64,000 nucleotides of DNA, from NCBI GenBank assembly GCA_002351725.1, contig DEHD01000018.1:10519-74518 (forward strand). The letters run 5' to 3'. Source of the DNA: Prevotella sp. UBA2809 (GTDB lineage: Bacteria > Bacteroidota > Bacteroidia > Bacteroidales > Bacteroidaceae). The notes under the pieces are model-generated. The model saw only the letters and a program-made list of their open reading frames with translations. It had not been told where the DNA came from and searched no databases. This document shows positions 1-64,000 of this stretch, in pieces. The number at the start of each line of letters is the position of its first letter. Within the stretch, counting starts at the first letter, position 1. Both the position numbers and the translations under genes were made by a program.

Positions 1-1582
1 TTAGTTTCGCGCTACCATGGCGCAACTGGAACTGCATCAAACCTTCAGCACCCACACGACCAAGCGTCTGTCGGGTGCTAACTTTTTGTCCACGACTAAC
101 GTTTACTGAAGCTAGGTCGCAGTATACAGAAAGGTAACTACCATGACGAACAATTACAACCGTAGTTCCAGCATAGCTGAACACAGCACTAACCTCGCCA
201 TCAAAGATACAACGAACAGCAGCACCAGGCTGGCCTTTTATATCAATACCTTTCTTATCAAGTGTGACATGACCTTTTACATCAGTAACGTGGTTTGTTC
301 CAAAGTGGTTCACGATACGATAGCTTCCAGTGATAGGCATTGGCAGACGTCCACGATTACTCTCGAAATTGCCACTAAGCTGACGGTCTTCTGATGAAAC
401 GGTATATACAGTTTCAGCCTTTTTAGCCTCTGCAACTTCTTTGTCATGAGCCTTTGCATCAGCAGCCGCCTTACGCTCAGCAGCCATTCTGGCACGCTCT
501 GCTTCTGCGGCAGCACGCTCTGCGGCAGCTCTCTCTTCTGCATTCTTTTTGGCAGCAGCTAGTGCTTCGGCCTTAGCCTTCCTTTCCTTTTCCTTTGCTT
601 CGGCTATACGACGTTCGTTCTCTTTACGAGCAGCCTCAGCAGCAGCCTTCTTCTTGGCAAGTTCCTCGGCTTTTCGCTTAGCCTCAGCCTCAGCAGCCTT
701 GCGTTTAGCTTCTGCTTCTGCACGCGCCTTGGCACGGGCTATCTCCTGAGCAATTAGCTTATCAATCTGTGCATTCAGTTCAGCATCGCGTTTCTTTTGT
801 TTCTCAATGATTCCCTGAATGGTCTTCTGCTGTTTCTGAAGCGATGACACCATCTTCTGCTGCTCCACTTGTTTGCCCTCAAGCGATCTGCGCTCCTGCT
901 CACCCCTTACCAAGAGATTGCTCTTCTGCCTCTTTGTATCAGTAAGCTCATCATAAGCCTCAGCCACTTGAGCCTTCATCGATTTCACCGCTTCGGCCTG
1001 ACTCTGCTGATATTTAGCATATTCACGCACAAATCTCATTCGGCGATACATCTGAGAGAGATTCTTGGCACTGAATATAAACATCAGCTGACTCTGCATA
1101 TTGCGATTGCGATGCATATAGCGCATGGACTTCACAAAGCGCTGTTTACGCTCTGCGAGTTCTTTCTCAAGATAATCCATATGAGCCTCAAGCGTATGGA
1201 TATCGCCGTCAAGACGGTTGATGTCATGACGTATAGTATCAATAGACTTACGCTTATCGGCAATCTCATTATTAATAATCAGCAGGTTTTGCAAGCGTTT
1301 CTTTACATCACGCTCATTTGCCTGGAGTTTACGCTGCTGTTCCTCAATCTGTTTACGAACCTTCTGCTGCTCATTTTTCAGACTATTAACCGTAACAGGC
1401 TGCTTGGTAGTGGCAGACTTCTTAGTTGTTGACTTCTTTGTAGTAGTTTTCTTCTTGGCAGTAGTTGTGGTACGCTTTTGCGTAGAAGATTTCTTCGCAT
1501 GCTGTGCCACAGCAGGCGAAGAGAAAGAGATGAGTGCCATCAGCACCATCACCAGATAATTACAACGAAATACTCTATTCAT
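1..1582 (-). CDS. EnvC-like murein hydrolase activator (coiled coil + M23/LytM domain); 3' end runs off the window
   Basis: Not in the ORF track because there is no stop inside the window. ATG at 1582-1580 overlaps the upstream TGA. Hand translation gives a signal peptide (MNRVFRC...SPAVAQ), a long coiled coil, an A/E/K-rich linker, then GRLPMPITG...KKGIDIKG...VIVRHGSYLSVY (degenerate M23). Confidence 0.85.
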   Translation of the reverse strand, partial: MNRVFRCNYLVMVLMALISFSSPAVAQHAKKSSTQKRTTTTAKKKTTTKKSTTKKSATTKQPVTVNSLKNEQQKVRKQIEEQQRKLQANERDVKKRLQNLLIINNEIADKRKSIDTIRHDINRLDGDIHTLEAHMDYLEKELAERKQRFVKSMRYMHRNRNMQSQLMFIFSAKNLSQMYRRMRFVREYAKYQQSQAEAVKSMKAQVAEAYDELTDTKRQKSNLLVRGEQERRSLEGKQVEQQKMVSSLQKQQKTIQGIIEKQKKRDAELNAQIDKLIAQEIARAKARAEAEAKRKAAEAEAKRKAEELAKKKAAAEAARKENERRIAEAKEKERKAKAEALAAAKKNAEERAAAERAAAEAERARMAAERKAAADAKAHDKEVAEAKKAETVYTVSSEDRQLSGNFESNRGRLPMPITGSYRIVNHFGTNHVTDVKGHVTLDKKGIDIKGQPGAAVRCIFDGEVSAVFSYAGTTVVIVRHGSYLSVYCDLASVNVSRGQKVSTRQTLGRVGAEGLMQFQLRHGSAKL

Positions 1583-2439
1583 CACAGAGCCATGAATCGG
1601 CGGAGTATCTCATCCACTGTTACCTCACGATATTTGTTAGACACTTCTGTTCTGGCCTCCCACTCTGTATCAGAACCAAGATAGTTCAGAGTCATACCAA
1701 GTTTAACCTCCTTATCAGGAGTTGTAAGAGTAATCTGATGTTTCTTTGGATACACCTTACGGCTGAACACCTCGAAATCAGAGTAGTCCCAGTTAAGCTG
1801 AGTATTACCATTAAAACGATCCTTATAAAGGATATTTGCCATACGGATTACAGCAGTATTTTTGCTTGCGAGCCAACTGTAGTCCATCTTTCCATCTTCA
1901 TAACTGATAATCATGTCGTCGCCGCTCTCAATAGTAGAGAAATTTGTTTCTGCTACATTCTTAGACAGAATAACAGCATCGCTACCCTGATTAGGCTTGA
2001 AAAGCTCGTTCCAGAACAAAGCCTGAAGAGCCATAAAATTCAGGCCGCTGTTACGCAAGAAATCTATCTGACGATATGGTGCCTTGAGATACTGCTTATT
2101 AATACGGTCCATAATAAGCACGTAATCCTTAGTAAACTCCAAACGACCAGCCTCAACAAATCCGAAGGCCATAAGCTGAAGACGGATAACATCGTTTCGT
2201 CTCATCTTCAGGTTGCCAGTGAGCGTCAACTTCTGTGGGCCAACCTCAACAGAGAACTTTACTTTCGAGGTAATGAACTTTGCCGTCTGCTGGTTTTCAC
2301 GCACCTGACCTAGGAAATCAGTAGCCTGGCGCTGGGCGATTGTTGGCGTAGCATCAACAACCTTCTTGTGTGACTTACACGACACAAGTACTAACGGCAA
2401 TGCCAATACGGCAATTCTTACAATACTTTTTAGTTTCAT
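1582..2439 (-). CDS. DUF4292-like lipoprotein
   Basis: Lipobox LVSC; position between the TPR gene and envC-like gene is typical of Bacteroidales. Confidence 0.7.
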   Translation of the reverse strand: MKLKSIVRIAVLALPLVLVSCKSHKKVVDATPTIAQRQATDFLGQVRENQQTAKFITSKVKFSVEVGPQKLTLTGNLKMRRNDVIRLQLMAFGFVEAGRLEFTKDYVLIMDRINKQYLKAPYRQIDFLRNSGLNFMALQALFWNELFKPNQGSDAVILSKNVAETNFSTIESGDDMIISYEDGKMDYSWLASKNTAVIRMANILYKDRFNGNTQLNWDYSDFEVFSRKVYPKKHQITLTTPDKEVKLGMTLNYLGSDTEWEARTEVSNKYREVTVDEILRRFMAL

Positions 2440-4040
2440 TATCTATCTATTTTTTGTTTTATTTTGTCTGCATGTTCTTTAATCACGGAGTTGTCCTGAT
2501 TCTCATCCATGTTCTGAAGCGCCTGATCAATATATATCTGAGCCTCCGAATAGCGCCCTAACATATAGAGAATCCAGGCATAAGTATCAAGATAGGTAGC
2601 ATTCTTAGGCTCAGCCTTGATGGTCTTGAAACTCATCTGTTCAGCCTTGGTAAGCTGCTCGCCTGTCTCACTAAGGAAATATGCGTAGTTATTCAAACAT
2701 CCCATATTGTCGTCCTTCCACTGAAGGCATGAGTCATATGCCTCATACGATTCTTTTACAAGGCCCTTCTGATGTAAGATATCGCCCATAACGGCATAGA
2801 AGTCGGATACTATGGCAGGATCGCTATCTTCTTTGATAACCCCGATACCATTCTTGAAAGCAGAAAGAGCAGCATCAAGACTATCGCGACGATAGAAAGC
2901 CACTCCTTGATAATAATAGAAAGCCATCTCGTCGGGGTTATACTGGCGTGCATCCTGACAGAGAGAGATTACACGTTCCATGTCATCGTCCTCCCAAGCA
3001 TAACCAATAAGTTGCAGTCGGGCTGAAGAATTATCCGGAGCTATTGCGAGTGCCTTTTCAAGCACCTTGCCAATACTGTCTTTTGGCATCTTTTTAATAT
3101 TCATATAAGATGCGCACAAGATAGCCATATTCTCATCAGTCTGTGGCTGCTTCAAGATCTTATCAAACAACTGCAGAACCCTTGTGCTGTCACCTCCGGC
3201 ATTCTCACTTGCCGAGATTTCCTGGCGTAACAGATGCATTTTCTCCTCCATCGTAGAGTTCTTGTTCAAGAGCACACGTTCTGTAAGAGAATCAGCGATC
3301 TCTTTATGATTCAGGGCCTGATGATATGTGCGTAGCGACATCAACACACGATTGTTATCCGGTTCTTCCTTAAGAATCTTGTCATAGACCTTTAGTGCCT
3401 TCTTCAACTGGCCATTCATCATCAACGTTTCACCATAGAGTGCCAGATAGTTAAAGTCGTTAGGATATTTCTCCGATAAAGCTTTAATCTCAGCAATTGC
3501 GGCTTTTTTGTTTCCCTTACGAGTATAAATCTCGCTCTTTGCCATAGAAAGACGTTCATTCTTTCCGTCGATAGTTTCCAAACGGTTCAGCACCTGCACG
3601 GCATTATCAAGATCATCTACCTGCTGATACAGTTGGAAGAGCATCTCCAAAAGATCCTCACGTTCCTTATCACGGGCATATATCTTTTCCACTACAGGTA
3701 TGGCTGCCTCATAATCCTGCTGACGTATGTAAGCCTGAGCAAGCGTTTCCATATAGATTTCGTTGTCAGGATCGAGCGATGCAGCCTTTTTTATGTACTC
3801 AAGACTTTTGTCTGTATTCTTTAGGGCATTAAAGTATTGTGCCAGGAAATACCATGCCTCAGGTGCTTCGGGATTTATCTCCAGACAATGGCGCAGAAGG
3901 TCAAAGGCAGCATCATTATTGCCTTTCTGCCGCTGTACCATTGCTTCGAGGAAGAACTCATCATAGGTCCGTTGTCCGTAACCAGTGGTTACAGATAGCA
4001 ATAGCAACAACGACAACCCTATCTTCTTCATTCCAATCAT
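2439..4040 (-). CDS. secreted tetratricopeptide-repeat protein
   Basis: Signal peptide, many TPR-like helical repeats, C-terminal LNNYAY...YLDTYAWILY. Confidence 0.85.
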   Translation of the reverse strand: MIGMKKIGLSLLLLLSVTTGYGQRTYDEFFLEAMVQRQKGNNDAAFDLLRHCLEINPEAPEAWYFLAQYFNALKNTDKSLEYIKKAASLDPDNEIYMETLAQAYIRQQDYEAAIPVVEKIYARDKEREDLLEMLFQLYQQVDDLDNAVQVLNRLETIDGKNERLSMAKSEIYTRKGNKKAAIAEIKALSEKYPNDFNYLALYGETLMMNGQLKKALKVYDKILKEEPDNNRVLMSLRTYHQALNHKEIADSLTERVLLNKNSTMEEKMHLLRQEISASENAGGDSTRVLQLFDKILKQPQTDENMAILCASYMNIKKMPKDSIGKVLEKALAIAPDNSSARLQLIGYAWEDDDMERVISLCQDARQYNPDEMAFYYYQGVAFYRRDSLDAALSAFKNGIGVIKEDSDPAIVSDFYAVMGDILHQKGLVKESYEAYDSCLQWKDDNMGCLNNYAYFLSETGEQLTKAEQMSFKTIKAEPKNATYLDTYAWILYMLGRYSEAQIYIDQALQNMDENQDNSVIKEHADKIKQKIDR

Positions 4041-4477
4041 TATTTCACGCCAGTATGTCCGTAACCGCCCTCGCCTCTTTCTGTCTCATCGAGCACGTCA
4101 ACAGGGATAAACTCACCCTGCTCATGGCGGGCTATCACCATCTGGGCTATACGTTCACCATCCTCAACAACAAAATCCTCATTAGACAAGTTGATAAGCA
4201 CAACACCTATCTCACCACGATAGTCAGCATCGATGGTTCCTGGGGTGTTAAGTACAGTGATACCTTTTTTCAGTGCCAAACCACTTCGAGGACGAACCTG
4301 TGCCTCGAATCCTACAGGCAGAGCGATATGCAATCCTGTTGGGATAAGCTTACGCTCCAGAGGTTTCAGTGTTATAGGTTCATCTATATTTGCTCTCAGA
4401 TCCATGCCGGCACTCTGCTCTGTGGCATACTGTGGCAAGGGCTGGTGACCTTTGTTTACGACTTTTATTTTCAGCAT
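4040..4477 (-). CDS. dut: dUTP diphosphatase
   Basis: Motifs [28 protein letters not shown]. Confidence 0.97.
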
Positions 4478-4505
4478 AATTTAAAATTATATTTTAATCA
4501 ATGTG

Positions 4506-4615
4506 CAAAGGTAGTGCTTTTAGCTTAGAAATAAGCCTTTCGAGGCCTAATTTTTTGATTTTTTCGTTAATTTCTGCGAAATGTGCTTATACTGCGGGTA
4601 TTTTTCGTACCTTTG
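4506..4615. promoter_or_regulatory. divergent Bacteroidota sigma70 -7 boxes (dut operon / dgt operon)
   Basis: TACCTTTG on the - strand at 4513-4506 and on the + strand at 4608-4615; both match TAnnTTTG. Confidence 0.7.
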
Positions 4616-4625
4616 CACCCTGATT

Positions 4626-5966
4626 ATGATGAATTGGCAACAACTTATATCAAACAAGCGTCTTGGTCAGGAGCATCGTCATCCTGAACGCCACGATGAC
4701 AGAACAGAGTTTAAGCGCGATTATGACCGCCTAATATTCTCTGCTCCGTTCCGCCGTCTGCAGAACAAAACCCAGGTATTTCCTCTACCGGGTAGCATTT
4801 TTGTACACAACCGTCTGACGCACTCACTCGAAGTAGCCAGCGTGGGAATGTCATTGGGCAATGATGTAGCAACACAGCTTACCAAGAAGCACCCAGAACT
4901 CAAGGAAGGTCTTTTCCAGGAGATAGGTCAGATTGTGGCAACAGCCTGCCTGGCTCACGATCTTGGAAATCCACCTTTCGGACATAGTGGCGAGAAGGCC
5001 ATCCAATCGTTCTTCACAGAGGGTGCAGGCTACGATCTTCAGCGTCAGGTTAGTCCGATATTCTGGAACGACATGATACACTTCGAGGGTAATGCCAATG
5101 CTTTCCGCCTGCTCACCCATCAGTTCAAGGGTCGTCGTCCCGGCGGTTTTGTAATGACTTATTCCACTCTTGCCAGCATCGTAAAATATCCATACTCTTC
5201 AAGTGCTGCCAGTAAGAAGGGTAAGTTCGGATTCTTTGACTCCGAGAAAGCCTATTATCGCCGCATAGCTGACGAGCTCGGCATTCCATGCAAATCAGAG
5301 GTTGGAGAACCACTACGTTATGCTCGCCATCCACTGGTATACCTTGTTGAGGCTGCAGATGACATCTGTTACGAGATTATGGACATCGAGGACGCGCACA
5401 AACTTAAGATTATTTCGCATGAAGAAACAATGCAACTTTTACTTGCATTCTTCGATGAAGATACTCAGGAGCACATCCTCAAGCGCTTAGAGGACGAGAG
5501 AGTTGATGATAACAATGAGAAGATTGTATATCTTCGTGCCTGTGTAATAGGAAAACTTGAAAACGAATGCGTACGCGTGTTTGTTGATCATGAGGATGAC
5601 ATTCTCAACGGAGAGTTCCAAGGTAGTCTTATCGACCACATCAGCGATTTGCCACAAAAGGCATATAAGAACTGTTGTTCACTGTCAGTAGCCCGTATCT
5701 ACAAGAGTCGTCCTGTGCTGGATGTTGAACTATCAGGTTATCAAATTATTCAGACACTCATGGAGCAGTTCATAAATGCAGCTGTGCATCCTGAGCGATT
5801 CTACTCCAAACACCTTATTAGTCGAGTGTCAAGTCAGTACGACATTGACGCACCCGACCTTGAAACCCGTATTATGGCGATAATCGATTATATAAGCGGT
5901 ATGACCGACGTATATGCACTTGATGTGTACCAGAAGATTAATGGCATATCGCTTCCTATTATTTAA
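4626..5966 (+). CDS. dgt: dGTP triphosphohydrolase (HD domain)
   Basis: RRLQNKTQVF, HNRLTHSLEV, AHDLGNPPFGHSGE, YISGMTD. Start moved to ATG 4626, downstream of the -7 box. Confidence 0.93.
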   Translation: MMNWQQLISNKRLGQEHRHPERHDDRTEFKRDYDRLIFSAPFRRLQNKTQVFPLPGSIFVHNRLTHSLEVASVGMSLGNDVATQLTKKHPELKEGLFQEIGQIVATACLAHDLGNPPFGHSGEKAIQSFFTEGAGYDLQRQVSPIFWNDMIHFEGNANAFRLLTHQFKGRRPGGFVMTYSTLASIVKYPYSSSAASKKGKFGFFDSEKAYYRRIADELGIPCKSEVGEPLRYARHPLVYLVEAADDICYEIMDIEDAHKLKIISHEETMQLLLAFFDEDTQEHILKRLEDERVDDNNEKIVYLRACVIGKLENECVRVFVDHEDDILNGEFQGSLIDHISDLPQKAYKNCCSLSVARIYKSRPVLDVELSGYQIIQTLMEQFINAAVHPERFYSKHLISRVSSQYDIDAPDLETRIMAIIDYISGMTDVYALDVYQKINGISLPII

Positions 5967-5973
5967 TTAAAGA

Positions 5974-7284
5974 ATGATGAAGAAGTTATATATTGAAACG
6001 TATGGCTGCCAGATGAACGTGGCAGATTCTGAAGTAGTAGCATCGGTAATGCAGATGGCTGGTTACGAGACCACCGAGACTCTTGATGAGGCCGATGCAG
6101 TTTTCCTTAATACCTGTTCAGTTCGTGATAATGCAGAACAGAAGATTTTCCACCGCCTGGATGCTCTGGATGCAGAGCGCCGTAAAGGACACCAAATGAT
6201 ACTTGGCGTGCTTGGCTGTATGGCCGAGCGTGCTCAGCAGGACTTGCTCGACAACCACCACTGCGATCTTGTGGCTGGTCCTGATGCATATCTCTCGCTG
6301 CCCGATCTTATTGCTCAGGCCGAGTTAGGTCATAAAGCCATGAACACAGAGCTCTCTACTACAGAGACTTACAAGGATGTTGTTCCACAACGCATTGGCA
6401 TTGGTCATAAGATTGGTGGATTTGTAAGCATTATGCGTGGCTGTAACAATTTCTGTCACTATTGTATTGTGCCTTACACCCGTGGTCGTGAGCGTAGTCG
6501 TGATGTAGAAAGTATTCTGCGTGAGGTGCGCGATTTGCGCGACAAAGGATACAAAGAGGTTACTCTGCTGGGACAGAATGTAAACTCATATAAATTAGGC
6601 GATATGGATTTCCCCGCCTTGCTCCGCAGGGTAGCTGAGGAGGTACCCACTATGCGAGTACGCTTCACCACATCGCATCCAAAAGACATGAGCGATGAGA
6701 CTCTGCGCGTTATCGCCGAAATGCCTAATGTGTGCAAGCATATCCACCTGCCAGTACAGAGTGGAAGCGACAGGATCCTAAAGCTTATGAACCGCAAGTA
6801 TACTCGCGAGTGGTACATGGATCGTGTAAACGCCATCCGTCGTATCATCCCTGATTGCGGACTATCTACAGATATCTTTGTAGGCTATCATTCAGAAACA
6901 GAGGAGGACCATCAGTTGTCACTCTCACTTATGCGCGAGGTGGGCTACGATTCGGCCTTCATGTTCAAATACTCTGAGCGCCCAGGTACCTACGCTTCTA
7001 AGCATCTGCCCGACGATGTGGCCGAAGAAGAGAAGATTCGCCGACTGAACGAACTCATCGCCCTGCAGACAGAGATGTCGGCCATTCAGAACAAGAAGGA
7101 CGAGGGTAAGGAGTTCGACGTATTGGTAGAGGGATTTTCAAAGCGCTCTCGCGAGCAGCTGTGCGGTCGCACTGAGCAGAACAAGATGGTGGTATTCCCC
7201 AAGGCCGGTCACCACATTGGCGAGACCGTTCGTGTAGAAATTTCAGGCAGTACAAGTGCTACATTATTAGGAGAGGCCCTATGA
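5974..7284 (+). CDS. miaB: tRNA-2-methylthio-N6-dimethylallyladenosine synthase
   Basis: TYGCQMN, NTCSVR, radical-SAM CNNFCHYC, C-terminal TRAM domain. Confidence 0.95.
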   Translation: MMKKLYIETYGCQMNVADSEVVASVMQMAGYETTETLDEADAVFLNTCSVRDNAEQKIFHRLDALDAERRKGHQMILGVLGCMAERAQQDLLDNHHCDLVAGPDAYLSLPDLIAQAELGHKAMNTELSTTETYKDVVPQRIGIGHKIGGFVSIMRGCNNFCHYCIVPYTRGRERSRDVESILREVRDLRDKGYKEVTLLGQNVNSYKLGDMDFPALLRRVAEEVPTMRVRFTTSHPKDMSDETLRVIAEMPNVCKHIHLPVQSGSDRILKLMNRKYTREWYMDRVNAIRRIIPDCGLSTDIFVGYHSETEEDHQLSLSLMREVGYDSAFMFKYSERPGTYASKHLPDDVAEEEKIRRLNELIALQTEMSAIQNKKDEGKEFDVLVEGFSKRSREQLCGRTEQNKMVVFPKAGHHIGETVRVEISGSTSATLLGEAL

Positions 7285-9110
7285 AAGAATTCATGCAAGT
7301 TCTGAAACGGTTTGTTTTACCGTACAAGAAGTATGTCGTTTTGTCGATTGTATTCAATATCCTTTCGGCACTGTTAAACATCTTCTCTTTTGCGGCATTG
7401 ATACCTATTCTTCAGATACTGTTCAAGACAGGCGATAATGTCGCTGTTACAACCCTGATGGAATGGAGTGATGGAAGTTTTAAAGATGTGGCCGTCAACA
7501 ACATCTATTATTACATCAACACCTTCATCACCGATATGGGTTCAACTACCACGTTGCTCTTTATCGGACTCTTCCTTATTTTTGCAACGCTGTTGAAGAC
7601 GGCCGCTTACTTCCTGGCATCCTCCAGTGTTGTTCCCATCCGCACGGGTGTGGTAAGAGACATGCGCAATCAGCTCTACAAAAAGATTGTTGCCCTGCCA
7701 CTTGGTTTCTTTACCGAAGAGCGCAAAGGTGATATCATTGCCCGCATGACAGGCGACGTACAAGAGGTTGAGACCAGCATCATGTCGTCGTTAGACCTGA
7801 TGTTTAAGAACCCTATTCTGATTATATCTTACTTCACCACACTGATAGTCATCTCTTGGCAACTGACATTGTTCTCTGTCATCATCATCCCGCTCATTGG
7901 TTGGTTTATGGGTTGGATTGGTCGCAAGCTTAAAGCTCAAAGTATTCAGGCTCAGTCTCTGTGGAGCGACACGATGAGTGTGGTTGACGAGACCTTAGGC
8001 GGTCTTCGCATCATCAAGGCCTTCTGTGCCGAAGGTAAGATGCTCGAAAAGTTCAACCGCATCAACTCTACCTACCGTCACGACATCATGTGGGTCAATA
8101 TCCGTCAGAATATCGGTCATCCGCTTTCAGAGTTTCTGGGCACCTGTATGATTGTCATTGTGCTTTGGTTTGGTGGTGTGCTGGTGCTTAACGATGGTTC
8201 ACTTTCTGGTCCTACCTTTATTTATTATATGGTGATTCTGTACTCTATCATCAACCCATTGAAGGAGGTTTCCAAGGTGGGCTACAATATTCCCAAGGGC
8301 TTGGCCTCGATGGAGCGTATCGACAAGATCCTGTTGGCCGAGAATACGATTAAGGAAGTTGAGAATCCCAAGTCTATTCCCAGTTTCGAGCATCAGATAG
8401 AGTTCCGCAACGTATCATTCCGCTATGGTGAACAATGGGTATTGAGAGACATCAACCTCACCATACCTAAGGGCAAAACGATAGCTATTGTAGGCCAAAG
8501 CGGTAGTGGAAAATCTACTCTTGTAGACCTCATCCCACGCTACTACGATGTTCAAGAGGGCGAGGTACTCATTGATGGAATAAACGTTAAGGATCTTGGC
8601 ATCCACGATTTGCGCCAGCTTATTGGTAATGTGAATCAGGAGGCAATATTGTTCAACGATTCCTTCCGCAACAACATCTCATTTGGCGTTGACAACGCCA
8701 CTCAGCAGCAGATAGAAGAGGCAGCCAAGATAGCCAACGCCTACGATTTCATCATGGCCTCCGAAGAAGGTTTCGACACCAATATAGGCGATCGTGGCGG
8801 TCGCCTGTCAGGCGGTCAGCGCCAGCGTGTGTCTATCGCTCGCGCCATCTTGAAGAACCCGCCCATCCTCATTCTCGACGAGGCCACTTCGGCCCTCGAT
8901 ACCGAGAGCGAGCGCCTGGTTCAGGATGCCCTCGAGCGCTTGATGAGGACCCGCACTACAGTGGCCATTGCTCACCGCTTGTCAACCATCAAGAATGCTG
9001 ATGAGATCTGCGTTCTGCACGAGGGCCGCATCGTGGAGCGCGGCACCCATGACGAGCTGCTCGCCATCGACGGACACTATAAGAAACTTACCGACATGCA
9101 GGCATTATAA
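7281..9110 (+). CDS. ABC exporter, fused permease/ATPase (MsbA-like)
   Basis: N-terminal transmembrane domain; GQSGSGKST, LSGGQRQR, DEATSALD. Confidence 0.9.
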   Translation: MKEFMQVLKRFVLPYKKYVVLSIVFNILSALLNIFSFAALIPILQILFKTGDNVAVTTLMEWSDGSFKDVAVNNIYYYINTFITDMGSTTTLLFIGLFLIFATLLKTAAYFLASSSVVPIRTGVVRDMRNQLYKKIVALPLGFFTEERKGDIIARMTGDVQEVETSIMSSLDLMFKNPILIISYFTTLIVISWQLTLFSVIIIPLIGWFMGWIGRKLKAQSIQAQSLWSDTMSVVDETLGGLRIIKAFCAEGKMLEKFNRINSTYRHDIMWVNIRQNIGHPLSEFLGTCMIVIVLWFGGVLVLNDGSLSGPTFIYYMVILYSIINPLKEVSKVGYNIPKGLASMERIDKILLAENTIKEVENPKSIPSFEHQIEFRNVSFRYGEQWVLRDINLTIPKGKTIAIVGQSGSGKSTLVDLIPRYYDVQEGEVLIDGINVKDLGIHDLRQLIGNVNQEAILFNDSFRNNISFGVDNATQQQIEEAAKIANAYDFIMASEEGFDTNIGDRGGRLSGGQRQRVSIARAILKNPPILILDEATSALDTESERLVQDALERLMRTRTTVAIAHRLSTIKNADEICVLHEGRIVERGTHDELLAIDGHYKKLTDMQAL

Positions 9111-9124
9111 TCAGACTGAGAACC

Positions 9125-10924
9125 ATGTTACAAAGAGTTCTTTATCTTTTAAAGACCTACCTGTTGACGATGCTGTTTTTCATCATCGCCAAGGTGGCGT
9201 TCATGCTCTATAACAGCAGTCAGGCGTTCTCTGCCGGCGATGTTTTGGCGGTATTGTGGCATGGGCTGAGTCTTGATTTCAGCACGGCGCTCTACATCAT
9301 CAGCGTACCCTTCCTGGTGTGTGCCGCATCCATCTGGTTAGGCGGCATCAAGACGCTACGCATCCTGTTGCGTGCCTACTATCTGCTGATAGCTGTAGCT
9401 ATCACGCTGGCCTTTGTTGCTGATACCAGTCTGTATGAGTTCTGGTTATTCAAGCTCGACTCCTCGTGCCTGCAGTATCTCGAAACGCCGACCGAGGCGA
9501 TGGCGAGTGTCTCTCTGGGCTATATCGTCATCCGCATCATCGTCATAGCCGTTGTTTCGGCCCTCATCTGGTGGGCCTACACGCATCCACGTTTCAGCAT
9601 CACTCCCGGTCACCATCACATCATGGAGTCGATAGTCGCCCTGCTTTGTATCCCGCTGATAATCATCGGCATACGTGGTGGCTTAGGCGAGTCGACTACC
9701 AATATCGGACAGGTATATTTCTCGCAGAATCAGTTTCTGAATCACTCAGCCGTCAACCCTGTTTTCAATTTTATAGATTCTTTCGATAAGGCTGACGTCG
9801 AATATAGTTTCATGAGCGACGAAGCGTGCAACAAGCTGATGAGCGAGCTTTACAACACGCAAAGCATCAACTGCGACACGCTGCTCAACACCCAGCACCC
9901 CAACATCATCATTATCCTGTTGGAAGGTTGCGGAGGTGAGTTTACAGAAATCGGAGGAAGAACGGACATTACTCCAAATCTGAACAAACTGGCCAAAGAA
10001 GGTATTTATTTTACAAACTGTTATGGAAACACATGGCGCACCGACCGTGGAACAGTATGTGCATTGAGTGGTTATCCTTCATTCCCCACAATGTCGGTAA
10101 TGAAGATCCCATCAAAGTCGCGCTCACTACCCAACATAGCCCGCACACTACAAAAGGAGCGAGGTTATAACACGTCGTATATTTATGGTGGAGACATTAA
10201 TTTCACCAACATGCGCAGCTATCTTATCAGTGGAGGTTTTGAAAATCTTACATGGATGAAGGATTACAGCGCAGAAGAACAAAAGACTGCTCAATGGGGT
10301 GTACGTGATGATATTACCTTCAAAACGCTATATCAGATGGCTACAAATACGAAACAGCCATTCTTGATTGGCTTCTCTACCCTGAGCAGTCATTCGCCCT
10401 GGGATGTGCCCATTCACCATTTCGACGACGAGGTCATCAACTCGTTCTATTATCTCGATCAGTGTATTGGCGATTTCATCCAGAAGCTCCGCAAGAGTGC
10501 CGCTTGGAAGAACACCCTCGTGGTGATGCTGCCCGATCACGGCATCCCGCATAACGGCTTAGACGAAACCACATCTCTGCTCAACCACATCCCAATGATA
10601 TGGGTGGGTGGTGCCGTAAAGGCGCCCCGGAAGATTGAGCTAGTCTGCAATCAAACCGACCTGCCCGCCACCTTATTAGGTCAGTTGGGCGTACCTCACG
10701 ACGATTTCTCTTTCAGTCGCGATGTGTTGAGTGCTACTTATACCCATCCTTTCGCCACTCACACCTTCGACAATGGCTTCTCGATGGTTGATAGCGCCAG
10801 TTTTGTAAGCTTCGACTTTGTCAGCAACAAGGTCATTGCGGAGGAAGGAAAGCGAAACGAGCAGCTCCTCACGATAGGCAAAGCGATACTCCAAGCCGCA
10901 TCAGATGACCTTAAGGGAAGGTGA
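9125..10924 (+). CDS. LTA synthase (LtaS)-family membrane phosphotransferase, sulfatase fold
   Basis: Several N-terminal TM helices, NIIIILLE, WRTDRG, SSHSPW, PDHG. Confidence 0.85.
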   Translation: MLQRVLYLLKTYLLTMLFFIIAKVAFMLYNSSQAFSAGDVLAVLWHGLSLDFSTALYIISVPFLVCAASIWLGGIKTLRILLRAYYLLIAVAITLAFVADTSLYEFWLFKLDSSCLQYLETPTEAMASVSLGYIVIRIIVIAVVSALIWWAYTHPRFSITPGHHHIMESIVALLCIPLIIIGIRGGLGESTTNIGQVYFSQNQFLNHSAVNPVFNFIDSFDKADVEYSFMSDEACNKLMSELYNTQSINCDTLLNTQHPNIIIILLEGCGGEFTEIGGRTDITPNLNKLAKEGIYFTNCYGNTWRTDRGTVCALSGYPSFPTMSVMKIPSKSRSLPNIARTLQKERGYNTSYIYGGDINFTNMRSYLISGGFENLTWMKDYSAEEQKTAQWGVRDDITFKTLYQMATNTKQPFLIGFSTLSSHSPWDVPIHHFDDEVINSFYYLDQCIGDFIQKLRKSAAWKNTLVVMLPDHGIPHNGLDETTSLLNHIPMIWVGGAVKAPRKIELVCNQTDLPATLLGQLGVPHDDFSFSRDVLSATYTHPFATHTFDNGFSMVDSASFVSFDFVSNKVIAEEGKRNEQLLTIGKAILQAASDDLKGR

Positions 10925-10941
10925 AAAGGTGAAAGGGTGAA
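10918..10941 (+). repeat. octamer tandem repeat (AAGGTGAA x3, one variant) supplying the stop codon of the upstream gene
   Basis: aaggtgaa aaggtgaa agggtgaa read directly from the sequence. Confidence 0.7.
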
Positions 10942-10969
10942 TCATTAATTAATATATAGAGAAAAAAAA

Positions 10970-12889
10970 ATGAAAACGTTGAATAATAAGTTATTCTCTC
11001 CACTATTGGCCGTACTATGGAATCTGTTGTTGGTCTATCTGGTTTATCAGGTAGCCCGAATAGAGTACTGGTTAGAGAATTCAGATTATCTCAACTACAC
11101 CTTCGACGTGTGGCGCGGGGGCTTGATGTTCGACACCTCGGCCATCCTTTATACCAATGCGCTCTATGTGGTGCTGATGCTGTTCCCCTTGCATCTCAAG
11201 GAGACAGCCACTTATCACCGCATCTGCAAGTGGGTATTTGTGATTGTAAACGGACTGGCGCTTGCCATCAATCTGGCCGACTCCGTCTATTTCCGATACA
11301 CCATGAGGCGCACCACCTCTACGGTCTTCGATGAGTTCTCGAGCGAAGGGAACCTTGGCAGCATCATCGGCACCGAATTCCTGAGCCACTGGTATCTGGT
11401 AGTGTTGTTTGCACTCCTGATGGTGTTCCTTTGGAAGTGCTACGCCGCTCCCTCTCTCGATGCCAAGATGCTCAACAAGTGGAAGTACGCTGGCGCCTGC
11501 TTCTTGTCGCTGCTTCTCTTCACCCCCTTCTGCATCGCAGGCATGCGTGGCGGTTTTGCTACAGCCGTACGCCCCATCACCATCTCCAACGCAATGCAAT
11601 ATACCGAGCGCCCCACTGATGCGCCCTTGGTGCTGAACACACCTTTCGCACTGTTGCGCACCATCGATACCAACGTCTTTATGGTTCCCAATTATTTCGA
11701 GAGCGCCCAAGAACTGGAGGCTGTTTACACCCCTGTCCACACGCCCTCCGACTCGCTGCAGATGGACAAGAAGAATGTGGTAGTACTGATTGTCGAGAGC
11801 TTCGGCCGTGAATATATCGGAGCCCTGAATACCACCCTCGAAGATGGCAGATACAAGGGCTATACCCCTTGTGTCGACTCACTCATCCACAAGAGTACCA
11901 CCTTCAGCTACTCTTTTTGTAACGGTCGAAAGAGTATCGACGGTATGCCCAGCATCCTCAGCAGCATCCCGATGTTTGTAGAACCCTTCATCCTCACCCC
12001 TTCGTCCATGAACGACTATACGGGATTGGCAGGCATCTTGGCTCAGGAGGGCTACGAGACTGCCTTTTTCCATGGGGCCCAGAATGGCAGTATGGGCTTT
12101 CAGGCCTTTGCTCAGAAGACGGGTTTCCAGCACTATTACGGACGCACTGAATACGAGGCATCGTGCGGCACCGACGATTTCGATGGCACTTGGGCGATAT
12201 GGGACGAGCCGTTCCTGCAGTTCTTTGCCAACGAGATGAGTCAGATGAAGCAACCCTTCATGACTTCCGTCTTCACCGCCTCCAGTCATCATCCGTTTGC
12301 TATTCCCGAGAAATACAAGCAGCAGTTCCCCGAAGAGGCGCTGGAGATACACAAATGTATCCGTTATACCGACCTCTCGATTGGCCGATTCTTTGAGACG
12401 GCCAGTCTCCAGCCTTGGTTCAAGAACACCATTTTTGTACTGACCAGCGACCATACCAACATGAGCAATCATGCTGAGTATCAGACTGATTTAGGTGGTT
12501 TCTGCTCACCTATCATCATCTTCGACCCCAGTCGTCCCGAAGGTCAGATGCTCGATAAGATTGCCCAGCAGATCGACATTCTCCCCACCCTATTGGGCAT
12601 GCTCCATTACCCCAAACCCTACTTCGGATTTGGTATCGACCTCTTCAACACGCCCCAGGAAGATACCTGGGCTGTGAACTATCTCAACGGCATCTATCAG
12701 TATGTGCGCTATGGCTACGTACTGCAGTTCGACGGCGCAGCCACCACAGGCGTCTATCGCCTCGACGACAGACTGATGAAGCAAAACCTGAAAGGGAAAG
12801 TGGACGTACAACAGCAGATGGAACGTGAGCTGAAAGCCATCATCCAGCAGTATATGGAGCGCATGAAGCAAGACCGCCTGCACCCTTAA
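10970..12889 (+). CDS. LTA synthase (LtaS)-family membrane phosphotransferase, sulfatase fold
   Basis: TM N-terminus, NVVVLIVESF, GRKSIDG, SSHHPF, TSDH. Confidence 0.85.
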   Translation: MKTLNNKLFSPLLAVLWNLLLVYLVYQVARIEYWLENSDYLNYTFDVWRGGLMFDTSAILYTNALYVVLMLFPLHLKETATYHRICKWVFVIVNGLALAINLADSVYFRYTMRRTTSTVFDEFSSEGNLGSIIGTEFLSHWYLVVLFALLMVFLWKCYAAPSLDAKMLNKWKYAGACFLSLLLFTPFCIAGMRGGFATAVRPITISNAMQYTERPTDAPLVLNTPFALLRTIDTNVFMVPNYFESAQELEAVYTPVHTPSDSLQMDKKNVVVLIVESFGREYIGALNTTLEDGRYKGYTPCVDSLIHKSTTFSYSFCNGRKSIDGMPSILSSIPMFVEPFILTPSSMNDYTGLAGILAQEGYETAFFHGAQNGSMGFQAFAQKTGFQHYYGRTEYEASCGTDDFDGTWAIWDEPFLQFFANEMSQMKQPFMTSVFTASSHHPFAIPEKYKQQFPEEALEIHKCIRYTDLSIGRFFETASLQPWFKNTIFVLTSDHTNMSNHAEYQTDLGGFCSPIIIFDPSRPEGQMLDKIAQQIDILPTLLGMLHYPKPYFGFGIDLFNTPQEDTWAVNYLNGIYQYVRYGYVLQFDGAATTGVYRLDDRLMKQNLKGKVDVQQQMERELKAIIQQYMERMKQDRLHP

Positions 12890-13827
12890 CGGTTGGCGGG
12901 ATGATCCTTCGCAATCACTTTACCGTCTATCACCTCAAAACGCTCATTAAACTCCTCGCGGGTACGACTCCAGCGGTTATGACTCCATAACCACATGTCG
13001 GGCGATTGGCAGATGCTCTGCTCCAGCATTTTGAAATAGATATCTGTAATCTCGTAATCCTTCATCTTCTGCGGTTCACGCGTCATCAGCTTGATTTCAG
13101 CCTCATAATAGCCACGACGAACGCGCCGTATATCCAGGAAGAACACCGCATAGTTCATCTTGCGCACAATGCGCTCTGTGCCTGTCAGCACGGGGGTATC
13201 ATGATGCAGAAAGTCCACCCAGTGATGAATATTCACCCAGTGCGGCTTCTGGTCAGAGATGAATCCAATGACCACAGGCGTGTTCTTGCGGCGGTACTCC
13301 ACCACCTTGCGCAAGGTATCCTGCATGGCGATACACTCTGCTCCCAGTCTTTGGCGCAGGCGCAGAAACAGCTTGTCGAAAGCCTTATTCTCGATGGGGT
13401 GATAAATCTGTGCGCAATGCGCCTCGGGCGTAATCCAGAAGGGCAATGACGTCACCCATTCCCAGTTACACAGATGCCCCAGATATATGGCGCACGACTG
13501 TCCGTCGCGTATCGCTTCCTCCAGCAGTTCTGTGCCCTTGAACGTCATGCGCTTGGTGATGTTCTTCTTGCTGATCGTCATCAGCTTCACCGACTCCACC
13601 AGATAGTCACAGAAGAAGTGATAGAATCCCCGCTCAATACGCCTCAGTTCATCCTCATTTTTTTCCGGGAAAGACTCCTTCAGATTCCTTCTTACCACTT
13701 TGATGCGATACCGCATCAGACGGTAAACCAACAGGTAGAGCAAGTATGAGTTCACGTAATGTATTCTCATGGGCAGAAGTGAGAACACATACCAGAACGA
13801 AAGAATAACATAATACAATAATTTCAT
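12886..13827 (-). CDS. lysophospholipid / lipid A acyltransferase (LpxL/HtrB family)
   Basis: GHLCNWE, ISDQKP, WLWSHNRW. Start set at ATG 13827, downstream of the -7 box. Confidence 0.85.
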   Translation of the reverse strand: MKLLYYVILSFWYVFSLLPMRIHYVNSYLLYLLVYRLMRYRIKVVRRNLKESFPEKNEDELRRIERGFYHFFCDYLVESVKLMTISKKNITKRMTFKGTELLEEAIRDGQSCAIYLGHLCNWEWVTSLPFWITPEAHCAQIYHPIENKAFDKLFLRLRQRLGAECIAMQDTLRKVVEYRRKNTPVVIGFISDQKPHWVNIHHWVDFLHHDTPVLTGTERIVRKMNYAVFFLDIRRVRRGYYEAEIKLMTREPQKMKDYEITDIYFKMLEQSICQSPDMWLWSHNRWSRTREEFNERFEVIDGKVIAKDHPANR

Positions 13828-13848
13828 ATTTCGTAGGAATTCCAAATG

Positions 13849-13926
13849 CAAAGTTAGCTATTTAGCCGCACATATGCAAATAATAATTAAAAAAATTGCT
13901 CATATGCTGATATTTCAGTACCTTTG
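13849..13926. promoter_or_regulatory. divergent -7 boxes for the acyltransferase and the aepX operon
   Basis: TAACTTTG on - (13856-13849) and TACCTTTG on + (13919-13926). Confidence 0.7.
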
Positions 13927-13930
13927 CAAT

Positions 13931-15232
13931 ATGAATAAGAGAGTATATTTGGGCATGATAGGTGATATTATGCACCCAGGTTTGATAAACATCATCCATG
14001 AAGGAGCGAAATATGGTGACGTGATGATTGGTCTATTCACTGACAAAGCCATTGCCACCCATCAGCGCCTTCCTTACATGACATACGATCAGCGTAAAAA
14101 CGTTATCGAGAATATCAAAGGCGTCAGCGAGATTGTTCCTCAGGACGAATGGAGCTATGTGCCTAACTTGCTGAAATACCGTCCTGATTACATCATTCAT
14201 GGCGACGACTGGTGCGAGGGTGTCGACTCCGAACTGCGCCAGCAGGTTTTCGACACCATGGAGCAGATAGGCGGCCAAGTCATTGAGATTCCTTATACCA
14301 AAGGCATCAATTCTTCTTCGCTTGATAAGGAAATCAAGAAAATCGGCACCACCCCCGATATTCGTCTGAGGGCCCTGCGCCGACTGATAGCTGCCAAGCC
14401 CATCGTGCGCATCTTGGAGGTTCACGACGGACTGAGTGGTTTAATTGTCGAGAATCTTGAAACCACAAGGGGCACCAGCAAGGTAGCCTTCGATGGCATG
14501 TGGTCGAGTTCTCTCACCGATTCCACCTCGAAAGGCAAGCCCGACATCGAGGCTGTCGACCTGACAACCCGTATGCAGGACCTGAATAACATTCTCGAGT
14601 GCACCACCAAGCCTATCATCTACGATGGTGATACAGGCGGCAAGCCCGAACATTTTGTATTCACCGTCAGAACACTTGAGCGTAACGGCATCTCTGCGGT
14701 GATTATCGAAGATAAAATCGGTCTGAAGAAGAACTCCCTCTTCGGCACCGAAGCCATTCAGACACAGGACACCATCGAGGGTTTCTGCCATAAAATCAGA
14801 ATGGGCAAGGAGGCACAGATTACCAAAGACTTCATGATTATCGCCCGCTGCGAGAGTCTCATCGCAGGCAAAGATGTGGCCGACGCCCTGCAGCGCTGTC
14901 TGGCTTATGTCGATGCTGGTGCCGACGGCATCATGATTCACTCCAAAGAGAAGACGGGCGAAGATATCAAAGCCTTCTGTCAGGCCTTCCGCCAGCATCA
15001 TCCCGCCGTGCCCATTGTGGTGGTACCCACTACCTATAACCACATCAAGGAGAGCGAGCTGGCAGAATGGGGCGTCAATGTAGTGATCTACGCCAACCAT
15101 ATGCTGCGTGCAGCCTATCCGGCCATGATGAAGTGCGCCGAGAGTATTCTGCAGAACGAGCGCTCGTTAGAGGCAAACCCACTGTGTATGCCTATCAAGG
15201 AGATATTAGAATTAATACCCGGAACAAAATAA
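13931..15232 (+). CDS. aepX: phosphoenolpyruvate mutase with N-terminal cytidylyltransferase-like domain
   Basis: Diagnostic PepM motif EDKxxxxxNS (EDKIGLKKNS), DGDTGG; N-terminal DIMHPG...HGDDW nucleotidyltransferase-like domain. Confidence 0.95.
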   Translation: MNKRVYLGMIGDIMHPGLINIIHEGAKYGDVMIGLFTDKAIATHQRLPYMTYDQRKNVIENIKGVSEIVPQDEWSYVPNLLKYRPDYIIHGDDWCEGVDSELRQQVFDTMEQIGGQVIEIPYTKGINSSSLDKEIKKIGTTPDIRLRALRRLIAAKPIVRILEVHDGLSGLIVENLETTRGTSKVAFDGMWSSSLTDSTSKGKPDIEAVDLTTRMQDLNNILECTTKPIIYDGDTGGKPEHFVFTVRTLERNGISAVIIEDKIGLKKNSLFGTEAIQTQDTIEGFCHKIRMGKEAQITKDFMIIARCESLIAGKDVADALQRCLAYVDAGADGIMIHSKEKTGEDIKAFCQAFRQHHPAVPIVVVPTTYNHIKESELAEWGVNVVIYANHMLRAAYPAMMKCAESILQNERSLEANPLCMPIKEILELIPGTK

Positions 15233-16410
15233 TGATACGTGCATCTTTTTTCTATCAGGAGCTGGCAGCTTACGGCATCAACTTCTACACAGGCGTGCCC
15301 GATTCTTTGTTGAAGAATCTCTGCGCCTATGTCACCGATCATGCCGACCATCATATCATCGCAGCCAACGAAGGCGGCGCCATGGGTATAGCAGCTGGTC
15401 ATTACCTGGCCACCGGTCAGATTCCTGTTGTGTATATGCAGAATTCAGGCGAGGGCAACATCATCAACCCGTTGGCCTCGCTCGTCGATAAGGAAGTGTA
15501 TAACATCCCCGTGCTTTTAGTGATTGGCTGGCGCGGCAAGCCTGGTGTTCACGACGAGCCCCAGCATGTAAAACAGGGCAAGGTAACCCTCTCTCTCTTA
15601 GAGACGATGGGCATTCCCTATAGCGTTCTTTCGAAAGAAGAGCACGAGGCCAGCCTTCAGATCAAGCAGGCTGTCGAGTCGATGCAGCAGTCGAAGGAGT
15701 GCTACGCACTGATCATCGAGAAAGACACCTTTGAGCCCTATCAGCTGTCAACGGTCACCGCCCATCCAGAGCTGTCGCTGTCGCGAGAAGAAGCCATCGG
15801 CATCGTTGCTTCCGCCATCGGTCCGAAAGATGTGATTGTATCCACCACCGGTATGATCAGTCGCGAGCTCTTTGAGTATCGCACCCGTAACCATCAAGGC
15901 CACGAGCGCGATTTCCTCACCGTAGGTTCTATGGGCCACGCCTCTCAGATTGCCTTGGGCATCGCCTTAGAGAAGCCCGACCGCCGCGTGTGGTGTTTCG
16001 ATGGCGACGGTGCTGCCATCATGCACTTAGGTGGGATGGCCATCGTAGGCAGTCAGGCACCAGGCAATTATGTTCACGTGGTGTTTAATAATGGGGCGCA
16101 CGATAGTGTAGGCGGACAGCCTACAGTAGGGTTGGATATCGACTTGCCCACCATCGCCAAGGCCGCTGGATACAAGCAGGTGGTGAGTGTTTCCTCTAAG
16201 GAGGAATTGGAGAGATGTCTCGACTTCTTGCGTCCTTTCAGTAGCAAGCGACCAGAGGTCGAGCGCGCTCGACATGACAATGATGGGGGAAACTTCTCAC
16301 CTCTACTCTTAGAAATAAGAGTACAGAAGGGTAATCGCAAGGACTTGGGGCGGCCCACTACTACCCCCATCGAGAACAAGGAAGCCCTGATGGATTTTTT
16401 AAAGCAATAA
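15232..16410 (+). CDS. aepY: phosphonopyruvate decarboxylase
   Basis: GVPDSLL, MQNSG, DEPQH, GSMGH, ThDP motif DGDGA...NN, GRP. ATG overlaps the aepX stop. Confidence 0.93.
   Translation: MIRASFFYQELAAYGINFYTGVPDSLLKNLCAYVTDHADHHIIAANEGGAMGIAAGHYLATGQIPVVYMQNSGEGNIINPLASLVDKEVYNIPVLLVIGWRGKPGVHDEPQHVKQGKVTLSLLETMGIPYSVLSKEEHEASLQIKQAVESMQQSKECYALIIEKDTFEPYQLSTVTAHPELSLSREEAIGIVASAIGPKDVIVSTTGMISRELFEYRTRNHQGHERDFLTVGSMGHASQIALGIALEKPDRRVWCFDGDGAAIMHLGGMAIVGSQAPGNYVHVVFNNGAHDSVGGQPTVGLDIDLPTIAKAAGYKQVVSVSSKEELERCLDFLRPFSSKRPEVERARHDNDGGNFSPLLLEIRVQKGNRKDLGRPTTTPIENKEALMDFLKQ
16213..16279. repeat. REP-like palindromic element within aepY, in frame
   Basis: AGATGTCTCGACT...GCTCGACATGACA with internal hairpins; related element at 20517-20578. 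Confidence 0.65.
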
Positions 16411-16413
16411 CAC

Positions 16414-17547
16414 ATGGAGTCACTCACTATCAAACGAAACATACTGCTGAATCCTGGTCCCGCCACTACCACCGATACGGTGAAGATGGCACAAGTGGTG
16501 CCTGATATCTGTCCACGCGAACAGGATTTTGCCAAGCTCATGAAAGGTCTGCGTTCAGACCTTCTGAAGGTGGTTCATGCCCCTGCAGACCAATATACAT
16601 CTGTGCTGTTTTGCGGCTCAGGAACCATCAATATCGATATCTGTATCAACTCGCTGGTACCCGAAGGCAAAAAGATTCTGGTAGTCAACAATGGTGCCTA
16701 TAACACCCGCGCCGTCGAGGTTTGTCAGATGTACCATATTCCCCACATCAACCTCCAGTCGAGCGTGTTCGAGCAGCCCGATCTGGCCGCCGTCGAGCAG
16801 ACGCTGAAGGAGAATCCCGATGTGGCTGTGGTGTATTGCTGTCACCACGAAACGGGCACAGGCGTTCTCAATCCCATCCGCGAGATAGGAGCCCTGGCCC
16901 ACCAGTATGGCGCCATCTTCATCACCGACACCACGTCTACCCTGGGCATGATTCCCCTCGATGTGGTGAACGATAACGTCGATTTCTGCATGGCCTCCGC
17001 CCAGAAGGGACTGATGGCCATGTCGGGCTTGTCGTTTATCATTGGTCGCGAGGATATCATCAAGGCCTCACAGCACTACCCCACCCGCTCTTATTACTGC
17101 AATCTGTATCTGCAGTACGAGTACTTTGAAAAGACGGGCGAGATGCATTTCACGCCCCCTGTCCAGACCATCTATGCCACCATACAGGCCCTGAAGGAGT
17201 ATTTTGCCGAAGGCGAGACCGCCAAGTTCGCCCGCCATCGTCGCGTTTACGAAGCCATTCATCAGGGCCTCGACGCCTTAGGTTTCCAGACCGTCATCGA
17301 CCGTCGTATCGAATCCGGACTGGTGGTATCGGTGAAATACCCCGACGACCCCAACTGGAGCTTTGAGCAGATTCACGATTACTGCTACGAGCGCGGATTC
17401 ACCATCTATCCAGGCAAGATATCTACCACCAACACCTTCCGTCTTTGTGCCTTAGGCGCCATCGACGTCAAGGATATCGAGGACTTCTTTGTGGTGCTGA
17501 AAGAGGCGCTGAACCATTACCATATCAAGTTAGTCTATCATGCTTAG
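16414..17547 (+). CDS. aepZ: 2-aminoethylphosphonate aminotransferase (PLP class V)
   Basis: LLNPGP, HHETGTG, SAQKG, FTPP, GFTIYPGK; follows aepX-aepY. Confidence 0.9.
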   Translation: MESLTIKRNILLNPGPATTTDTVKMAQVVPDICPREQDFAKLMKGLRSDLLKVVHAPADQYTSVLFCGSGTINIDICINSLVPEGKKILVVNNGAYNTRAVEVCQMYHIPHINLQSSVFEQPDLAAVEQTLKENPDVAVVYCCHHETGTGVLNPIREIGALAHQYGAIFITDTTSTLGMIPLDVVNDNVDFCMASAQKGLMAMSGLSFIIGREDIIKASQHYPTRSYYCNLYLQYEYFEKTGEMHFTPPVQTIYATIQALKEYFAEGETAKFARHRRVYEAIHQGLDALGFQTVIDRRIESGLVVSVKYPDDPNWSFEQIHDYCYERGFTIYPGKISTTNTFRLCALGAIDVKDIEDFFVVLKEALNHYHIKLVYHA

Positions 17548-18271
17548 AAAAGTAACTACAGCCATCATTATGGCAGCCGGTATGGGCACCCGCTTCGGCC
17601 ATAAGACCGACGATATGCCCAAGGGCTTTATCGAGGTGGGCGGCGTTTCCATGATCGAGCGCTCTGTTCAGACCCTGATTGATTGCGGCATCACGCGCAT
17701 CATCATCGGCGTGGGCTATCATCAGGAGGCCTATCGCCAACTGCAGCAACGGTTTCCGCAGATAGAATGCGTTGAGAACCCCATCTATGCCGACACCAAC
17801 AGCATGTACACCCTGTTCTGCTGTCGCACGGCTCTGGGCCCTGACGAGGACTTTCTGTTGCTCGAGAGCGACCTGGTTTTCGAGCATCGCGCCATCGAGG
17901 CCCTGATGACCTGCGAGCAGCCCGATGTGATGCTCATCACGCCCGTCACCAAGTTTCAGGACCAGTATTATGTAGAGAGCGACAGCCACCATATTCTCAC
18001 CCGCTGCTCCGTCAACAAAGAAGAGCTGCAAGCCAAAGGCGAGCTGGTGGGTATTCATAAGCTGTCGGCCCCGTTCTTCGCCAAGATGGCTGCCGACTAC
18101 GAGCGCCAACTGCCCCTCAACCGCAAGCTGGGCTACGAATACCAGCTGCTCCACATGTCGCAATCGGGCAGTCCTGTCTACGTGCTTTGTGAAGAAGGAT
18201 TGGCCTGGTACGAGATCGACGACGAGCAAGACCTTGCTTACGCAGAAAAGAATATCATCAATCGCATTTAG
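17540..18271 (+). CDS. LicC/PntC-family cytidylyltransferase (probable AEP-activating)
   Basis: AIIMAAGMGTRF...PKG, ESDL, WYEIDD. Confidence 0.85.
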   Translation: MLRKVTTAIIMAAGMGTRFGHKTDDMPKGFIEVGGVSMIERSVQTLIDCGITRIIIGVGYHQEAYRQLQQRFPQIECVENPIYADTNSMYTLFCCRTALGPDEDFLLLESDLVFEHRAIEALMTCEQPDVMLITPVTKFQDQYYVESDSHHILTRCSVNKEELQAKGELVGIHKLSAPFFAKMAADYERQLPLNRKLGYEYQLLHMSQSGSPVYVLCEEGLAWYEIDDEQDLAYAEKNIINRI

Positions 18272-18274
18272 CTT

Positions 18275-19105
18275 ATGCCAGCATACAGTATCAAAGAATT
18301 ACAACAGCACATCATCCCCATCCTCCTGGATGTCGATCGTGTGTGCCGCGAACACAATATCCGTTGCTACATCTGCGACGGCACCATGCTGGGCGCCGTC
18401 CGTCATGGCGGTTTCATTCCCTGGGACGACGACATCGATGTCTGCATGCCCCGCCCCGACTACGAGCGCTTCATGCAGCACGCCAAGGAGTGGTTGCCCG
18501 AACGCCTGGAGGCCATCTGTGCCGAGAACGACGAAGACTACCCTTTCCCCTTTGGCAAGATACAAGACAATACCACCACGCTGATAGAGCGCATGCATAT
18601 CGACTATATGGGCGGCCTCTATATCGATGTGTTCCCCATCGACGGCATGCCCCAGAGCAAGTTGCTTCAGGAGCTCCAGCTGTGGCGCTACGAGTACTAC
18701 AAGAAGGTGCTCTACTTCCTGCATCGCGACCCCTACAAGCATGGTCGCGGTCCCAGCTCATGGATTCCGCTGCTCTGTCGCAAGCTCTATTCGCGCACCC
18801 GTCTGCAGCAGAAAATCAAGCGCCTCATGTGCAAGTACGATTACGAGCAGTCGCCCATGACCGTGAATTTCGACGATGGTCATCGTGGCGTCATGCCCAA
18901 GGAGCTCTACGGCGCCCCTACGCCTATCCGCTTCGAGGGTCATGAGGTGATGGGTGTAGCCCATCCTCACGAGTACCTCAGCTGCACCTATGGCGAGTAT
19001 ATGGTCATCCCCAAGCAGGAGCACCAGCGCACCCACAACTTCCAGTATCTCGACTACCATCTTCCCTACAAGGAGTATTCCGACAACAGGACATTCATCA
19101 GATAA
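18275..19105 (+). CDS. LicD-family phosphotransferase
   Basis: GTMLGAVRHGGFIPWDDDIDV, IDVFPID, YLSCTYG. Confidence 0.92.
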   Translation: MPAYSIKELQQHIIPILLDVDRVCREHNIRCYICDGTMLGAVRHGGFIPWDDDIDVCMPRPDYERFMQHAKEWLPERLEAICAENDEDYPFPFGKIQDNTTTLIERMHIDYMGGLYIDVFPIDGMPQSKLLQELQLWRYEYYKKVLYFLHRDPYKHGRGPSSWIPLLCRKLYSRTRLQQKIKRLMCKYDYEQSPMTVNFDDGHRGVMPKELYGAPTPIRFEGHEVMGVAHPHEYLSCTYGEYMVIPKQEHQRTHNFQYLDYHLPYKEYSDNRTFIR

Positions 19106-19107
19106 CA

Positions 19108-20115
19108 ATGAACCGCAAAATATACTATCTGTTCCACAGTGGCAAGAACTGCAAGTTCCTCTACTACCTCCGGAGTTATCTTCGCGAGGCGATGCCCCGC
19201 TGGTGCACACAGATACAACTCAAGCCACTGTTGGCCAAGCTCGACGACCGTCCTGACAAGGCGTATATCCTGGAGCGCGTGAACTATTACAACAAGCTCA
19301 CGCCCACCTCGCCCATCGATGCCACGCTGTGGCAGGAGCGGGCTGTAGAGGTGTGCAAGCAGCCCATGACCAACCAGTCGACCTACTACCACGATGCGAT
19401 GGAGATAGCGCGCTATTTCAGCGGCCATCTCAAGTGGATGCTGCGCCATGGCGACATCGTCACCCTGCTGCCCCTGCCCACCATCCTCAAAAGCCGTCCG
19501 CTGGGCAACAACAATCAGAATTCCGTCATTCTCAAGCTCGATAAAGTGCGCCATTTCCTGTTCGTCAACGATACCAAGTCGTGGCGCGACAAGAAGAACA
19601 TGGCCATCTTCCGAGGCGATATAGGCAACGAGGCTAATGGCGACGACAAGCCTAACCGCCGTGTTTTCATGAACCGATGGAAGGACCACCCGATGGTGGA
19701 TGCCGCCTCGACCGATTTGGTCGACGACCACCCCGAATGGCGCCGCGAGAAACTCACTATCGGCGAGCATCTCGACTATAAGTTCATCATGTCGCTCGAG
19801 GGCAACGATGTGGCCTCCAACCTCAAATGGGTCATGTCGTCCAACTCCATTGCCGTCACCCCTCGCCCCACCTGCGAGACCTGGTTCATGGAGGGTACCC
19901 TCATCCCCAACTACCATTACATCGAGGTGAAGCCCGACTTCTCCGACCTTGAGGAGCGCCTGCAATATTACATCGCCCACCCTGTCGAGGCCGAAGCCAT
20001 CATCCAGCATGCCCACGAGTATGTCAGTCAGTTCCGCGACAAGAAGCGCGAGCAGCTCATATCGCTCCTGGTGCTGAAGAAGTATTTTGAAATAACCAAC
20101 AAGGTAGAGCTATGA
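19108..20115 (+). CDS. glycosyltransferase family 90-like (LpsA-type LPS biosynthesis protein)
   Basis: FRG, YKFIMSLEGNDVASNLKW, ETWFMEG. Confidence 0.8.
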   Translation: MNRKIYYLFHSGKNCKFLYYLRSYLREAMPRWCTQIQLKPLLAKLDDRPDKAYILERVNYYNKLTPTSPIDATLWQERAVEVCKQPMTNQSTYYHDAMEIARYFSGHLKWMLRHGDIVTLLPLPTILKSRPLGNNNQNSVILKLDKVRHFLFVNDTKSWRDKKNMAIFRGDIGNEANGDDKPNRRVFMNRWKDHPMVDAASTDLVDDHPEWRREKLTIGEHLDYKFIMSLEGNDVASNLKWVMSSNSIAVTPRPTCETWFMEGTLIPNYHYIEVKPDFSDLEERLQYYIAHPVEAEAIIQHAHEYVSQFRDKKREQLISLLVLKKYFEITNKVEL

Positions 20116-20984
20116 TATTTGCCCGAGATAAGAGTCAGATGTGCAACAACCTGCTGCAGTACGCTCACGTCTATGCGTGGGGCCGCGAGCATGGCAGGAA
20201 GGTCATCTCCATGCGCTTCAGCTATAAGTATCAGTATTTCCATATCTGCCATACCAGTCTCACGGGTTTTGGCTGGTATCTGTTTGCCAAATATATGGCA
20301 GCGCTCAAGCTGCTGCCCACCGCCAGCTTCAAGCATAGCGACTGCGACCGAGAGGCTTTGGAGCGCAAGATGCTCCGCCACAAGCACATCGTCGTCAGCG
20401 GCTGGAATGTTCGTTTCTACGATCTGTTCCTGAAATACCGAAAAGAGATTTGCGAATTATTCACCCTCGATGAGCAATACACCGCCCCCGTGAAGGCTAG
20501 AATGGATGAAGCTAGGAGATCTCTCCACGCGCTTCGCTTGGTCGAGATGACAAGGGAGGGGGAAGGCATGTCGAGCGCTCTCGCCCTTGGTGTTCACATT
20601 CGCCGAGGCGACTACGCCCAATGGCAGAACGGCCAGTATTACTTCGACGATGCCGTATACGCAGCACATATCAACCGCTTCGCCGAGCTCCACCCCGACC
20701 AGACCATCCACGTCTTCCTCTCGACCAACGACCCGAGCGTCTCGGCCGAGGCCTACCAGCAAGCCTGTCCCAAGGTGATGATTCACCACTTTAAGGGCAG
20801 CGCCCCCGAAGACCTGTTCATGCTCTCCGAGTGTGACTACCTTATTGGTCCTCCCAGCACCTTCTCGCTCGTAGCCGCTATGTATAGAGATATCCCGTTA
20901 TACAGAATGGACGTTGCAGACGAAGGACAGATGACAAGTGAGTCTTTCCGTTTGTTTGACTATTGGTTTAGAAGAATCATTTAA
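20112..20984 (+). CDS. GT11-like alpha-1,2-fucosyltransferase
   Basis: GVHIRRGDY, EDLFMLSECD, PSTFS. Confidence 0.8.
   Translation: MIFARDKSQMCNNLLQYAHVYAWGREHGRKVISMRFSYKYQYFHICHTSLTGFGWYLFAKYMAALKLLPTASFKHSDCDREALERKMLRHKHIVVSGWNVRFYDLFLKYRKEICELFTLDEQYTAPVKARMDEARRSLHALRLVEMTREGEGMSSALALGVHIRRGDYAQWQNGQYYFDDAVYAAHINRFAELHPDQTIHVFLSTNDPSVSAEAYQQACPKVMIHHFKGSAPEDLFMLSECDYLIGPPSTFSLVAAMYRDIPLYRMDVADEGQMTSESFRLFDYWFRRII
20517..20578. repeat. REP-like element plus inverted partial copy within the GT11 gene, in frame
   Basis: AGATCTCTCCAC...GGTCGAGATGACA at 20517-20552. CATGTCGAGCGC at 20567-20578 is the exact reverse complement of 16265-16276. Confidence 0.65.
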
Positions 20985-20986
20985 AT

Positions 20987-21841
20987 ATGTCACAATTACG
21001 AAAAATAAGATACCGTTTGTTTTCATGGCGCCATTTTCCGCCATTAGTACCCTCACAACAGGAGATTGATGTGGTCATCCCCATTGTAGCCAAAGATCTG
21101 CACATCCTGCCTTTATGTCTGGAGGGGGTGCGCCAACAGGTATCGCATCACATCAAGGACATTTATATTGTGGCACCTGCAGAACAAGACATCGTTAAAT
21201 TTTGCGAGACAAACAATCTACATTTTGTAGACGAAACTTCCGTATTGGGATTCTCGCCCAAGGAGCTGAATATTGTGATAACAAATCCCGACGGAACAAC
21301 ACGCAATCGCAGTGGATGGCTTTTCCAACAACTAATAAAGTTGAGCGGCAAGGTTGGCACCTGTCAGCATTACCTCTGCATCGACGCCGACCATGTACTG
21401 ATTCGCCCACATGTGTTTCTTACAGACGACAATAAGACTGTTTTCTATATGAGCTATGAAGAGCATAAGCCCTATTATGAGAATATCCACAAACTTATGC
21501 CTGGATTACAATTGGATACTTTGTCGTATGTAGATCATAAGATGCTGTTCGACAAAGAACAGCTCAAGCGTCTTCATAATGCATTAAGCCAACAGACAGG
21601 TGACTCTTGGATAGACGCAATCATCAACAACTACGACCGCACAAACTTTGCCGGATTCTCAGAATTCGAGCTATACGGAAATTTTATCCAGAACAAGGAG
21701 CGCCGCCCATGGTTACAGAAGCGTTTATCTTATAATCATATAGCAGATTATTCTACATTGCAGAAGAAATGGAGCGGCTCACGATGGTCACTCACTTTTC
21801 CTGAATATATGAAACAGAACCACAAGTCAGCGGGATTGTAA
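20987..21841 (+). CDS. GT-A-fold putative glycosyltransferase (DUF6492-like)
   Basis: DVVIP, GWLFQQLIKL, IDAD (DxD), FSEFELYG. Confidence 0.7.
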   Translation: MSQLRKIRYRLFSWRHFPPLVPSQQEIDVVIPIVAKDLHILPLCLEGVRQQVSHHIKDIYIVAPAEQDIVKFCETNNLHFVDETSVLGFSPKELNIVITNPDGTTRNRSGWLFQQLIKLSGKVGTCQHYLCIDADHVLIRPHVFLTDDNKTVFYMSYEEHKPYYENIHKLMPGLQLDTLSYVDHKMLFDKEQLKRLHNALSQQTGDSWIDAIINNYDRTNFAGFSEFELYGNFIQNKERRPWLQKRLSYNHIADYSTLQKKWSGSRWSLTFPEYMKQNHKSAGL

Positions 21842-23734
21842 TACCAATCTGAATCCTACGTGTTTGAATCGTCTGCGTTTATCATACATAAACCTATTTG
21901 AAACACGACAATATCGAGGATCACAATCGTAGCCACCTCCACGGATTACATGGAAATTGGTTGAAGGCTTACTCTCTGGAGTTTTCCTGTACCAGTCTTC
22001 ACACCATTCCCAAACATTACCCGACATATCGAAGAGCCCTAATTCGTTTGGTTTGAGTTGGGCCACCGGTTCATGAGCATCAGTTTTGTTATTTGAAAGT
22101 GTATGCGCCACGGCGTCTATGTTGTTACTTCCTGCATACAGATAACCTTTTGACTTCTTACCTCCCTTGGCAGCATATTCCCATTCAGCCTCAGTTGGCA
22201 GTCTGAAGTGCATACCAGAAATCATGTTCAGCTTTTCTATAAACTCCTGGCACATGTCATATGTAACATACTCCACTGGCCTCTTTGCACCATTTTTCTT
22301 CGAAGGGTTATAATGCATTACAGCTTCCCACAGCTCCTGGGTAACCTCTGTTTCTCCAATATAAAAATCATCCAGCGTTACTCTACGATTTACCTCATCA
22401 GCATCAGCAAGTGTATCGTTGGGCAAAGCGCCAAGCATACAGTTTCCACCTTCTACATATCTCAGTTTATATGTAACTCCCTTAACTTTCAACGTACGGA
22501 GCACAACTTTTGTCTGTGCCTGCATACCAAAAGGCAATAGTAGAGTTGTGAGCACAAGTACCCCTTTTACTTTTGACATTTCAACTTTACACTCTCCCTC
22601 AGGTCCTACTGCCCACCATATCATGCGAAGCCAACAGAGCAAATAGGTATATACGTCAATCCAGTATGTCTCGTGTATATAGTTATGCAACCAGGCTGGG
22701 CAGAGAACGTCGGTAGGCAGTATGCAGAAGTTGACAACCAGCAACCAGAACAGCGTCCGATCAATCCAAGTACGCTTATTACGAAGCCAAAAAGCCATTG
22801 CATAAAACGGGAAAGCAATAATATACGTATGAGTTTCCGGACAGTCACTGAACATAATCATGAAACCTGTAATCACGCCGAGTGCCTCTACTCTGAAACA
22901 AAGTTTGCCCCAGCGTTTATATCTGGCAAAGAAGGCTATTGCCAACAAAGAAAATACTACTATCTGTACAAGTCGGTAGTTAGGTAGCAATAAAGGTTTC
23001 AAACCACGTGCAAAGAGAATTCCCACAAAGTCAGTGTCACTATGGTGGCTCGCTATCATATCAAACATCTGTTGATAAAGAACAAAGGGATTATCGAAAT
23101 TCTGGTTTAACAAAGGTAGGCAAACCAACAGACAGCCGAACACCAATGCTAATCCCAAGTTACGCCACACCTTTGGATAACATAACAATATAGCCAGCTC
23201 AGCAACTCCATACACCTTTGTTGTGGCAGAAATCATAATCAACAGCACTGCCCATACTGGTTTATTGCGTTCTAACAAGATGAATGCAAAAATATAGATA
23301 TATGCTACAATTATATTATGCTGGTAGCAGAACACAGTCTGCAGTACCACCGACAAAAGGAATAAGAATATCCAGTGTTTGTATTTATCCAGCTGTTGTG
23401 GCAGCATTTTTATGGCTAAGGCAAACAGACTGTAATTACCAATATTCCATACATACGGTCCTAACCACCATGGCAGGAGGAATATTGGGGCGAATAAAAC
23501 GCTGAATACGGGCGAATAAAGAAAATATATGTTGTGAGCTTGAGCATATTCCAGATTGTAGGGCGACAGTCCTTCCCAGAACATTCTTGTAGAATCCTGA
23601 TAGTCAAAATAGTTTGTGTTGCGACCACGGAACACCTCCATAGATGTGGCAAGCAGCACAACTACTAGGCCTAATACAAACACACAAGTGGGATTGCTGA
23701 AAAACCACTTTACAGCATCTAGGATTTTCTTCAT
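21827..23734 (-). CDS. GT87/DUF2029-like membrane glycosyltransferase fused to a C-terminal FGE/SUMF1-family domain
   Basis: Polytopic N-terminal part with FLYSPVF; C-terminal ETEVTQ, RLPTEAEWEYAA, PNELGLFDMSGNVWEWC, GFRLV. Confidence 0.8.
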   Translation of the reverse strand: MKKILDAVKWFFSNPTCVFVLGLVVVLLATSMEVFRGRNTNYFDYQDSTRMFWEGLSPYNLEYAQAHNIYFLYSPVFSVLFAPIFLLPWWLGPYVWNIGNYSLFALAIKMLPQQLDKYKHWIFLFLLSVVLQTVFCYQHNIIVAYIYIFAFILLERNKPVWAVLLIMISATTKVYGVAELAILLCYPKVWRNLGLALVFGCLLVCLPLLNQNFDNPFVLYQQMFDMIASHHSDTDFVGILFARGLKPLLLPNYRLVQIVVFSLLAIAFFARYKRWGKLCFRVEALGVITGFMIMFSDCPETHTYIIAFPFYAMAFWLRNKRTWIDRTLFWLLVVNFCILPTDVLCPAWLHNYIHETYWIDVYTYLLCWLRMIWWAVGPEGECKVEMSKVKGVLVLTTLLLPFGMQAQTKVVLRTLKVKGVTYKLRYVEGGNCMLGALPNDTLADADEVNRRVTLDDFYIGETEVTQELWEAVMHYNPSKKNGAKRPVEYVTYDMCQEFIEKLNMISGMHFRLPTEAEWEYAAKGGKKSKGYLYAGSNNIDAVAHTLSNNKTDAHEPVAQLKPNELGLFDMSGNVWEWCEDWYRKTPESKPSTNFHVIRGGGYDCDPRYCRVSNRFMYDKRRRFKHVGFRLVLQSR

Positions 23735-23736
23735 GC

Positions 23737-24855
23737 TTATTTGAACCTCTTAATAAGTTTAGTTATCAGGTCTATATCCTCGTCTTTCAGTTCATAAAAA
23801 AGAGGAAGCCTCACTAACGTATTGCCATAACGGTCACAGTTTGCCAATTGCCTACCATCATGCTTATCCTTATAATAAGCGCTTGAGTGCAGAGGCAGAT
23901 AATGGAACGTGGACTGTACACCATTGTTCTTCAGATAGTTTATAAATGCCGTGCGCTGTTCAAGACTCTCACAAAGCAGATAGTACATATGATAGTTATT
24001 GGTAGCATATTCCGGTAGTTCTGGACATGTAATACCCTTGGGCAGATTACCTTTCAAAGCCCTATCATAGCTCTCCCAGATGTGCTTACGCTTACCCTGT
24101 ATATCGTCTATCTGCTCTAACTGTGCCCATAGGAAGGCGGCATTTAATTCAGAAGGCAGAAACGATGATCCTGTGTCGCACCAGCCGTATTTATTCACCA
24201 TTCCACGATAGAATTCCGCACGGTTGGTTCCTTTTTCCCAAAGGATTTCCGATCTACGCACAAATCTTTCATCGTTAACCACCAGCATTCCTCCTTCACC
24301 ACAATTTATATTTTTAGTCTCGTGGAAAGAAAAAGCAGCTAGGTGCCCGATGCTTCCCAATGGCTTTCCTTTATAATATGAGTCAATGGCATGGGCAGCA
24401 TCTTCCACTACAAACAGGTTATGCTCCTTAGCTAAAGCCATTATGCCATCCATGTCGCAAGCCACACCGGCATAATGCACAACAACTATAACCTTGGTTT
24501 TCTCATTTATCAGAGGTGCTATTTCTTCTGCTGTTATATTCGGATTGACACTTCCACTATCAGCAAAGCGAATGACAGCACCCTCGCGAATAAATGCTAT
24601 GGCCGAAGACACAAACGTATACGAAGGCACAATAACCTCATCGCCTGCATTCAGTTCACATAGCATGGAACACATTTCCAAAGCATCGGTACCCGATGTG
24701 GTAAGAAGACACTTTCTGAATCCGTAATGCTTCTCGAAGAATCCATGACAGAGTTTAGTAAAGTCACCATTACCCGACATTGTGGTCGACTGACACACCT
24801 CATGTATATAACTCAACTCTCTGCCTGAGCAGTATGGTTTGTTGAATGGAATCAT
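23737..24855 (-). CDS. rffA: dTDP-4-amino-4,6-dideoxygalactose transaminase (WecE/RffA)
   Basis: MIPFNKP, PSYTFVSS, VHYAG, EDAA, FSFHETKN, EKGTNR, FHYLPLH. Confidence 0.9.
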   Translation of the reverse strand: MIPFNKPYCSGRELSYIHEVCQSTTMSGNGDFTKLCHGFFEKHYGFRKCLLTTSGTDALEMCSMLCELNAGDEVIVPSYTFVSSAIAFIREGAVIRFADSGSVNPNITAEEIAPLINEKTKVIVVVHYAGVACDMDGIMALAKEHNLFVVEDAAHAIDSYYKGKPLGSIGHLAAFSFHETKNINCGEGGMLVVNDERFVRRSEILWEKGTNRAEFYRGMVNKYGWCDTGSSFLPSELNAAFLWAQLEQIDDIQGKRKHIWESYDRALKGNLPKGITCPELPEYATNNYHMYYLLCESLEQRTAFINYLKNNGVQSTFHYLPLHSSAYYKDKHDGRQLANCDRYGNTLVRLPLFYELKDEDIDLITKLIKRFK

Positions 24856-24858
24856 TTT

Positions 24859-25779
24859 TTAAATATTCAAGGTTTCACTTACAATAAATATAGGGCGTCC
24901 TTTTACTTGGTCGAATATCTTCCCAATATATAGTCCCAGAACACCCATCATAAACAGTAGCAGACCACCTACAAACCAGATTGAGAAAATGGTTGATGTG
25001 TATCCAACTACCTCATTCAAACCATAGAACTTGGCAAAGATATTATATATGGCCATCAAGAAAGAAAGCACAGACATAATCAGACCTAACGACACTGCCA
25101 GATGCAGTGGACGATTACTGTTCGATATAATAGAGTCGTACGAAAGCTTAAGCAGCCGGTAAAGATTGTACGAGCTTTCGCCCTCCAATCTGTGATCATG
25201 TAACACGTCAACCGTAGTCTTCTTGAATCCAAGTGTATGAACTAGTTCTACAAACGAGCGCGAATATTCAGGAATGCTGCAATACACTTTTACCACTTTC
25301 TTACTATAGATACCAAACTCAGCCACAGCCTTATCAGTCTTGAAACCACTTAAGAAATCATAGGCTTTATGAAACATCGCCGACGATAGTCTTTTTAGGA
25401 AGGTATCTTCACGTACTACTCTACGCGCACTTACTATATCATAACCTTCCTGAGCCTTTCTGTACATAGCTGGAAGGTCTTCTGGTTTATTCTGCAAGTC
25501 GCAGTCAATCACAGCCACATATTCGCCCTTGGCATAGCTTAGTCCGGCAGTAATAGCATAAGGCTGCCCAAAGTTACGACTCAGGTTTATGCCCTTCACT
25601 TTTTTATCTCGGGCACATATCTCCGTTATTTTATTCCATGAGAGATCTGGCGAGCAGTCGTTTACCAATATTATTTCATAATTATCGGTCAGGTTTTTTA
25701 TTGCGGCATGAATACGCTGCACCAGCTCATCCAGCATTTTCTCCCCATGAAATACTGGTGAAACAATAGATAGATCCAT
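24859..25779 (-). CDS. GT2 polyprenol-phosphate glycosyltransferase (GtrB/ArnC-like)
   Basis: VNDCSPD, SRNFG, DCDLQ, two C-terminal TM helices, YIGKIF..VKGRP. Alternative start at 25791. Confidence 0.85.
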   Translation of the reverse strand: MDLSIVSPVFHGEKMLDELVQRIHAAIKNLTDNYEIILVNDCSPDLSWNKITEICARDKKVKGINLSRNFGQPYAITAGLSYAKGEYVAVIDCDLQNKPEDLPAMYRKAQEGYDIVSARRVVREDTFLKRLSSAMFHKAYDFLSGFKTDKAVAEFGIYSKKVVKVYCSIPEYSRSFVELVHTLGFKKTTVDVLHDHRLEGESSYNLYRLLKLSYDSIISNSNRPLHLAVSLGLIMSVLSFLMAIYNIFAKFYGLNEVVGYTSTIFSIWFVGGLLLFMMGVLGLYIGKIFDQVKGRPIFIVSETLNI

Positions 25780-25801
25780 AATAATATTCATAATTCTACT
25801 G

Positions 25802-25869
25802 CAAAGATACAAACATTTTTTGTTTTTCAATGATTTTTCTCATATTTTCGTTTTTTTTGTTTAACTTTG
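25802..25869. promoter_or_regulatory. divergent -7 boxes (GT2-wecE-GT87 vs gtrA-GT4)
   Basis: TATCTTTG on - (25809-25802) and TAACTTTG on + (25862-25869). Confidence 0.65.
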
Positions 25870-25887
25870 CAATCAAAATCAATATTG

Positions 25888-26277
25888 ATGCAACAAAAGA
25901 GGGAAACACTTGGACAGATAATGCGATTTGGTGTCGTAGGCGCAGTGTCTACGGCCATCCACCTTTCTATTTATTGGCTTTTACAACATTTCATCAATGT
26001 CAACATAGCCTATTCTGCAGGTTATTTCCTAAGTTTCCTGGCAAATTATTACCTCTCGGCCCGCTTCACCTTCCACGAACGCACATCGGCTCGAAATGGG
26101 GCTGGCTTTGCAGGAGCACATATATTCAACTACTTCTTGCAGATAGGATTGTTTAATTTCTTCTTGTGGATTGGTCTTCATCGGCTATTGGCTCCCTTTG
26201 CAGTATTAATGATAGCTGTGCCAACAAACTTTGTCATTGTGCGTTTTGTATTTAAACACTTCTCTAAGAAATCATGA
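25888..26277 (+). CDS. GtrA-family small flippase-like membrane protein
   Basis: About 130 aa, four hydrophobic segments, RFGVVG, NYYLSARFTF, NFVIVRFVF. Confidence 0.85.
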   Translation: MQQKRETLGQIMRFGVVGAVSTAIHLSIYWLLQHFINVNIAYSAGYFLSFLANYYLSARFTFHERTSARNGAGFAGAHIFNYFLQIGLFNFFLWIGLHRLLAPFAVLMIAVPTNFVIVRFVFKHFSKKS

Positions 26278-27428
26278 CTACAAGCATACTTAAAATAGGT
26301 TTCGATGCCAAACGCATAGTCCGCAATGGCACGGGGTTAGGAAGCTATGGACGTACATTAGTCAACGACCTCTCAAAGTTCCCCATCGAGCTCCGTCTCT
26401 ACGCCCCTGACGAAGGGCGTGCTGACCTGCGCGATCAAGTTTCCCATAAAGAAAACATTGTTTTCTCAGTAAGAAAACATCATTTTCTCGGCGGGAAAAC
26501 ACCGTTTTCTGCCTTAGAAAACGCTTATTGGCGTAGTCGAGGGATATTAAAAGACCTGAAGCGCGATGGTATTCAGTTGTTCCATGGTCTTTCTGGCGAG
26601 CTGCCTTTTGGCATCCACAAGAGTGGCATCAAGTCTGTTGTTACCATCCACGACCTTATTTTCCTACGCCATCCAGAGTTCTACAACCCCATTGATGTCA
26701 AGCTCTACACATGGAAATTTCGTCGCACCCTGCGTGAGGCCGACCATATCATAGCTATAAGCGAGTGCACAAAACGTGATATTATTGAATTCGGCGGTAC
26801 CGATGTTTCAGAGGATAAAATCACACTGATTTATCAGTCGTGCTCTCCCCGATTCAACACCTCTCAAAATTATAAAACCTCAAATCTTAATTCAAAATTG
26901 GGTCGTTACGTCTTGAGCGTTGGCTCCATCGAACCACGCAAGAACACTATGCTGGCACTCAAGGCCCTACACCATCTGCCCGACGATATATCATTGGTAC
27001 TTGTAGGTCGTCATACCGCTTATACAGACAAACTCATACAGTATGCCAGGGCCAATGGCTTAGAACATCGCCTTCACATCCTTCATGGTGTCCCCGATGC
27101 TCACCTCCCTGCCATCTATGCAGATGCAGAATGCTTTGTTTACCCAAGTGTCTACGAAGGTTTTGGAATACCTATCATCGAAGCCATCAGCTGTGGCCTA
27201 CCCGTTGTTGCCTGTACCGGTTCTTGCCTTGAGGAGGCAGGAGGTCCCGATTCTCTCTATGTAGCTCCTAACGATGCTATCGGCATGGCAAATGCCATAC
27301 GACGCAGTCTTAAAGGCGCCGATGATAGAGAAGAGCGAATCCAACGTAGTATGGACTATATCCGTCGCTTCAGCGGCACAGATGTTGCAGGGCAGGTAGT
27401 CGATGTATATAAAAGGGTTTTAGGTTAG
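26274..27428 (+). CDS. glycosyltransferase family 4
   Basis: TIHDL, VGSIEPRKN, YPSVYEGFGIPIIEA. Confidence 0.9.
   Translation: MTTSILKIGFDAKRIVRNGTGLGSYGRTLVNDLSKFPIELRLYAPDEGRADLRDQVSHKENIVFSVRKHHFLGGKTPFSALENAYWRSRGILKDLKRDGIQLFHGLSGELPFGIHKSGIKSVVTIHDLIFLRHPEFYNPIDVKLYTWKFRRTLREADHIIAISECTKRDIIEFGGTDVSEDKITLIYQSCSPRFNTSQNYKTSNLNSKLGRYVLSVGSIEPRKNTMLALKALHHLPDDISLVLVGRHTAYTDKLIQYARANGLEHRLHILHGVPDAHLPAIYADAECFVYPSVYEGFGIPIIEAISCGLPVVACTGSCLEEAGGPDSLYVAPNDAIGMANAIRRSLKGADDREERIQRSMDYIRRFSGTDVAGQVVDVYKRVLG
26451..26522 (+). repeat. 22-bp palindromic tandem repeat (GAAAAC-N3-RTTTTC-N7, three units plus a partial) inside the GT4 gene
   Basis: Units start at 26451, 26473, 26495 and 26517. Confidence 0.8.
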
Positions 27429-27430
27429 AA

Positions 27431-29359
27431 TCAGATTCTCCACCTTACTTGTATATCAAGATCAGTTTGGCTAGATTGGTCTATCTGCTGATTATCGCTG
27501 CTTATTTTGACACGATCAAAGTAATCAGTAACGCCTATTTTTGCAGTAAATGTAAGCTTTCTACCTATACAGGCTCTTAACATCATCCAGTAACGTATAC
27601 CCTCGCCATAGAACTGCTGCATAGAATATGTATAAAGAGGACCATTTTCATATAGATACACTCGGCTGTTACTGCTATCTGTATCAAAATATCCTACCCC
27701 TGCGTTGAGACGCAACCAATCGTGAGTATATGCAACGTTCTCACTTATCATAGCACCGAACTCAGATTTCTGTGCAGTACAATAACCACCATCAAACTGC
27801 GTCCGCGCACTGAATTGTGATGAAGAATATTCAATGCTTATTCGGGTACGATGTTCCTGTTCTTTAATTTTCAGTCTGTAACGCCCCATTAGTTTCCATT
27901 TTTCAGTAGTGTGTACGCATTGAATCATATTATCAACCGAATGTGACGCTGTTGATTCACGATACATAGGCCATGGATGGTAGGCATAGTCGGTATAGGC
28001 TGTCAGCTGCCACTTTGACGATGGTTGCCACGACAGTCCTACATAAATTCCGCTTTCGTTCTGTATTTTTCCACCGTCACTATAACTCTGCGCATCTAAC
28101 GATGCGTATTGATAGGCATAAAAACGCTGCAGTACCATGATATTTATATTATTATTTGTACTTACACTTATCGTGTTTATTGTTGCAATGTGCCCTTTGT
28201 CGTCAGTAGCTGTTTCACCATTCAATGCCCATCGCCTGCCTCTGTAGCCATAGTCTATGCTGGCGTTCATAAAGTTAAAACCTTCTGGCTTATAATAATT
28301 GTACATCTGCTTTTTATTTGGCCTCAATTCTCTATCCAAGTGATTGTACAGTGCATTTAAAGCAATATGCATTCTGCCTACATCATAGCGTAATGTACCG
28401 CCAGTTTTCAATACATGCATATTATGTTTCTTTTCCATCTCCGTTTCCGTACGATGGTAGCCTGAAGTCAATATAGTTCGAGCACTTCCGTCGTTATTAA
28501 GTGTTGCGTCAATGGGGGCGTATGAAACAAACGCAGTTGTTCGTATACCTCGCCCATAATTGATAGTGGCTCCTACACCTTGAAGATAGCCTTCCGATCT
28601 TGAAGAATGTGCCCGCAGTCCAATAGTGTTTCGTCCCAGATTCTGTAATATAGCAATTTTGCCTAATCCAAAACTATTGTTCATCACCATACCCATACCC
28701 ATCGATACCCTATAGTTTCCAAGCACCAGTGTTTCCAGGCGTCCCATCTTTTTCAGTTGCAGATATGGTGAATAATAATCATAACCGAACTTATTTCCAT
28801 TTGTAAAGAAAGGTTCACCAGCATCTTTCGATGCCACAATACCTAATTTCATATTATCGCCACGCTCCACCTGATAGCGGAACCAATGGCGATACCTGTC
28901 GCCCAGATAGCCATCCCTGTCACCTTTCCGCTCATAAAATGGCACACGACCGTTTGCCACCAATTCGTTCCTGACACGCGGCTTCAGCTTGGTTTCATCA
29001 CCAACATACACAAAGCATTCCAGCAGTTTTCTAACCTGTGGGCCAATTTCCTTAATCATCTGTAGTTCGGCCAACGATTTCATCGAGCCGTATCTATATA
29101 GATATTCCTCCAAAGCCTCAACCTGTTGGGTCGACAGGAATGGGATTTGTTCTAATTCTTCACGCGTTGTTTTATTTATGTTTATCGGATTTTGTTCCAA
29201 TTCACAAAGCAGATCGTAGTTCTCTTGCCACTGTTCTGACGCCATATCTTCCGCATTCATCACTTGGTTCAAATACTGTTCCCAACAATGCTGCTCTTGC
29301 GCCTGCAACCCAAGCACAATCACAGTCAGAGACATTACTAAAAAAAATCTTAATCTCAT
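27431..29359 (-). CDS. helix-hairpin-helix (ComEA-like) domain protein with probable beta-barrel C-terminus
   Basis: Signal peptide; PININKTTREELEQIPFL HhH motif; beta-rich C-terminus ending QVRWRI. Confidence 0.75.
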   Translation of the reverse strand: MRLRFFLVMSLTVIVLGLQAQEQHCWEQYLNQVMNAEDMASEQWQENYDLLCELEQNPININKTTREELEQIPFLSTQQVEALEEYLYRYGSMKSLAELQMIKEIGPQVRKLLECFVYVGDETKLKPRVRNELVANGRVPFYERKGDRDGYLGDRYRHWFRYQVERGDNMKLGIVASKDAGEPFFTNGNKFGYDYYSPYLQLKKMGRLETLVLGNYRVSMGMGMVMNNSFGLGKIAILQNLGRNTIGLRAHSSRSEGYLQGVGATINYGRGIRTTAFVSYAPIDATLNNDGSARTILTSGYHRTETEMEKKHNMHVLKTGGTLRYDVGRMHIALNALYNHLDRELRPNKKQMYNYYKPEGFNFMNASIDYGYRGRRWALNGETATDDKGHIATINTISVSTNNNINIMVLQRFYAYQYASLDAQSYSDGGKIQNESGIYVGLSWQPSSKWQLTAYTDYAYHPWPMYRESTASHSVDNMIQCVHTTEKWKLMGRYRLKIKEQEHRTRISIEYSSSQFSARTQFDGGYCTAQKSEFGAMISENVAYTHDWLRLNAGVGYFDTDSSNSRVYLYENGPLYTYSMQQFYGEGIRYWMMLRACIGRKLTFTAKIGVTDYFDRVKISSDNQQIDQSSQTDLDIQVRWRI

Positions 29360-29383
29360 AGGTTTATGTCATATTTTGGTCTG

Positions 29384-29463
29384 CAAAGATAAAGTATTTA
29401 TTTGAAATAAATGCAAAAAGGTGAAGGAAATAGTGTAAATATGAAAAATAAGCACTACCTTTG
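29384..29463. promoter_or_regulatory. divergent -7 boxes (HhH gene vs DUF4294 gene)
   Basis: TATCTTTG on - (29391-29384) and TACCTTTG on + (29456-29463). Confidence 0.65.
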
Positions 29464-29471
29464 CACCCGAA

Positions 29472-30110
29472 ATGAGAAAGGTAGTTGTTTTATCGATGAT
29501 GTTGCTGCTCTGGATCTCGGCTGCCAAGGGGCAGGAGGAACAGAGAATGACCGCTGAGCAGGTGCTGGCGGAAATGGACTCGCCTACTTTTGTGCCTACC
29601 GTGAAGGTGAGCAAGGTGATGCACGAGGGAGACAGCATACAGTATATGGAGATGAACAACGTGTATGTATACCCACAACTGACGTTTAAAAACAAACGAC
29701 AGGCCCAGAACTACATGCGACTGGTGACAAACGTGAAGAAGGTGCTGCCGATTGCTAAAGAGGCAAGAATGATGCTTATAGAAACAACGGAGTACTTAGA
29801 AACACTGCCAAACGACAAAGCAAAGGCAGAACACATGAAACGCGTGGAACAGGACATTTTCAAAACATACAAGCCTAAAATGAAAAAACTGACCTACAGC
29901 CAGGGAAAACTGCTGATAAAACTGATAGACCGCGAGTGCCACTCGAGCAGCTACGACATGATTAAGGCTTTTATGGGGCCGCTGAGAGCTGGATTCTGGC
30001 AGGTGTTTGCATGGGGCTTTGGTGCATCGTTGAAGAAGGAATATGATGCGCAGGGAGTGGACCGACTGACAGAGCGAGTAGTGCTTATGGTTGAGAGTGG
30101 GCAGATTTAA
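29472..30110 (+). CDS. DUF4294-like secreted protein
   Basis: Signal peptide; NVKKVLP, SQGKLLIKLIDRE, FGASLKKEYD. Confidence 0.7.
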   Translation: MRKVVVLSMMLLLWISAAKGQEEQRMTAEQVLAEMDSPTFVPTVKVSKVMHEGDSIQYMEMNNVYVYPQLTFKNKRQAQNYMRLVTNVKKVLPIAKEARMMLIETTEYLETLPNDKAKAEHMKRVEQDIFKTYKPKMKKLTYSQGKLLIKLIDRECHSSSYDMIKAFMGPLRAGFWQVFAWGFGASLKKEYDAQGVDRLTERVVLMVESGQI

Positions 30111-30172
30111 AATAGTTTAATATTTCAGGGAGCAAATTTTGTGATTTATTTTGTGATTTGAATAAATTTGCT

Positions 30173-30180
30173 TAACTTTG
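30173..30180 (+). promoter_or_regulatory. -7 box for dxs-trkA-trkH
   Basis: TAACTTTG, with upstream TTTG elements. Confidence 0.6.
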
Positions 30181-30202
30181 CACTCGATAAATTAATTTTT
30201 GT

Positions 30203-32101
30203 GTGGAAAAAACTGAGTTTACTCTATTAAATAAGATTGAAACACCCGAAGATTTAAGGAAGCTGAAGGTGGAAGATTTGCCACAGGTGTGCGCTGAACT
30301 GCGCCGCGATATTATTGAAGAGGTGGCAGTGAACCCGGGACATCTGGCGTCGAGCCTTGGTGTGGCAGAAATAACTGTGGCACTACACTACGTGTATAAT
30401 ACTCCCGAAGACAGAATTGTTTGGGACGTGGGTCATCAGGCCTACGGACATAAGATACTTACTGGCAGAAAGGAAAGATTCTGCACGAATAGAAAGTTAG
30501 GCGGAATAAAGCCGTTCCCATCGCCGGAAGAGAGCGAATACGACACCTTTGCCTGCGGACATGCCAGCAACTCTGTATCGGCAGCATTGGGTATGGCCGT
30601 GGCTGCAGAGCTTGAGGGAAAGAAAGACAGACACGTGGTGGCTGTGATAGGCGACGGCGCACTGAGCGGCGGATTGGCGTTTGAAGGACTGAACAACGTA
30701 TCGAGCAGCCCTAACAACCTGCTTATCATCCTGAACGACAACAACATGTCGATAGACCGAAGTGTGGGAGGTATGAAGCAGTATCTGCTGAACCTGAGCA
30801 CTAACGAGACATATAACGCCATAAAGTTTAAGACGGCACGATGGTTCAATCGCCATGGCATGCTGAATGATGACCGCAAGAAGGGACTTATCCGACTGAC
30901 AAATGCGATGAAGAGTGCGATTTCGCATCAGCAGAACATCTTCGACGGTATGAACATACAGTACTTCGGTCCGTTTGACGGACACAACGTGAAGGAACTG
31001 GTGCGCATACTGAGTCAGCTGAAGAATATGACAGGACCTAAGTTGCTGCACCTTCACACAAAGAAAGGACACGGATATGCACCTGCCGAGAAGGACGTGA
31101 CGATATGGCACGCACCAGGAAAATTCAATCCCGACACAGGCGAACGCATTGTGGACAATGACCCCACAAAGCCTCAGAAATATCAGGATGTATTCGGACA
31201 TACACTGCTTGAACTGGCAAAACAGAACCCCAAGATAGTTGGAGTGACACCTGCCATGCCAAGTGGATGCTCGATGAACATTATGATGAAAGAGATGCCC
31301 GAAAGGACATTCGACGTAGGTATAGCCGAGGGACATGCCGTAACATTCAGTGGAGGTATGGCCAAAGATGGACTGCTGCCATTCTGTAACATCTATAGTG
31401 CATTTGCTCAAAGAGCATTCGACAATATTATACACGACGTGGCACTGTTGAACCTGAACGTGGTATTATGCTTTGACCGCGCCGGACTAGTGGGAGAAGA
31501 CGGAGCTACACACCATGGAGCTTTCGACCTAAGTGCTCTGCGACCTATACCAAACTTGACGATTTGCTCACCACTTGACGAGCACGAGCTACGCAGACTG
31601 ATGTATACAGCACAACTACCCGACAAGGGACCGTTTGTGATACGTTATCCACGAGGCGGTGGAGAACTTCAGGACTGGCGATGCCCATTTGAAGAGATAA
31701 AGGTGGGAACAGGACGCAAACTTCACGACGGAAGCGACGTGGCAGTGCTGAGCATAGGCCCGATTGGAAACAACGTCACCCGCGCCATTGAACAATTGAA
31801 AAATGAGAATAAGGAATTAAGTGTTGCTCATTACGACATGAGATTCCTTAAGCCTATCGATGAAAGCATTCTCGAAGAAGTGGGACGCAATTTTAAGCGC
31901 GTAATCACCGTTGAGAACGGAGTGATAAGAGGCGGACTTGGATCGGCCGTGCTTGAGTGGATGAACGACCACGGATATACTCCTAGAGTGCAGAGACTGG
32001 GTCTGCCCGACAGTTTTGTAGAGCATGGAACAGTGAAAGAACTGATGCACATCGTAGGAATAGACGAGGAAGGCATTAAGAAAGCTATACTAGAGGCATG
32101 A
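30203..32101 (+). CDS. dxs: 1-deoxy-D-xylulose-5-phosphate synthase
   Basis: [18 protein letters not shown]...[21 protein letters not shown]; GTG start. Confidence 0.96.
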
Positions 32102-33453
32102 AGATAATAATTGTAGGTGCAGGTGCCGTTGGTACTCACCTGTCGAAGCTACTGTCGAGAGAACATCAGGACTGCGTGCTGATCGATGCTGACGATGAAC
32201 GTCTGGCTAAGATGAGCGAGTATGATGTTATGACATACTGCGCATCGCCTACTAGTATTAAAGCTCTAAAGGAGGCGGGAGTGCAGAATGCCGACCTGTT
32301 TGTGGGTGTTACGCCCGAGGAGAGCATTAATATTAATGCATGCATATTGGCACATGCTCTGGGAGCCAAGAAGACCGTAGCAAGAATTGACAACTACGAG
32401 TATTTGGCACCAGGACTGCAACAGTTCTTCAAGAACCTTGGACTTGACTCGTTGATTTACCCAGAGGTTCTGGCCGCAATAGACATAAACAACGGACTGA
32501 AACTTAGCTGGGTTCGCCAGCGTTGGGACGTTCACGACGGAGCACTTATATTACTGGGTATTAAACTGAGAGAACAGGCCGAGATACTGAACCAACCGCT
32601 GAAAGACTTGTGCGGACCTGACGACCCATATCATATTGTAGCAATAAAACGCGGTGGCGACACCATTATACCAAGCGGTATGGATGAGCTTAGAGTTAAC
32701 GACCTAGCTTACTTCATGACTACAAAGGATTATATTCCATACATACGCAAGATAGTAGGTAAGGAGCACTATACCGACGTGAAGAACGTGATAATGATGG
32801 GTGGAGGAAAAACCACAGTTAGAGCTGCCCTGACTGCGCCCGACTATATGAACGTGAAGATTATAGAGAAGGACGCCAAGCGCTGTGAGCGACTGAACGA
32901 ACTGTTGGAGAACAAAGACGTCATGGTTATTCACGGCGACGGACGCGACTTGGGATTGCTTGAGGAAGAGGGAATAAGAAACACTCAGGCATTTGTTGCA
33001 CTGACAGAGAATGCAGAGACAAACATCCTTGCATGTCTGACTGCAAAGAAGATGGGCGTGCGCAAGACCGTGGCAATGGTGGAGAACCTTGACTATGTAA
33101 CCATGGCCGAGAGCTTGGACATAGGTACTATTATTAACAAAAAGACTATTGCTGCAAGCCATATATATCAGATGCTGCTTGAGGCTGACGTAGACAATCT
33201 GAGATCGCTGATGATGGTAGATAGCGAAGTGGCTGAGTTCACAGCTGCCGAAGGTTCAAAGGTTACAAAGAAACCAGTTAAGGACCTTGGATTGCCATTC
33301 GGAATGACCATTGGAGGTCTGGTGCGCAACGGAGTGGGAATGCTTGTTAACGGAAACTCGCAGATTGAAGCGGGCGACTCAGTAATGGTATTCTGCCACG
33401 AACAGAAATTAAACAACATCGAGAAACTCTTCAAGAAGGACGCGATATGGTAA
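32098..33453 (+). CDS. trkA: Trk potassium uptake NAD-binding subunit
   Basis: Two RCK domains (GAGAVG, GGGKT). Confidence 0.92.
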
Positions 33454-34904
33454 ACTTCCGTATCATCAGCAAGATTATTGGCTCACTACTCTTTATAGAA
33501 GGGCAGTTTATGGGATGGTGCGCACTGATGTCGTTTCTATATCACGAGGACGACCTGATGGCGTTTCTGATTTCCCTACTGATAACCTTTGGAAGCGGAT
33601 TCTTCTTCCTGTACTTAGGAAGAAACGCCGACAACACGCTGAGCCGTAGGGATGCCTATCTGGTGGTGACGGCGGCATGGGTGGTGTTCTCGTTCTTCGG
33701 CATGTTCCCCTTCCTGATTCATGGCAGCATCACGAACATTACGGATGCCTTCTTTGAATCGACATCGGGCTTTACAACAACGGGAGCCTCGATACTGGAC
33801 GACGTAGAGACGCTGCCGCACGCGATACTCTTCTGGCGATCGCTGACGCAATGGATTGGCGGACTGGGAATCGTATTCTTTACCATCGCCATTCTGCCAT
33901 CGCTGGTGGGAGGTAGCGTGAAAATTTTCGCGGCAGAGGCAACAGGACCTATCAAGGCGAAGATGCACCCCAGACTGTCGACAACGGCCAAGTGGATATG
34001 GAGCATCTACTTTATACTGACCATAGGTTGCGGACTGGCTTACTGGCTGGCGGGAATGGACCTGTTTGAGGCCACCAACTACTCGATGACAACAACAGCC
34101 ACAGGCGGATTTGCCATCCACAACGAGAGTACGGCGTACTTCAACTCGCCTACCATCGACTATATCTCGATTATCTTCCAGTTTCTGTCGGGCATCAACT
34201 TCACCTTATTATATCTATGTATCATCAAGATGAAGCTGAAAGCGCTGATAACCAACTCGGAATTCAAACTCTATCTGGGCGTAGTGACGGGTGCCACGCT
34301 GTGGATTATGTATCTGCTGCTGACACGTATGGACTACGATATGGAGCACGCCTTCAGAGCGGCGCTGTTCCAGGTGGTTTCGTTTATGACCACCACGGGT
34401 ATGTTTAACGAGGATGCGGGCACCTGGCCTCACATCACGTGGGTGATACTGGGTGTGGTGATGTACTTAGGTGCGTGTGCAGGCAGTACGAGCGGCGGAT
34501 TTAAGTGCGTGAGAGGCGTGATGCTGCTGAAGGTGATTCGCAACAACTTCCGCCAGATTCTGCACCCGAATGCGGTGCTGCCCGTGAAGATTAACGGGGT
34601 GAACATACCGCAATCGAAACTGGTGGCGCTGTTTGCATTCTTTACGCTGACCATCCTGATGACGCTGGTAACGGCTACCATCATGATTGTGGCTGGCATA
34701 GACAATACCAATGCCATCACCATCGCACTGAGCTGTGTGAGCAATGTGGGACCGACGCTGGGCACACAGATTGGACCGGTGATGTCGTGGTCATCCCTAC
34801 CCGACTTTATCAAGTGGATTCTGTGTCCGCTGATGCTGATGGGACGTCTGGAGATAATGACGGTACTGGTATTGTTTACACGTAGTTTCTGGACAGAAAA
34901 TTAA
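33447..34904 (+). CDS. trkH: Trk potassium uptake membrane subunit
   Basis: FESTSGFTTTG, TATGGF, GSTSGG, SNVGP, GRLE. Confidence 0.92.
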   Translation: MVNFRIISKIIGSLLFIEGQFMGWCALMSFLYHEDDLMAFLISLLITFGSGFFFLYLGRNADNTLSRRDAYLVVTAAWVVFSFFGMFPFLIHGSITNITDAFFESTSGFTTTGASILDDVETLPHAILFWRSLTQWIGGLGIVFFTIAILPSLVGGSVKIFAAEATGPIKAKMHPRLSTTAKWIWSIYFILTIGCGLAYWLAGMDLFEATNYSMTTTATGGFAIHNESTAYFNSPTIDYISIIFQFLSGINFTLLYLCIIKMKLKALITNSEFKLYLGVVTGATLWIMYLLLTRMDYDMEHAFRAALFQVVSFMTTTGMFNEDAGTWPHITWVILGVVMYLGACAGSTSGGFKCVRGVMLLKVIRNNFRQILHPNAVLPVKINGVNIPQSKLVALFAFFTLTILMTLVTATIMIVAGIDNTNAITIALSCVSNVGPTLGTQIGPVMSWSSLPDFIKWILCPLMLMGRLEIMTVLVLFTRSFWTEN

Positions 34905-34927
34905 ACATCTCCGAATTCGTATAAGAT

Positions 34928-35923
34928 TTATGTGCCCAAATAAGTTCGGATATCGTCTTGGATGCGGCGGAATTGCTCTGAAGAGATGTAACCAGTATTC
35001 TTTTTGAGCATAACCTTTATATCCTGCAGCGAGTTTTCGTAACAGGACATTTCGTTTCGCTTCTGTGTCTTATGTGCAGTGGCATAGAAAATCTCGTTCT
35101 GGCGTTCCTGTCGCAACAAATTGCACACCTTAGTAAGTATGGGCGATACAACGGTATCGAACAGATGATGGCCTTGCATATATAAATAGGTAGTCTGTGG
35201 AGTAACACCAAGTGCACGGATATCATCCTTAGTGGCAAGGTATTCGTCCTTTGCGTCTGGGAACTGGCGCTGCAATTCATTAATCTTAGTATGCACCTTA
35301 CGCTTTACATTAGAAATAGAGGCGCTAGGATTCATCACATTGAATCCACCAGGATCAGCAATGCGATTGAAATCGCTAATGGAGAACTTTGGGTAGTTAC
35401 CATTGCGATACACCATGACAGACCACACAAAGAGCGGAAATAAAGCCTCGCTAAACTGCGCAAAATATTCACGGAAATCAAAGATTCTATGATCATTGAG
35501 GGTAACAGACACACAGACATTATGCAGCGAAGGGGCATAGCATTGGAAGTTCTCGATAGCATACACATAGGTATGGAACACATAAGAACTATTTAACACA
35601 CTTCGAGACTGATGTGTTCGGCCCTGAATAAGATAGTCGTAATCAGCATCTACACAAGCTATCATGTCCTTACCTAGAGGTTCACCCTCGAGGAAATTCA
35701 TAAGCACCGACTTCTTTCCACGAGTGAGGTTAACTTTTGATGGAAGCATCACCTCAAAGTAACGCTTATCGTTCTCGAATTCGCTGAGCACAGTGCGCCA
35801 AAAGTAAATATCATCATAGCTTTCGACATAGGCCACAATCCTATGTCGCGCCTTCTTTGAGGTAAGCGCATTGGCAGCCTCAAAATAACGGCTATTGATA
35901 TTATCCTTTAGACGATTGGCCAT
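34928..35923 (-). CDS. DUF4435 / TOPRIM-like protein (AriB-like)
   Basis: YVESYDD (TOPRIM Glu), CVDADYD (DxD), YAIEN; directly downstream of an ABC-type ATPase gene. Confidence 0.8.
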   Translation of the reverse strand: MANRLKDNINSRYFEAANALTSKKARHRIVAYVESYDDIYFWRTVLSEFENDKRYFEVMLPSKVNLTRGKKSVLMNFLEGEPLGKDMIACVDADYDYLIQGRTHQSRSVLNSSYVFHTYVYAIENFQCYAPSLHNVCVSVTLNDHRIFDFREYFAQFSEALFPLFVWSVMVYRNGNYPKFSISDFNRIADPGGFNVMNPSASISNVKRKVHTKINELQRQFPDAKDEYLATKDDIRALGVTPQTTYLYMQGHHLFDTVVSPILTKVCNLLRQERQNEIFYATAHKTQKRNEMSCYENSLQDIKVMLKKNTGYISSEQFRRIQDDIRTYLGT

Positions 35924-35935
35924 AAACCGCAGGCC

Positions 35936-36772
35936 TTAAACAGTAATATCTGATACCTCTGTTACGGAATCTACCCAACCATTCATAACGATGGCAGGAG
36001 AATGTGTGGTGAGAATAATCTGTACGTTGGGGTTGAGCTCAAGACAGAGGTCAACAAGACGTTTCTGCCACTCAAGATGTAATGACACCTCAGGTTCGTC
36101 CATAAACAGGACATAAGGCATATTATCCTCCACCAGAACAGTAAGCAGGATTATCAGAATCTGCTTTTCTCCACTCGACAACTGATAGGGCAACAAAACC
36201 TCACCTATCTGTGTAAAACGGAGCTCGTTCTCAGTGCGGATCATCTTCTTACCCGTATCGCGGAACAGTTCATCAACGATATCCTGGAAACGGGTTTTCT
36301 TCTGAGACAGCTGCTGAGCGGCATCAGCATCGCCACTCTGAAGCTTATCGATAATACGATTGCCTATGTTTACCTGGTAATCAAGATACTTACGCTGCAG
36401 ATTATATAATTGGATATCGAGTAGCGAACCACCCCCTACTCCAGCTAAGGCAGAAAGGGCCTGACGAAGGAATCCTTCGCCTTCGGCAAGTGCCTGCTGC
36501 AGATTTGAGTCTAGCGAGCGGATCATATCATAGCGAATCCACTTGGCATCCTCTGGTTCTACATCCAAGCGTACACCCTTAAGCATATGCGAAGGGAACT
36601 CGCCACCAGCAATAAGCCCCTTAACAACTTTGTTAAGGATGGTACTCTTACCTTCGCCATTCATTCCGCTTAGGATATTAACATGGCGATTCAATTCCCA
36701 CACGATATGTTTCTTTCCGCTCCAAAGCGAATCGATCTCTATCTTCTTAATGTAATCAGCGTACTTAGGCAT
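35936..36772 (-). CDS. soluble ABC-type (AAA_15/AAA_21-like) ATPase (AriA-like)
   Basis: Walker A GMNGEGKST, LSSGEKQ, Walker B FMDEPE, SLH, TTHS; no TM segments. Confidence 0.85.
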   Translation of the reverse strand: MPKYADYIKKIEIDSLWSGKKHIVWELNRHVNILSGMNGEGKSTILNKVVKGLIAGGEFPSHMLKGVRLDVEPEDAKWIRYDMIRSLDSNLQQALAEGEGFLRQALSALAGVGGGSLLDIQLYNLQRKYLDYQVNIGNRIIDKLQSGDADAAQQLSQKKTRFQDIVDELFRDTGKKMIRTENELRFTQIGEVLLPYQLSSGEKQILIILLTVLVEDNMPYVLFMDEPEVSLHLEWQKRLVDLCLELNPNVQIILTTHSPAIVMNGWVDSVTEVSDITV

Positions 36773-36805
36773 AGGCAAGGTTTTTAGAAAGTTCGTATTT
36801 TATTG

Positions 36806-37411
36806 TTATCTGCTCTTAAACACAGGACGTTTCTCGCCTGGATGCCAGATGTCATAGACAGCAATATCGAATATCAAATCGCTATATCCGGGAATATCGC
36901 TATAGTCTGATGTACCGTATCCAAGCTTGTAAGAGAAGTGTACACGCCAGCGATCGCCCACACGCATATGCTGGAGGGCTGTAGAAAAGCCATCGCGCAA
37001 GCCGGTTTCGCCAGGACAGAACTTAGTGGTACCTGCAGTTGACCAATCGAAGTCGCCAAGGAATGTTTGGTCGAACACATAACCATCAGTATATGATGCA
37101 CTTGGGATGAGACGGCCTCTATAAGCAACACGTACAGTATCGGTAAACAAGGCAGGCTCTCCACTACCCGACTCAAGCACCTCAACATATACGTAATCTG
37201 TACTGGCTGCACTTGAAATAGTGGCGTTCTTGCTGTAGGTAAGATACTTGGTCATGGAACTAGTTGCGAGCTTTTCAATATAAGCATCGTTCTTTTCCTG
37301 CCACTTGTCAAACTCATCTTCAGTATCGCTATCCTCGCTGCACGATGATACTATTCCCATAAAAGGGAACAGTACCACAGCGAGCAATATGTATTTGAGA
37401 TTCTTCATCAT
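36806..37411 (-). CDS. FKBP-type peptidyl-prolyl isomerase lipoprotein
   Basis: Lipobox VSSC; YRGRL...FD, ALQHMRVG, LGYG, IPGYSDLIFDI. Confidence 0.85.
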   Translation of the reverse strand: MMKNLKYILLAVVLFPFMGIVSSCSEDSDTEDEFDKWQEKNDAYIEKLATSSMTKYLTYSKNATISSAASTDYVYVEVLESGSGEPALFTDTVRVAYRGRLIPSASYTDGYVFDQTFLGDFDWSTAGTTKFCPGETGLRDGFSTALQHMRVGDRWRVHFSYKLGYGTSDYSDIPGYSDLIFDIAVYDIWHPGEKRPVFKSR

Positions 37412-37413
37412 TA

Positions 37414-38955
37414 TTACTGAAGTTTCTTAAGCAGACTTGCAATGCTAACCTTATCCTCGATGATTGAGTTGAGGTCGCTGATGTTTACACGCTCCTGCTC
37501 CATGGTATCGCGGAAACGCAGAGTTACCTTACCATCGGTGAGAGAATCGTGATCGACAGTTACACAGTAAGGAGTACCAATGGCATCCTGACGACGATAG
37601 CGCTTTCCGATAGAATCCTTCTCGTCGTACTGGCAAGCGAAGTGATACTTCAGCTGGTCGATAATCTCACGAGCCTTCTCAGGCAGACCATCTTTCTTTA
37701 CCAGAGGCATTACAGCACACTTAACAGGTGCGAGGGCTGCTGGCAGACGAAGTACGGTACGGGTCTCGCCATTCTCGAGCTTCTCCTCGTCGAAGGCATG
37801 ACACATGATAGAGAGGAACATACGGTCAACACCAATAGATGTCTCGATAACATATGGAGTGTAGCTCTCGTTGGTCTGAGGATCGAAGTACTTGATGCTC
37901 TTACCAGAGAACTTCTCGTGCTGGCTCAGGTCGAAGTTGGTACGAGAGTGGATACCCTCAACCTCCTTGAAGCCGAATGGCATCTTGAACTCGATATCGG
38001 TAGCTGCGTTAGCATAGTGTGCCAACTTGTCGTGATCGTGGAAACGATAGTTCTCAGCACCGAAGCCCAGAGCCAGATGCCACTTCATACGGGTCTCCTT
38101 CCACTTGGGGAACCATTCGAGCTCAGTGCCTGGAGCTACGAAGAACTGCATCTCCATCTGCTCGAACTCGCGCATACGGAAGATGAACTGACGGGCAACG
38201 ATCTCGTTACGGAAAGCCTTACCAATCTGGGCGATACCGAAAGGAATCTTCATACGACCGGTCTTCTGTACGTTCAGGTAGTTCACGAAGATACCCTGAG
38301 CAGTCTCAGGACGCAGGTAAACCTTCATCGAAGCATCGGCGCTGGCACCCATCTCGGTAGCGAACATAAGGTTGAACTGACGAACATCGGTCCAGTTCTT
38401 AGTACCGCTGATGGGGTCGACAATCTCCTCGTCGAGGATAATCTGCTTGAGAGCCTCGAGGTCGGGACCCTGCATAGCAGCTGCATAACGGGCATGCAGA
38501 TTGTCGCGCTTCTCCTTAGTCTCCTTCACGCGCTCGCTGGTCTCCATGTACTTAGCCTCGTCGAAGCTCTCGCCAAAACGCTTGCGAGCCTTCTCTACTT
38601 CCTTCTGAATCTTCTCGTCGTACTTGGCAATCTGATCCTCGATCAGTACGTCGGCACGATAGCGCTTCTTAGAGTCGCGGTTGTCGATAAGGGGATCGTT
38701 GAAGGCATCAACGTGACCAGAAGCCTTCCATATAGTTGGGTGCATAAAGATGGCGCTATCGATACCTACGATATTCTCGTGAAGCATAGTCATAGCCTTC
38801 CACCAATACTGCTTAATGTTATTCTTCAACTCAACACCATTCTGTCCGTAATCGTAAACGGCTCCTAAACCATCGTAAATCTCACTTGATGGGAATACAA
38901 AGCCATACTCCTTGCAGTGGCTTACGATTTTCTTAAATACATCTTCCTGTGCCAT
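37414..38955 (-). CDS. glyS: glycine--tRNA ligase (alpha2 type)
   Basis: YDYG, LRPETAQG, GKAFRNEI, FRMREFEQME, SIGKRYRRQDAIGTP. Confidence 0.96.
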   Translation of the reverse strand: MAQEDVFKKIVSHCKEYGFVFPSSEIYDGLGAVYDYGQNGVELKNNIKQYWWKAMTMLHENIVGIDSAIFMHPTIWKASGHVDAFNDPLIDNRDSKKRYRADVLIEDQIAKYDEKIQKEVEKARKRFGESFDEAKYMETSERVKETKEKRDNLHARYAAAMQGPDLEALKQIILDEEIVDPISGTKNWTDVRQFNLMFATEMGASADASMKVYLRPETAQGIFVNYLNVQKTGRMKIPFGIAQIGKAFRNEIVARQFIFRMREFEQMEMQFFVAPGTELEWFPKWKETRMKWHLALGFGAENYRFHDHDKLAHYANAATDIEFKMPFGFKEVEGIHSRTNFDLSQHEKFSGKSIKYFDPQTNESYTPYVIETSIGVDRMFLSIMCHAFDEEKLENGETRTVLRLPAALAPVKCAVMPLVKKDGLPEKAREIIDQLKYHFACQYDEKDSIGKRYRRQDAIGTPYCVTVDHDSLTDGKVTLRFRDTMEQERVNISDLNSIIEDKVSIASLLKKLQ

Positions 38956-38984
38956 AATAAACGTTTATTTTACAATTTTGGTTG

Positions 38985-38992
38985 CAAAGGTA
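38985..38992 (-). promoter_or_regulatory. -7 box of the glyS operon
   Basis: TACCTTTG on the - strand. Confidence 0.65.
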
Positions 38993-39000
38993 CACAAATT

Positions 39001-39032
39001 AATTGATAATTGATAATTGAAAGTTGAGAATT
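39001..39032 (+). repeat. heptamer tandem repeat (AATTGAT/AATTGAA/AGTTGAG)
   Basis: aattgat aattgat aattgaa agttgag aatt. Confidence 0.75.
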
Positions 39033-39047
39033 AACAAAAAATCATAG

Positions 39048-39073
39048 AAAATCCCCGCCTTGAGGCGAGGATT
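39048..39073 (-). terminator. probable intrinsic terminator after the downstream TonB receptor
   Basis: Minus strand AATCCTCGCCT-ca-AGGCGGGGATT-TT hairpin, 8 nt after the stop. Confidence 0.6.
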
Positions 39074-39081
39074 AACTTGAT

Positions 39082-42000
39082 TTAGTTGAACAGATAGCGT
39101 ATTGTGAACATAATCTGATAAGTAGACTGCAGTCCGAGGAAGTCGGAGAAAGTTGACAGATGACGTTCGCCATTCACTGTGTTATAGGTGTACTTGCCCT
39201 TGTTATACGACAGGAGCGAGGTCTCTGTTACCTGCTTGTATAATCCCCACTTCTTGTTAAGGAAATTAGGTAGATTCAGAATGTCTACGCCGAACTGCAG
39301 TGTGTGCTTGGTCTTACCAAAATTCATAGTCATATCTTGTTCAAACTTAAAGTCTAATTGATGATGCCAAGGCATCTTTGCGCCACCACGCTCAGCATAC
39401 TTACCTGTACGAGTCTTAAGATAATCATCCTGCTGGATATAAGCCCAGAAGTCATCACGCTGCATATCGGCGGTATATACCTGATGGTTTGAACCATAAG
39501 TACTCTCAGCAAAATCCCAGCTGTCAAGTTCATTTCTTGATGCTGGCACATATATCAGGTTGGCTGGCGCCAAGGCATCGCTGTTGACATTCGACGAGAA
39601 GATATAGCTGAAACGGCTGAAAGCATACTCGGTTAGGAAACCATACTGATAGCCATCGTAAACAAGCGAGAAGTGGGAACTGGCGTTCTTCGACTCCTTA
39701 AGCGTATAGCTGGCAGATATCAACAGGCGGTTAGGAGCAACGTAAGTGGCATAACCCAACTCGTTATCGTTGACGGCATTCACTGAGTTACGATAGTTGT
39801 TGTAGGCAGAGGCTACCTGGTTTCCGATACCATCGGTATAGGTCTTGGCCTTTGACAGCGTGTAGCTGGCTGAGAGGTCGAGCCCAAAGTCGAACTTCTT
39901 GCGCAGCTGGGCGCTCAACGACATGTAGTAGGCCTTGCCACCAGCATTCTCGAGCACATAGGCCGAGGAATTGGCATCGTAGTACGACATCTTGTGGCGA
40001 ATGTCTCCATGCCCAAGATCGATGGTAGAATGGCCATCCCAATAGATGTCGCGATTAGAAACCACTACAGGATTAAGATCCTTGTTCATGATACCCTCGA
40101 TGGTAAAGTCGATATCACCAGGCAGTTTCGCATCGAGAGCAAGCGAAGCCTTCCAGGTCTTTGGCATACGCAGATCGTCGCTCAGGATAGTAGCGCTGCT
40201 AGGGATAGTGGTCGAACTCTTTGCACCAATCTGCTGGAGCATATCAGCCTGACTAGTGGTAAAGGTAGGAATAGTACCCTTGGTTTGCGATGCGATATAA
40301 GATGTCTGTCCCATACCAGAGTTGCCCACTGCTGATATCAACCATACAAATGGCAGACGACCAACGAAGAGACCTGTACCTCCACGAAGGATAAGATTCT
40401 GATTGCCAGTAATGTCCCAGTTGAATCCCAGACGAGGCGAGAATGATATGCTGGCATCGGGCACATTATCCGTGCGGAAGTGCTGCCAGCCAAAGTCTAT
40501 GTTGTAGTAATCCTCGTTGAAATTATCCTTAAGACTAGGATACGAAGGCAACTCGAAGCGCACACCAAGCGACATGCGGAAACGATCGCTCAGACTCATA
40601 TTATCCTGGAAATAGAGCGACCACTGGTTAGTGCTCATCTTTGCCACAAACCGAGAGTGTTCAGCGTTATTGCCATATGTAATACCAAACAAACGTGTAT
40701 TCTCCTTGGTGAATACGCTAGCCCAATCGCCCGCAGCCACTTGTTCTGGTGTAGCCTGGAATGCATAATATCCTGCACCAGCTTGAGCATAACCATTGGC
40801 CGCCCAGTCGTTTTCAAATTGGATTCCACCAAACAGGTTGTGCTTACCTAACTGTATATTAATCTCATCGGTAATCACCGTAGTCTTTGTTTTTGCCTCG
40901 TTGCCGTATGTAAACATATCGCCTGTCAACGCCCAGTAAGGATAATGGCCCTGCTCATCGCTCATAACGATTTCTACCACAGGCACATCAACACCATATT
41001 CGTTGCTACGAGGCTGGTCCTGATATGAATAGGTACCACGAAGGGTATTATGCAACTTTCCAAACTTACTATTTAACTCAGCAGCAACCGAGGTAAAACG
41101 GAATTCTGTCATATAACGGCTCGAGAGTGCCGACATACCATAATCAGTATTACCACCATACGAGTTCTGGTTTCCACCATATATAATTGATGTACGGTTG
41201 CTACCTATGCTACGCGAAGCCGAAGCGGGATTAGCTTCCTTACGATTAGACTTAGTGAAACGGACATTAAACTTATGATCATCGTTTATGTTCCAATCCA
41301 AACGAGCCAGGATGCGATATGCAGGCGTTTTAAGATTATAATTCTGCCAAGGACCGGTGGTTATGCCGTAATTAGTCTGCAGATAGTTAGACAGACTCTC
41401 TAATTCAGAAAGCCTTGGTCGACGGTTAGTTGCGGTGTATGGCGTAGAACCATTACCTGCCTGCACGGCAGGGCCTGCAGTTACATTATCCTCATACTCA
41501 CCATTCACAAAGAAAAAGAGTTTATCCTTCAAAATAGGACCTCCAAAGCTCAAACCAAAGGTACTATTATGACCTTTTGGCAATAACAGCTCGGTAGAGT
41601 GGATTTTCTTACCCTTCAGGTCAGAACTTGTCAGGAAAGTATATACCATACCCTTGAAGGTGTTAGTACCACTCTTGGTTACAGCATTAATGCCACCACC
41701 CGTAAAACCACTCTGGCGCACATCGTATGGCGTTACAGAGACTGTCATCTGATCGAGAGCCTCGAGTGAGATTGGTGTACCGCCACCAGGCAGCGGACTT
41801 GGTTCCATACCAAACGAGTCGTTGAACGAGGCACCATCGATAGTAACAAACGACTGGCGATAGTTACCTCCACCAATAGCCATACCGCTGGCAGAGCTCG
41901 ACTGTGGAGTCATCTTCATCAAGTCGGTCATCGAGCGTCCGATGGTAGGTACAGCAGCCATCTGATTGGCATTAAGATTGGTTACAGCACCACTGCGGTC

Positions 42001-42384
42001 GCTACGCATCGTATTGTTAGCCTTAGCAGTAACCACAATCTCCTGAATCATCTCAGAGCCCTCGCTGAGCGATGCATCTACAACAGCATTCTGACCCAGA
42101 GACAGCTGGACATCGGAAAACTTGGCCGTCTGAAAGCCTATGTACGACACTTCAACCTCGTAAGGACCACCTGCCTTCATACCCGTAATGGTATAATGGC
42201 CATCGATGTTGGTTACAGCACGATATACTGAACCTGAAGGCACATGCTTGGCTGTAACAGTTGCGCCGATAGCCTCTTCGCCACCAGCCATAACGGCACC
42301 TGTGATTCCTGAGGTTGTGACCTGAGCAAAAACGGAAAGCGAAACTGTTAATATAGCTACCGTTATTAGTAGTATTCTTTTCAT
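39082..42384 (-). CDS. TonB-dependent receptor, Oar-like, with N-terminal carboxypeptidase-regulatory-like domain (paralog 2)
   Basis: Signal peptide; PYDVRQSGFTGGGINAVTKSGTN, FSPRLGFNW, GGTGLFVGR; ends RYLFN. Confidence 0.88.
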   Translation of the reverse strand: MKRILLITVAILTVSLSVFAQVTTSGITGAVMAGGEEAIGATVTAKHVPSGSVYRAVTNIDGHYTITGMKAGGPYEVEVSYIGFQTAKFSDVQLSLGQNAVVDASLSEGSEMIQEIVVTAKANNTMRSDRSGAVTNLNANQMAAVPTIGRSMTDLMKMTPQSSSASGMAIGGGNYRQSFVTIDGASFNDSFGMEPSPLPGGGTPISLEALDQMTVSVTPYDVRQSGFTGGGINAVTKSGTNTFKGMVYTFLTSSDLKGKKIHSTELLLPKGHNSTFGLSFGGPILKDKLFFFVNGEYEDNVTAGPAVQAGNGSTPYTATNRRPRLSELESLSNYLQTNYGITTGPWQNYNLKTPAYRILARLDWNINDDHKFNVRFTKSNRKEANPASASRSIGSNRTSIIYGGNQNSYGGNTDYGMSALSSRYMTEFRFTSVAAELNSKFGKLHNTLRGTYSYQDQPRSNEYGVDVPVVEIVMSDEQGHYPYWALTGDMFTYGNEAKTKTTVITDEINIQLGKHNLFGGIQFENDWAANGYAQAGAGYYAFQATPEQVAAGDWASVFTKENTRLFGITYGNNAEHSRFVAKMSTNQWSLYFQDNMSLSDRFRMSLGVRFELPSYPSLKDNFNEDYYNIDFGWQHFRTDNVPDASISFSPRLGFNWDITGNQNLILRGGTGLFVGRLPFVWLISAVGNSGMGQTSYIASQTKGTIPTFTTSQADMLQQIGAKSSTTIPSSATILSDDLRMPKTWKASLALDAKLPGDIDFTIEGIMNKDLNPVVVSNRDIYWDGHSTIDLGHGDIRHKMSYYDANSSAYVLENAGGKAYYMSLSAQLRKKFDFGLDLSASYTLSKAKTYTDGIGNQVASAYNNYRNSVNAVNDNELGYATYVAPNRLLISASYTLKESKNASSHFSLVYDGYQYGFLTEYAFSRFSYIFSSNVNSDALAPANLIYVPASRNELDSWDFAESTYGSNHQVYTADMQRDDFWAYIQQDDYLKTRTGKYAERGGAKMPWHHQLDFKFEQDMTMNFGKTKHTLQFGVDILNLPNFLNKKWGLYKQVTETSLLSYNKGKYTYNTVNGERHLSTFSDFLGLQSTYQIMFTIRYLFN

Positions 42385-42388
42385 TGTC

Positions 42389-42420
42389 AACCGGTTTTAT
42401 TAGACTTTGGGGCAAAGGTA
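42389..42420 (-). promoter_or_regulatory. promoter of receptor paralog 2: -7 box plus AACCGG motif
   Basis: TACCTTTG at 42420-42413; 25/32 identical to 48841-48872. Confidence 0.65.
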
Positions 42421-42487
42421 CAAAATAAAATGATAGAATGCAAGTTTTTATTAAGAAAATTCACATTTCTGAACTGCGTTTCAAATC

Positions 42488-42553
42488 GGGTATAGGCGAA
42501 TGATCGTTTGCGTAAAGGCAAACAATCGTTTGGGTATAGGCAAACGATAATTA
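42488..42553. repeat. 22-bp palindromic tandem repeat, three units
   Basis: gggtataggcgaatgatcgttt / gcgtaaaggcaaacaatcgttt / gggtataggcaaacgataatta. Confidence 0.8.
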
Positions 42554-42722
42554 TATAGGCGTAATGTACCTTTTATCCTTAAGGTTTGTACTTGCAACCC
42601 TTAACCTTTACCCTTTCAAACCATAGTAGAAGAAAAATGGTCACACAACAATCAATATCTAATATAACTACTTGATATTCTGATATTTATATTTGCCACT
42701 ACACTTTTTTGCTAGCCTCGTT

Positions 42723-42754
42723 GGTCACATGGTCACAGCTGTGACCGTGTGACC
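42723..42754. repeat. 32-bp near-perfect palindrome built from GGTCACA units
   Basis: ggtcacatggtcacag|ctgtgaccgtgtgacc, one mismatch; another TGGTCACA at 42638-42645. Confidence 0.8.
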
Positions 42755-42761
42755 GTTGGCT

Positions 42762-43832
42762 TTATTTCACAATCATCTTCTTATTCTTGCGGATGTAGAT
42801 ACCCTTCTTGAGATTCTTTCCATCTACACGCTGACCGCGGAGATTGTAGATAGCGCCATCGTCTTCGATGAAGATAGTCTTGGTGATCTCTTCAATACCA
42901 GAAGTTGCAGGCACATAGTTGTTATAACTGAAAGCATCATCCATCTTGTTACCCCAGATATACTGTTCCAGACCTGGATAATCAACAAAAGGATTGCGAT
43001 TGCCCTGAATGCCATAGATAGCCTCATTACGATTTAACTCCTTCTCGCTTACAGGATCATTAGCTGCCCAACGGAGCAACATCTTAAGAGCCCAATCCTT
43101 AAAGAATGGATAAACGGTTCCATTTAACATCGACTTATTACCTCTTTCCCACTTTTTGGGAGTACGAGTTTCACCTTTCTCGTTTTTATACGACTCGTAA
43201 CGGGTGGCCATATAGAAATAAACACGAGCCAAATCACCCTTATATTCGTCGTTGGGTTCAAAAACATTTCCATTGTCACCAGAAACTGTAGAATAACCCA
43301 GACTATCTACGGAAACGCCAAACTTCGAGAAGCCGCCTGCAGACTGCTTGGTAACAGTAGCTCCAACTTCACCGTAAGGATTGTCGCCACGCATCTCATT
43401 TACAGCGCGATCGGTTGGAAAAAGATGATGGAGGTCGGTATACATGGGATATACGCTGGTACTATGGTCATCTGGTTCCTTAGTCTCATTAAACCAACTC
43501 TTAGGCATAGCGTGTTCACGATTATACTTTACGCCCTCATCAACTATATTACCTTTATCCTGATCGGTTACAGGTGTGAAGTTAGAAATACCAGAATAGA
43601 TATCCCATATCTTACCATCCTCGCGAATGTCGTAAGAGTTAACGGCATTCCAAACACCTGGGGTATAGCTCTGAACTTTATGGTTGTTAGAGATTATGGC
43701 AAACAATGCCGATTTAAGTTCCTCTGCCTTCTTGCCATCAGCATCCTGATAATAGGTACCAGTATTGTTGGGTCCCTGAGCCCAGACAGAGAATGATGCA
43801 AAAAGAGAAATAAAAAGTAGATATCTCTTCAT
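42762..43832 (-). CDS. secreted endonuclease I (Bsn/EndA-like) with Prevotella-type T9SS-like C-terminal tail
   Basis: Signal peptide ...VWAQ; NREHAMPKSWF, DLHHLFP, KGDLAR, QGNRNPFVDYP; tail IYNLRGQRV...KGIYI...KMIVK. Confidence 0.88.
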   Translation of the reverse strand: MKRYLLFISLFASFSVWAQGPNNTGTYYQDADGKKAEELKSALFAIISNNHKVQSYTPGVWNAVNSYDIREDGKIWDIYSGISNFTPVTDQDKGNIVDEGVKYNREHAMPKSWFNETKEPDDHSTSVYPMYTDLHHLFPTDRAVNEMRGDNPYGEVGATVTKQSAGGFSKFGVSVDSLGYSTVSGDNGNVFEPNDEYKGDLARVYFYMATRYESYKNEKGETRTPKKWERGNKSMLNGTVYPFFKDWALKMLLRWAANDPVSEKELNRNEAIYGIQGNRNPFVDYPGLEQYIWGNKMDDAFSYNNYVPATSGIEEITKTIFIEDDGAIYNLRGQRVDGKNLKKGIYIRKNKKMIVK

Positions 43833-43850
43833 TTTTATACTTGCATTAGG

Positions 43851-43888
43851 AAAAAATGCTCCCAATGCCTGTATTGGCATCGGGAGCA
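43851..43888 (-). terminator. intrinsic terminator between the OB-fold lipoprotein and nuclease genes
   Basis: Minus strand TGCTCCCGATGCC-aataca-GGCATTGGGAGCA-TTTTTT. Confidence 0.8.
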
Positions 43889-43908
43889 GATATTGTTAAG
43901 AACTATAA

Positions 43909-45495
43909 TTAATTTGCATGCTTGAACGAGAAGCAAACACCACTGCTAAGCTGAGGAACACCCTTATAGCTTGTCTTGTAAGCAATAATAGTGATCTCAT
44001 CGCCTACCTTGATGTCGTTATCCTGAATAAGATACTTGCGGTCGTCGCCCTTAGCACCCCAACCAGGATAGCATCCGTATACATAGATCTCGCTGGTTCC
44101 GTCGCTGAAGAAGAGGTTACCATAGTCGTTATCGTTACCCTTATCATCTTTCAGTGAGGTGATAGTACCAGTTACCATGTAATAGGTATTCTTATCGTCC
44201 CCCTTAGCAAGAAGCTCGGTAATAGTAGCAGTCTGGACTGCATACTTGATAGCCTCGAATTTACCAGAAACCATCTGTGGTGTACTCTTGTAAGCACCAC
44301 GCTGGCCTACTACGGTAACAACATCACCTACCTTTGCGCCAGAATCCTTGAAACCAGCTGCACGATAAACGAGCACCTTACCAGAGTAGTCCTGAATATA
44401 GAAGCTCTCACCCTGCTTGTCGCTAGTATAAAGCTCGGTTACAACACCAGTAATGCGATAGTTGGTAGTACCAACCTCAGCAGCCAGGAAGTCGGCAACG
44501 TTGGTCTCAATGATAGCACCCTTCTGAGTGATAGTTGCCTGAGAGGTGTACTCCTTAGAACCATCGGTAGTCTTGAAGGTTACAGTAACCTCGCGATCGC
44601 CACCCTCGTTGTTCTTAGCATAGAAGGTAACAGTTGGGTTAGCACCTACAGTTGAAGAGGTAACACCCAGCCACTCCTTAGCCTCGGCAGGAATCTCAAC
44701 AGCAACGCCAGTACCCTTACAGGTGAGGTGAGCAGTGATCTCGCCACCAGCAACAGGAAGCTCGCTTGATACAACACCATCAACAGTCAGAGAGTCAACC
44801 TTGATAAGAGACTTAACAATCTTAACTACAGTTACGTTAACCAGCTCTACAGTACCATTATAGGTAGTCTTTGGACCCTGAACAGTAACCTGGTCGCCAA
44901 CCTCGATACCCAGACTTGAGAAGTTCTTCTCGGCACCCTTTGCATCGAGCGTACCATAGATGTAAACCTCGCCTGTACCATCGTTGATATACCAGTTACC
45001 ATAAGTGGTATTGGCAATAGATGTAACCACACCAGTTACCTGATAGGTCTTAGAGTCAGGACCAGCCAGAACCTCTGCGCAAGAAGCGTTCTCGATAGTT
45101 ACCAATCCCTGAATAACGCGGATGCGCTGCTCCTCACCATTTGATGTGATAATGAGTTCGCATGAACGGCCTTCGCCAGCCTCAGCACTGAACACGAGCT
45201 TGGTCTCGCCTGCAGCACCTGATTCCTGATTAACCTTAAGCCATGTTGGAGTGGCATAATGCTTAACCACTTCCTTATCACCTTCCTTCTCTTTTACCGA
45301 GAAAATCTTCTCGAACTCCCAATTACCATTGGCTGTGAGTTCAATCTCTGTTGATCCGCCAGCAGTGTTAAGAGAAACGTATGACTGCGAAACTCTGATG
45401 CCCTCGAGATATGAAGGATCATTATCTTTTGCACAGCTAGTGAATAATGCAGCTACAACTGCTACAAGAGACGGAATGAAATATTTAAGTTTCAT
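43909..45495 (-). CDS. surface lipoprotein with two BACON-like and three OB-fold-like domains
   Basis: Lipobox FTSC followed by AKDND; three repeats of Y.(V/I)TG.(V/I)T...D.(T/S)...(I/V)Y...VGD.(V/I)T...Y. Confidence 0.75.
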   Translation of the reverse strand: MKLKYFIPSLVAVVAALFTSCAKDNDPSYLEGIRVSQSYVSLNTAGGSTEIELTANGNWEFEKIFSVKEKEGDKEVVKHYATPTWLKVNQESGAAGETKLVFSAEAGEGRSCELIITSNGEEQRIRVIQGLVTIENASCAEVLAGPDSKTYQVTGVVTSIANTTYGNWYINDGTGEVYIYGTLDAKGAEKNFSSLGIEVGDQVTVQGPKTTYNGTVELVNVTVVKIVKSLIKVDSLTVDGVVSSELPVAGGEITAHLTCKGTGVAVEIPAEAKEWLGVTSSTVGANPTVTFYAKNNEGGDREVTVTFKTTDGSKEYTSQATITQKGAIIETNVADFLAAEVGTTNYRITGVVTELYTSDKQGESFYIQDYSGKVLVYRAAGFKDSGAKVGDVVTVVGQRGAYKSTPQMVSGKFEAIKYAVQTATITELLAKGDDKNTYYMVTGTITSLKDDKGNDNDYGNLFFSDGTSEIYVYGCYPGWGAKGDDRKYLIQDNDIKVGDEITIIAYKTSYKGVPQLSSGVCFSFKHAN

Positions 45496-45516
45496 ATTTG
45501 TCTTACCTTTAATTAA

Positions 45517-48500
45517 TTAGTTGAAATAATACTTAACACCGATAGAAGCATACCAGCACTGACCAAGACTATAGTTAGTAGTCCAAGTCTGAGTGTTGCC
45601 ATTGATAGACTTTGGAGTAGAGAAGGTAGCGAAGCCCTGTGCGTCGACACCCTCGTACTTCAGGATCTTAGCCTCTGAACCAATCTCAGGATTCAGATAC
45701 TTAGCTACACCCCATGAAGAATCGAAGAAGTTGAGAACGTTCTTCATATCGAATGTGAGCTGCAGCATGTGCTTGGTCTTACCGATGTTCAGCTTGAAGT
45801 CGTGCTTGTAGCCGAAGTCAAGGCGGTGTACCCATGGAGAGTAAACGCTGTAAGCCTCAGCATACTCACCCTGATGCTTGCTCAGATAACCATCGTTGTG
45901 AACATAGTCCATGAAGCGGGTCTTATCGTCCTCACTTACAAAGCGGAACATGTTGTTAGCAACCTCCTCATCTGTTGGAATGTAAAGTGCATCGTAAGCG
46001 TAACCATCGCCGTTCATATCGTTCTGCATCATGTAAGAGTAGCTGTTGCCACCACGCCATGCTTCGTATACAAAGTTATAGTGGTTGCCACACTTATCGT
46101 GGAGAGTAGCGCTTGCTACGATACGATCAGGAGTTACATACTGAGAGTTGTGCAACTTGATGTTGTTTGGTCCCTCGTAAGTAGGTACGTATGTGAATGC
46201 AGACTCAGCAGCTGAACCAGGCATACCAGTAACCTCCTTAGATACAGTGTGAGTATAAGCAGCCATCAGGCTTACCCAGTCGGCAGGCTGAGCGTTCAGA
46301 GTAATGTTAGCGCTCCAACCGTAACCACGACTTGTGTTCTCAAGAACAAATGCCTTAGTACCGCTGCGGAAATCATCTGGGAAGATAGGACGGTTGTCAA
46401 CACCATTGAAGCGAGCGAAACCACCTACGTTCTTAATACTCCAGTCAGAGATTGATACACCATTAAGAGTCTTATTGTAGATTCCCTCAACAGTAACTGT
46501 GAATGGGAACTCAACAGGAATCTGATAGTCGATAGCCAAAGAGGTCTTCCAAACCTGAGGCATCTTGAAGCTAGGATCAACACCGTTAACAGCAGAAGGA
46601 ACTGTTCCGTCCTCAGGCTTAACAGTTGTAGGATAGCCGAGGCTCTGGAGCTTAGCAAGCATATCGCTGACATTTGTCATAGGACCACCAGCGAACTCTT
46701 CCATACCAAAGCCCATCTTGCTGGCATTCTTAGCATTGATCTGTGCCTGATACTGAACCAGACCACCATTGGTAGGCATGTTGGTGAAGAATACCAGAGG
46801 CAGACGACCAGAGAAGAGACCAGTACCACCACGAACCTTCAGGCTCTTGTCACCAAATACGTCGTAGGTGAATCCCAGACGTGGAGAGAAGGTGATGCTG
46901 TTCTTTGGCCACTTACCTGTATCAACGTGACGACCGTTATAATCGAGATTCAGAATAGCTGCGTTAGTCATCAGGTCGCTGTTGTTGAAGAACAATCCAT
47001 CAACACGCAGACCGTAGGTGAGCTTGAACTTATCGTTGATGTTCCACTCATCCTGAGCATAGATACCAGGACGGTTGAACTGAACACGAGCAGCAGGAGC
47101 TGTCTCACCATCGTAACCGTAAGTCAGACAGAAAATCTCAGGAGTCTGGTTGAACAACATATCTGGCTGCAGTACACCACCAATATACATATTGTCGGAG
47201 AGGTTGTAACGATAGTAACCAGAACCGTTACGCATATACATATTGTCGGCCATCTGATGCTCGAAACTGATACCAGCCATAATCTTATGGGCACCAGCAT
47301 AATAGGTTACATCGTCCTTGATGTTCCAAATAGTGTTGTGAACTGCGTTGTTCCATGTGAACAGCTCATAACCCAGAGCGATGTAGTTGTTATCGTCCTT
47401 AGTGATATCAATGAATGGGAACTCAGAAGAGTTTGTACCACGGATATCATCGAGTTTAGAGATAGTAGCCAGCAACTGGTTAGAAAGATTATCAGTAAGA
47501 CGGCTATTGAAGTCGAGTGACCAAGAATGTACGGTATTCTTCATTGAGTACATTGAGTTGGCATATGCCATAGAATACTGAGACATACGGGCACCACTCA
47601 TACGAGTACCACCATCCATAGAGGTAGCATTTGGAGCGTTCCATACATTATTCTTAGTATAGTTATAGCGCAGAGCCACTTTGTGACGATCGTTGATGTT
47701 CCAGTCTAAGCGGGCCATCAGCTTGTAGTTACTCTCATCAGCTGGGAAGCTTGTCCAAGAACCGGTATCGTAACCGTACTTGTTGGCCATATAATTAGAA
47801 ATAGCCTCAAGATCCTTGTTGGTTGTACGAGAGATATAGTTTTCAGCATCAGCCTTACCATCCTCAGAACCCTTCCAACGGTTAACAACTGATGGAATCT
47901 TAATCATTTCTCCGTTGACGAAGAAGAAGAGTTTGTTCTTGATGATTGGGCCACCCAGAGTGAAACCGTAAGTAGTAGTCTGAGACTTCTCACGAGCACC
48001 CTGAATCTGCTGGCGATTTACAGCGTCACCCTGCATATTCTCATTCTTGTGATAAACGTAAGCACTACCCTTGAAGGTGTTAGTACCCGACTTAGTAATA
48101 GCGTTTACACCACCACCGATGAAGTTGGTCTGACGAACATCGTAAGGAGAGATAACAACCTGCAACTCTTCGATAGCATCGATAGAGATTGGGTTACCAC
48201 CACCAGGAAGGTTTGCACTCAAACCAAAGTTGTTGTTGAAGTTAGCTCCATCAACGGTGAAGTTGGCAGTACGACCATCAGCACCAGCGAAGCTCATGCC
48301 ATTACCTCCATAAGGAGACAGACGAGTAACATCTGTGATTGAACGGCTAACGGTTGGCAGGTTGGTAATCTGCGAGCTGTTAATGTTAGTAGCAGCACCT
48401 GTCTTCTCAGCAGCGAACTTTGAAGCCTTACCACTTACTACAACCTCTGCAAGCTCAGTAGCGTCCTCTGACAAGAATACTGAGAGATTGTAGGTTTCAG

Positions 48501-48801
48501 CCAGCTGGAGGATAATCCCCTTAACGGTTTTGGGCTGGAAACCGATGTAAGAAATGGTCACATTGTAAGGACCACCAGTACGCATACCATTAATCGAGAA
48601 ACGACCTGTGGTATTGGTCACTGCTGTGTAACGAGTACCAGAAGGCTCGTGAACAGCCACAACTGTAGCACCGATGACTTCCTCGCCATTAGCATCGTCG
48701 AGGGTCACCTTTCCAGCCATACTTGAAGTTGTGATTTGCGCCATCAATGTTAGCGAAAACGTTAACATCATAGCAACCAGAAAGAGTAATCTTTTCTGCA
48801 T
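45517..48801 (-). CDS. TonB-dependent receptor, Oar-like (paralog 1)
   Basis: Signal peptide; PYDVRQTNFIGGGVNAITKSGTN, FSPRLGFTY, GGTGLFSGR; ends KYYFN. Confidence 0.88.
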   Translation of the reverse strand: MQKRLLFLVAMMLTFSLTLMAQITTSSMAGKVTLDDANGEEVIGATVVAVHEPSGTRYTAVTNTTGRFSINGMRTGGPYNVTISYIGFQPKTVKGIILQLAETYNLSVFLSEDATELAEVVVSGKASKFAAEKTGAATNINSSQITNLPTVSRSITDVTRLSPYGGNGMSFAGADGRTANFTVDGANFNNNFGLSANLPGGGNPISIDAIEELQVVISPYDVRQTNFIGGGVNAITKSGTNTFKGSAYVYHKNENMQGDAVNRQQIQGAREKSQTTTYGFTLGGPIIKNKLFFFVNGEMIKIPSVVNRWKGSEDGKADAENYISRTTNKDLEAISNYMANKYGYDTGSWTSFPADESNYKLMARLDWNINDRHKVALRYNYTKNNVWNAPNATSMDGGTRMSGARMSQYSMAYANSMYSMKNTVHSWSLDFNSRLTDNLSNQLLATISKLDDIRGTNSSEFPFIDITKDDNNYIALGYELFTWNNAVHNTIWNIKDDVTYYAGAHKIMAGISFEHQMADNMYMRNGSGYYRYNLSDNMYIGGVLQPDMLFNQTPEIFCLTYGYDGETAPAARVQFNRPGIYAQDEWNINDKFKLTYGLRVDGLFFNNSDLMTNAAILNLDYNGRHVDTGKWPKNSITFSPRLGFTYDVFGDKSLKVRGGTGLFSGRLPLVFFTNMPTNGGLVQYQAQINAKNASKMGFGMEEFAGGPMTNVSDMLAKLQSLGYPTTVKPEDGTVPSAVNGVDPSFKMPQVWKTSLAIDYQIPVEFPFTVTVEGIYNKTLNGVSISDWSIKNVGGFARFNGVDNRPIFPDDFRSGTKAFVLENTSRGYGWSANITLNAQPADWVSLMAAYTHTVSKEVTGMPGSAAESAFTYVPTYEGPNNIKLHNSQYVTPDRIVASATLHDKCGNHYNFVYEAWRGGNSYSYMMQNDMNGDGYAYDALYIPTDEEVANNMFRFVSEDDKTRFMDYVHNDGYLSKHQGEYAEAYSVYSPWVHRLDFGYKHDFKLNIGKTKHMLQLTFDMKNVLNFFDSSWGVAKYLNPEIGSEAKILKYEGVDAQGFATFSTPKSINGNTQTWTTNYSLGQCWYASIGVKYYFN

Positions 48802-48840
48802 AAATTTTTAACTGTTTTAATTAATTAATTATCGGAATAA

Positions 48841-48905
48841 AACCGGATTATTTAAATTTCGGTGCAAAGGTATGAAAATTTTTCCGATTTAATGTTATAA
48901 ATCGG
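48841..48905 (-). promoter_or_regulatory. promoter of receptor paralog 1: AACCGG motif, -7 box and upstream inverted repeat
   Basis: TACCTTTG at 48872-48865; CCGATTTA-N6-TAAATCGG at 48884-48905. Confidence 0.6.
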
Positions 48906-48943
48906 CTACTTTTTTAAAAAATCGTGAAAATTATTGCGTAACG

Positions 48944-50113
48944 TTAGGCCTCGTCCTCGAAGTCCTCGTACTCAAAGTCCTCGATATCCTCGATATCATC
49001 CTCGTCGATATACTCGATATCCTCGTCCTCACCCTCATCGGCAAGCTCCTGAGCAAAACGGCTCATATCCTTGTCGCGATGCACCAGCGAATCCTCCGAG
49101 GTGATGACGTTCAGTTTGTTGCTTTCGGCATTCAGCTCGTTCCAAAGCACATCCTTGAGTTCGTCGAGACCATAGCCGGTCACAGCCGAAATAAATACCA
49201 CAGGCAAATCCTGAGGCAACGACTCCTTCAGCATCTCAATCAGTTCCTCGTCGAGCAGGTCGCACTTGGTAACGGCCAGCACGCGATGCTTGTCGAGCAT
49301 CTCGGGATTGAACTGCTGAAGCTCGTTGAGCAGAATTTCATATTCTCGCTTAATATCATCAGTATCGCCAGGTACCATAAAGAGCAACAGCGAGTTTCGC
49401 TCAATATGGCGCAAAAACCTGAGTCCCAAACCTTTACCTTCGGATGCGCCCTCGATAATTCCTGGGATATCGGCCATAACAAACGACTTGTTATCGCGAT
49501 ATCCAACAATACCAAGAGAGGGTTCCATAGTGGTAAATGGATAATTTGCTATTTTAGGCTTAGCATTTGATAGCGATGAGACAAGGGTAGATTTTCCCGC
49601 ATTAGGAAAACCTACCAAGCCTACATCAGCTAATAATTTCAATTCAAGAATAATGGTCATCTCCTGCATGGGCTCACCAGGCTGGGCATAACGCGGAGCC
49701 TGATTGGTAGATGTACGGAACTGGAAATTACCCAATCCTCCACGACCACCCTTCAGTAGCAGAACTTCCTGACCATCGTATGTAACATCGCAGACATACT
49801 TTCCGGTTTCAGCATTATACACTACGGTACCACAAGGCACATCAATGTAAACATCCTTTCCATCGGTACCATGACACTTGTCACGACCACCATTACCTCC
49901 GTGTTCTGCAAAGATATGGCGCTCGTACTTGAGGTGCAAAAGAGTCCAATAGTTATGGTTTCCGCGCAGAATGATGCTTCCCCCCTTTCCACCATCACCA
50001 CCATCAGGACCTCCGTTGGGGTTATACTTTACATGGCGTAAGTGCATACTGCCCTTACCTCCCTTACCAGAGCGGCAGTAAATCTTAACGTAGTCTACGA
50101 AATTTGATTCCAT
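48944..50113 (-). CDS. obgE: GTPase ObgE
   Basis: [30 protein letters not shown]; acidic tail. Confidence 0.96.
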
Positions 50114-50686
50114 TTAGATATTGTCAATAACTTGGCAAATGTCTCCGAAAATACGCTCCAGCTCGCCCAGACCGTCGATATGATAGTGAACACCCTCCTT
50201 CTTATACCATTCAATGAGAGGCATTGTCTGAGAGTGATAAACCACGAGGCGCTTCTTGATTGTCTCCTCGTTGTCGTCAGCACGTCCGCTCTGCTGTCCA
50301 CGCAGGATAAGACGCTTCATCAGCTCATCCTCTGGAACATCAAGCTCAATCATAGCTGCAACCTTGTCACCACGCTCATCGAGCATCTTCTTCAAGGCCT
50401 CAGCCTGTGGGATAGTACGGGGGAATCCGTCGAAGATAACACCTTTGCTATCGCGTCCGAAGCTATCATATACAGAAGCAAGGATGCTAACCATAAGATC
50501 ATCTGGAATAAGCTGACCCTTCTCAATATAGCTGGCTGCAGTCTTACCCAGTTCTGTACCATTTTTGATTTCATCACGAAGTACGTCACCAGTTGAGATG
50601 TGGTTAAGTCCGTACTTCTCAATCATCTTATCACTCTGTGTTCCCTTGCCTGAGCCAGGAGCACCAAAAATAACGATATTCTTCAT
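50114..50686 (-). CDS. adk: adenylate kinase
   Basis: GAPGSGKGTQ, DGFPRT, RADD. Confidence 0.96.
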   Translation of the reverse strand: MKNIVIFGAPGSGKGTQSDKMIEKYGLNHISTGDVLRDEIKNGTELGKTAASYIEKGQLIPDDLMVSILASVYDSFGRDSKGVIFDGFPRTIPQAEALKKMLDERGDKVAAMIELDVPEDELMKRLILRGQQSGRADDNEETIKKRLVVYHSQTMPLIEWYKKEGVHYHIDGLGELERIFGDICQVIDNI

Positions 50687-50713
50687 TATCCTGATATTTA
50701 GTTTAATTTAAGT

Positions 50714-51253
50714 TTACTCATCAATGATTGTGTAAATATCCTTCAAACCTCTGGCCTGCTGATCGTAATCCAAGCCGTAGCCAAGAATAAAATCATCGGG
50801 AATGCTGAAAGCTACGTATTCTGGATGGATATTCTCCTTCAGCTTGCTGGGTTTAAAGAACAATGTGCAGATATGAATGGATTCAGGGTTACGAGTGCCC
50901 AGCGACTCTATCATCTGCTTCATAGTAAGGCCGCTCTCCACAATATCTTCTACAATTATCACCGTACGATTAGTCAAGTCCTCGTTAATACCAAACACCT
51001 CCTTGATTTTACCTGTGGATGTGGTTCCCTGATAAGAAGCCAACTTCACAAAAGAAATCTCACAAGGAATAGTCATCTCACGTATCAAGTCGGCCGCAAA
51101 GATAAACGCACCATTCAGAACACCTAACAACAGGGGATTCTTACCCTCCATATCCTTACTGATCTGCTGAGCCACAGCCTTTACACGCTCCTTAATTTCT
51201 GCCTCAGTGATGGAGGTTTTGAACGACTTATCCTTAACTTTGATAATACTCAT
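50714..51253 (-). CDS. hpt: hypoxanthine phosphoribosyltransferase
   Basis: VEDIVESGLT, FILGYGLDY. Confidence 0.95.
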   Translation of the reverse strand: MSIIKVKDKSFKTSITEAEIKERVKAVAQQISKDMEGKNPLLLGVLNGAFIFAADLIREMTIPCEISFVKLASYQGTTSTGKIKEVFGINEDLTNRTVIIVEDIVESGLTMKQMIESLGTRNPESIHICTLFFKPSKLKENIHPEYVAFSIPDDFILGYGLDYDQQARGLKDIYTIIDE

Positions 51254-51278
51254 ACGCTGAAAGAATTAAAAATTTGTG

Positions 51279-51337
51279 CAAAATTACAAAAATTCTGCCA
51301 AACTCTATCATTCATTAGCAATTTTTTCGTATTTTTG
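51279..51337. promoter_or_regulatory. divergent -7 boxes (hpt operon vs nnr)
   Basis: TAATTTTG on - (51286-51279) and TATTTTTG on + (51330-51337). Confidence 0.55.
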
Positions 51338-51344
51338 CACCATT

Positions 51345-52856
51345 ATGAAGATATTTACGAGCGCACAAGTCCATGAATTGGACAAATACACTATAGACAA
51401 CGAGCCCATTAAATCTATTGATTTGATGGAGCGAGCCGCAAAAGCATTGACACAAGCAATAACAGACAATTGGAACTTCAACACACCTGTTATCATTTTT
51501 GCCGGTCCCGGCAATAATGGCGGCGATGCATTGGCTGTGGCAAGAATGCTGATAGAGAAAGACTATGAGGTAACAGTATACTTGTTTAACATAACCGGCC
51601 ATCTGTCGGAAGACTGCCTTGCCAACAAGAAGCGCCTGATTGAAAAACGTTCGAGGGCACTGATTGAGGTTATGCAAGAGTTTGAGCCACCCCAGCTGGA
51701 AGAAGGGACTTTGGTAGTTGATGGTTTGTTTGGCTCTGGTCTGAACAAGCCTCTGGCTGGAGGATTTGCCTCGTTAGTAAAGTATATTAATGCCTCACGT
51801 GCACAGGTAGTCAGCATCGATATTCCGTCTGGACTTATGACAGAGGACAATACTTATAATGTAAAGGCCAACATCATACGTGCAGACATGACTCTGACAC
51901 TCCAACTGCCAAAATTATCTTTCCTTTTCCCAGAGAATCAACAGTTTATAGGAAAACTCAAGATTCTGGACATACGCCTAAGCAAACAGGGAATTGACAA
52001 GATAGATGCCAACTACACGTTACTTGAAGAGAACGACATTCGTCCTCACATACTTAAGCGCGATCCATTTGCCCACAAAGGCAAAATGGGTAACGCACTG
52101 ATTATTGCAGGAAGTTACGGAATGTGCGGAGCTTCAGTCCTCGCCACCCAAGCATGTTTACGTGTTGGAGCAGGTAAGGTTACAGCACATACGCCAAAAC
52201 GCAACAGTACAATACTACAGATAAGCGTACCCGAGGCTATCATTCAGTTCGACAGAGAAGAAACAACATTCTCGGAGGCTGTAGACACAGAGGATTTCAA
52301 CGCTTTGGGCATAGGACCTGGACTTGGAACCAGCGAACAAACAGCGATTGCCATCATAGCCCAGCTGCGCAGAACACAATGCCCTATCGTTGTAGATGCT
52401 GATGCTATCAACATCTTAGCGAATCATCGTGCATGGTTGCAACAACTTCCAAAGGGAATCATCATGACTCCACATCCCAAAGAGTTCGACAGACTGGAAG
52501 GTCCCTCTAACGACAGTTTCGAACGCTTGATGAAAGCCCGCGATCTGGCAGAACGTATTCATGGATACATTCTGCTCAAAGGTCATCACAGTTCACTCTG
52601 TCTGCCTGACGGACACATCATCTTCAACTCTACAGGTAATGCCGGTATGGCCACAGCAGGTAGTGGCGACGTACTGACAGGTATCATTACAGGCCTGCTG
52701 GCTCGCGGATACAATCAGGAAAACGCATGTATTGTAGGCATGTATCTACACGGAATGGCTGGCGACATCGCTGCACGCGAATTAGGAGAAGAGAGCGTGA
52801 TAGCAAGCGACATTATCAAGAATCTGCCTTACGCATTTAAACGACTTAATGAATGA
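51345..52856 (+). CDS. nnr: bifunctional NAD(P)H-hydrate epimerase/dehydratase
   Basis: LMERAA, GPGNNGGD, DIPSG, TPHPKE, ATAGSGDVL. Confidence 0.92.
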   Translation: MKIFTSAQVHELDKYTIDNEPIKSIDLMERAAKALTQAITDNWNFNTPVIIFAGPGNNGGDALAVARMLIEKDYEVTVYLFNITGHLSEDCLANKKRLIEKRSRALIEVMQEFEPPQLEEGTLVVDGLFGSGLNKPLAGGFASLVKYINASRAQVVSIDIPSGLMTEDNTYNVKANIIRADMTLTLQLPKLSFLFPENQQFIGKLKILDIRLSKQGIDKIDANYTLLEENDIRPHILKRDPFAHKGKMGNALIIAGSYGMCGASVLATQACLRVGAGKVTAHTPKRNSTILQISVPEAIIQFDREETTFSEAVDTEDFNALGIGPGLGTSEQTAIAIIAQLRRTQCPIVVDADAINILANHRAWLQQLPKGIIMTPHPKEFDRLEGPSNDSFERLMKARDLAERIHGYILLKGHHSSLCLPDGHIIFNSTGNAGMATAGSGDVLTGIITGLLARGYNQENACIVGMYLHGMAGDIAARELGEESVIASDIIKNLPYAFKRLNE

Positions 52857-53932
52857 GTAGAAAATTAGCTTTATTTATAGCCTTGACATTAGGCGCAACT
52901 GGTTCACTGGCTCAGACCGTTATAAGCAACTACAAGCCAGGAGTAACCAGCGAGGGAGCAGTGTATTATCTGCCCAAGACCGCAATACGTATAACACTTC
53001 AAATAGAAAAAACGATATACACCCCAGGAGAGTTCTGTAAATATTCAGAGAAATATCTACGAATTAAGGATGTGGCTTCTACTCCATCTACCAAATATCG
53101 TTTGATTTCGGTACAGCAGGAGCCATTTGCTGTAGCAGATACATCAAAATGTTATGCGGTAAAGTATGATGCCAAGACCTCTGCTTGCAACGTCAGACTT
53201 TCTGATAAAGGAATCCTTTTGGCTATAAACCAGGATATCAAGCAACAGGCACAACAAAAAATCACTAACGCCCCCAAAGTTAAGCCTGCTAGCAAGTCGC
53301 CAAAGTCATATCTTAGCGAAGAGATTCTCTCTGCCGGTAGCACATCAAAGATGGCAGAACTTACTGCTCAGGAGATTTATGAGATTCGCGAGAGTCGTAG
53401 CATGCTGGCCAAAGGACAGGCCGACTTTATGCCAAAGGACGGCGAACAGCTCCGACTGATGCTACAAGAGCTCGGGACTCAGGATGAGGCGCTTACAAGC
53501 CTCTTCACTGGTGTAACAACAAGCGACACCACCACGCATACTATAACCTATCTGGTAAATAAGCCTGTAAAGCGTGATGTATTGTTCCGTTTTTCTTCAG
53601 ACTTCGGACTTGTAGACAGCGATGACCTTTCGGGTACACCTTATTATATATATATAGAAGACCTGAAAACAGTAGCAGAGCCTGCACCTGTTGATCCGAA
53701 GAAAGCAGTAAAACCACAACAATCAGGCGTCTACGTAAATATTCCAGGCAAGATGCGCTCAACAATCTTCGACGCTAAAGCCCAGATTGTTGCAAACGAA
53801 TTTCCTGCCCCACAATTTGGAAATGTAGAGTTGCTGAGTGGAGCCTTGTTCAACAAGCGTTATACCAGCAAGCTACTGCTCAACCCACTTACAGGAGCGG
53901 TTGAGAAACTGGAAGCAGAGCAACCAAGATAA
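52853..53932 (+). CDS. DUF4831-like secreted protein
   Basis: Signal peptide; YYLPKT, PQFG; typical neighbour of nnr in Bacteroidales. Confidence 0.65.
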   Translation: MSRKLALFIALTLGATGSLAQTVISNYKPGVTSEGAVYYLPKTAIRITLQIEKTIYTPGEFCKYSEKYLRIKDVASTPSTKYRLISVQQEPFAVADTSKCYAVKYDAKTSACNVRLSDKGILLAINQDIKQQAQQKITNAPKVKPASKSPKSYLSEEILSAGSTSKMAELTAQEIYEIRESRSMLAKGQADFMPKDGEQLRLMLQELGTQDEALTSLFTGVTTSDTTTHTITYLVNKPVKRDVLFRFSSDFGLVDSDDLSGTPYYIYIEDLKTVAEPAPVDPKKAVKPQQSGVYVNIPGKMRSTIFDAKAQIVANEFPAPQFGNVELLSGALFNKRYTSKLLLNPLTGAVEKLEAEQPR

Positions 53933-54922
53933 TTACTTTTCAGAGAAGATTACCTGAATAAGAGTCTGCCCTACAGCCTGTAGGGTATTCTTATCGATAT
54001 GCTCCATATCATCATTAACGGTATGCCAAGTAGGACCAAAGCTGCTTTGTTCGCAGTTTGGATAATATGGAATAATATCGATGGTTGGAATCTTAGCCTT
54101 AGTATTCACAGGCACATGGTCATCGGTAACACCTGTTCCAAGCTGTGTAGGGAACATACTTCCATAGCCAACAACCTGAGCTGCACGCCAAACCTTATCT
54201 ACAATGCTACTAGCGTGCTGTACAGAAATAGGCTCTTTATAGAACTGAGCACCTTGTCCACCTACCATATCAAGCAGGATTCCAAAACGAGCCTTATATC
54301 CTTTCTTATGCAGGTTGGCCGACCAATACTGTGATCCAAGTGCCCACGAATCGCCATCATAATCAGCATCACTCCACTGAGGCACGCCCCAGTCTTCAGC
54401 ATCAAAACAGATAAAGTCTACTCCCATCTGCAGAGTATCTTTCGAGAGCAGTCTGGCAACCTCAAGCATAACAGCCACGCCCGATGCTCCATCGTTAGCA
54501 GCCAGCACTGGCTTTTTATGATTGGCTTCATCAGGATCATTATCTGCCCAAGGACGGCTATCCCAATGAGCACAAAGCAATATGCGATCTGAGAGATCAG
54601 GACGATAGCTTGCTATAATATTGGTGCTTTTTAGTGATGTGCCGTCATAGCCCTTAAGCACAGCCTTCTGAGGGATTACATCCATTCCAAATCCCTTGAA
54701 CTTAGAGATGATCCACTGCTCGCAGTCATCATGCGCCTTACTGTTCATAGTACGTGGTCCGAAATCACACTGATCCTTACAGTACTGAAAAGCGCTATCG
54801 GCACAGAACACAGGACCAACAGGCTGCATTGAAGCAGACTCTTCAGTAGTCTGCTTACGAAGATTTCCACAACTTACTACAAAAAGTGAAAGGGCTAAGG
54901 CCGATAAGATATTCTTGTTCAT
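53933..54922 (-). CDS. M28-family lipoprotein, probable glutaminyl cyclase
   Basis: Lipobox VVSC; AHWDSR, NDGASG, DAED, LLDMVG, DDH, WHT. Confidence 0.8.
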   Translation of the reverse strand: MNKNILSALALSLFVVSCGNLRKQTTEESASMQPVGPVFCADSAFQYCKDQCDFGPRTMNSKAHDDCEQWIISKFKGFGMDVIPQKAVLKGYDGTSLKSTNIIASYRPDLSDRILLCAHWDSRPWADNDPDEANHKKPVLAANDGASGVAVMLEVARLLSKDTLQMGVDFICFDAEDWGVPQWSDADYDGDSWALGSQYWSANLHKKGYKARFGILLDMVGGQGAQFYKEPISVQHASSIVDKVWRAAQVVGYGSMFPTQLGTGVTDDHVPVNTKAKIPTIDIIPYYPNCEQSSFGPTWHTVNDDMEHIDKNTLQAVGQTLIQVIFSEK

Positions 54923-54924
54923 TT

Positions 54925-56640
54925 TTACATTCTAACCTTTTGGCATTCTTCCATTACTCGCAAGAAGTTACCTCCCCAGATTTTCTGGATATCCTGCTCG
55001 CTGAATCTGCGAGCCAACAATCTGCGAGTAAAATTAATCAGTTCCGACGAATTGGCCAGACCTCTAACGCCGCCATCGCCATCAAAATCTGTTCCAAGAC
55101 CTACGTGATCAATGCCCATCACATCAATAGCATGCTCAAGATGGGCAATAACATCATTGATGGTTGCCTCGCCTTCTTTACGAAGGAATCCGTTATAGAT
55201 AGTGGTCTGAGCCACACCACCCTTCTTTGCAAGAGCACGCATCTGATCGTCGGTCAAGTTACGCTGATGATCACATAGTGCACGTGCTGAAGAATGACTG
55301 CAAACGATAGGCACATTGCTTATTTCCAATGCCTGGTAGAAGCTTTCCTCACCAGCATGGCTCATATCTACAAGCACTCCAAGACGATTCATCTCCTTGA
55401 TTACTTTTTCGCCAAACTCACTCACTCCGTGATGAGTATGCTGAGTTTTCGAAGCAGAATCACAAACATCATTATCGCCATTATGACAAAGAGTCATGTA
55501 AACAATGCCCCTGTCAACAAAGTGCTTAATATTTTCAATCTTACCATCGATCGCAATCGAATTTTCGATACCCAGCATTATGCTCTTCAGACCCATATGC
55601 TTGTTCATCCACAAGTCACGAGGAGTGCTGGCAATGCGGATATAATCGCTATTCTGACTTACAATCACCTCAATCTGGTCGAAAATACTGTCAGCGTAAG
55701 CCTTAGGATTATCCGTGGGTTGAGGCAGATAAGCCACCATAATAGTCGCATCCTGACGACCTTCGGTCATCTTATGAAGGTCGACAAGTATCTTTCTGTC
55801 ACGATGGTCAAAGTGTATTCCTTGAGGGAAAAACATCGGAGTATCACAATGGGTATCGAGAGTCAATACTCTGTCGTGGGTTCTGTGGGCCTCACGATAG
55901 CTCTTGGCCTCACCAACGAGCCATCGGAACAAAGGAAGTCCTTCTTCCATACACTCCGGATGCCACTGAACGCCAAGTATAGACTTAAACTCAGTGCTCT
56001 CCATTGCCTCAACTATTCCATCAGCCGATTTTGCAACAATTCTGAATTTGTCGCCAGCCTCAGCCACTGCCTGATGATGGAATGAGTTAACCATCAGTTT
56101 TTCTTCCTTATATATATTAAATAAGGTAGAATCTTGTTCAATTGTTACACTATGAGTAGCCTCCGAGCGATCAGCATCCTGCGAATGCTTTACTGTTGCC
56201 ACATCGCTGATATCCTGACTGACCTTACCTCCGAAAGCACTTGCTAACGTCTGGATTCCCCTACAGATACCCAACATAGGTATCTGACGATTGTATGCCA
56301 AACGGGCAATCAGCAGCTCTGGGAGATCACGTTCCTGATTGATACCATGAAGCTTGGGCGATGGTTCTTCACCAGTCCAAAGAGGATTGATATCAGCTCC
56401 ACCGCTCAATATCAGAGCATCAATATGCTCCAATGTGTTAATGATAACATGCTTATCAGCCACAGGCGGAATCACAACGGGCACTCCACCCGCCTCGACT
56501 ACCGACTGATAATAGCCACGGCCCAACTTACAGGTAAGATCTTCGTAGTTACCAGTTATTCCAATAACAGGACGTTTTTCTGCTTCTGGATAGTGAAAAT
56601 AAACGTCGTTCAGATGCGACTTGAGGTCAAATCTGCTCAT
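54925..56640 (-). CDS. peptidase C26 (gamma-glutamyl hydrolase-like) fused to M19 membrane dipeptidase
   Basis: GICRG, SFHHQ, QWHPE; then DTHCD, DMSH, SHS, RNLTD, GTDFDG. Confidence 0.88.
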   Translation of the reverse strand: MSRFDLKSHLNDVYFHYPEAEKRPVIGITGNYEDLTCKLGRGYYQSVVEAGGVPVVIPPVADKHVIINTLEHIDALILSGGADINPLWTGEEPSPKLHGINQERDLPELLIARLAYNRQIPMLGICRGIQTLASAFGGKVSQDISDVATVKHSQDADRSEATHSVTIEQDSTLFNIYKEEKLMVNSFHHQAVAEAGDKFRIVAKSADGIVEAMESTEFKSILGVQWHPECMEEGLPLFRWLVGEAKSYREAHRTHDRVLTLDTHCDTPMFFPQGIHFDHRDRKILVDLHKMTEGRQDATIMVAYLPQPTDNPKAYADSIFDQIEVIVSQNSDYIRIASTPRDLWMNKHMGLKSIMLGIENSIAIDGKIENIKHFVDRGIVYMTLCHNGDNDVCDSASKTQHTHHGVSEFGEKVIKEMNRLGVLVDMSHAGEESFYQALEISNVPIVCSHSSARALCDHQRNLTDDQMRALAKKGGVAQTTIYNGFLRKEGEATINDVIAHLEHAIDVMGIDHVGLGTDFDGDGGVRGLANSSELINFTRRLLARRFSEQDIQKIWGGNFLRVMEECQKVRM

Positions 56641-57116
56641 GGTTTCTTTTCTTCTTCGTCGAGCACGATGGGTATCTCACGCTTCAGGCTCTGCTCCAGC
56701 GAGATCAGAGTCTCTGTGGCAACAACTCCAGGAGTTCCCTGCAGTTTGCCATTCAGCAACTCCATCAGCTGCTCATTATCCCTGGCATAGAGTTTTACCA
56801 GCATCGTATACGGACCAGTGGTGAAGTGACATTCCACCACCTCGGGGATATGCTTCAAGCGCTCTACCACCTCCTTGTACATCGAACCTCTCTCAAGGTT
56901 GATACCTACATAGGTACAGGTAGAATAGCCTAAGCTCTTAGGATTAACATCGAAACCACTACCGGTTATCACATCGGCATCGATAAGATGCTGAACACGC
57001 TGATGAATCGCAGCTCGCGACACATTACACTCTGCGGCTACATCCTTGAAAGGGATACGCGCATTTTTGGAAAGAATACTAAGAATCTTCTTGTCCAGAA
57101 AATCAATTTTCTCCAT
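56637..57116 (-). CDS. Lrp/AsnC-family transcriptional regulator
   Basis: D..IL..L..NAR HTH plus C-terminal RAM domain (VVECHFTTG). Confidence 0.92.
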   Translation of the reverse strand: MEKIDFLDKKILSILSKNARIPFKDVAAECNVSRAAIHQRVQHLIDADVITGSGFDVNPKSLGYSTCTYVGINLERGSMYKEVVERLKHIPEVVECHFTTGPYTMLVKLYARDNEQLMELLNGKLQGTPGVVATETLISLEQSLKREIPIVLDEEEKKP

Positions 57117-57195
57117 TAAGTTTCCTTTTCGTTACATTTTGTTAGCAAAAGTAAGCATTTTTATTGAATAACGCAACTTTTTTGGAGAAAAAATT

Positions 57196-57225
57196 AAAAA
57201 AGTGTGCCACTTTTGTGACACACTT
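57196..57225 (-). terminator. intrinsic terminator after the FKBP operon
   Basis: Minus strand AAGTGTGTCAC-aaaa-GTGGCACACTT-TTTT. Confidence 0.75.
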
Positions 57226-57227
57226 GC

Positions 57228-58187
57228 TTATTTCTTGGCTTTTTTCTGTGTTTTTGTATTTTTTTCGATTGCTGGTTTATCATTTACGATTCCAACCAAC
57301 TCGATATCAAAAACCAGAGTGCTGTATGGTTTAATCTGACCGGCATCACGACTTCCGTATGCAATATCATAAGGAATATACACCTGCCATTTAGAACCTA
57401 CAGGCATCATTGTGAGTGCCTCAGTCCAACCCTTGATAACATCAGTTGGGCGGAACTCAGCAGGCTCGTCGCCATGATTCTTTGATGCATCGAATACTGT
57501 TCCATCAATCAGACGTCCCTCATAATGCACCTTTACCTTATCATTAAGACTTGGAACAGCACCGGTTCCCTGTTTCAGCACCTTATACTGAAGACCGCTT
57601 GGAAGAACAATTACACCGTCCTTCTTAGCATTCTCCTTCAGGAACTCCTCGCCAGCCTTACGGTTTGCGCCATAAAGCTTCTCGTCGCGCTCGGCTCTTG
57701 CTGCATCAACCTTGTTTCTAACCAAAGCGTCGGCTGCAGCAGTCTTAAAGAATGTAGTATCATTAAGAAGTGCATCTGCAAATCCCTTGAAGAACAAGTT
57801 GGCAGATATAGAGTCAGAGCTATCCTTGAATTCAGCCATCAGCTGGGGCAGCATACGCTCCTTGAGCTGCTGGGCGATTGAAGTACCCATAATATAGGCC
57901 TTAACCTTAGGATCGTTAACATCCTTAGCTACGGTCTCTTTGAAACCACAAATAAAGTCGGCCATATAAGCGGTATCAACCTTCTGCTGAAGAAGATATT
58001 CAACCAGACCTTGTGTTGCCGACATACCAGCAGCATAGCTCACTGAATCAGAGCTGTTATTCAAGCTAACAGTCTCAACTACCGGAGCCTGCTCCACCAC
58101 TACAACCTTCTTTTTCTTGGCTGCATCAACAGTAGACAAAGATGCACCCGCCACAAGGGCGAGTGCAATTATCAGATTCTTTTTCAT
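57228..58187 (-). CDS. FKBP-type PPIase (FkpA/Mip-like, signal peptide)
   Basis: SGLQYKV, HYEGRLIDG, VIKGWTEAL, AYG. Confidence 0.92.
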   Translation of the reverse strand: MKKNLIIALALVAGASLSTVDAAKKKKVVVVEQAPVVETVSLNNSSDSVSYAAGMSATQGLVEYLLQQKVDTAYMADFICGFKETVAKDVNDPKVKAYIMGTSIAQQLKERMLPQLMAEFKDSSDSISANLFFKGFADALLNDTTFFKTAAADALVRNKVDAARAERDEKLYGANRKAGEEFLKENAKKDGVIVLPSGLQYKVLKQGTGAVPSLNDKVKVHYEGRLIDGTVFDASKNHGDEPAEFRPTDVIKGWTEALTMMPVGSKWQVYIPYDIAYGSRDAGQIKPYSTLVFDIELVGIVNDKPAIEKNTKTQKKAKK

Positions 58188-59069
58188 TTACTTTCTCTTA
58201 GGATTAACCTCGATCAGTTCAATCTTGAAGATCAGAGCTGAGAAAGGATCGATTTTACTCTGGGCACGCTCACCATAAGCCAGCTCCTGAGGAATGTAAA
58301 CCTCCCAAACAGAACCAGCAGGCATGTGAGTAAGAGCCTCGGTCCAACCTTTGATAACCTGGTTAGCACGGAACATAGCAGGCTCACCACGCTTGTAAGA
58401 GCTATCGAAGATAGTATCGTTGATAAGACGACCCTCATAGTTAACCTTTACCAGTGAAGTGTCAGCAGGAATAACACCTGTACCCTCCTTTATAACCTTG
58501 TACTGAACGCCGCTTGGCAGAGTCTTTACACCGTCCTTCTTAGCGTTGGCAGCAAGGAACTTCTCACCAGCCTCCTTGTTAGGACCATAGGTCTTAACCA
58601 GCTCCTTAGCCTTGATAGACTGAATCAGGCGCTGAGCAACCTCCTGAGCAGAGTCAACAGTCATCAGCCCCTTCTTACCAGTAGTACCGCTGATGAATCC
58701 AGCGAGGAAGTTCTTAAGTGAGATAGTCTTTGTAGAATCATCACCGAATACCTCGTGGTTGATACCCTTAACCATACGGTTAGCAATCTGCTGACCAATC
58801 TGGATACCTGCATAGTAAGCAGCCTTCTTCTTGTTGTCACCAGCGTTAGCACCCTCGTTCAAACCCTTGATGAACTCGGCCATGTAAGCGGTATCTACGT
58901 CAAGACTACCTACGAGATACTCTTTCAGACCCTGAGTCTGAGCCATACCGATGGCGTAACTCATGGTGTCAACGTCGGTCTTCAGATTGGCTTTTGGGCC
59001 CTGATTGCCACATGCTGTAAAACCAGCAGCAGCGATAGCCAGAACGGCTACAATTGAAATCTTTTTCAT
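58188..59069 (-). CDS. FKBP-type PPIase (lipoprotein)
   Basis: Lipobox FTAC; SYAIG, FDSS, VIKGWTEAL. Confidence 0.92.
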   Translation of the reverse strand: MKKISIVAVLAIAAAGFTACGNQGPKANLKTDVDTMSYAIGMAQTQGLKEYLVGSLDVDTAYMAEFIKGLNEGANAGDNKKKAAYYAGIQIGQQIANRMVKGINHEVFGDDSTKTISLKNFLAGFISGTTGKKGLMTVDSAQEVAQRLIQSIKAKELVKTYGPNKEAGEKFLAANAKKDGVKTLPSGVQYKVIKEGTGVIPADTSLVKVNYEGRLINDTIFDSSYKRGEPAMFRANQVIKGWTEALTHMPAGSVWEVYIPQELAYGERAQSKIDPFSALIFKIELIEVNPKRK

Positions 59070-59085
59070 TGCTTTCTGTTATTTT

Positions 59086-59691
59086 TTAAACTACTTGTAT
59101 TAACTCTACATCGAAGATCAGAGCTGCGAATGGAGGAATAGATGCACCAGCACCACCCTCGCCATAAGCCAGACGGTAAGGGATGAAGAAACGATACTTT
59201 GCACCCTCCTGCATCAGCTGCAGTCCCTCTGTCCAACCAGCTATAACCTGCTGAAGTGGGAATGTTGCGGGCTCACCACGCTGATATGAGCTATCGAATA
59301 CAGTTCCATCGATAAGTGTACCCTCGTAGTGGCACATTACGGTATCCTTGGCAGAAGGCTTCTTACCGTTACCCTCTTTCAGCACCTGATACTGCAGTCC
59401 GCTTGGCAGTGTAACCACCTCGGCCTTCTTACCGTTCTCAGCAAGGAACTTCTCGCCTGCCTCCTTATGTGCCTTTCCCTTCTCGGCACGCTCAGCCTGG
59501 AGCTTCTGCTCCTGCTTCTGGAAATATTCCTGTACAATTGTCTGAGCCTCACGGTGTGAAACCTTCAGCTCGTTACCTTTCAATACATCGGTGATGGCCT
59601 GAGCAAAATCCTCGGCGCTGATATTGTCAGCACCCATCTGAGCCAGCTGCTGGCCGATGCCCAAACCTAAAGCATAACTTAACTTATCCAT
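59086..59691 (-). CDS. fklB: FKBP-type PPIase (FklB-like, cytoplasmic)
   Basis: MDKLSYALG, FDSSYQRG, VIAGWTEG. Confidence 0.9.
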   Translation of the reverse strand: MDKLSYALGLGIGQQLAQMGADNISAEDFAQAITDVLKGNELKVSHREAQTIVQEYFQKQEQKLQAERAEKGKAHKEAGEKFLAENGKKAEVVTLPSGLQYQVLKEGNGKKPSAKDTVMCHYEGTLIDGTVFDSSYQRGEPATFPLQQVIAGWTEGLQLMQEGAKYRFFIPYRLAYGEGGAGASIPPFAALIFDVELIQVV

Positions 59692-59732
59692 TCTCTATTT
59701 ATTAATAATGTGTAATCTTATAAAATCGGGCG

Positions 59733-59822
59733 CAAAGGTACAATATTTTTTAGACATAAGTACATAAGAACATAAATTTTTTTTGTTTCTTTTGTTCTTT
59801 TGACTAAAAAATCGTATATTTG
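59733..59822. promoter_or_regulatory. divergent -7 boxes (FKBP operon vs cobB)
   Basis: TACCTTTG on - (59740-59733) and TATATTTG on + (59815-59822). Confidence 0.6.
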
Positions 59823-59846
59823 CACATCATTAACACGTATTTGCTT

Positions 59847-60542
59847 ATGAAAAAGATTGTTGTACTTACAGGTGCAGGCATGTCGGTAGAGAGCGGACTC
59901 AAGACTTTCCGCGATGCCGATGGTCTTTGGGAGAATTATCCCGTGCAGAAAGTTGCCACTCACGAAGGATGGCTGGCCGACCCAACGCTTGTTACAAACT
60001 TCTATAACATGCTCCGCAAGAAGTGCTGGGGAGTAAAGCCAAACGAGGGACATAAGCTTGTGGCCGAACTTGAGAAAAACTACGACGTTACGGTTGTTAC
60101 CCAGAATGTTGACAACCTGCACGAGATGGCAGGCTCTTCAAAAGTTATCCACCTTCATGGCGAACTGATGAAGGTTTGTTCCAGCCGCGATGTCGACGAC
60201 CCACGCTATCAGATTCAGCTCACACCCGAGAACTGCGAGATAGAGCCAGGCACAAAGGCTGGCGACGGCTCTCTGCTTCGTCCGTTTATCGTGTTCTTCG
60301 GCGAGGCTGTTCCTAACATCTCGATAGCTGCCGAGGAAGTACAAGAGGCTGATATCCTGATAATTATCGGAACCTCACTGGTGGTATATCCTGCAGCAGG
60401 ACTGCTGCATTACGCCAAGCCAAATGCCCCGATTTATCTCATCGACCCGAACCCAATAAATGTCGGAGGACGCGTAACGCAAATCCAAAAAGGCGCTTCA
60501 GAAGGTATGAAAGAACTCATCAAGATTTTAGGCACGGATTAA
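59847..60542 (+). CDS. cobB: NAD-dependent protein deacylase (sirtuin)
   Basis: TGAGMS.ESG..TFR, TQNVDNLHE, LHG, GTSL.VYPAA. Confidence 0.93.
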   Translation: MKKIVVLTGAGMSVESGLKTFRDADGLWENYPVQKVATHEGWLADPTLVTNFYNMLRKKCWGVKPNEGHKLVAELEKNYDVTVVTQNVDNLHEMAGSSKVIHLHGELMKVCSSRDVDDPRYQIQLTPENCEIEPGTKAGDGSLLRPFIVFFGEAVPNISIAAEEVQEADILIIIGTSLVVYPAAGLLHYAKPNAPIYLIDPNPINVGGRVTQIQKGASEGMKELIKILGTD

Positions 60543-60664
60543 CACGGCTCTTTTTTTAAAGAAACACGGCTTTAGCATTTCAACTAGAGCCGTGTTTTTA
60601 ATTTATTAAAGCCGCGTAAATCCGTGCCTAAAAAAAATCGTGTAAATTCGCGAGATTCGTGCCT
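60526..60664. repeat. nested inverted repeats of CACGG-type units between convergent cobB and ispG
   Basis: Outer arms 60526-60549 and 60610-60633; inner arms 60562-60575 and 60584-60597; extra degenerate arm 60639-60664. Confidence 0.8.
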
Positions 60665-62044
60665 TTATTTAATACCGCGGTCCTTACGGATGAATTCGAT
60701 AAGACGTTCTACGGCTTCTTCCTCGGGAATATTCTTCTCTATGCACTCCTTGGCTTTGTAGAGCGAGATTTTTCCGCGACCGGCACCAACGTATCCGTAA
60801 TCGGCATCAGCCATCTCACCAGGACCGTTCACGATACATCCCATGATACCAATCTTAAGTCCAACCATATCCTTGGTGGCAGCCTTAATCTTAGCAATTG
60901 TCTCCTGCAGATTATAAAGTGTGCGACCGCATCCAGGACACGAGATATACTCGGTCTTGGTGAACTTTATACGGGCAGCCTGCAGAATGGCATCGGCAAG
61001 CTCAACCAACTTTTCTGTTGAGAATTGCGAGTTGAGAATTGAGAGATTGTGGGCTTTCTTATCGATAAGCAGGGCACCTACGGCCATAGCGGCCTTAAGC
61101 TGCAGTGTCTCCCAGTCTGGGGCGTCAACATTCAGGGTGATAGTATCATCCTTGATACTTGCCTCGGCCTCCTCGCGCAACTTTGTGCACTCTGGAATCA
61201 TGTCAACCAACTTACGAGCCACGGGGATTTCGCACTCAGGCTCTTCCGACAGCGAAACTCGGATAGTATCACCAATTCCCTCAGTAAGCAGAGCTCCGAT
61301 ACCAACGGCACTCTTAATACGGCCATCTTCACCCTCGCCAGCCTCGGTAACACCAAGGTGCAAAGGATAATGCATATTCTCCTTGTCCATAGTAGCAACA
61401 AGCAGACGCATTGTTGTTACCATCACTACGGTGTTTGATGCCTTGATTGATATCACAACATCGTTGAAGTTCTCACGACGGAAGATGCGAAGGAACTCCA
61501 TACAGCTCTCAACGATTCCTTCTGGAGTATCGCCATAACGACTCATAATTCTATCTGACAACGAGCCATGATTAACACCGATACGAACGGCAGTGTGGTG
61601 CTCCTTACAGATATTCAGGAATGGAACCAACTTTGCCTCAATCTTCTGCAGTTCGGCAGCATACTCCTCGTCGGTATACTCCAGATGCTTGAACGTACGA
61701 CCTGGGTCAACATAGTTACCTGGATTTATACGAACCTTCTCGCAGTAGAGTGCAGCCACATCGGCGGTATGAGCAGTAAAATGCACATCGGCCACAAGTG
61801 GAGTGTTATATCCGTCGGCCTTAAGCTGTGCCGATATATTCTTCATGTTCTCAGCCTCGCGGGTGCCTTGTGTAGTAAAACGAACCAGCTCTCCGCCAGC
61901 ATCGATAATGCGCTTTGCCTGAGCCACACAACCCTCAGTATTATTGGTATCAACAGTACCCATAGACTGAATGCGGATGGGGTTCTGTCCACCTATACCG
62001 ATATTTCCCACACGGGTTTCGGATGATTGTCTTCTTTTGTACAT
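60665..62044 (-). CDS. ispG: (E)-4-hydroxy-3-methylbut-2-enyl-diphosphate synthase
   Basis: IQSM, ADVHF, RINPGN, GVNHGSL, SCPGCGR, MGCIVNGPGE. Confidence 0.96.
   Translation of the reverse strand: MYKRRQSSETRVGNIGIGGQNPIRIQSMGTVDTNNTEGCVAQAKRIIDAGGELVRFTTQGTREAENMKNISAQLKADGYNTPLVADVHFTAHTADVAALYCEKVRINPGNYVDPGRTFKHLEYTDEEYAAELQKIEAKLVPFLNICKEHHTAVRIGVNHGSLSDRIMSRYGDTPEGIVESCMEFLRIFRRENFNDVVISIKASNTVVMVTTMRLLVATMDKENMHYPLHLGVTEAGEGEDGRIKSAVGIGALLTEGIGDTIRVSLSEEPECEIPVARKLVDMIPECTKLREEAEASIKDDTITLNVDAPDWETLQLKAAMAVGALLIDKKAHNLSILNSQFSTEKLVELADAILQAARIKFTKTEYISCPGCGRTLYNLQETIAKIKAATKDMVGLKIGIMGCIVNGPGEMADADYGYVGAGRGKISLYKAKECIEKNIPEEEAVERLIEFIRKDRGIK
61016..61043. repeat. heptamer repeat inside ispG (same family as 39001-39032)
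   Basis: tgttgag aattgcg agttgag aattgag, encoding LSILNSQFST on the - strand. Confidence 0.7.
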
Positions 62045-62046
62045 CT

Positions 62047-62553
62047 TTAATTTGTTTTGAACTGATATTTAATTTCAGCCAGTTCCTCGTTGGCCTTTTC
62101 AATCTTGATACGCAAATTACCCTTGTAGACAGCCAGACGCTGTGCCAGGTCCTGATCGGCCAGAGCCATCATCTCGCAAGCCAGGATTGCAGCATTCTGC
62201 GCACCATTCACACCTACAGTAGCCACAGGTATTCCCGGGGGCATCTGGATGATAGAGAGCATAGCATCAAGTCCGTCGAGCATACCCTTTATGGGCACAC
62301 CTATAACAGGCAGTGTTGTAGATGCAGCGATAACGCCAGGAAGGGCTGCAGCCATACCGGCTCCTGCAATGATAACCTTGATGCCGCGATCCTTTGCAGT
62401 ACGGGCAAACTCCTCTACAGCATCGGGAGTACGATGAGCCGAGAGGGCATTCACTTCAAAAGGTACCTGCATCTCGTCGAGCAGCTTGCAGGCTTTTTCC
62501 ATAATGGGCAGATCACTTGTGCTACCCATGATAATACTTACTAATGGCTTCAT
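62047..62553 (-). CDS. purE: N5-CAIR mutase
   Basis: MGSTSD, SAHRTP, AGMAAALPG, QMPPGIPVATV. Confidence 0.96.
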   Translation of the reverse strand: MKPLVSIIMGSTSDLPIMEKACKLLDEMQVPFEVNALSAHRTPDAVEEFARTAKDRGIKVIIAGAGMAAALPGVIAASTTLPVIGVPIKGMLDGLDAMLSIIQMPPGIPVATVGVNGAQNAAILACEMMALADQDLAQRLAVYKGNLRIKIEKANEELAEIKYQFKTN

Positions 62554-62590
62554 ATATTTGACAATTTTACTATTTTACAATTAGGCTATT

Positions 62591-63211
62591 TCAGAGATAA
62601 ATCAACCCGAGGACTGAGCATATCAGACCTACGAAGAATCCGGCCAACACCTGCGCCAATGAGTGCTGACGCAGAATCATTCGGCTGGTGCCAAGCACTC
62701 CTGCCAGAATCAGCACAAGGCAGAGCCACCATACAGGGTTGAATCCGAAGAACTCACCAAACACAAACAGTGCTCCTGCCACACCGCCGATGGCCGACGT
62801 ATGCGTAGAAATCTTCCACCACACGTTTATCAGCGCGCATACTATCTGAATGGAGAGTGCGGCCGACACGATGGTTCCCATAAAGTGCGGGATATGCAGT
62901 ATATCCATAATATAAACACAGAAGAAGTAGCAGAGAATTGAGATTACATATGGCACCATACGGCGCTCCTTGTGACCCAGCTCTATCAGGTTCCAACCTT
63001 GATATTTGCGATACAGGTGGATAAGCACCGTTGGCAACAGTATGGTAAAGAAGTACACCAACGTCAGCACCTGCAACTTATATGCGGTTGGCATCAGACT
63101 GAGATAGCTCAGGAAGAAGAGCGACATCAAACCCACTATAGGCAGATAGAATGGCGTAAACACCATACTAATCACTCTTGCCGTTAAAATTATATTCTTT
63201 TCTCTGCTCAT
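62591..63211 (-). CDS. PAP2-like integral membrane protein
   Basis: Hydrophobic; KISTH and SRMILRQHSLAQV motifs. Confidence 0.7.
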   Translation of the reverse strand: MSREKNIILTARVISMVFTPFYLPIVGLMSLFFLSYLSLMPTAYKLQVLTLVYFFTILLPTVLIHLYRKYQGWNLIELGHKERRMVPYVISILCYFFCVYIMDILHIPHFMGTIVSAALSIQIVCALINVWWKISTHTSAIGGVAGALFVFGEFFGFNPVWWLCLVLILAGVLGTSRMILRQHSLAQVLAGFFVGLICSVLGLIYL

Positions 63212-64000
63212 TTTCTTAGTCGTGCTATGGGTATACCCAACTGTTCGCGATACTTTGCCACCGTGCGACGTGCGATGGGGAATCCCTTCTCGGCAAGCTG
63301 GTCTTTCAGCTGGTCGTCGCTCAGCGGCTTGCGCTTGTCCTCGGCATCAATCAGGTCACGCAGGGCGGCTTTTATCTGTCGTGTACTCAGTTCCTCGCCG
63401 TTCTCAGTAACGTATCCGTCGCTAAAGAAGTGGCGCAGCGGGAAAGTACCCCAACGAGTCTGCGCGTATTTCGAGTTGCTCACTCGCGATACAGTAGATA
63501 TGTCGAGGCCAGCTTTCTCGGCCACATCTTTCAGAATCATCGGGCGCAACGAAGCCTCGTCGCCGTCGAGGAAGAACTGGCGCTGCAGCTGGATTATGGC
63601 ACGCATGGTTACGCTAAGCGTGTGGCGGCGCACCTTTACAGCCTCTATGAACCCTTGTGCGGCATCCACCTTCTTCTTTATATAAAGCAGTGCCTCCTTG
63701 GTCTGACGACTCAGGTGGTCTTTGTTCTGCTGATACTCTTTCATCGAGTCAACAAACGATTGCGACACTTTCAGTTCAGGCACCTCTCCGTTGTTCAGCG
63801 TGAAGGTTATTGTTCCGTCGTCCTGTGTATCTACGATGAAGTCGGGCGTTATCTGCTGCATGCTTCTGCCCACCACCTCGCCAAGCGATGCTCCGGGGCG
63901 CGGGTTCAGCTTGCGCAACTCACGGAACAGCACTTCGGCCTGAGTATCGTTAAGCCCCAGGTCGGCCTGAATCTTGTCCCAGTGCTTACGTGTAAACGCC
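63208..64000 (-). CDS. rpoN: RNA polymerase sigma-54 factor, 5'-truncated by the window edge
   Basis: STVSRV, RpoN box ARRTVAKYRE; reading frame stays open to the window end. Confidence 0.95.
   Translation of the reverse strand, partial: AFTRKHWDKIQADLGLNDTQAEVLFRELRKLNPRPGASLGEVVGRSMQQITPDFIVDTQDDGTITFTLNNGEVPELKVSQSFVDSMKEYQQNKDHLSRQTKEALLYIKKKVDAAQGFIEAVKVRRHTLSVTMRAIIQLQRQFFLDGDEASLRPMILKDVAEKAGLDISTVSRVSNSKYAQTRWGTFPLRHFFSDGYVTENGEELSTRQIKAALRDLIDAEDKRKPLSDDQLKDQLAEKGFPIARRTVAKYREQLGIPIARLRK

Follow-up and report, generated by a model that had tools for sequence, protein, structure and literature searches.

The closest described system is ddbABCDEF, a DNA-utilisation locus of Bacteroides thetaiotaomicron (Sharan et al., PNAS 2025, PMC12478041). 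In that study, ddb receptors were defined by more than 50% identity over more than 75% coverage to the DdbC proteins Bt1, Bt2, Pv1 or Pv2, and DdbD was matched to the HIN-200 structure 4jbm (PMC12478041). A second relevant system is the protein pair RA0C_RS04915/RS04920 of Riemerella anatipestifer, which forms the outer-membrane part of the natural transformation machinery (PMC8459023). It combines a CarboxypepD_reg outer-membrane protein with an adjacent surface protein that is thought to bind DNA. In SusC/SusD-type polysaccharide utilisation loci (PULs), capture, extracellular cleavage and TonB-dependent import are likewise co-encoded.

We analysed a window of 64,000 nucleotides from a rumen Prevotella, for which an earlier note had proposed a PUL-like, SusD-less locus for the use of extracellular nucleic acids. 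ORFs and domain matches confirmed the proposed set of four genes on the minus strand, in the order TBDT-1, BACON/OB lipoprotein, endonuclease I and TBDT-2. As claimed, no SusD, glycosidase or regulator was found within the locus. The features are as follows.

48865-48872, minus strand: -7 promoter box TACCTTTG of the Bacteroidota type, belonging to the TBDT-1 operon, read directly in the sequence
about 48831-48848, minus strand: small hairpin in the TBDT-1 leader
about 48814-48830, minus strand: AT-rich AATTAATTAATTAA box following this hairpin
45517-48801, minus strand: TBDT-1, Oar-like TonB-dependent receptor, 1094 aa (PF25183, 2.8e-50; PF13620, 7.8e-17)
43909-45495, minus strand: surface lipoprotein, 528 aa, with lipobox FTSC and Cys21 followed by AKDND
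45109-45399, minus strand: BACON1 of the lipoprotein
44815-45093, minus strand: OB1 of the lipoprotein
44524-44805, minus strand: BACON2 of the lipoprotein
44242-44508, minus strand: OB2 of the lipoprotein
43921-44232, minus strand: OB3 of the lipoprotein
43857-43888, minus strand: terminator-like hairpin between the lipoprotein and nuclease genes, with a 13 bp stem including 8 GC pairs, followed by T6
42762-43832, minus strand: endonuclease I, probably 356 aa from the ATG at 43832, in an ORF open from 43880 (PF04231, E 1.4e-64)
42975-43724, minus strand: catalytic domain of endonuclease I
42765-42899, minus strand: short T9SS-type C-terminal tail of endonuclease I
42722-42755, minus strand: palindromic hairpin terminator 3' of the nuclease gene
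42413-42420, minus strand: -7 promoter box TACCTTTG of TBDT-2, kept upstream of the TBDT-2 orthologs in loci L001-L003
39082-42384 (or 42390), minus strand: TBDT-2, second Oar-like TonB-dependent receptor, 1100 aa from the ATG at 42384 (PF25183, 6e-53)
39047-39070, minus strand: intrinsic terminator 3' of TBDT-2, CCTCGCC-TCAA-GGCGGGG followed by a T run, read directly

TBDT-1 consists of a signal peptide, a CarboxypepD_reg domain (residues 30-110), a divergent plug (about residues 138-231) and a large barrel. Both TBDT-1 and TBDT-2 scored well above the cut-offs of PF13620 and PF25183, which places them in the Oar-like class, and a TonB-box-like EVVVSG was read by eye in the Oar-like receptor. 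The plug of TBDT-1 matched positions 15-106 of the 107 positions of PF07715 below the cut-off (21.3 bits, cut-off 23.9, E 4e-4). The SusC model TIGR04056 reached 56.9 bits with TBDT-1 (cut-off 368), exclusively over 124 N-terminal residues (29-152), and the partner lipoprotein had no match to a SusD family; therefore, a SusC/SusD-type PUL was rejected. What the locus has in common with such PULs, apart from its general logic, is the CarboxypepD_reg domain of the receptor and the BACON spacers of the lipoprotein, whereas it differs in having no SusD, glycoside hydrolase or regulator.

For comparison with DdbC we used two proxies, the Bt-like P0350 and the Pv-like P0275, selected on the basis of locus content and of their mutual identity of 25%. 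TBDT-1 had no BLAST similarity to P0350, of which no homolog was found in the Prevotella genome, and its likeness to P0275 was confined to the N-terminal domain. TBDT-1 was thus rejected as a DdbC-type receptor against both proxies. The Bt type of ddb (compare the Xylanibacter/Prevotella oryzae locus L093) follows the same logic, combining a TonB receptor that lacks a SusD with an adjacent OB-like DNA-binding lipoprotein and with secreted nucleases, but it has a DdbC-like barrel of 849 aa instead of the Oar-type receptor of 1094 aa, and a DUF5689 partner instead of one with the domain order BACON-OB-BACON-OB-OB. The Pv type of Phocaeicola, as seen in Phocaeicola faecalis (L108) and a Bacteroides relative (L111), also combines a SusD-less TonB receptor, a lipoprotein and a nuclease. 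However, its receptor, with about 900 aa and a standard Plug, shares 25% identity with Bt-like DdbC (E 8e-36), and its partner, a DUF5017 "choice-of-anchor J" lipoprotein, has no homology to the lipoprotein of the window. The latter family was absent from the 16 Phocaeicola and 16 Bacteroides genomes sampled.

The two BACON domains of the lipoprotein were recognised by PF13004 in two stretches (55.3 bits, cut-off 25, E 6e-15), and the AF2 model placed beta-sandwiches at residues 33-129 and 231-324. The residues directly following the lipobox cysteine include acidic ones. The three OB-fold-like repeats postulated by the earlier note were recovered in the predicted fold; the whole-protein model had a pLDDT of 87.6 and the OB2-OB3 model a pLDDT of 97. 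In a Foldseek search with OB2-OB3, all top matches were tandem OB nucleic-acid binders, namely Teb1 (7e-8), RPA70 and HIN-200, at a probability of 1.0. Among them was 4jbm, the structure to which DdbD had been matched. Aligned separately (VIA), OB2 and OB3 gave Z values of 11-12 at an rmsd of about 2 A over 85-100 residues, with RPA bound to ssDNA, CST, HIN, and the OB domains of Asn-, Asp- and Lys-tRNA synthetases as partners. Homologs of the lipoprotein matched PF01336 above the cut-off (up to 7.5e-14), and the lipoprotein of the window itself had sub-threshold profile matches only (RMI2, LysRS). Judged from these models, the lipoprotein is an OB-fold protein of the nucleic-acid-binding type; the sharing of a fold does not prove binding.

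By hhalign, OB1 and OB3 proved homologous to the accessory protein that canonical ddb-type loci encode at the DdbE position (95.8%, E 7e-9, and 98.6%, E 1e-15), and the OB module weakly resembled the N-terminal part of the ExeM/NucH model. Even with E relaxed to 10, PF18942 (DUF5689) did not match the lipoprotein, hhalign against a DUF5689 protein gave a probability of 4%, and DUF5689 was not found anywhere in the genome, which is 88% complete. This ruled out the lipoprotein as a DdbD. The earlier note had mentioned a receptor and nuclease locus for DNA use in gut Bacteroides; such a locus exists in ddbABCDEF, but the relation is one of analogy, as receptor and lipoprotein belong to families other than DdbC and DdbD. 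Because the receptor has no BLAST likeness to DdbC and the lipoprotein is not a DUF5689 protein, function cannot be transferred by orthology. Both kinds of system can reside in one genome, as 20 of 23 carriers own the window-type and the ddb system. Prevotella aff. ruminicola Tc2-24 is among the cultured carriers.

The identity of endonuclease I was borne out by PF04231 (218.5 bits, cut-off 25). The likely translation start is the ATG at 43832 (MKRYLL..., with a Sec signal) rather than 43880. The enzyme carries the conserved motifs of the family of E. coli EndA and Vibrio Vvn intact (REH121, HHL151, and N-EMRG at about 161-165), the catalytic role of which we take from family knowledge; phmmer against solved structures matched none, as the enzyme is too diverged. 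EndA and Vvn are periplasmic or depend on Sec alone, whereas the enzyme of the window has an additional short tail of the T9SS type. The curated models TIGR04183 and PF18962 did not match this tail of 45 residues, but it resembles at least 17 other C-termini of the same genome (E below 0.01), which have the motif (I/W)Y-L-G---KG(I/V)YI--GKK in common and four of which belong to ORFs matched by TIGR04183. The tail is a candidate T9SS sorting domain. The genome also encodes SprA, and endonuclease I with a full Por_Secre_tail was found in related loci. With its predicted Sec signal and its tail, endonuclease I takes the place of the secreted nuclease in ddb loci, although those examined have Exo_endo_phos_3 or Endonuclease_NS lipoproteins.

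The comparison covered 80 related loci, which are spread over many families of Bacteroidales. Both genes were callable in 71 loci, and in all 71 the TBDT-1 ortholog (66-99% identical) was located directly upstream of the lipoprotein gene, an adjacency far beyond chance. The neighbourhood analysis proposed by the earlier note revealed a nuclease or phosphodiesterase within 3 kb of this pair in 26 of the 80 loci. Five enzyme families occurred there: endonuclease I, an endonuclease I-DUF5689-T9SS fusion, Endonuclease_NS, Exo_endo_phos_3 and NPP. The background for the same enzyme panel in the Prevotella genome was 3 of 2961 ORFs (about 0.1%). TBDT-1 and the lipoprotein are the conserved core of the system, and the nuclease is an exchangeable, optional accessory present in about a third of the loci. 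Near-identical contigs of all four genes, some of which span gene junctions, were found in metatranscriptome libraries of three studies, a weak hint in favour of the system.

The transcriptional signals divide the locus. TBDT-1 orthologs of the Prevotella clade are likewise preceded by the -7 box, by a hairpin in the same position and by the AT-rich box. The hairpin between the lipoprotein and nuclease genes is a possible attenuation point, and no TAnnTTTG box was found from this hairpin to the nuclease start. A TAnnTTTG box and a terminator of its own make TBDT-2 a separate transcription unit. It is 33% identical to TBDT-1 over the full length, has no partner lipoprotein, and its orthologs accompany the locus in only 5 of the 80 relatives (L001-3, L010 and L011). 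These results lend no direct support to the earlier proposal of two receptors for different oligonucleotides. The nearest relatives of TBDT-2 elsewhere (47-52% identity) were found beside Pv-like ddb modules in two of six contexts examined, as Oar-like receptors directly upstream of the Pv-type loci. Membership of TBDT-2 in the system is uncertain, and its links to nucleic acids are no more than suggestive. The reported linkage to hpt-adk was upheld only in part: the genes do lie upstream, but obg sits between adk and TBDT-1, and hpt-adk-obg is linked to the locus in the close Prevotella clade only. In other lineages, PNPase, groES/EL or padR take its place, so that the linkage represents housekeeping synteny.

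Gene content, predicted folds, homologies and synteny together suggest, with moderate confidence, that the locus encodes a surface apparatus for using extracellular DNA and/or RNA. Of the earlier proposal, the core idea is thereby retained on the basis of fold, homology and neighbourhood, and the hpt-adk link and the division between two receptors are not. Several observations speak against this reading: two thirds of the related loci lack an adjacent nuclease, a terminator-like hairpin separates the nuclease gene from the receptor-lipoprotein pair, the plug of TBDT-1 scores under the Pfam threshold, and the curated T9SS models miss the nuclease tail.

With no adjacent nuclease in 54 of 80 loci, the cargo of the pair might instead be, for example, a glycan, a peptide or some other polymer with phosphodiester bonds, the nuclease neighbours being accidental or having a side role. 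Proteins that bind glycans or other proteins can likewise contain OB folds and BACON domains; the latter are characteristic of glycan PULs, some OB families bind oligosaccharides and proteins, and GH20, a SusC/D-like pair or peptidases are among some of the neighbours. However, no glycosidase is kept next to the pair, five nuclease and phosphodiesterase families recur beside it against the low genomic background, and its OB module is common to ddb accessory proteins and the ExeM/NucH nuclease N-terminal region. A cargo other than nucleic acids is thus unlikely.

A role of the pair in natural transformation is unlikely. In that case it would carry DNA through the outer membrane, with ComEC-dependent import and recombination to follow, as has been suggested for the Riemerella pair. 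That CarboxypepD_reg-type protein and its OB-like lipoprotein are essential for transformation (PMC8459023), and ComEC is encoded in the Prevotella genome (C11:7209-7997), but ComEC is nearly universal and was found in non-competent control genomes, too. TBDT-1 is not of the Riemerella/DdbC type; the Riemerella receptor is of the DdbC lineage, its partner contains DUF5689 and DUF5017, and its demonstrated role is transformation. In addition, competence results in gut Bacteroidales have been inconsistent (PMC12478041). The enzymes adjacent to the pair (endonuclease I, NPP phosphodiesterase) are degradative, so that feeding fits better than keeping DNA intact. With its PF25183 barrel, TBDT-1 is of the Oar type, and Myxococcus Oar has a role in secretion of the protease PopC, but a comparable role in release of the lipoprotein or nuclease is very improbable, as the lipoprotein has its own lipobox, the nuclease has its own Sec signal and T9SS-type tail, and the pair is kept without any nuclease in most loci.

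If the locus serves the use of extracellular nucleic acids, endonuclease I would, as its family and tail suggest, be exported via the type IX secretion system and cut the polymers outside the cell. The lipoprotein would be lipid-anchored on the outer face, and its three OB folds, carried on two BACON spacers, would capture the fragments, as indicated by fold and homology. These would be passed to TBDT-1, its obligate genetic partner, and oligonucleotides would be moved to the periplasm by TonB energy, a step suggested by the invariant gene pairing and by analogy with SusCD, BtuBG and DdbCD. Further breakdown and salvage may depend on unlinked enzymes, for example, an orphan DdbB-like Exo_endo_phos_3 nuclease encoded elsewhere in the genome. 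TBDT-2 would at best be a second importer, loosely attached to the system. As DNA is a poor sole source of carbon, nitrogen or phosphorus for B. thetaiotaomicron (Sharan et al., PMC12478041), the label "nutrient" may be too simple. The locus would represent a variation on an established type of system, one that follows ddb-like logic with a different transporter and a different binding protein; it is not an ortholog.

The genes around the two Oar-like TonB-dependent receptors, TBDT-1 and TBDT-2, are arranged as follows.

50714-51253, minus strand: hpt
50114-50686, minus strand: adk
48944-50113, minus strand: obg
48865-48872: TBDT-1 promoter, Bacteroidota TAnnTTTG box
45517-48801, minus strand: TBDT-1, 1094 aa, CarboxypepD_reg plus Oar-type barrel PF25183
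43909-45495, minus strand: lipoprotein, 528 aa, with lipobox, BACON and OB folds
42762-43880, minus strand: endonuclease I ORF, PF04231
39082-42390, minus strand: TBDT-2, about 1100 aa, CarboxypepD_reg plus PF25183
after TBDT-2 in minus-strand reading: class II aminoacyl-tRNA synthetase gene, then FKBP gene

As the earlier note said, SusD, a glycosidase and a regulator are all absent from the locus. The lipoprotein gene begins 21 nt past the TBDT-1 stop codon, and a 13-bp GC-rich hairpin followed by T6 separates the lipoprotein and nuclease genes. Because the hairpin and T6 occupy positions 43857-43888, the most likely start codon of the nuclease gene is the ATG at 43832, which would yield MKRYLLFISLFASFSVWA|Q. 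A palindromic terminator lies 3' of the nuclease gene. TBDT-2 has its own promoter box, TACCTTTG, and its own terminator, and was therefore counted as a separate unit. The locus is thus predicted to comprise a two- or three-gene operon, possibly with an attenuation point, and the separate receptor gene TBDT-2.

In the Prevotella clade, the TBDT-1 leader (48814-48872, and the equivalent site in the related loci L001-L079) contains a small GC-rich hairpin about 17-32 nt past the -7 box, in which pairing is kept while the sequence varies between species; a conserved TTAATTAATTAA or T-rich box comes after it. The mean folding z-score was -1.3, with 16 of 25 leaders below -1, but in the window itself this hairpin is weak. 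A role as a leader attenuator or stabiliser is possible. RNAalifold yielded no consensus structure for the TBDT-1 leaders, and Rfam revealed no RNA family within the locus, the single match, isrJ (E 0.09), falling on the TBDT-2 terminator. An AACCGG block common to both promoters was discarded, its conservation being limited to the window and its closest relative, L001. Tandem repeats (period about 22 nt) with the palindromic core AAACGAT/ATCGTTT occupy 42488-42553, in the interval from the nuclease terminator to the promoter of TBDT-2. An ABC-ATPase/DUF4435 gene pair is found at 34928-36778, downstream of the tRNA-synthetase and FKBP genes, and its position is kept in L001 (96% and 93% protein identity).

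The lipoprotein has a lipobox (FTS-C21) followed by AKDND, which is acidic, but not the exact C(x/xx)(D/E)(D/E) export signal. Pfam assigned two BACON domains to it, and OB hints were sub-threshold only (RMI2, the LysRS OB domain, the ExeM/NucH N-terminus). Its family comprises 2378 representative clusters at E below 1e-3, and members score above the PF01336 (OB-fold nucleic-acid-binding domain) cut-off, at up to 7.5e-14. Fused nuclease domains in long family members (900-1250 aa) were considered and rejected, the only match being a weak one to the OB-like region at the N-terminus of the ExeM/NucH model. An AlphaFold2 model from a 37-sequence alignment (pLDDT 87.6) comprised BACON (33-129), OB (135-227), BACON (231-324), OB (330-418) and OB (422-525) domains; the three OB domains are termed OB1 to OB3. 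Foldseek with the whole five-domain model returned mostly Ig-repeat noise, and OB2-OB3 were then folded alone (pLDDT 97). All Foldseek matches of OB2-OB3 were tandem OB nucleic-acid binders, namely Teb1 AB, RPA70 DBD-A/B, and the HIN-200 domains of p202, p204, AIM2 and IFI16; they included 4jbm, the structure that Sharan et al. matched to DdbD, a lipoprotein of the ddb DNA-utilisation locus (PMC12478041). Aligned singly with VIA-align, the OB domains matched RPA with ssDNA, CST, HIN, and the OB domains of Asn-, Asp- and Lys-tRNA synthetases at Z 11-12 and an rmsd of about 2 A. The OB motifs are RPA-like and aromatic. The model, Foldseek and VIA-align results thus establish that the description "three OB-fold-like repeats with BACON-like spacers", made from the bare sequence, was correct.

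The assignment of the nuclease to the endonuclease I family was likewise confirmed (PF04231 at 1.4e-64), with the family motifs REH (121), HHL (151) and N-EMRG (about 161-165) in place. Searches of PDB sequences with phmmer yielded no match for the nuclease, the lipoprotein or TBDT-1. The last 45 residues of the nuclease (…AIYNLRGQRVDGKNLKKGIYIRKNKKMIVK) matched neither TIGR04183 nor PF18962; a tail of this type ends at least 17 other proteins of the same genome, four of which are ORFs matched by TIGR04183. The genome also encodes SprA, the T9SS translocon, and in other lineages the gene adjoining the pair of TBDT-1 and lipoprotein genes encodes a fusion of endonuclease I with DUF5689 and a complete Por_Secre_tail. 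The T9SS is thus the likely export route of the nuclease.

Eighty related loci were compared, from rumen Prevotella, Muribaculaceae, Prolixibacteraceae, Draconibacterium, Maribellus, Proteiniphilum, Petrimonas, Carboxylicivirga, Paludibacteraceae and Salinivirgaceae. The TBDT-1 ortholog was directly upstream of the lipoprotein gene in all 71 loci in which both genes were callable. TBDT-1 orthologs were 66-99% identical (about 70% across families), and the lipoproteins 50-78%. Between the window and L001, protein identity was 98.7% for TBDT-1, 92.5% for TBDT-2, 78% for the lipoprotein and 75% for the nuclease, with the flanking housekeeping genes mostly at 96-99% and hpt and the FKBP gene at about 90%; the fastest-evolving genes of the region are the lipoprotein and nuclease genes adjoining TBDT-1. 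At the DNA level, TBDT-1 (45517-48801) is 97.3% identical to its RUG126 homolog (L001:6695-9976), and the genes around it are mostly 82-88% identical, with adk at 94% and the tRNA-synthetase gene at 96%. Either the receptor gene was exchanged recently or it is under unusually strong constraint.

A nuclease or phosphodiesterase was encoded within 3 kb of the pair in 26 of the 80 loci, mostly no more than 300 bp away and on the strand of the pair; the loci are mutually related, so that this count overstates independence, but the five enzyme families are separate associations. They were endonuclease I (12 loci), the endonuclease I-DUF5689-T9SS fusion (7), NPP phosphodiesterase (4), Endonuclease_NS (2) and Exo_endo_phos_3 (1), against a background of 3 in 2961 ORFs for the same panel in the window's own genome. 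In two Muribaculaceae loci (L027, L066), an NPP phosphodiesterase gene, a SusC/SusD-like pair and a second NPP gene come after the receptor-lipoprotein pair, which suggests a larger organophosphate or nucleotide scavenging cluster. The earlier note had also pointed to the purine-salvage genes hpt-adk just upstream. Among the related loci, hpt-adk-obg lies upstream only in the close Prevotella clade, with PNPase, groES/EL, padR/pspC and other genes in that place elsewhere, and the linkage is therefore not functional evidence.

The receptor and nuclease locus for DNA use in gut Bacteroides that the earlier note mentions does exist, as ddbABCDEF. Its products include three nucleases, DdbC (a TonB receptor), DdbD (a DUF5689 lipoprotein) and the accessory lipoprotein DdbE, and it occurs in Bt and Pv types (Sharan et al., PNAS 2025, PMC12478041). 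Orthology did not hold, as receptor and lipoprotein belong to other families. Our comparisons used proxies instead of the reference proteins of that paper, namely a Bt-like locus from the window's genus (Xylanibacter/Prevotella oryzae, L093) and a Pv-like locus reconstructed from Phocaeicola faecalis. The former has the order Exo_endo_phos_3 nuclease, 849-aa barrel, DUF5689, 539-aa protein and Endonuclease_NS; the latter consists of a 909-aa Plug-domain receptor, a DUF5017 'choice-of-anchor J' lipoprotein and a nuclease. The two proxy receptors were 25% identical (E 8e-36), the value that Sharan et al. give for Bt versus Pv (PMC12478041). TBDT-1 showed no BLAST similarity to the L093 barrel and resembled the Pv-like receptor in the N-terminal domain only, and the window lipoprotein had no DUF5689 match and no profile similarity to the DUF5689 or DUF5017 protein. 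By these sequence comparisons, TBDT-1 and its lipoprotein are neither Bt-like nor Pv-like. Identity of Pv-type ddb with the window family was supported neither by the Phocaeicola faecalis proxy nor by the Phocaeicola genomes (0 of 16).

The two systems share one module: proteins at the DdbE position have an OB domain homologous to OB1 and OB3 (hhalign 95.8%, E 7e-9, 35% identity; for a second protein, 98.6%, E 1e-15). DUF6359 is present in the second protein as well. Two genes flanking a canonical ddb-type locus (L102:9536-11938 and L102:3527-4525) both encode DUF6359 (PF19886), one together with the OB module, and DUF6359 may be a further nucleic-acid-binding module of ddb-type systems. Neither DUF5689 nor a DdbC homolog was found in the window's own genome (88% complete). 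Outside the window, at C10:69435-70478, this genome has an orphan gene for a secreted Exo_endo_phos_3 nuclease, which shares 58% identity with the DdbB-like nuclease from the ddb locus in X. oryzae. Mutual exclusion of the window locus and ddb was rejected, as both were present in 20 of the 23 carriers sampled within the family; carriers lacking DUF5689 were the window's genome, its relative Prevotella aff. ruminicola Tc2-24 and two others only. Tc2-24 is 99% complete, and the other 15 sampled congeners have DUF5689. Replacement at the same site was also rejected, the congeners' DUF5689 loci being devoid of any window flanking genes. Because they mostly co-occur, at different chromosomal sites, the two systems are not alleles of one locus.

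TBDT-1 and TBDT-2 are 33% identical over their full length and are the only receptors of this class in the genome; the remaining matches were SusC-like, with the N-terminal domain alone in common. The Plug model matched TBDT-1 weakly (21.3 bits, under the cut-off), yet spanned nearly the whole profile. TBDT-2 orthologs were co-located with the locus only in L001-3, L010 and L011 of the 80 loci, and the nearest relatives outside the rumen clade were 47-52% identical. In Phocaeicola faecalis (L108) and a Bacteroides relative (L111), an Oar-like receptor about 50% identical to TBDT-2 lies between an ettA-like ABC-F gene and, directly downstream, a Pv-like ddb module whose genes encode a receptor of about 900 aa, a DUF5017 lipoprotein and a nuclease. 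In three other contexts (L109, L110, L112), the neighbours were an uncharacterised lipoprotein, nothing, or GH88, and no nuclease was found nearby; a sixth region fetched, L113, contained a TBDT-1-like receptor (54%) with no adjoining lipoprotein. That receptors of the TBDT-2 type adjoin two unrelated kinds of DNA-utilisation module hints at a nucleic-acid role, but falls well short of showing one. No evidence was obtained that the two receptors are specialised for different oligonucleotides, TBDT-2 being a separate unit of which few relatives carry an ortholog at the locus.

The distribution of the locus is widespread but patchy. It was present in 24 of 301 family genomes (about 8%) and 5 of 35 genera, including 6 of 17 genomes of the window's genus with its own counted, and in 8 of 400 genomes across the order (about 2%); none of the 16 Phocaeicola and 16 Bacteroides genomes sampled had it. 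Among the carriers are rumen Prevotella, Muribaculaceae, Prolixibacteraceae and Dysgonomonadaceae. The stretch is present in gut metagenomes of cattle, sheep and goats. All four genes are represented at 97-100% identity among contigs of metatranscriptome libraries from three studies, and some of these contigs span the TBDT-1/lipoprotein and lipoprotein/nuclease junctions; because such contigs cannot prove transcription or operon structure, they are a weak hint of either, and their depths cannot rank the genes, as DNA carry-over is possible.

Taken together, the locus is probably a nucleic-acid feeding or scavenging system. The secreted endonuclease I would fragment DNA or RNA, the OB lipoprotein would capture the fragments at the surface, and TBDT-1 would import them; unlinked enzymes would complete the breakdown, the orphan DdbB-like nuclease (C10:69435-70478) being a candidate. 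A substrate other than nucleic acid seems unlikely. DNA uptake for transformation is a rather improbable purpose. ddb is related to genes essential for Riemerella transformation (PMC8459023); ComEC is encoded in the window's genome, but is uninformative. An outward, Oar-like role of the receptor is very improbable.

A more far-reaching version of the scavenging interpretation is tentative as a whole. The Oar-type receptor and its BACON/triple-OB lipoprotein would form an independent third lineage of outer-membrane nucleic-acid importers in Bacteroidota, assembled convergently by recruiting the OB module also used by ddb accessory proteins. The receptor is conserved, the lipoprotein and nuclease diverge fast, and the OB motifs are RPA-like and aromatic; together this would fit a substrate that is small and conserved, for instance single-stranded oligonucleotides or pieces of RNA, and not double-stranded DNA. 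In the lineage of the window, where DdbC and DdbD are absent, the pair may be the only nucleic-acid importer, and TBDT-2-type receptors may be a further nucleotide-related importer travelling with both kinds of locus.

Our literature search found no published description of this receptor-lipoprotein family. The principle was already published in 2025 with ddb. The earliest experimental work on nucleic-acid uptake in Bacteroidota dates from 2021-2025, and the locus points to a second machine for this process, built on a different transporter. If this is true, the ddb concept reaches beyond DdbC and DdbD, and a large family of hypothetical 'BACON domain-containing' lipoproteins would be explained. 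A tractable organism for tests is the cultured carrier Prevotella aff. ruminicola Tc2-24, in which the locus, endonuclease I included, is present and DUF5689 absent. Rumen and gut are rich in extracellular DNA and RNA, and such a system would be relevant to the production of nucleobases, the recycling of phosphorus and nitrogen, and what becomes of free DNA, resistance genes included, in gut ecosystems.
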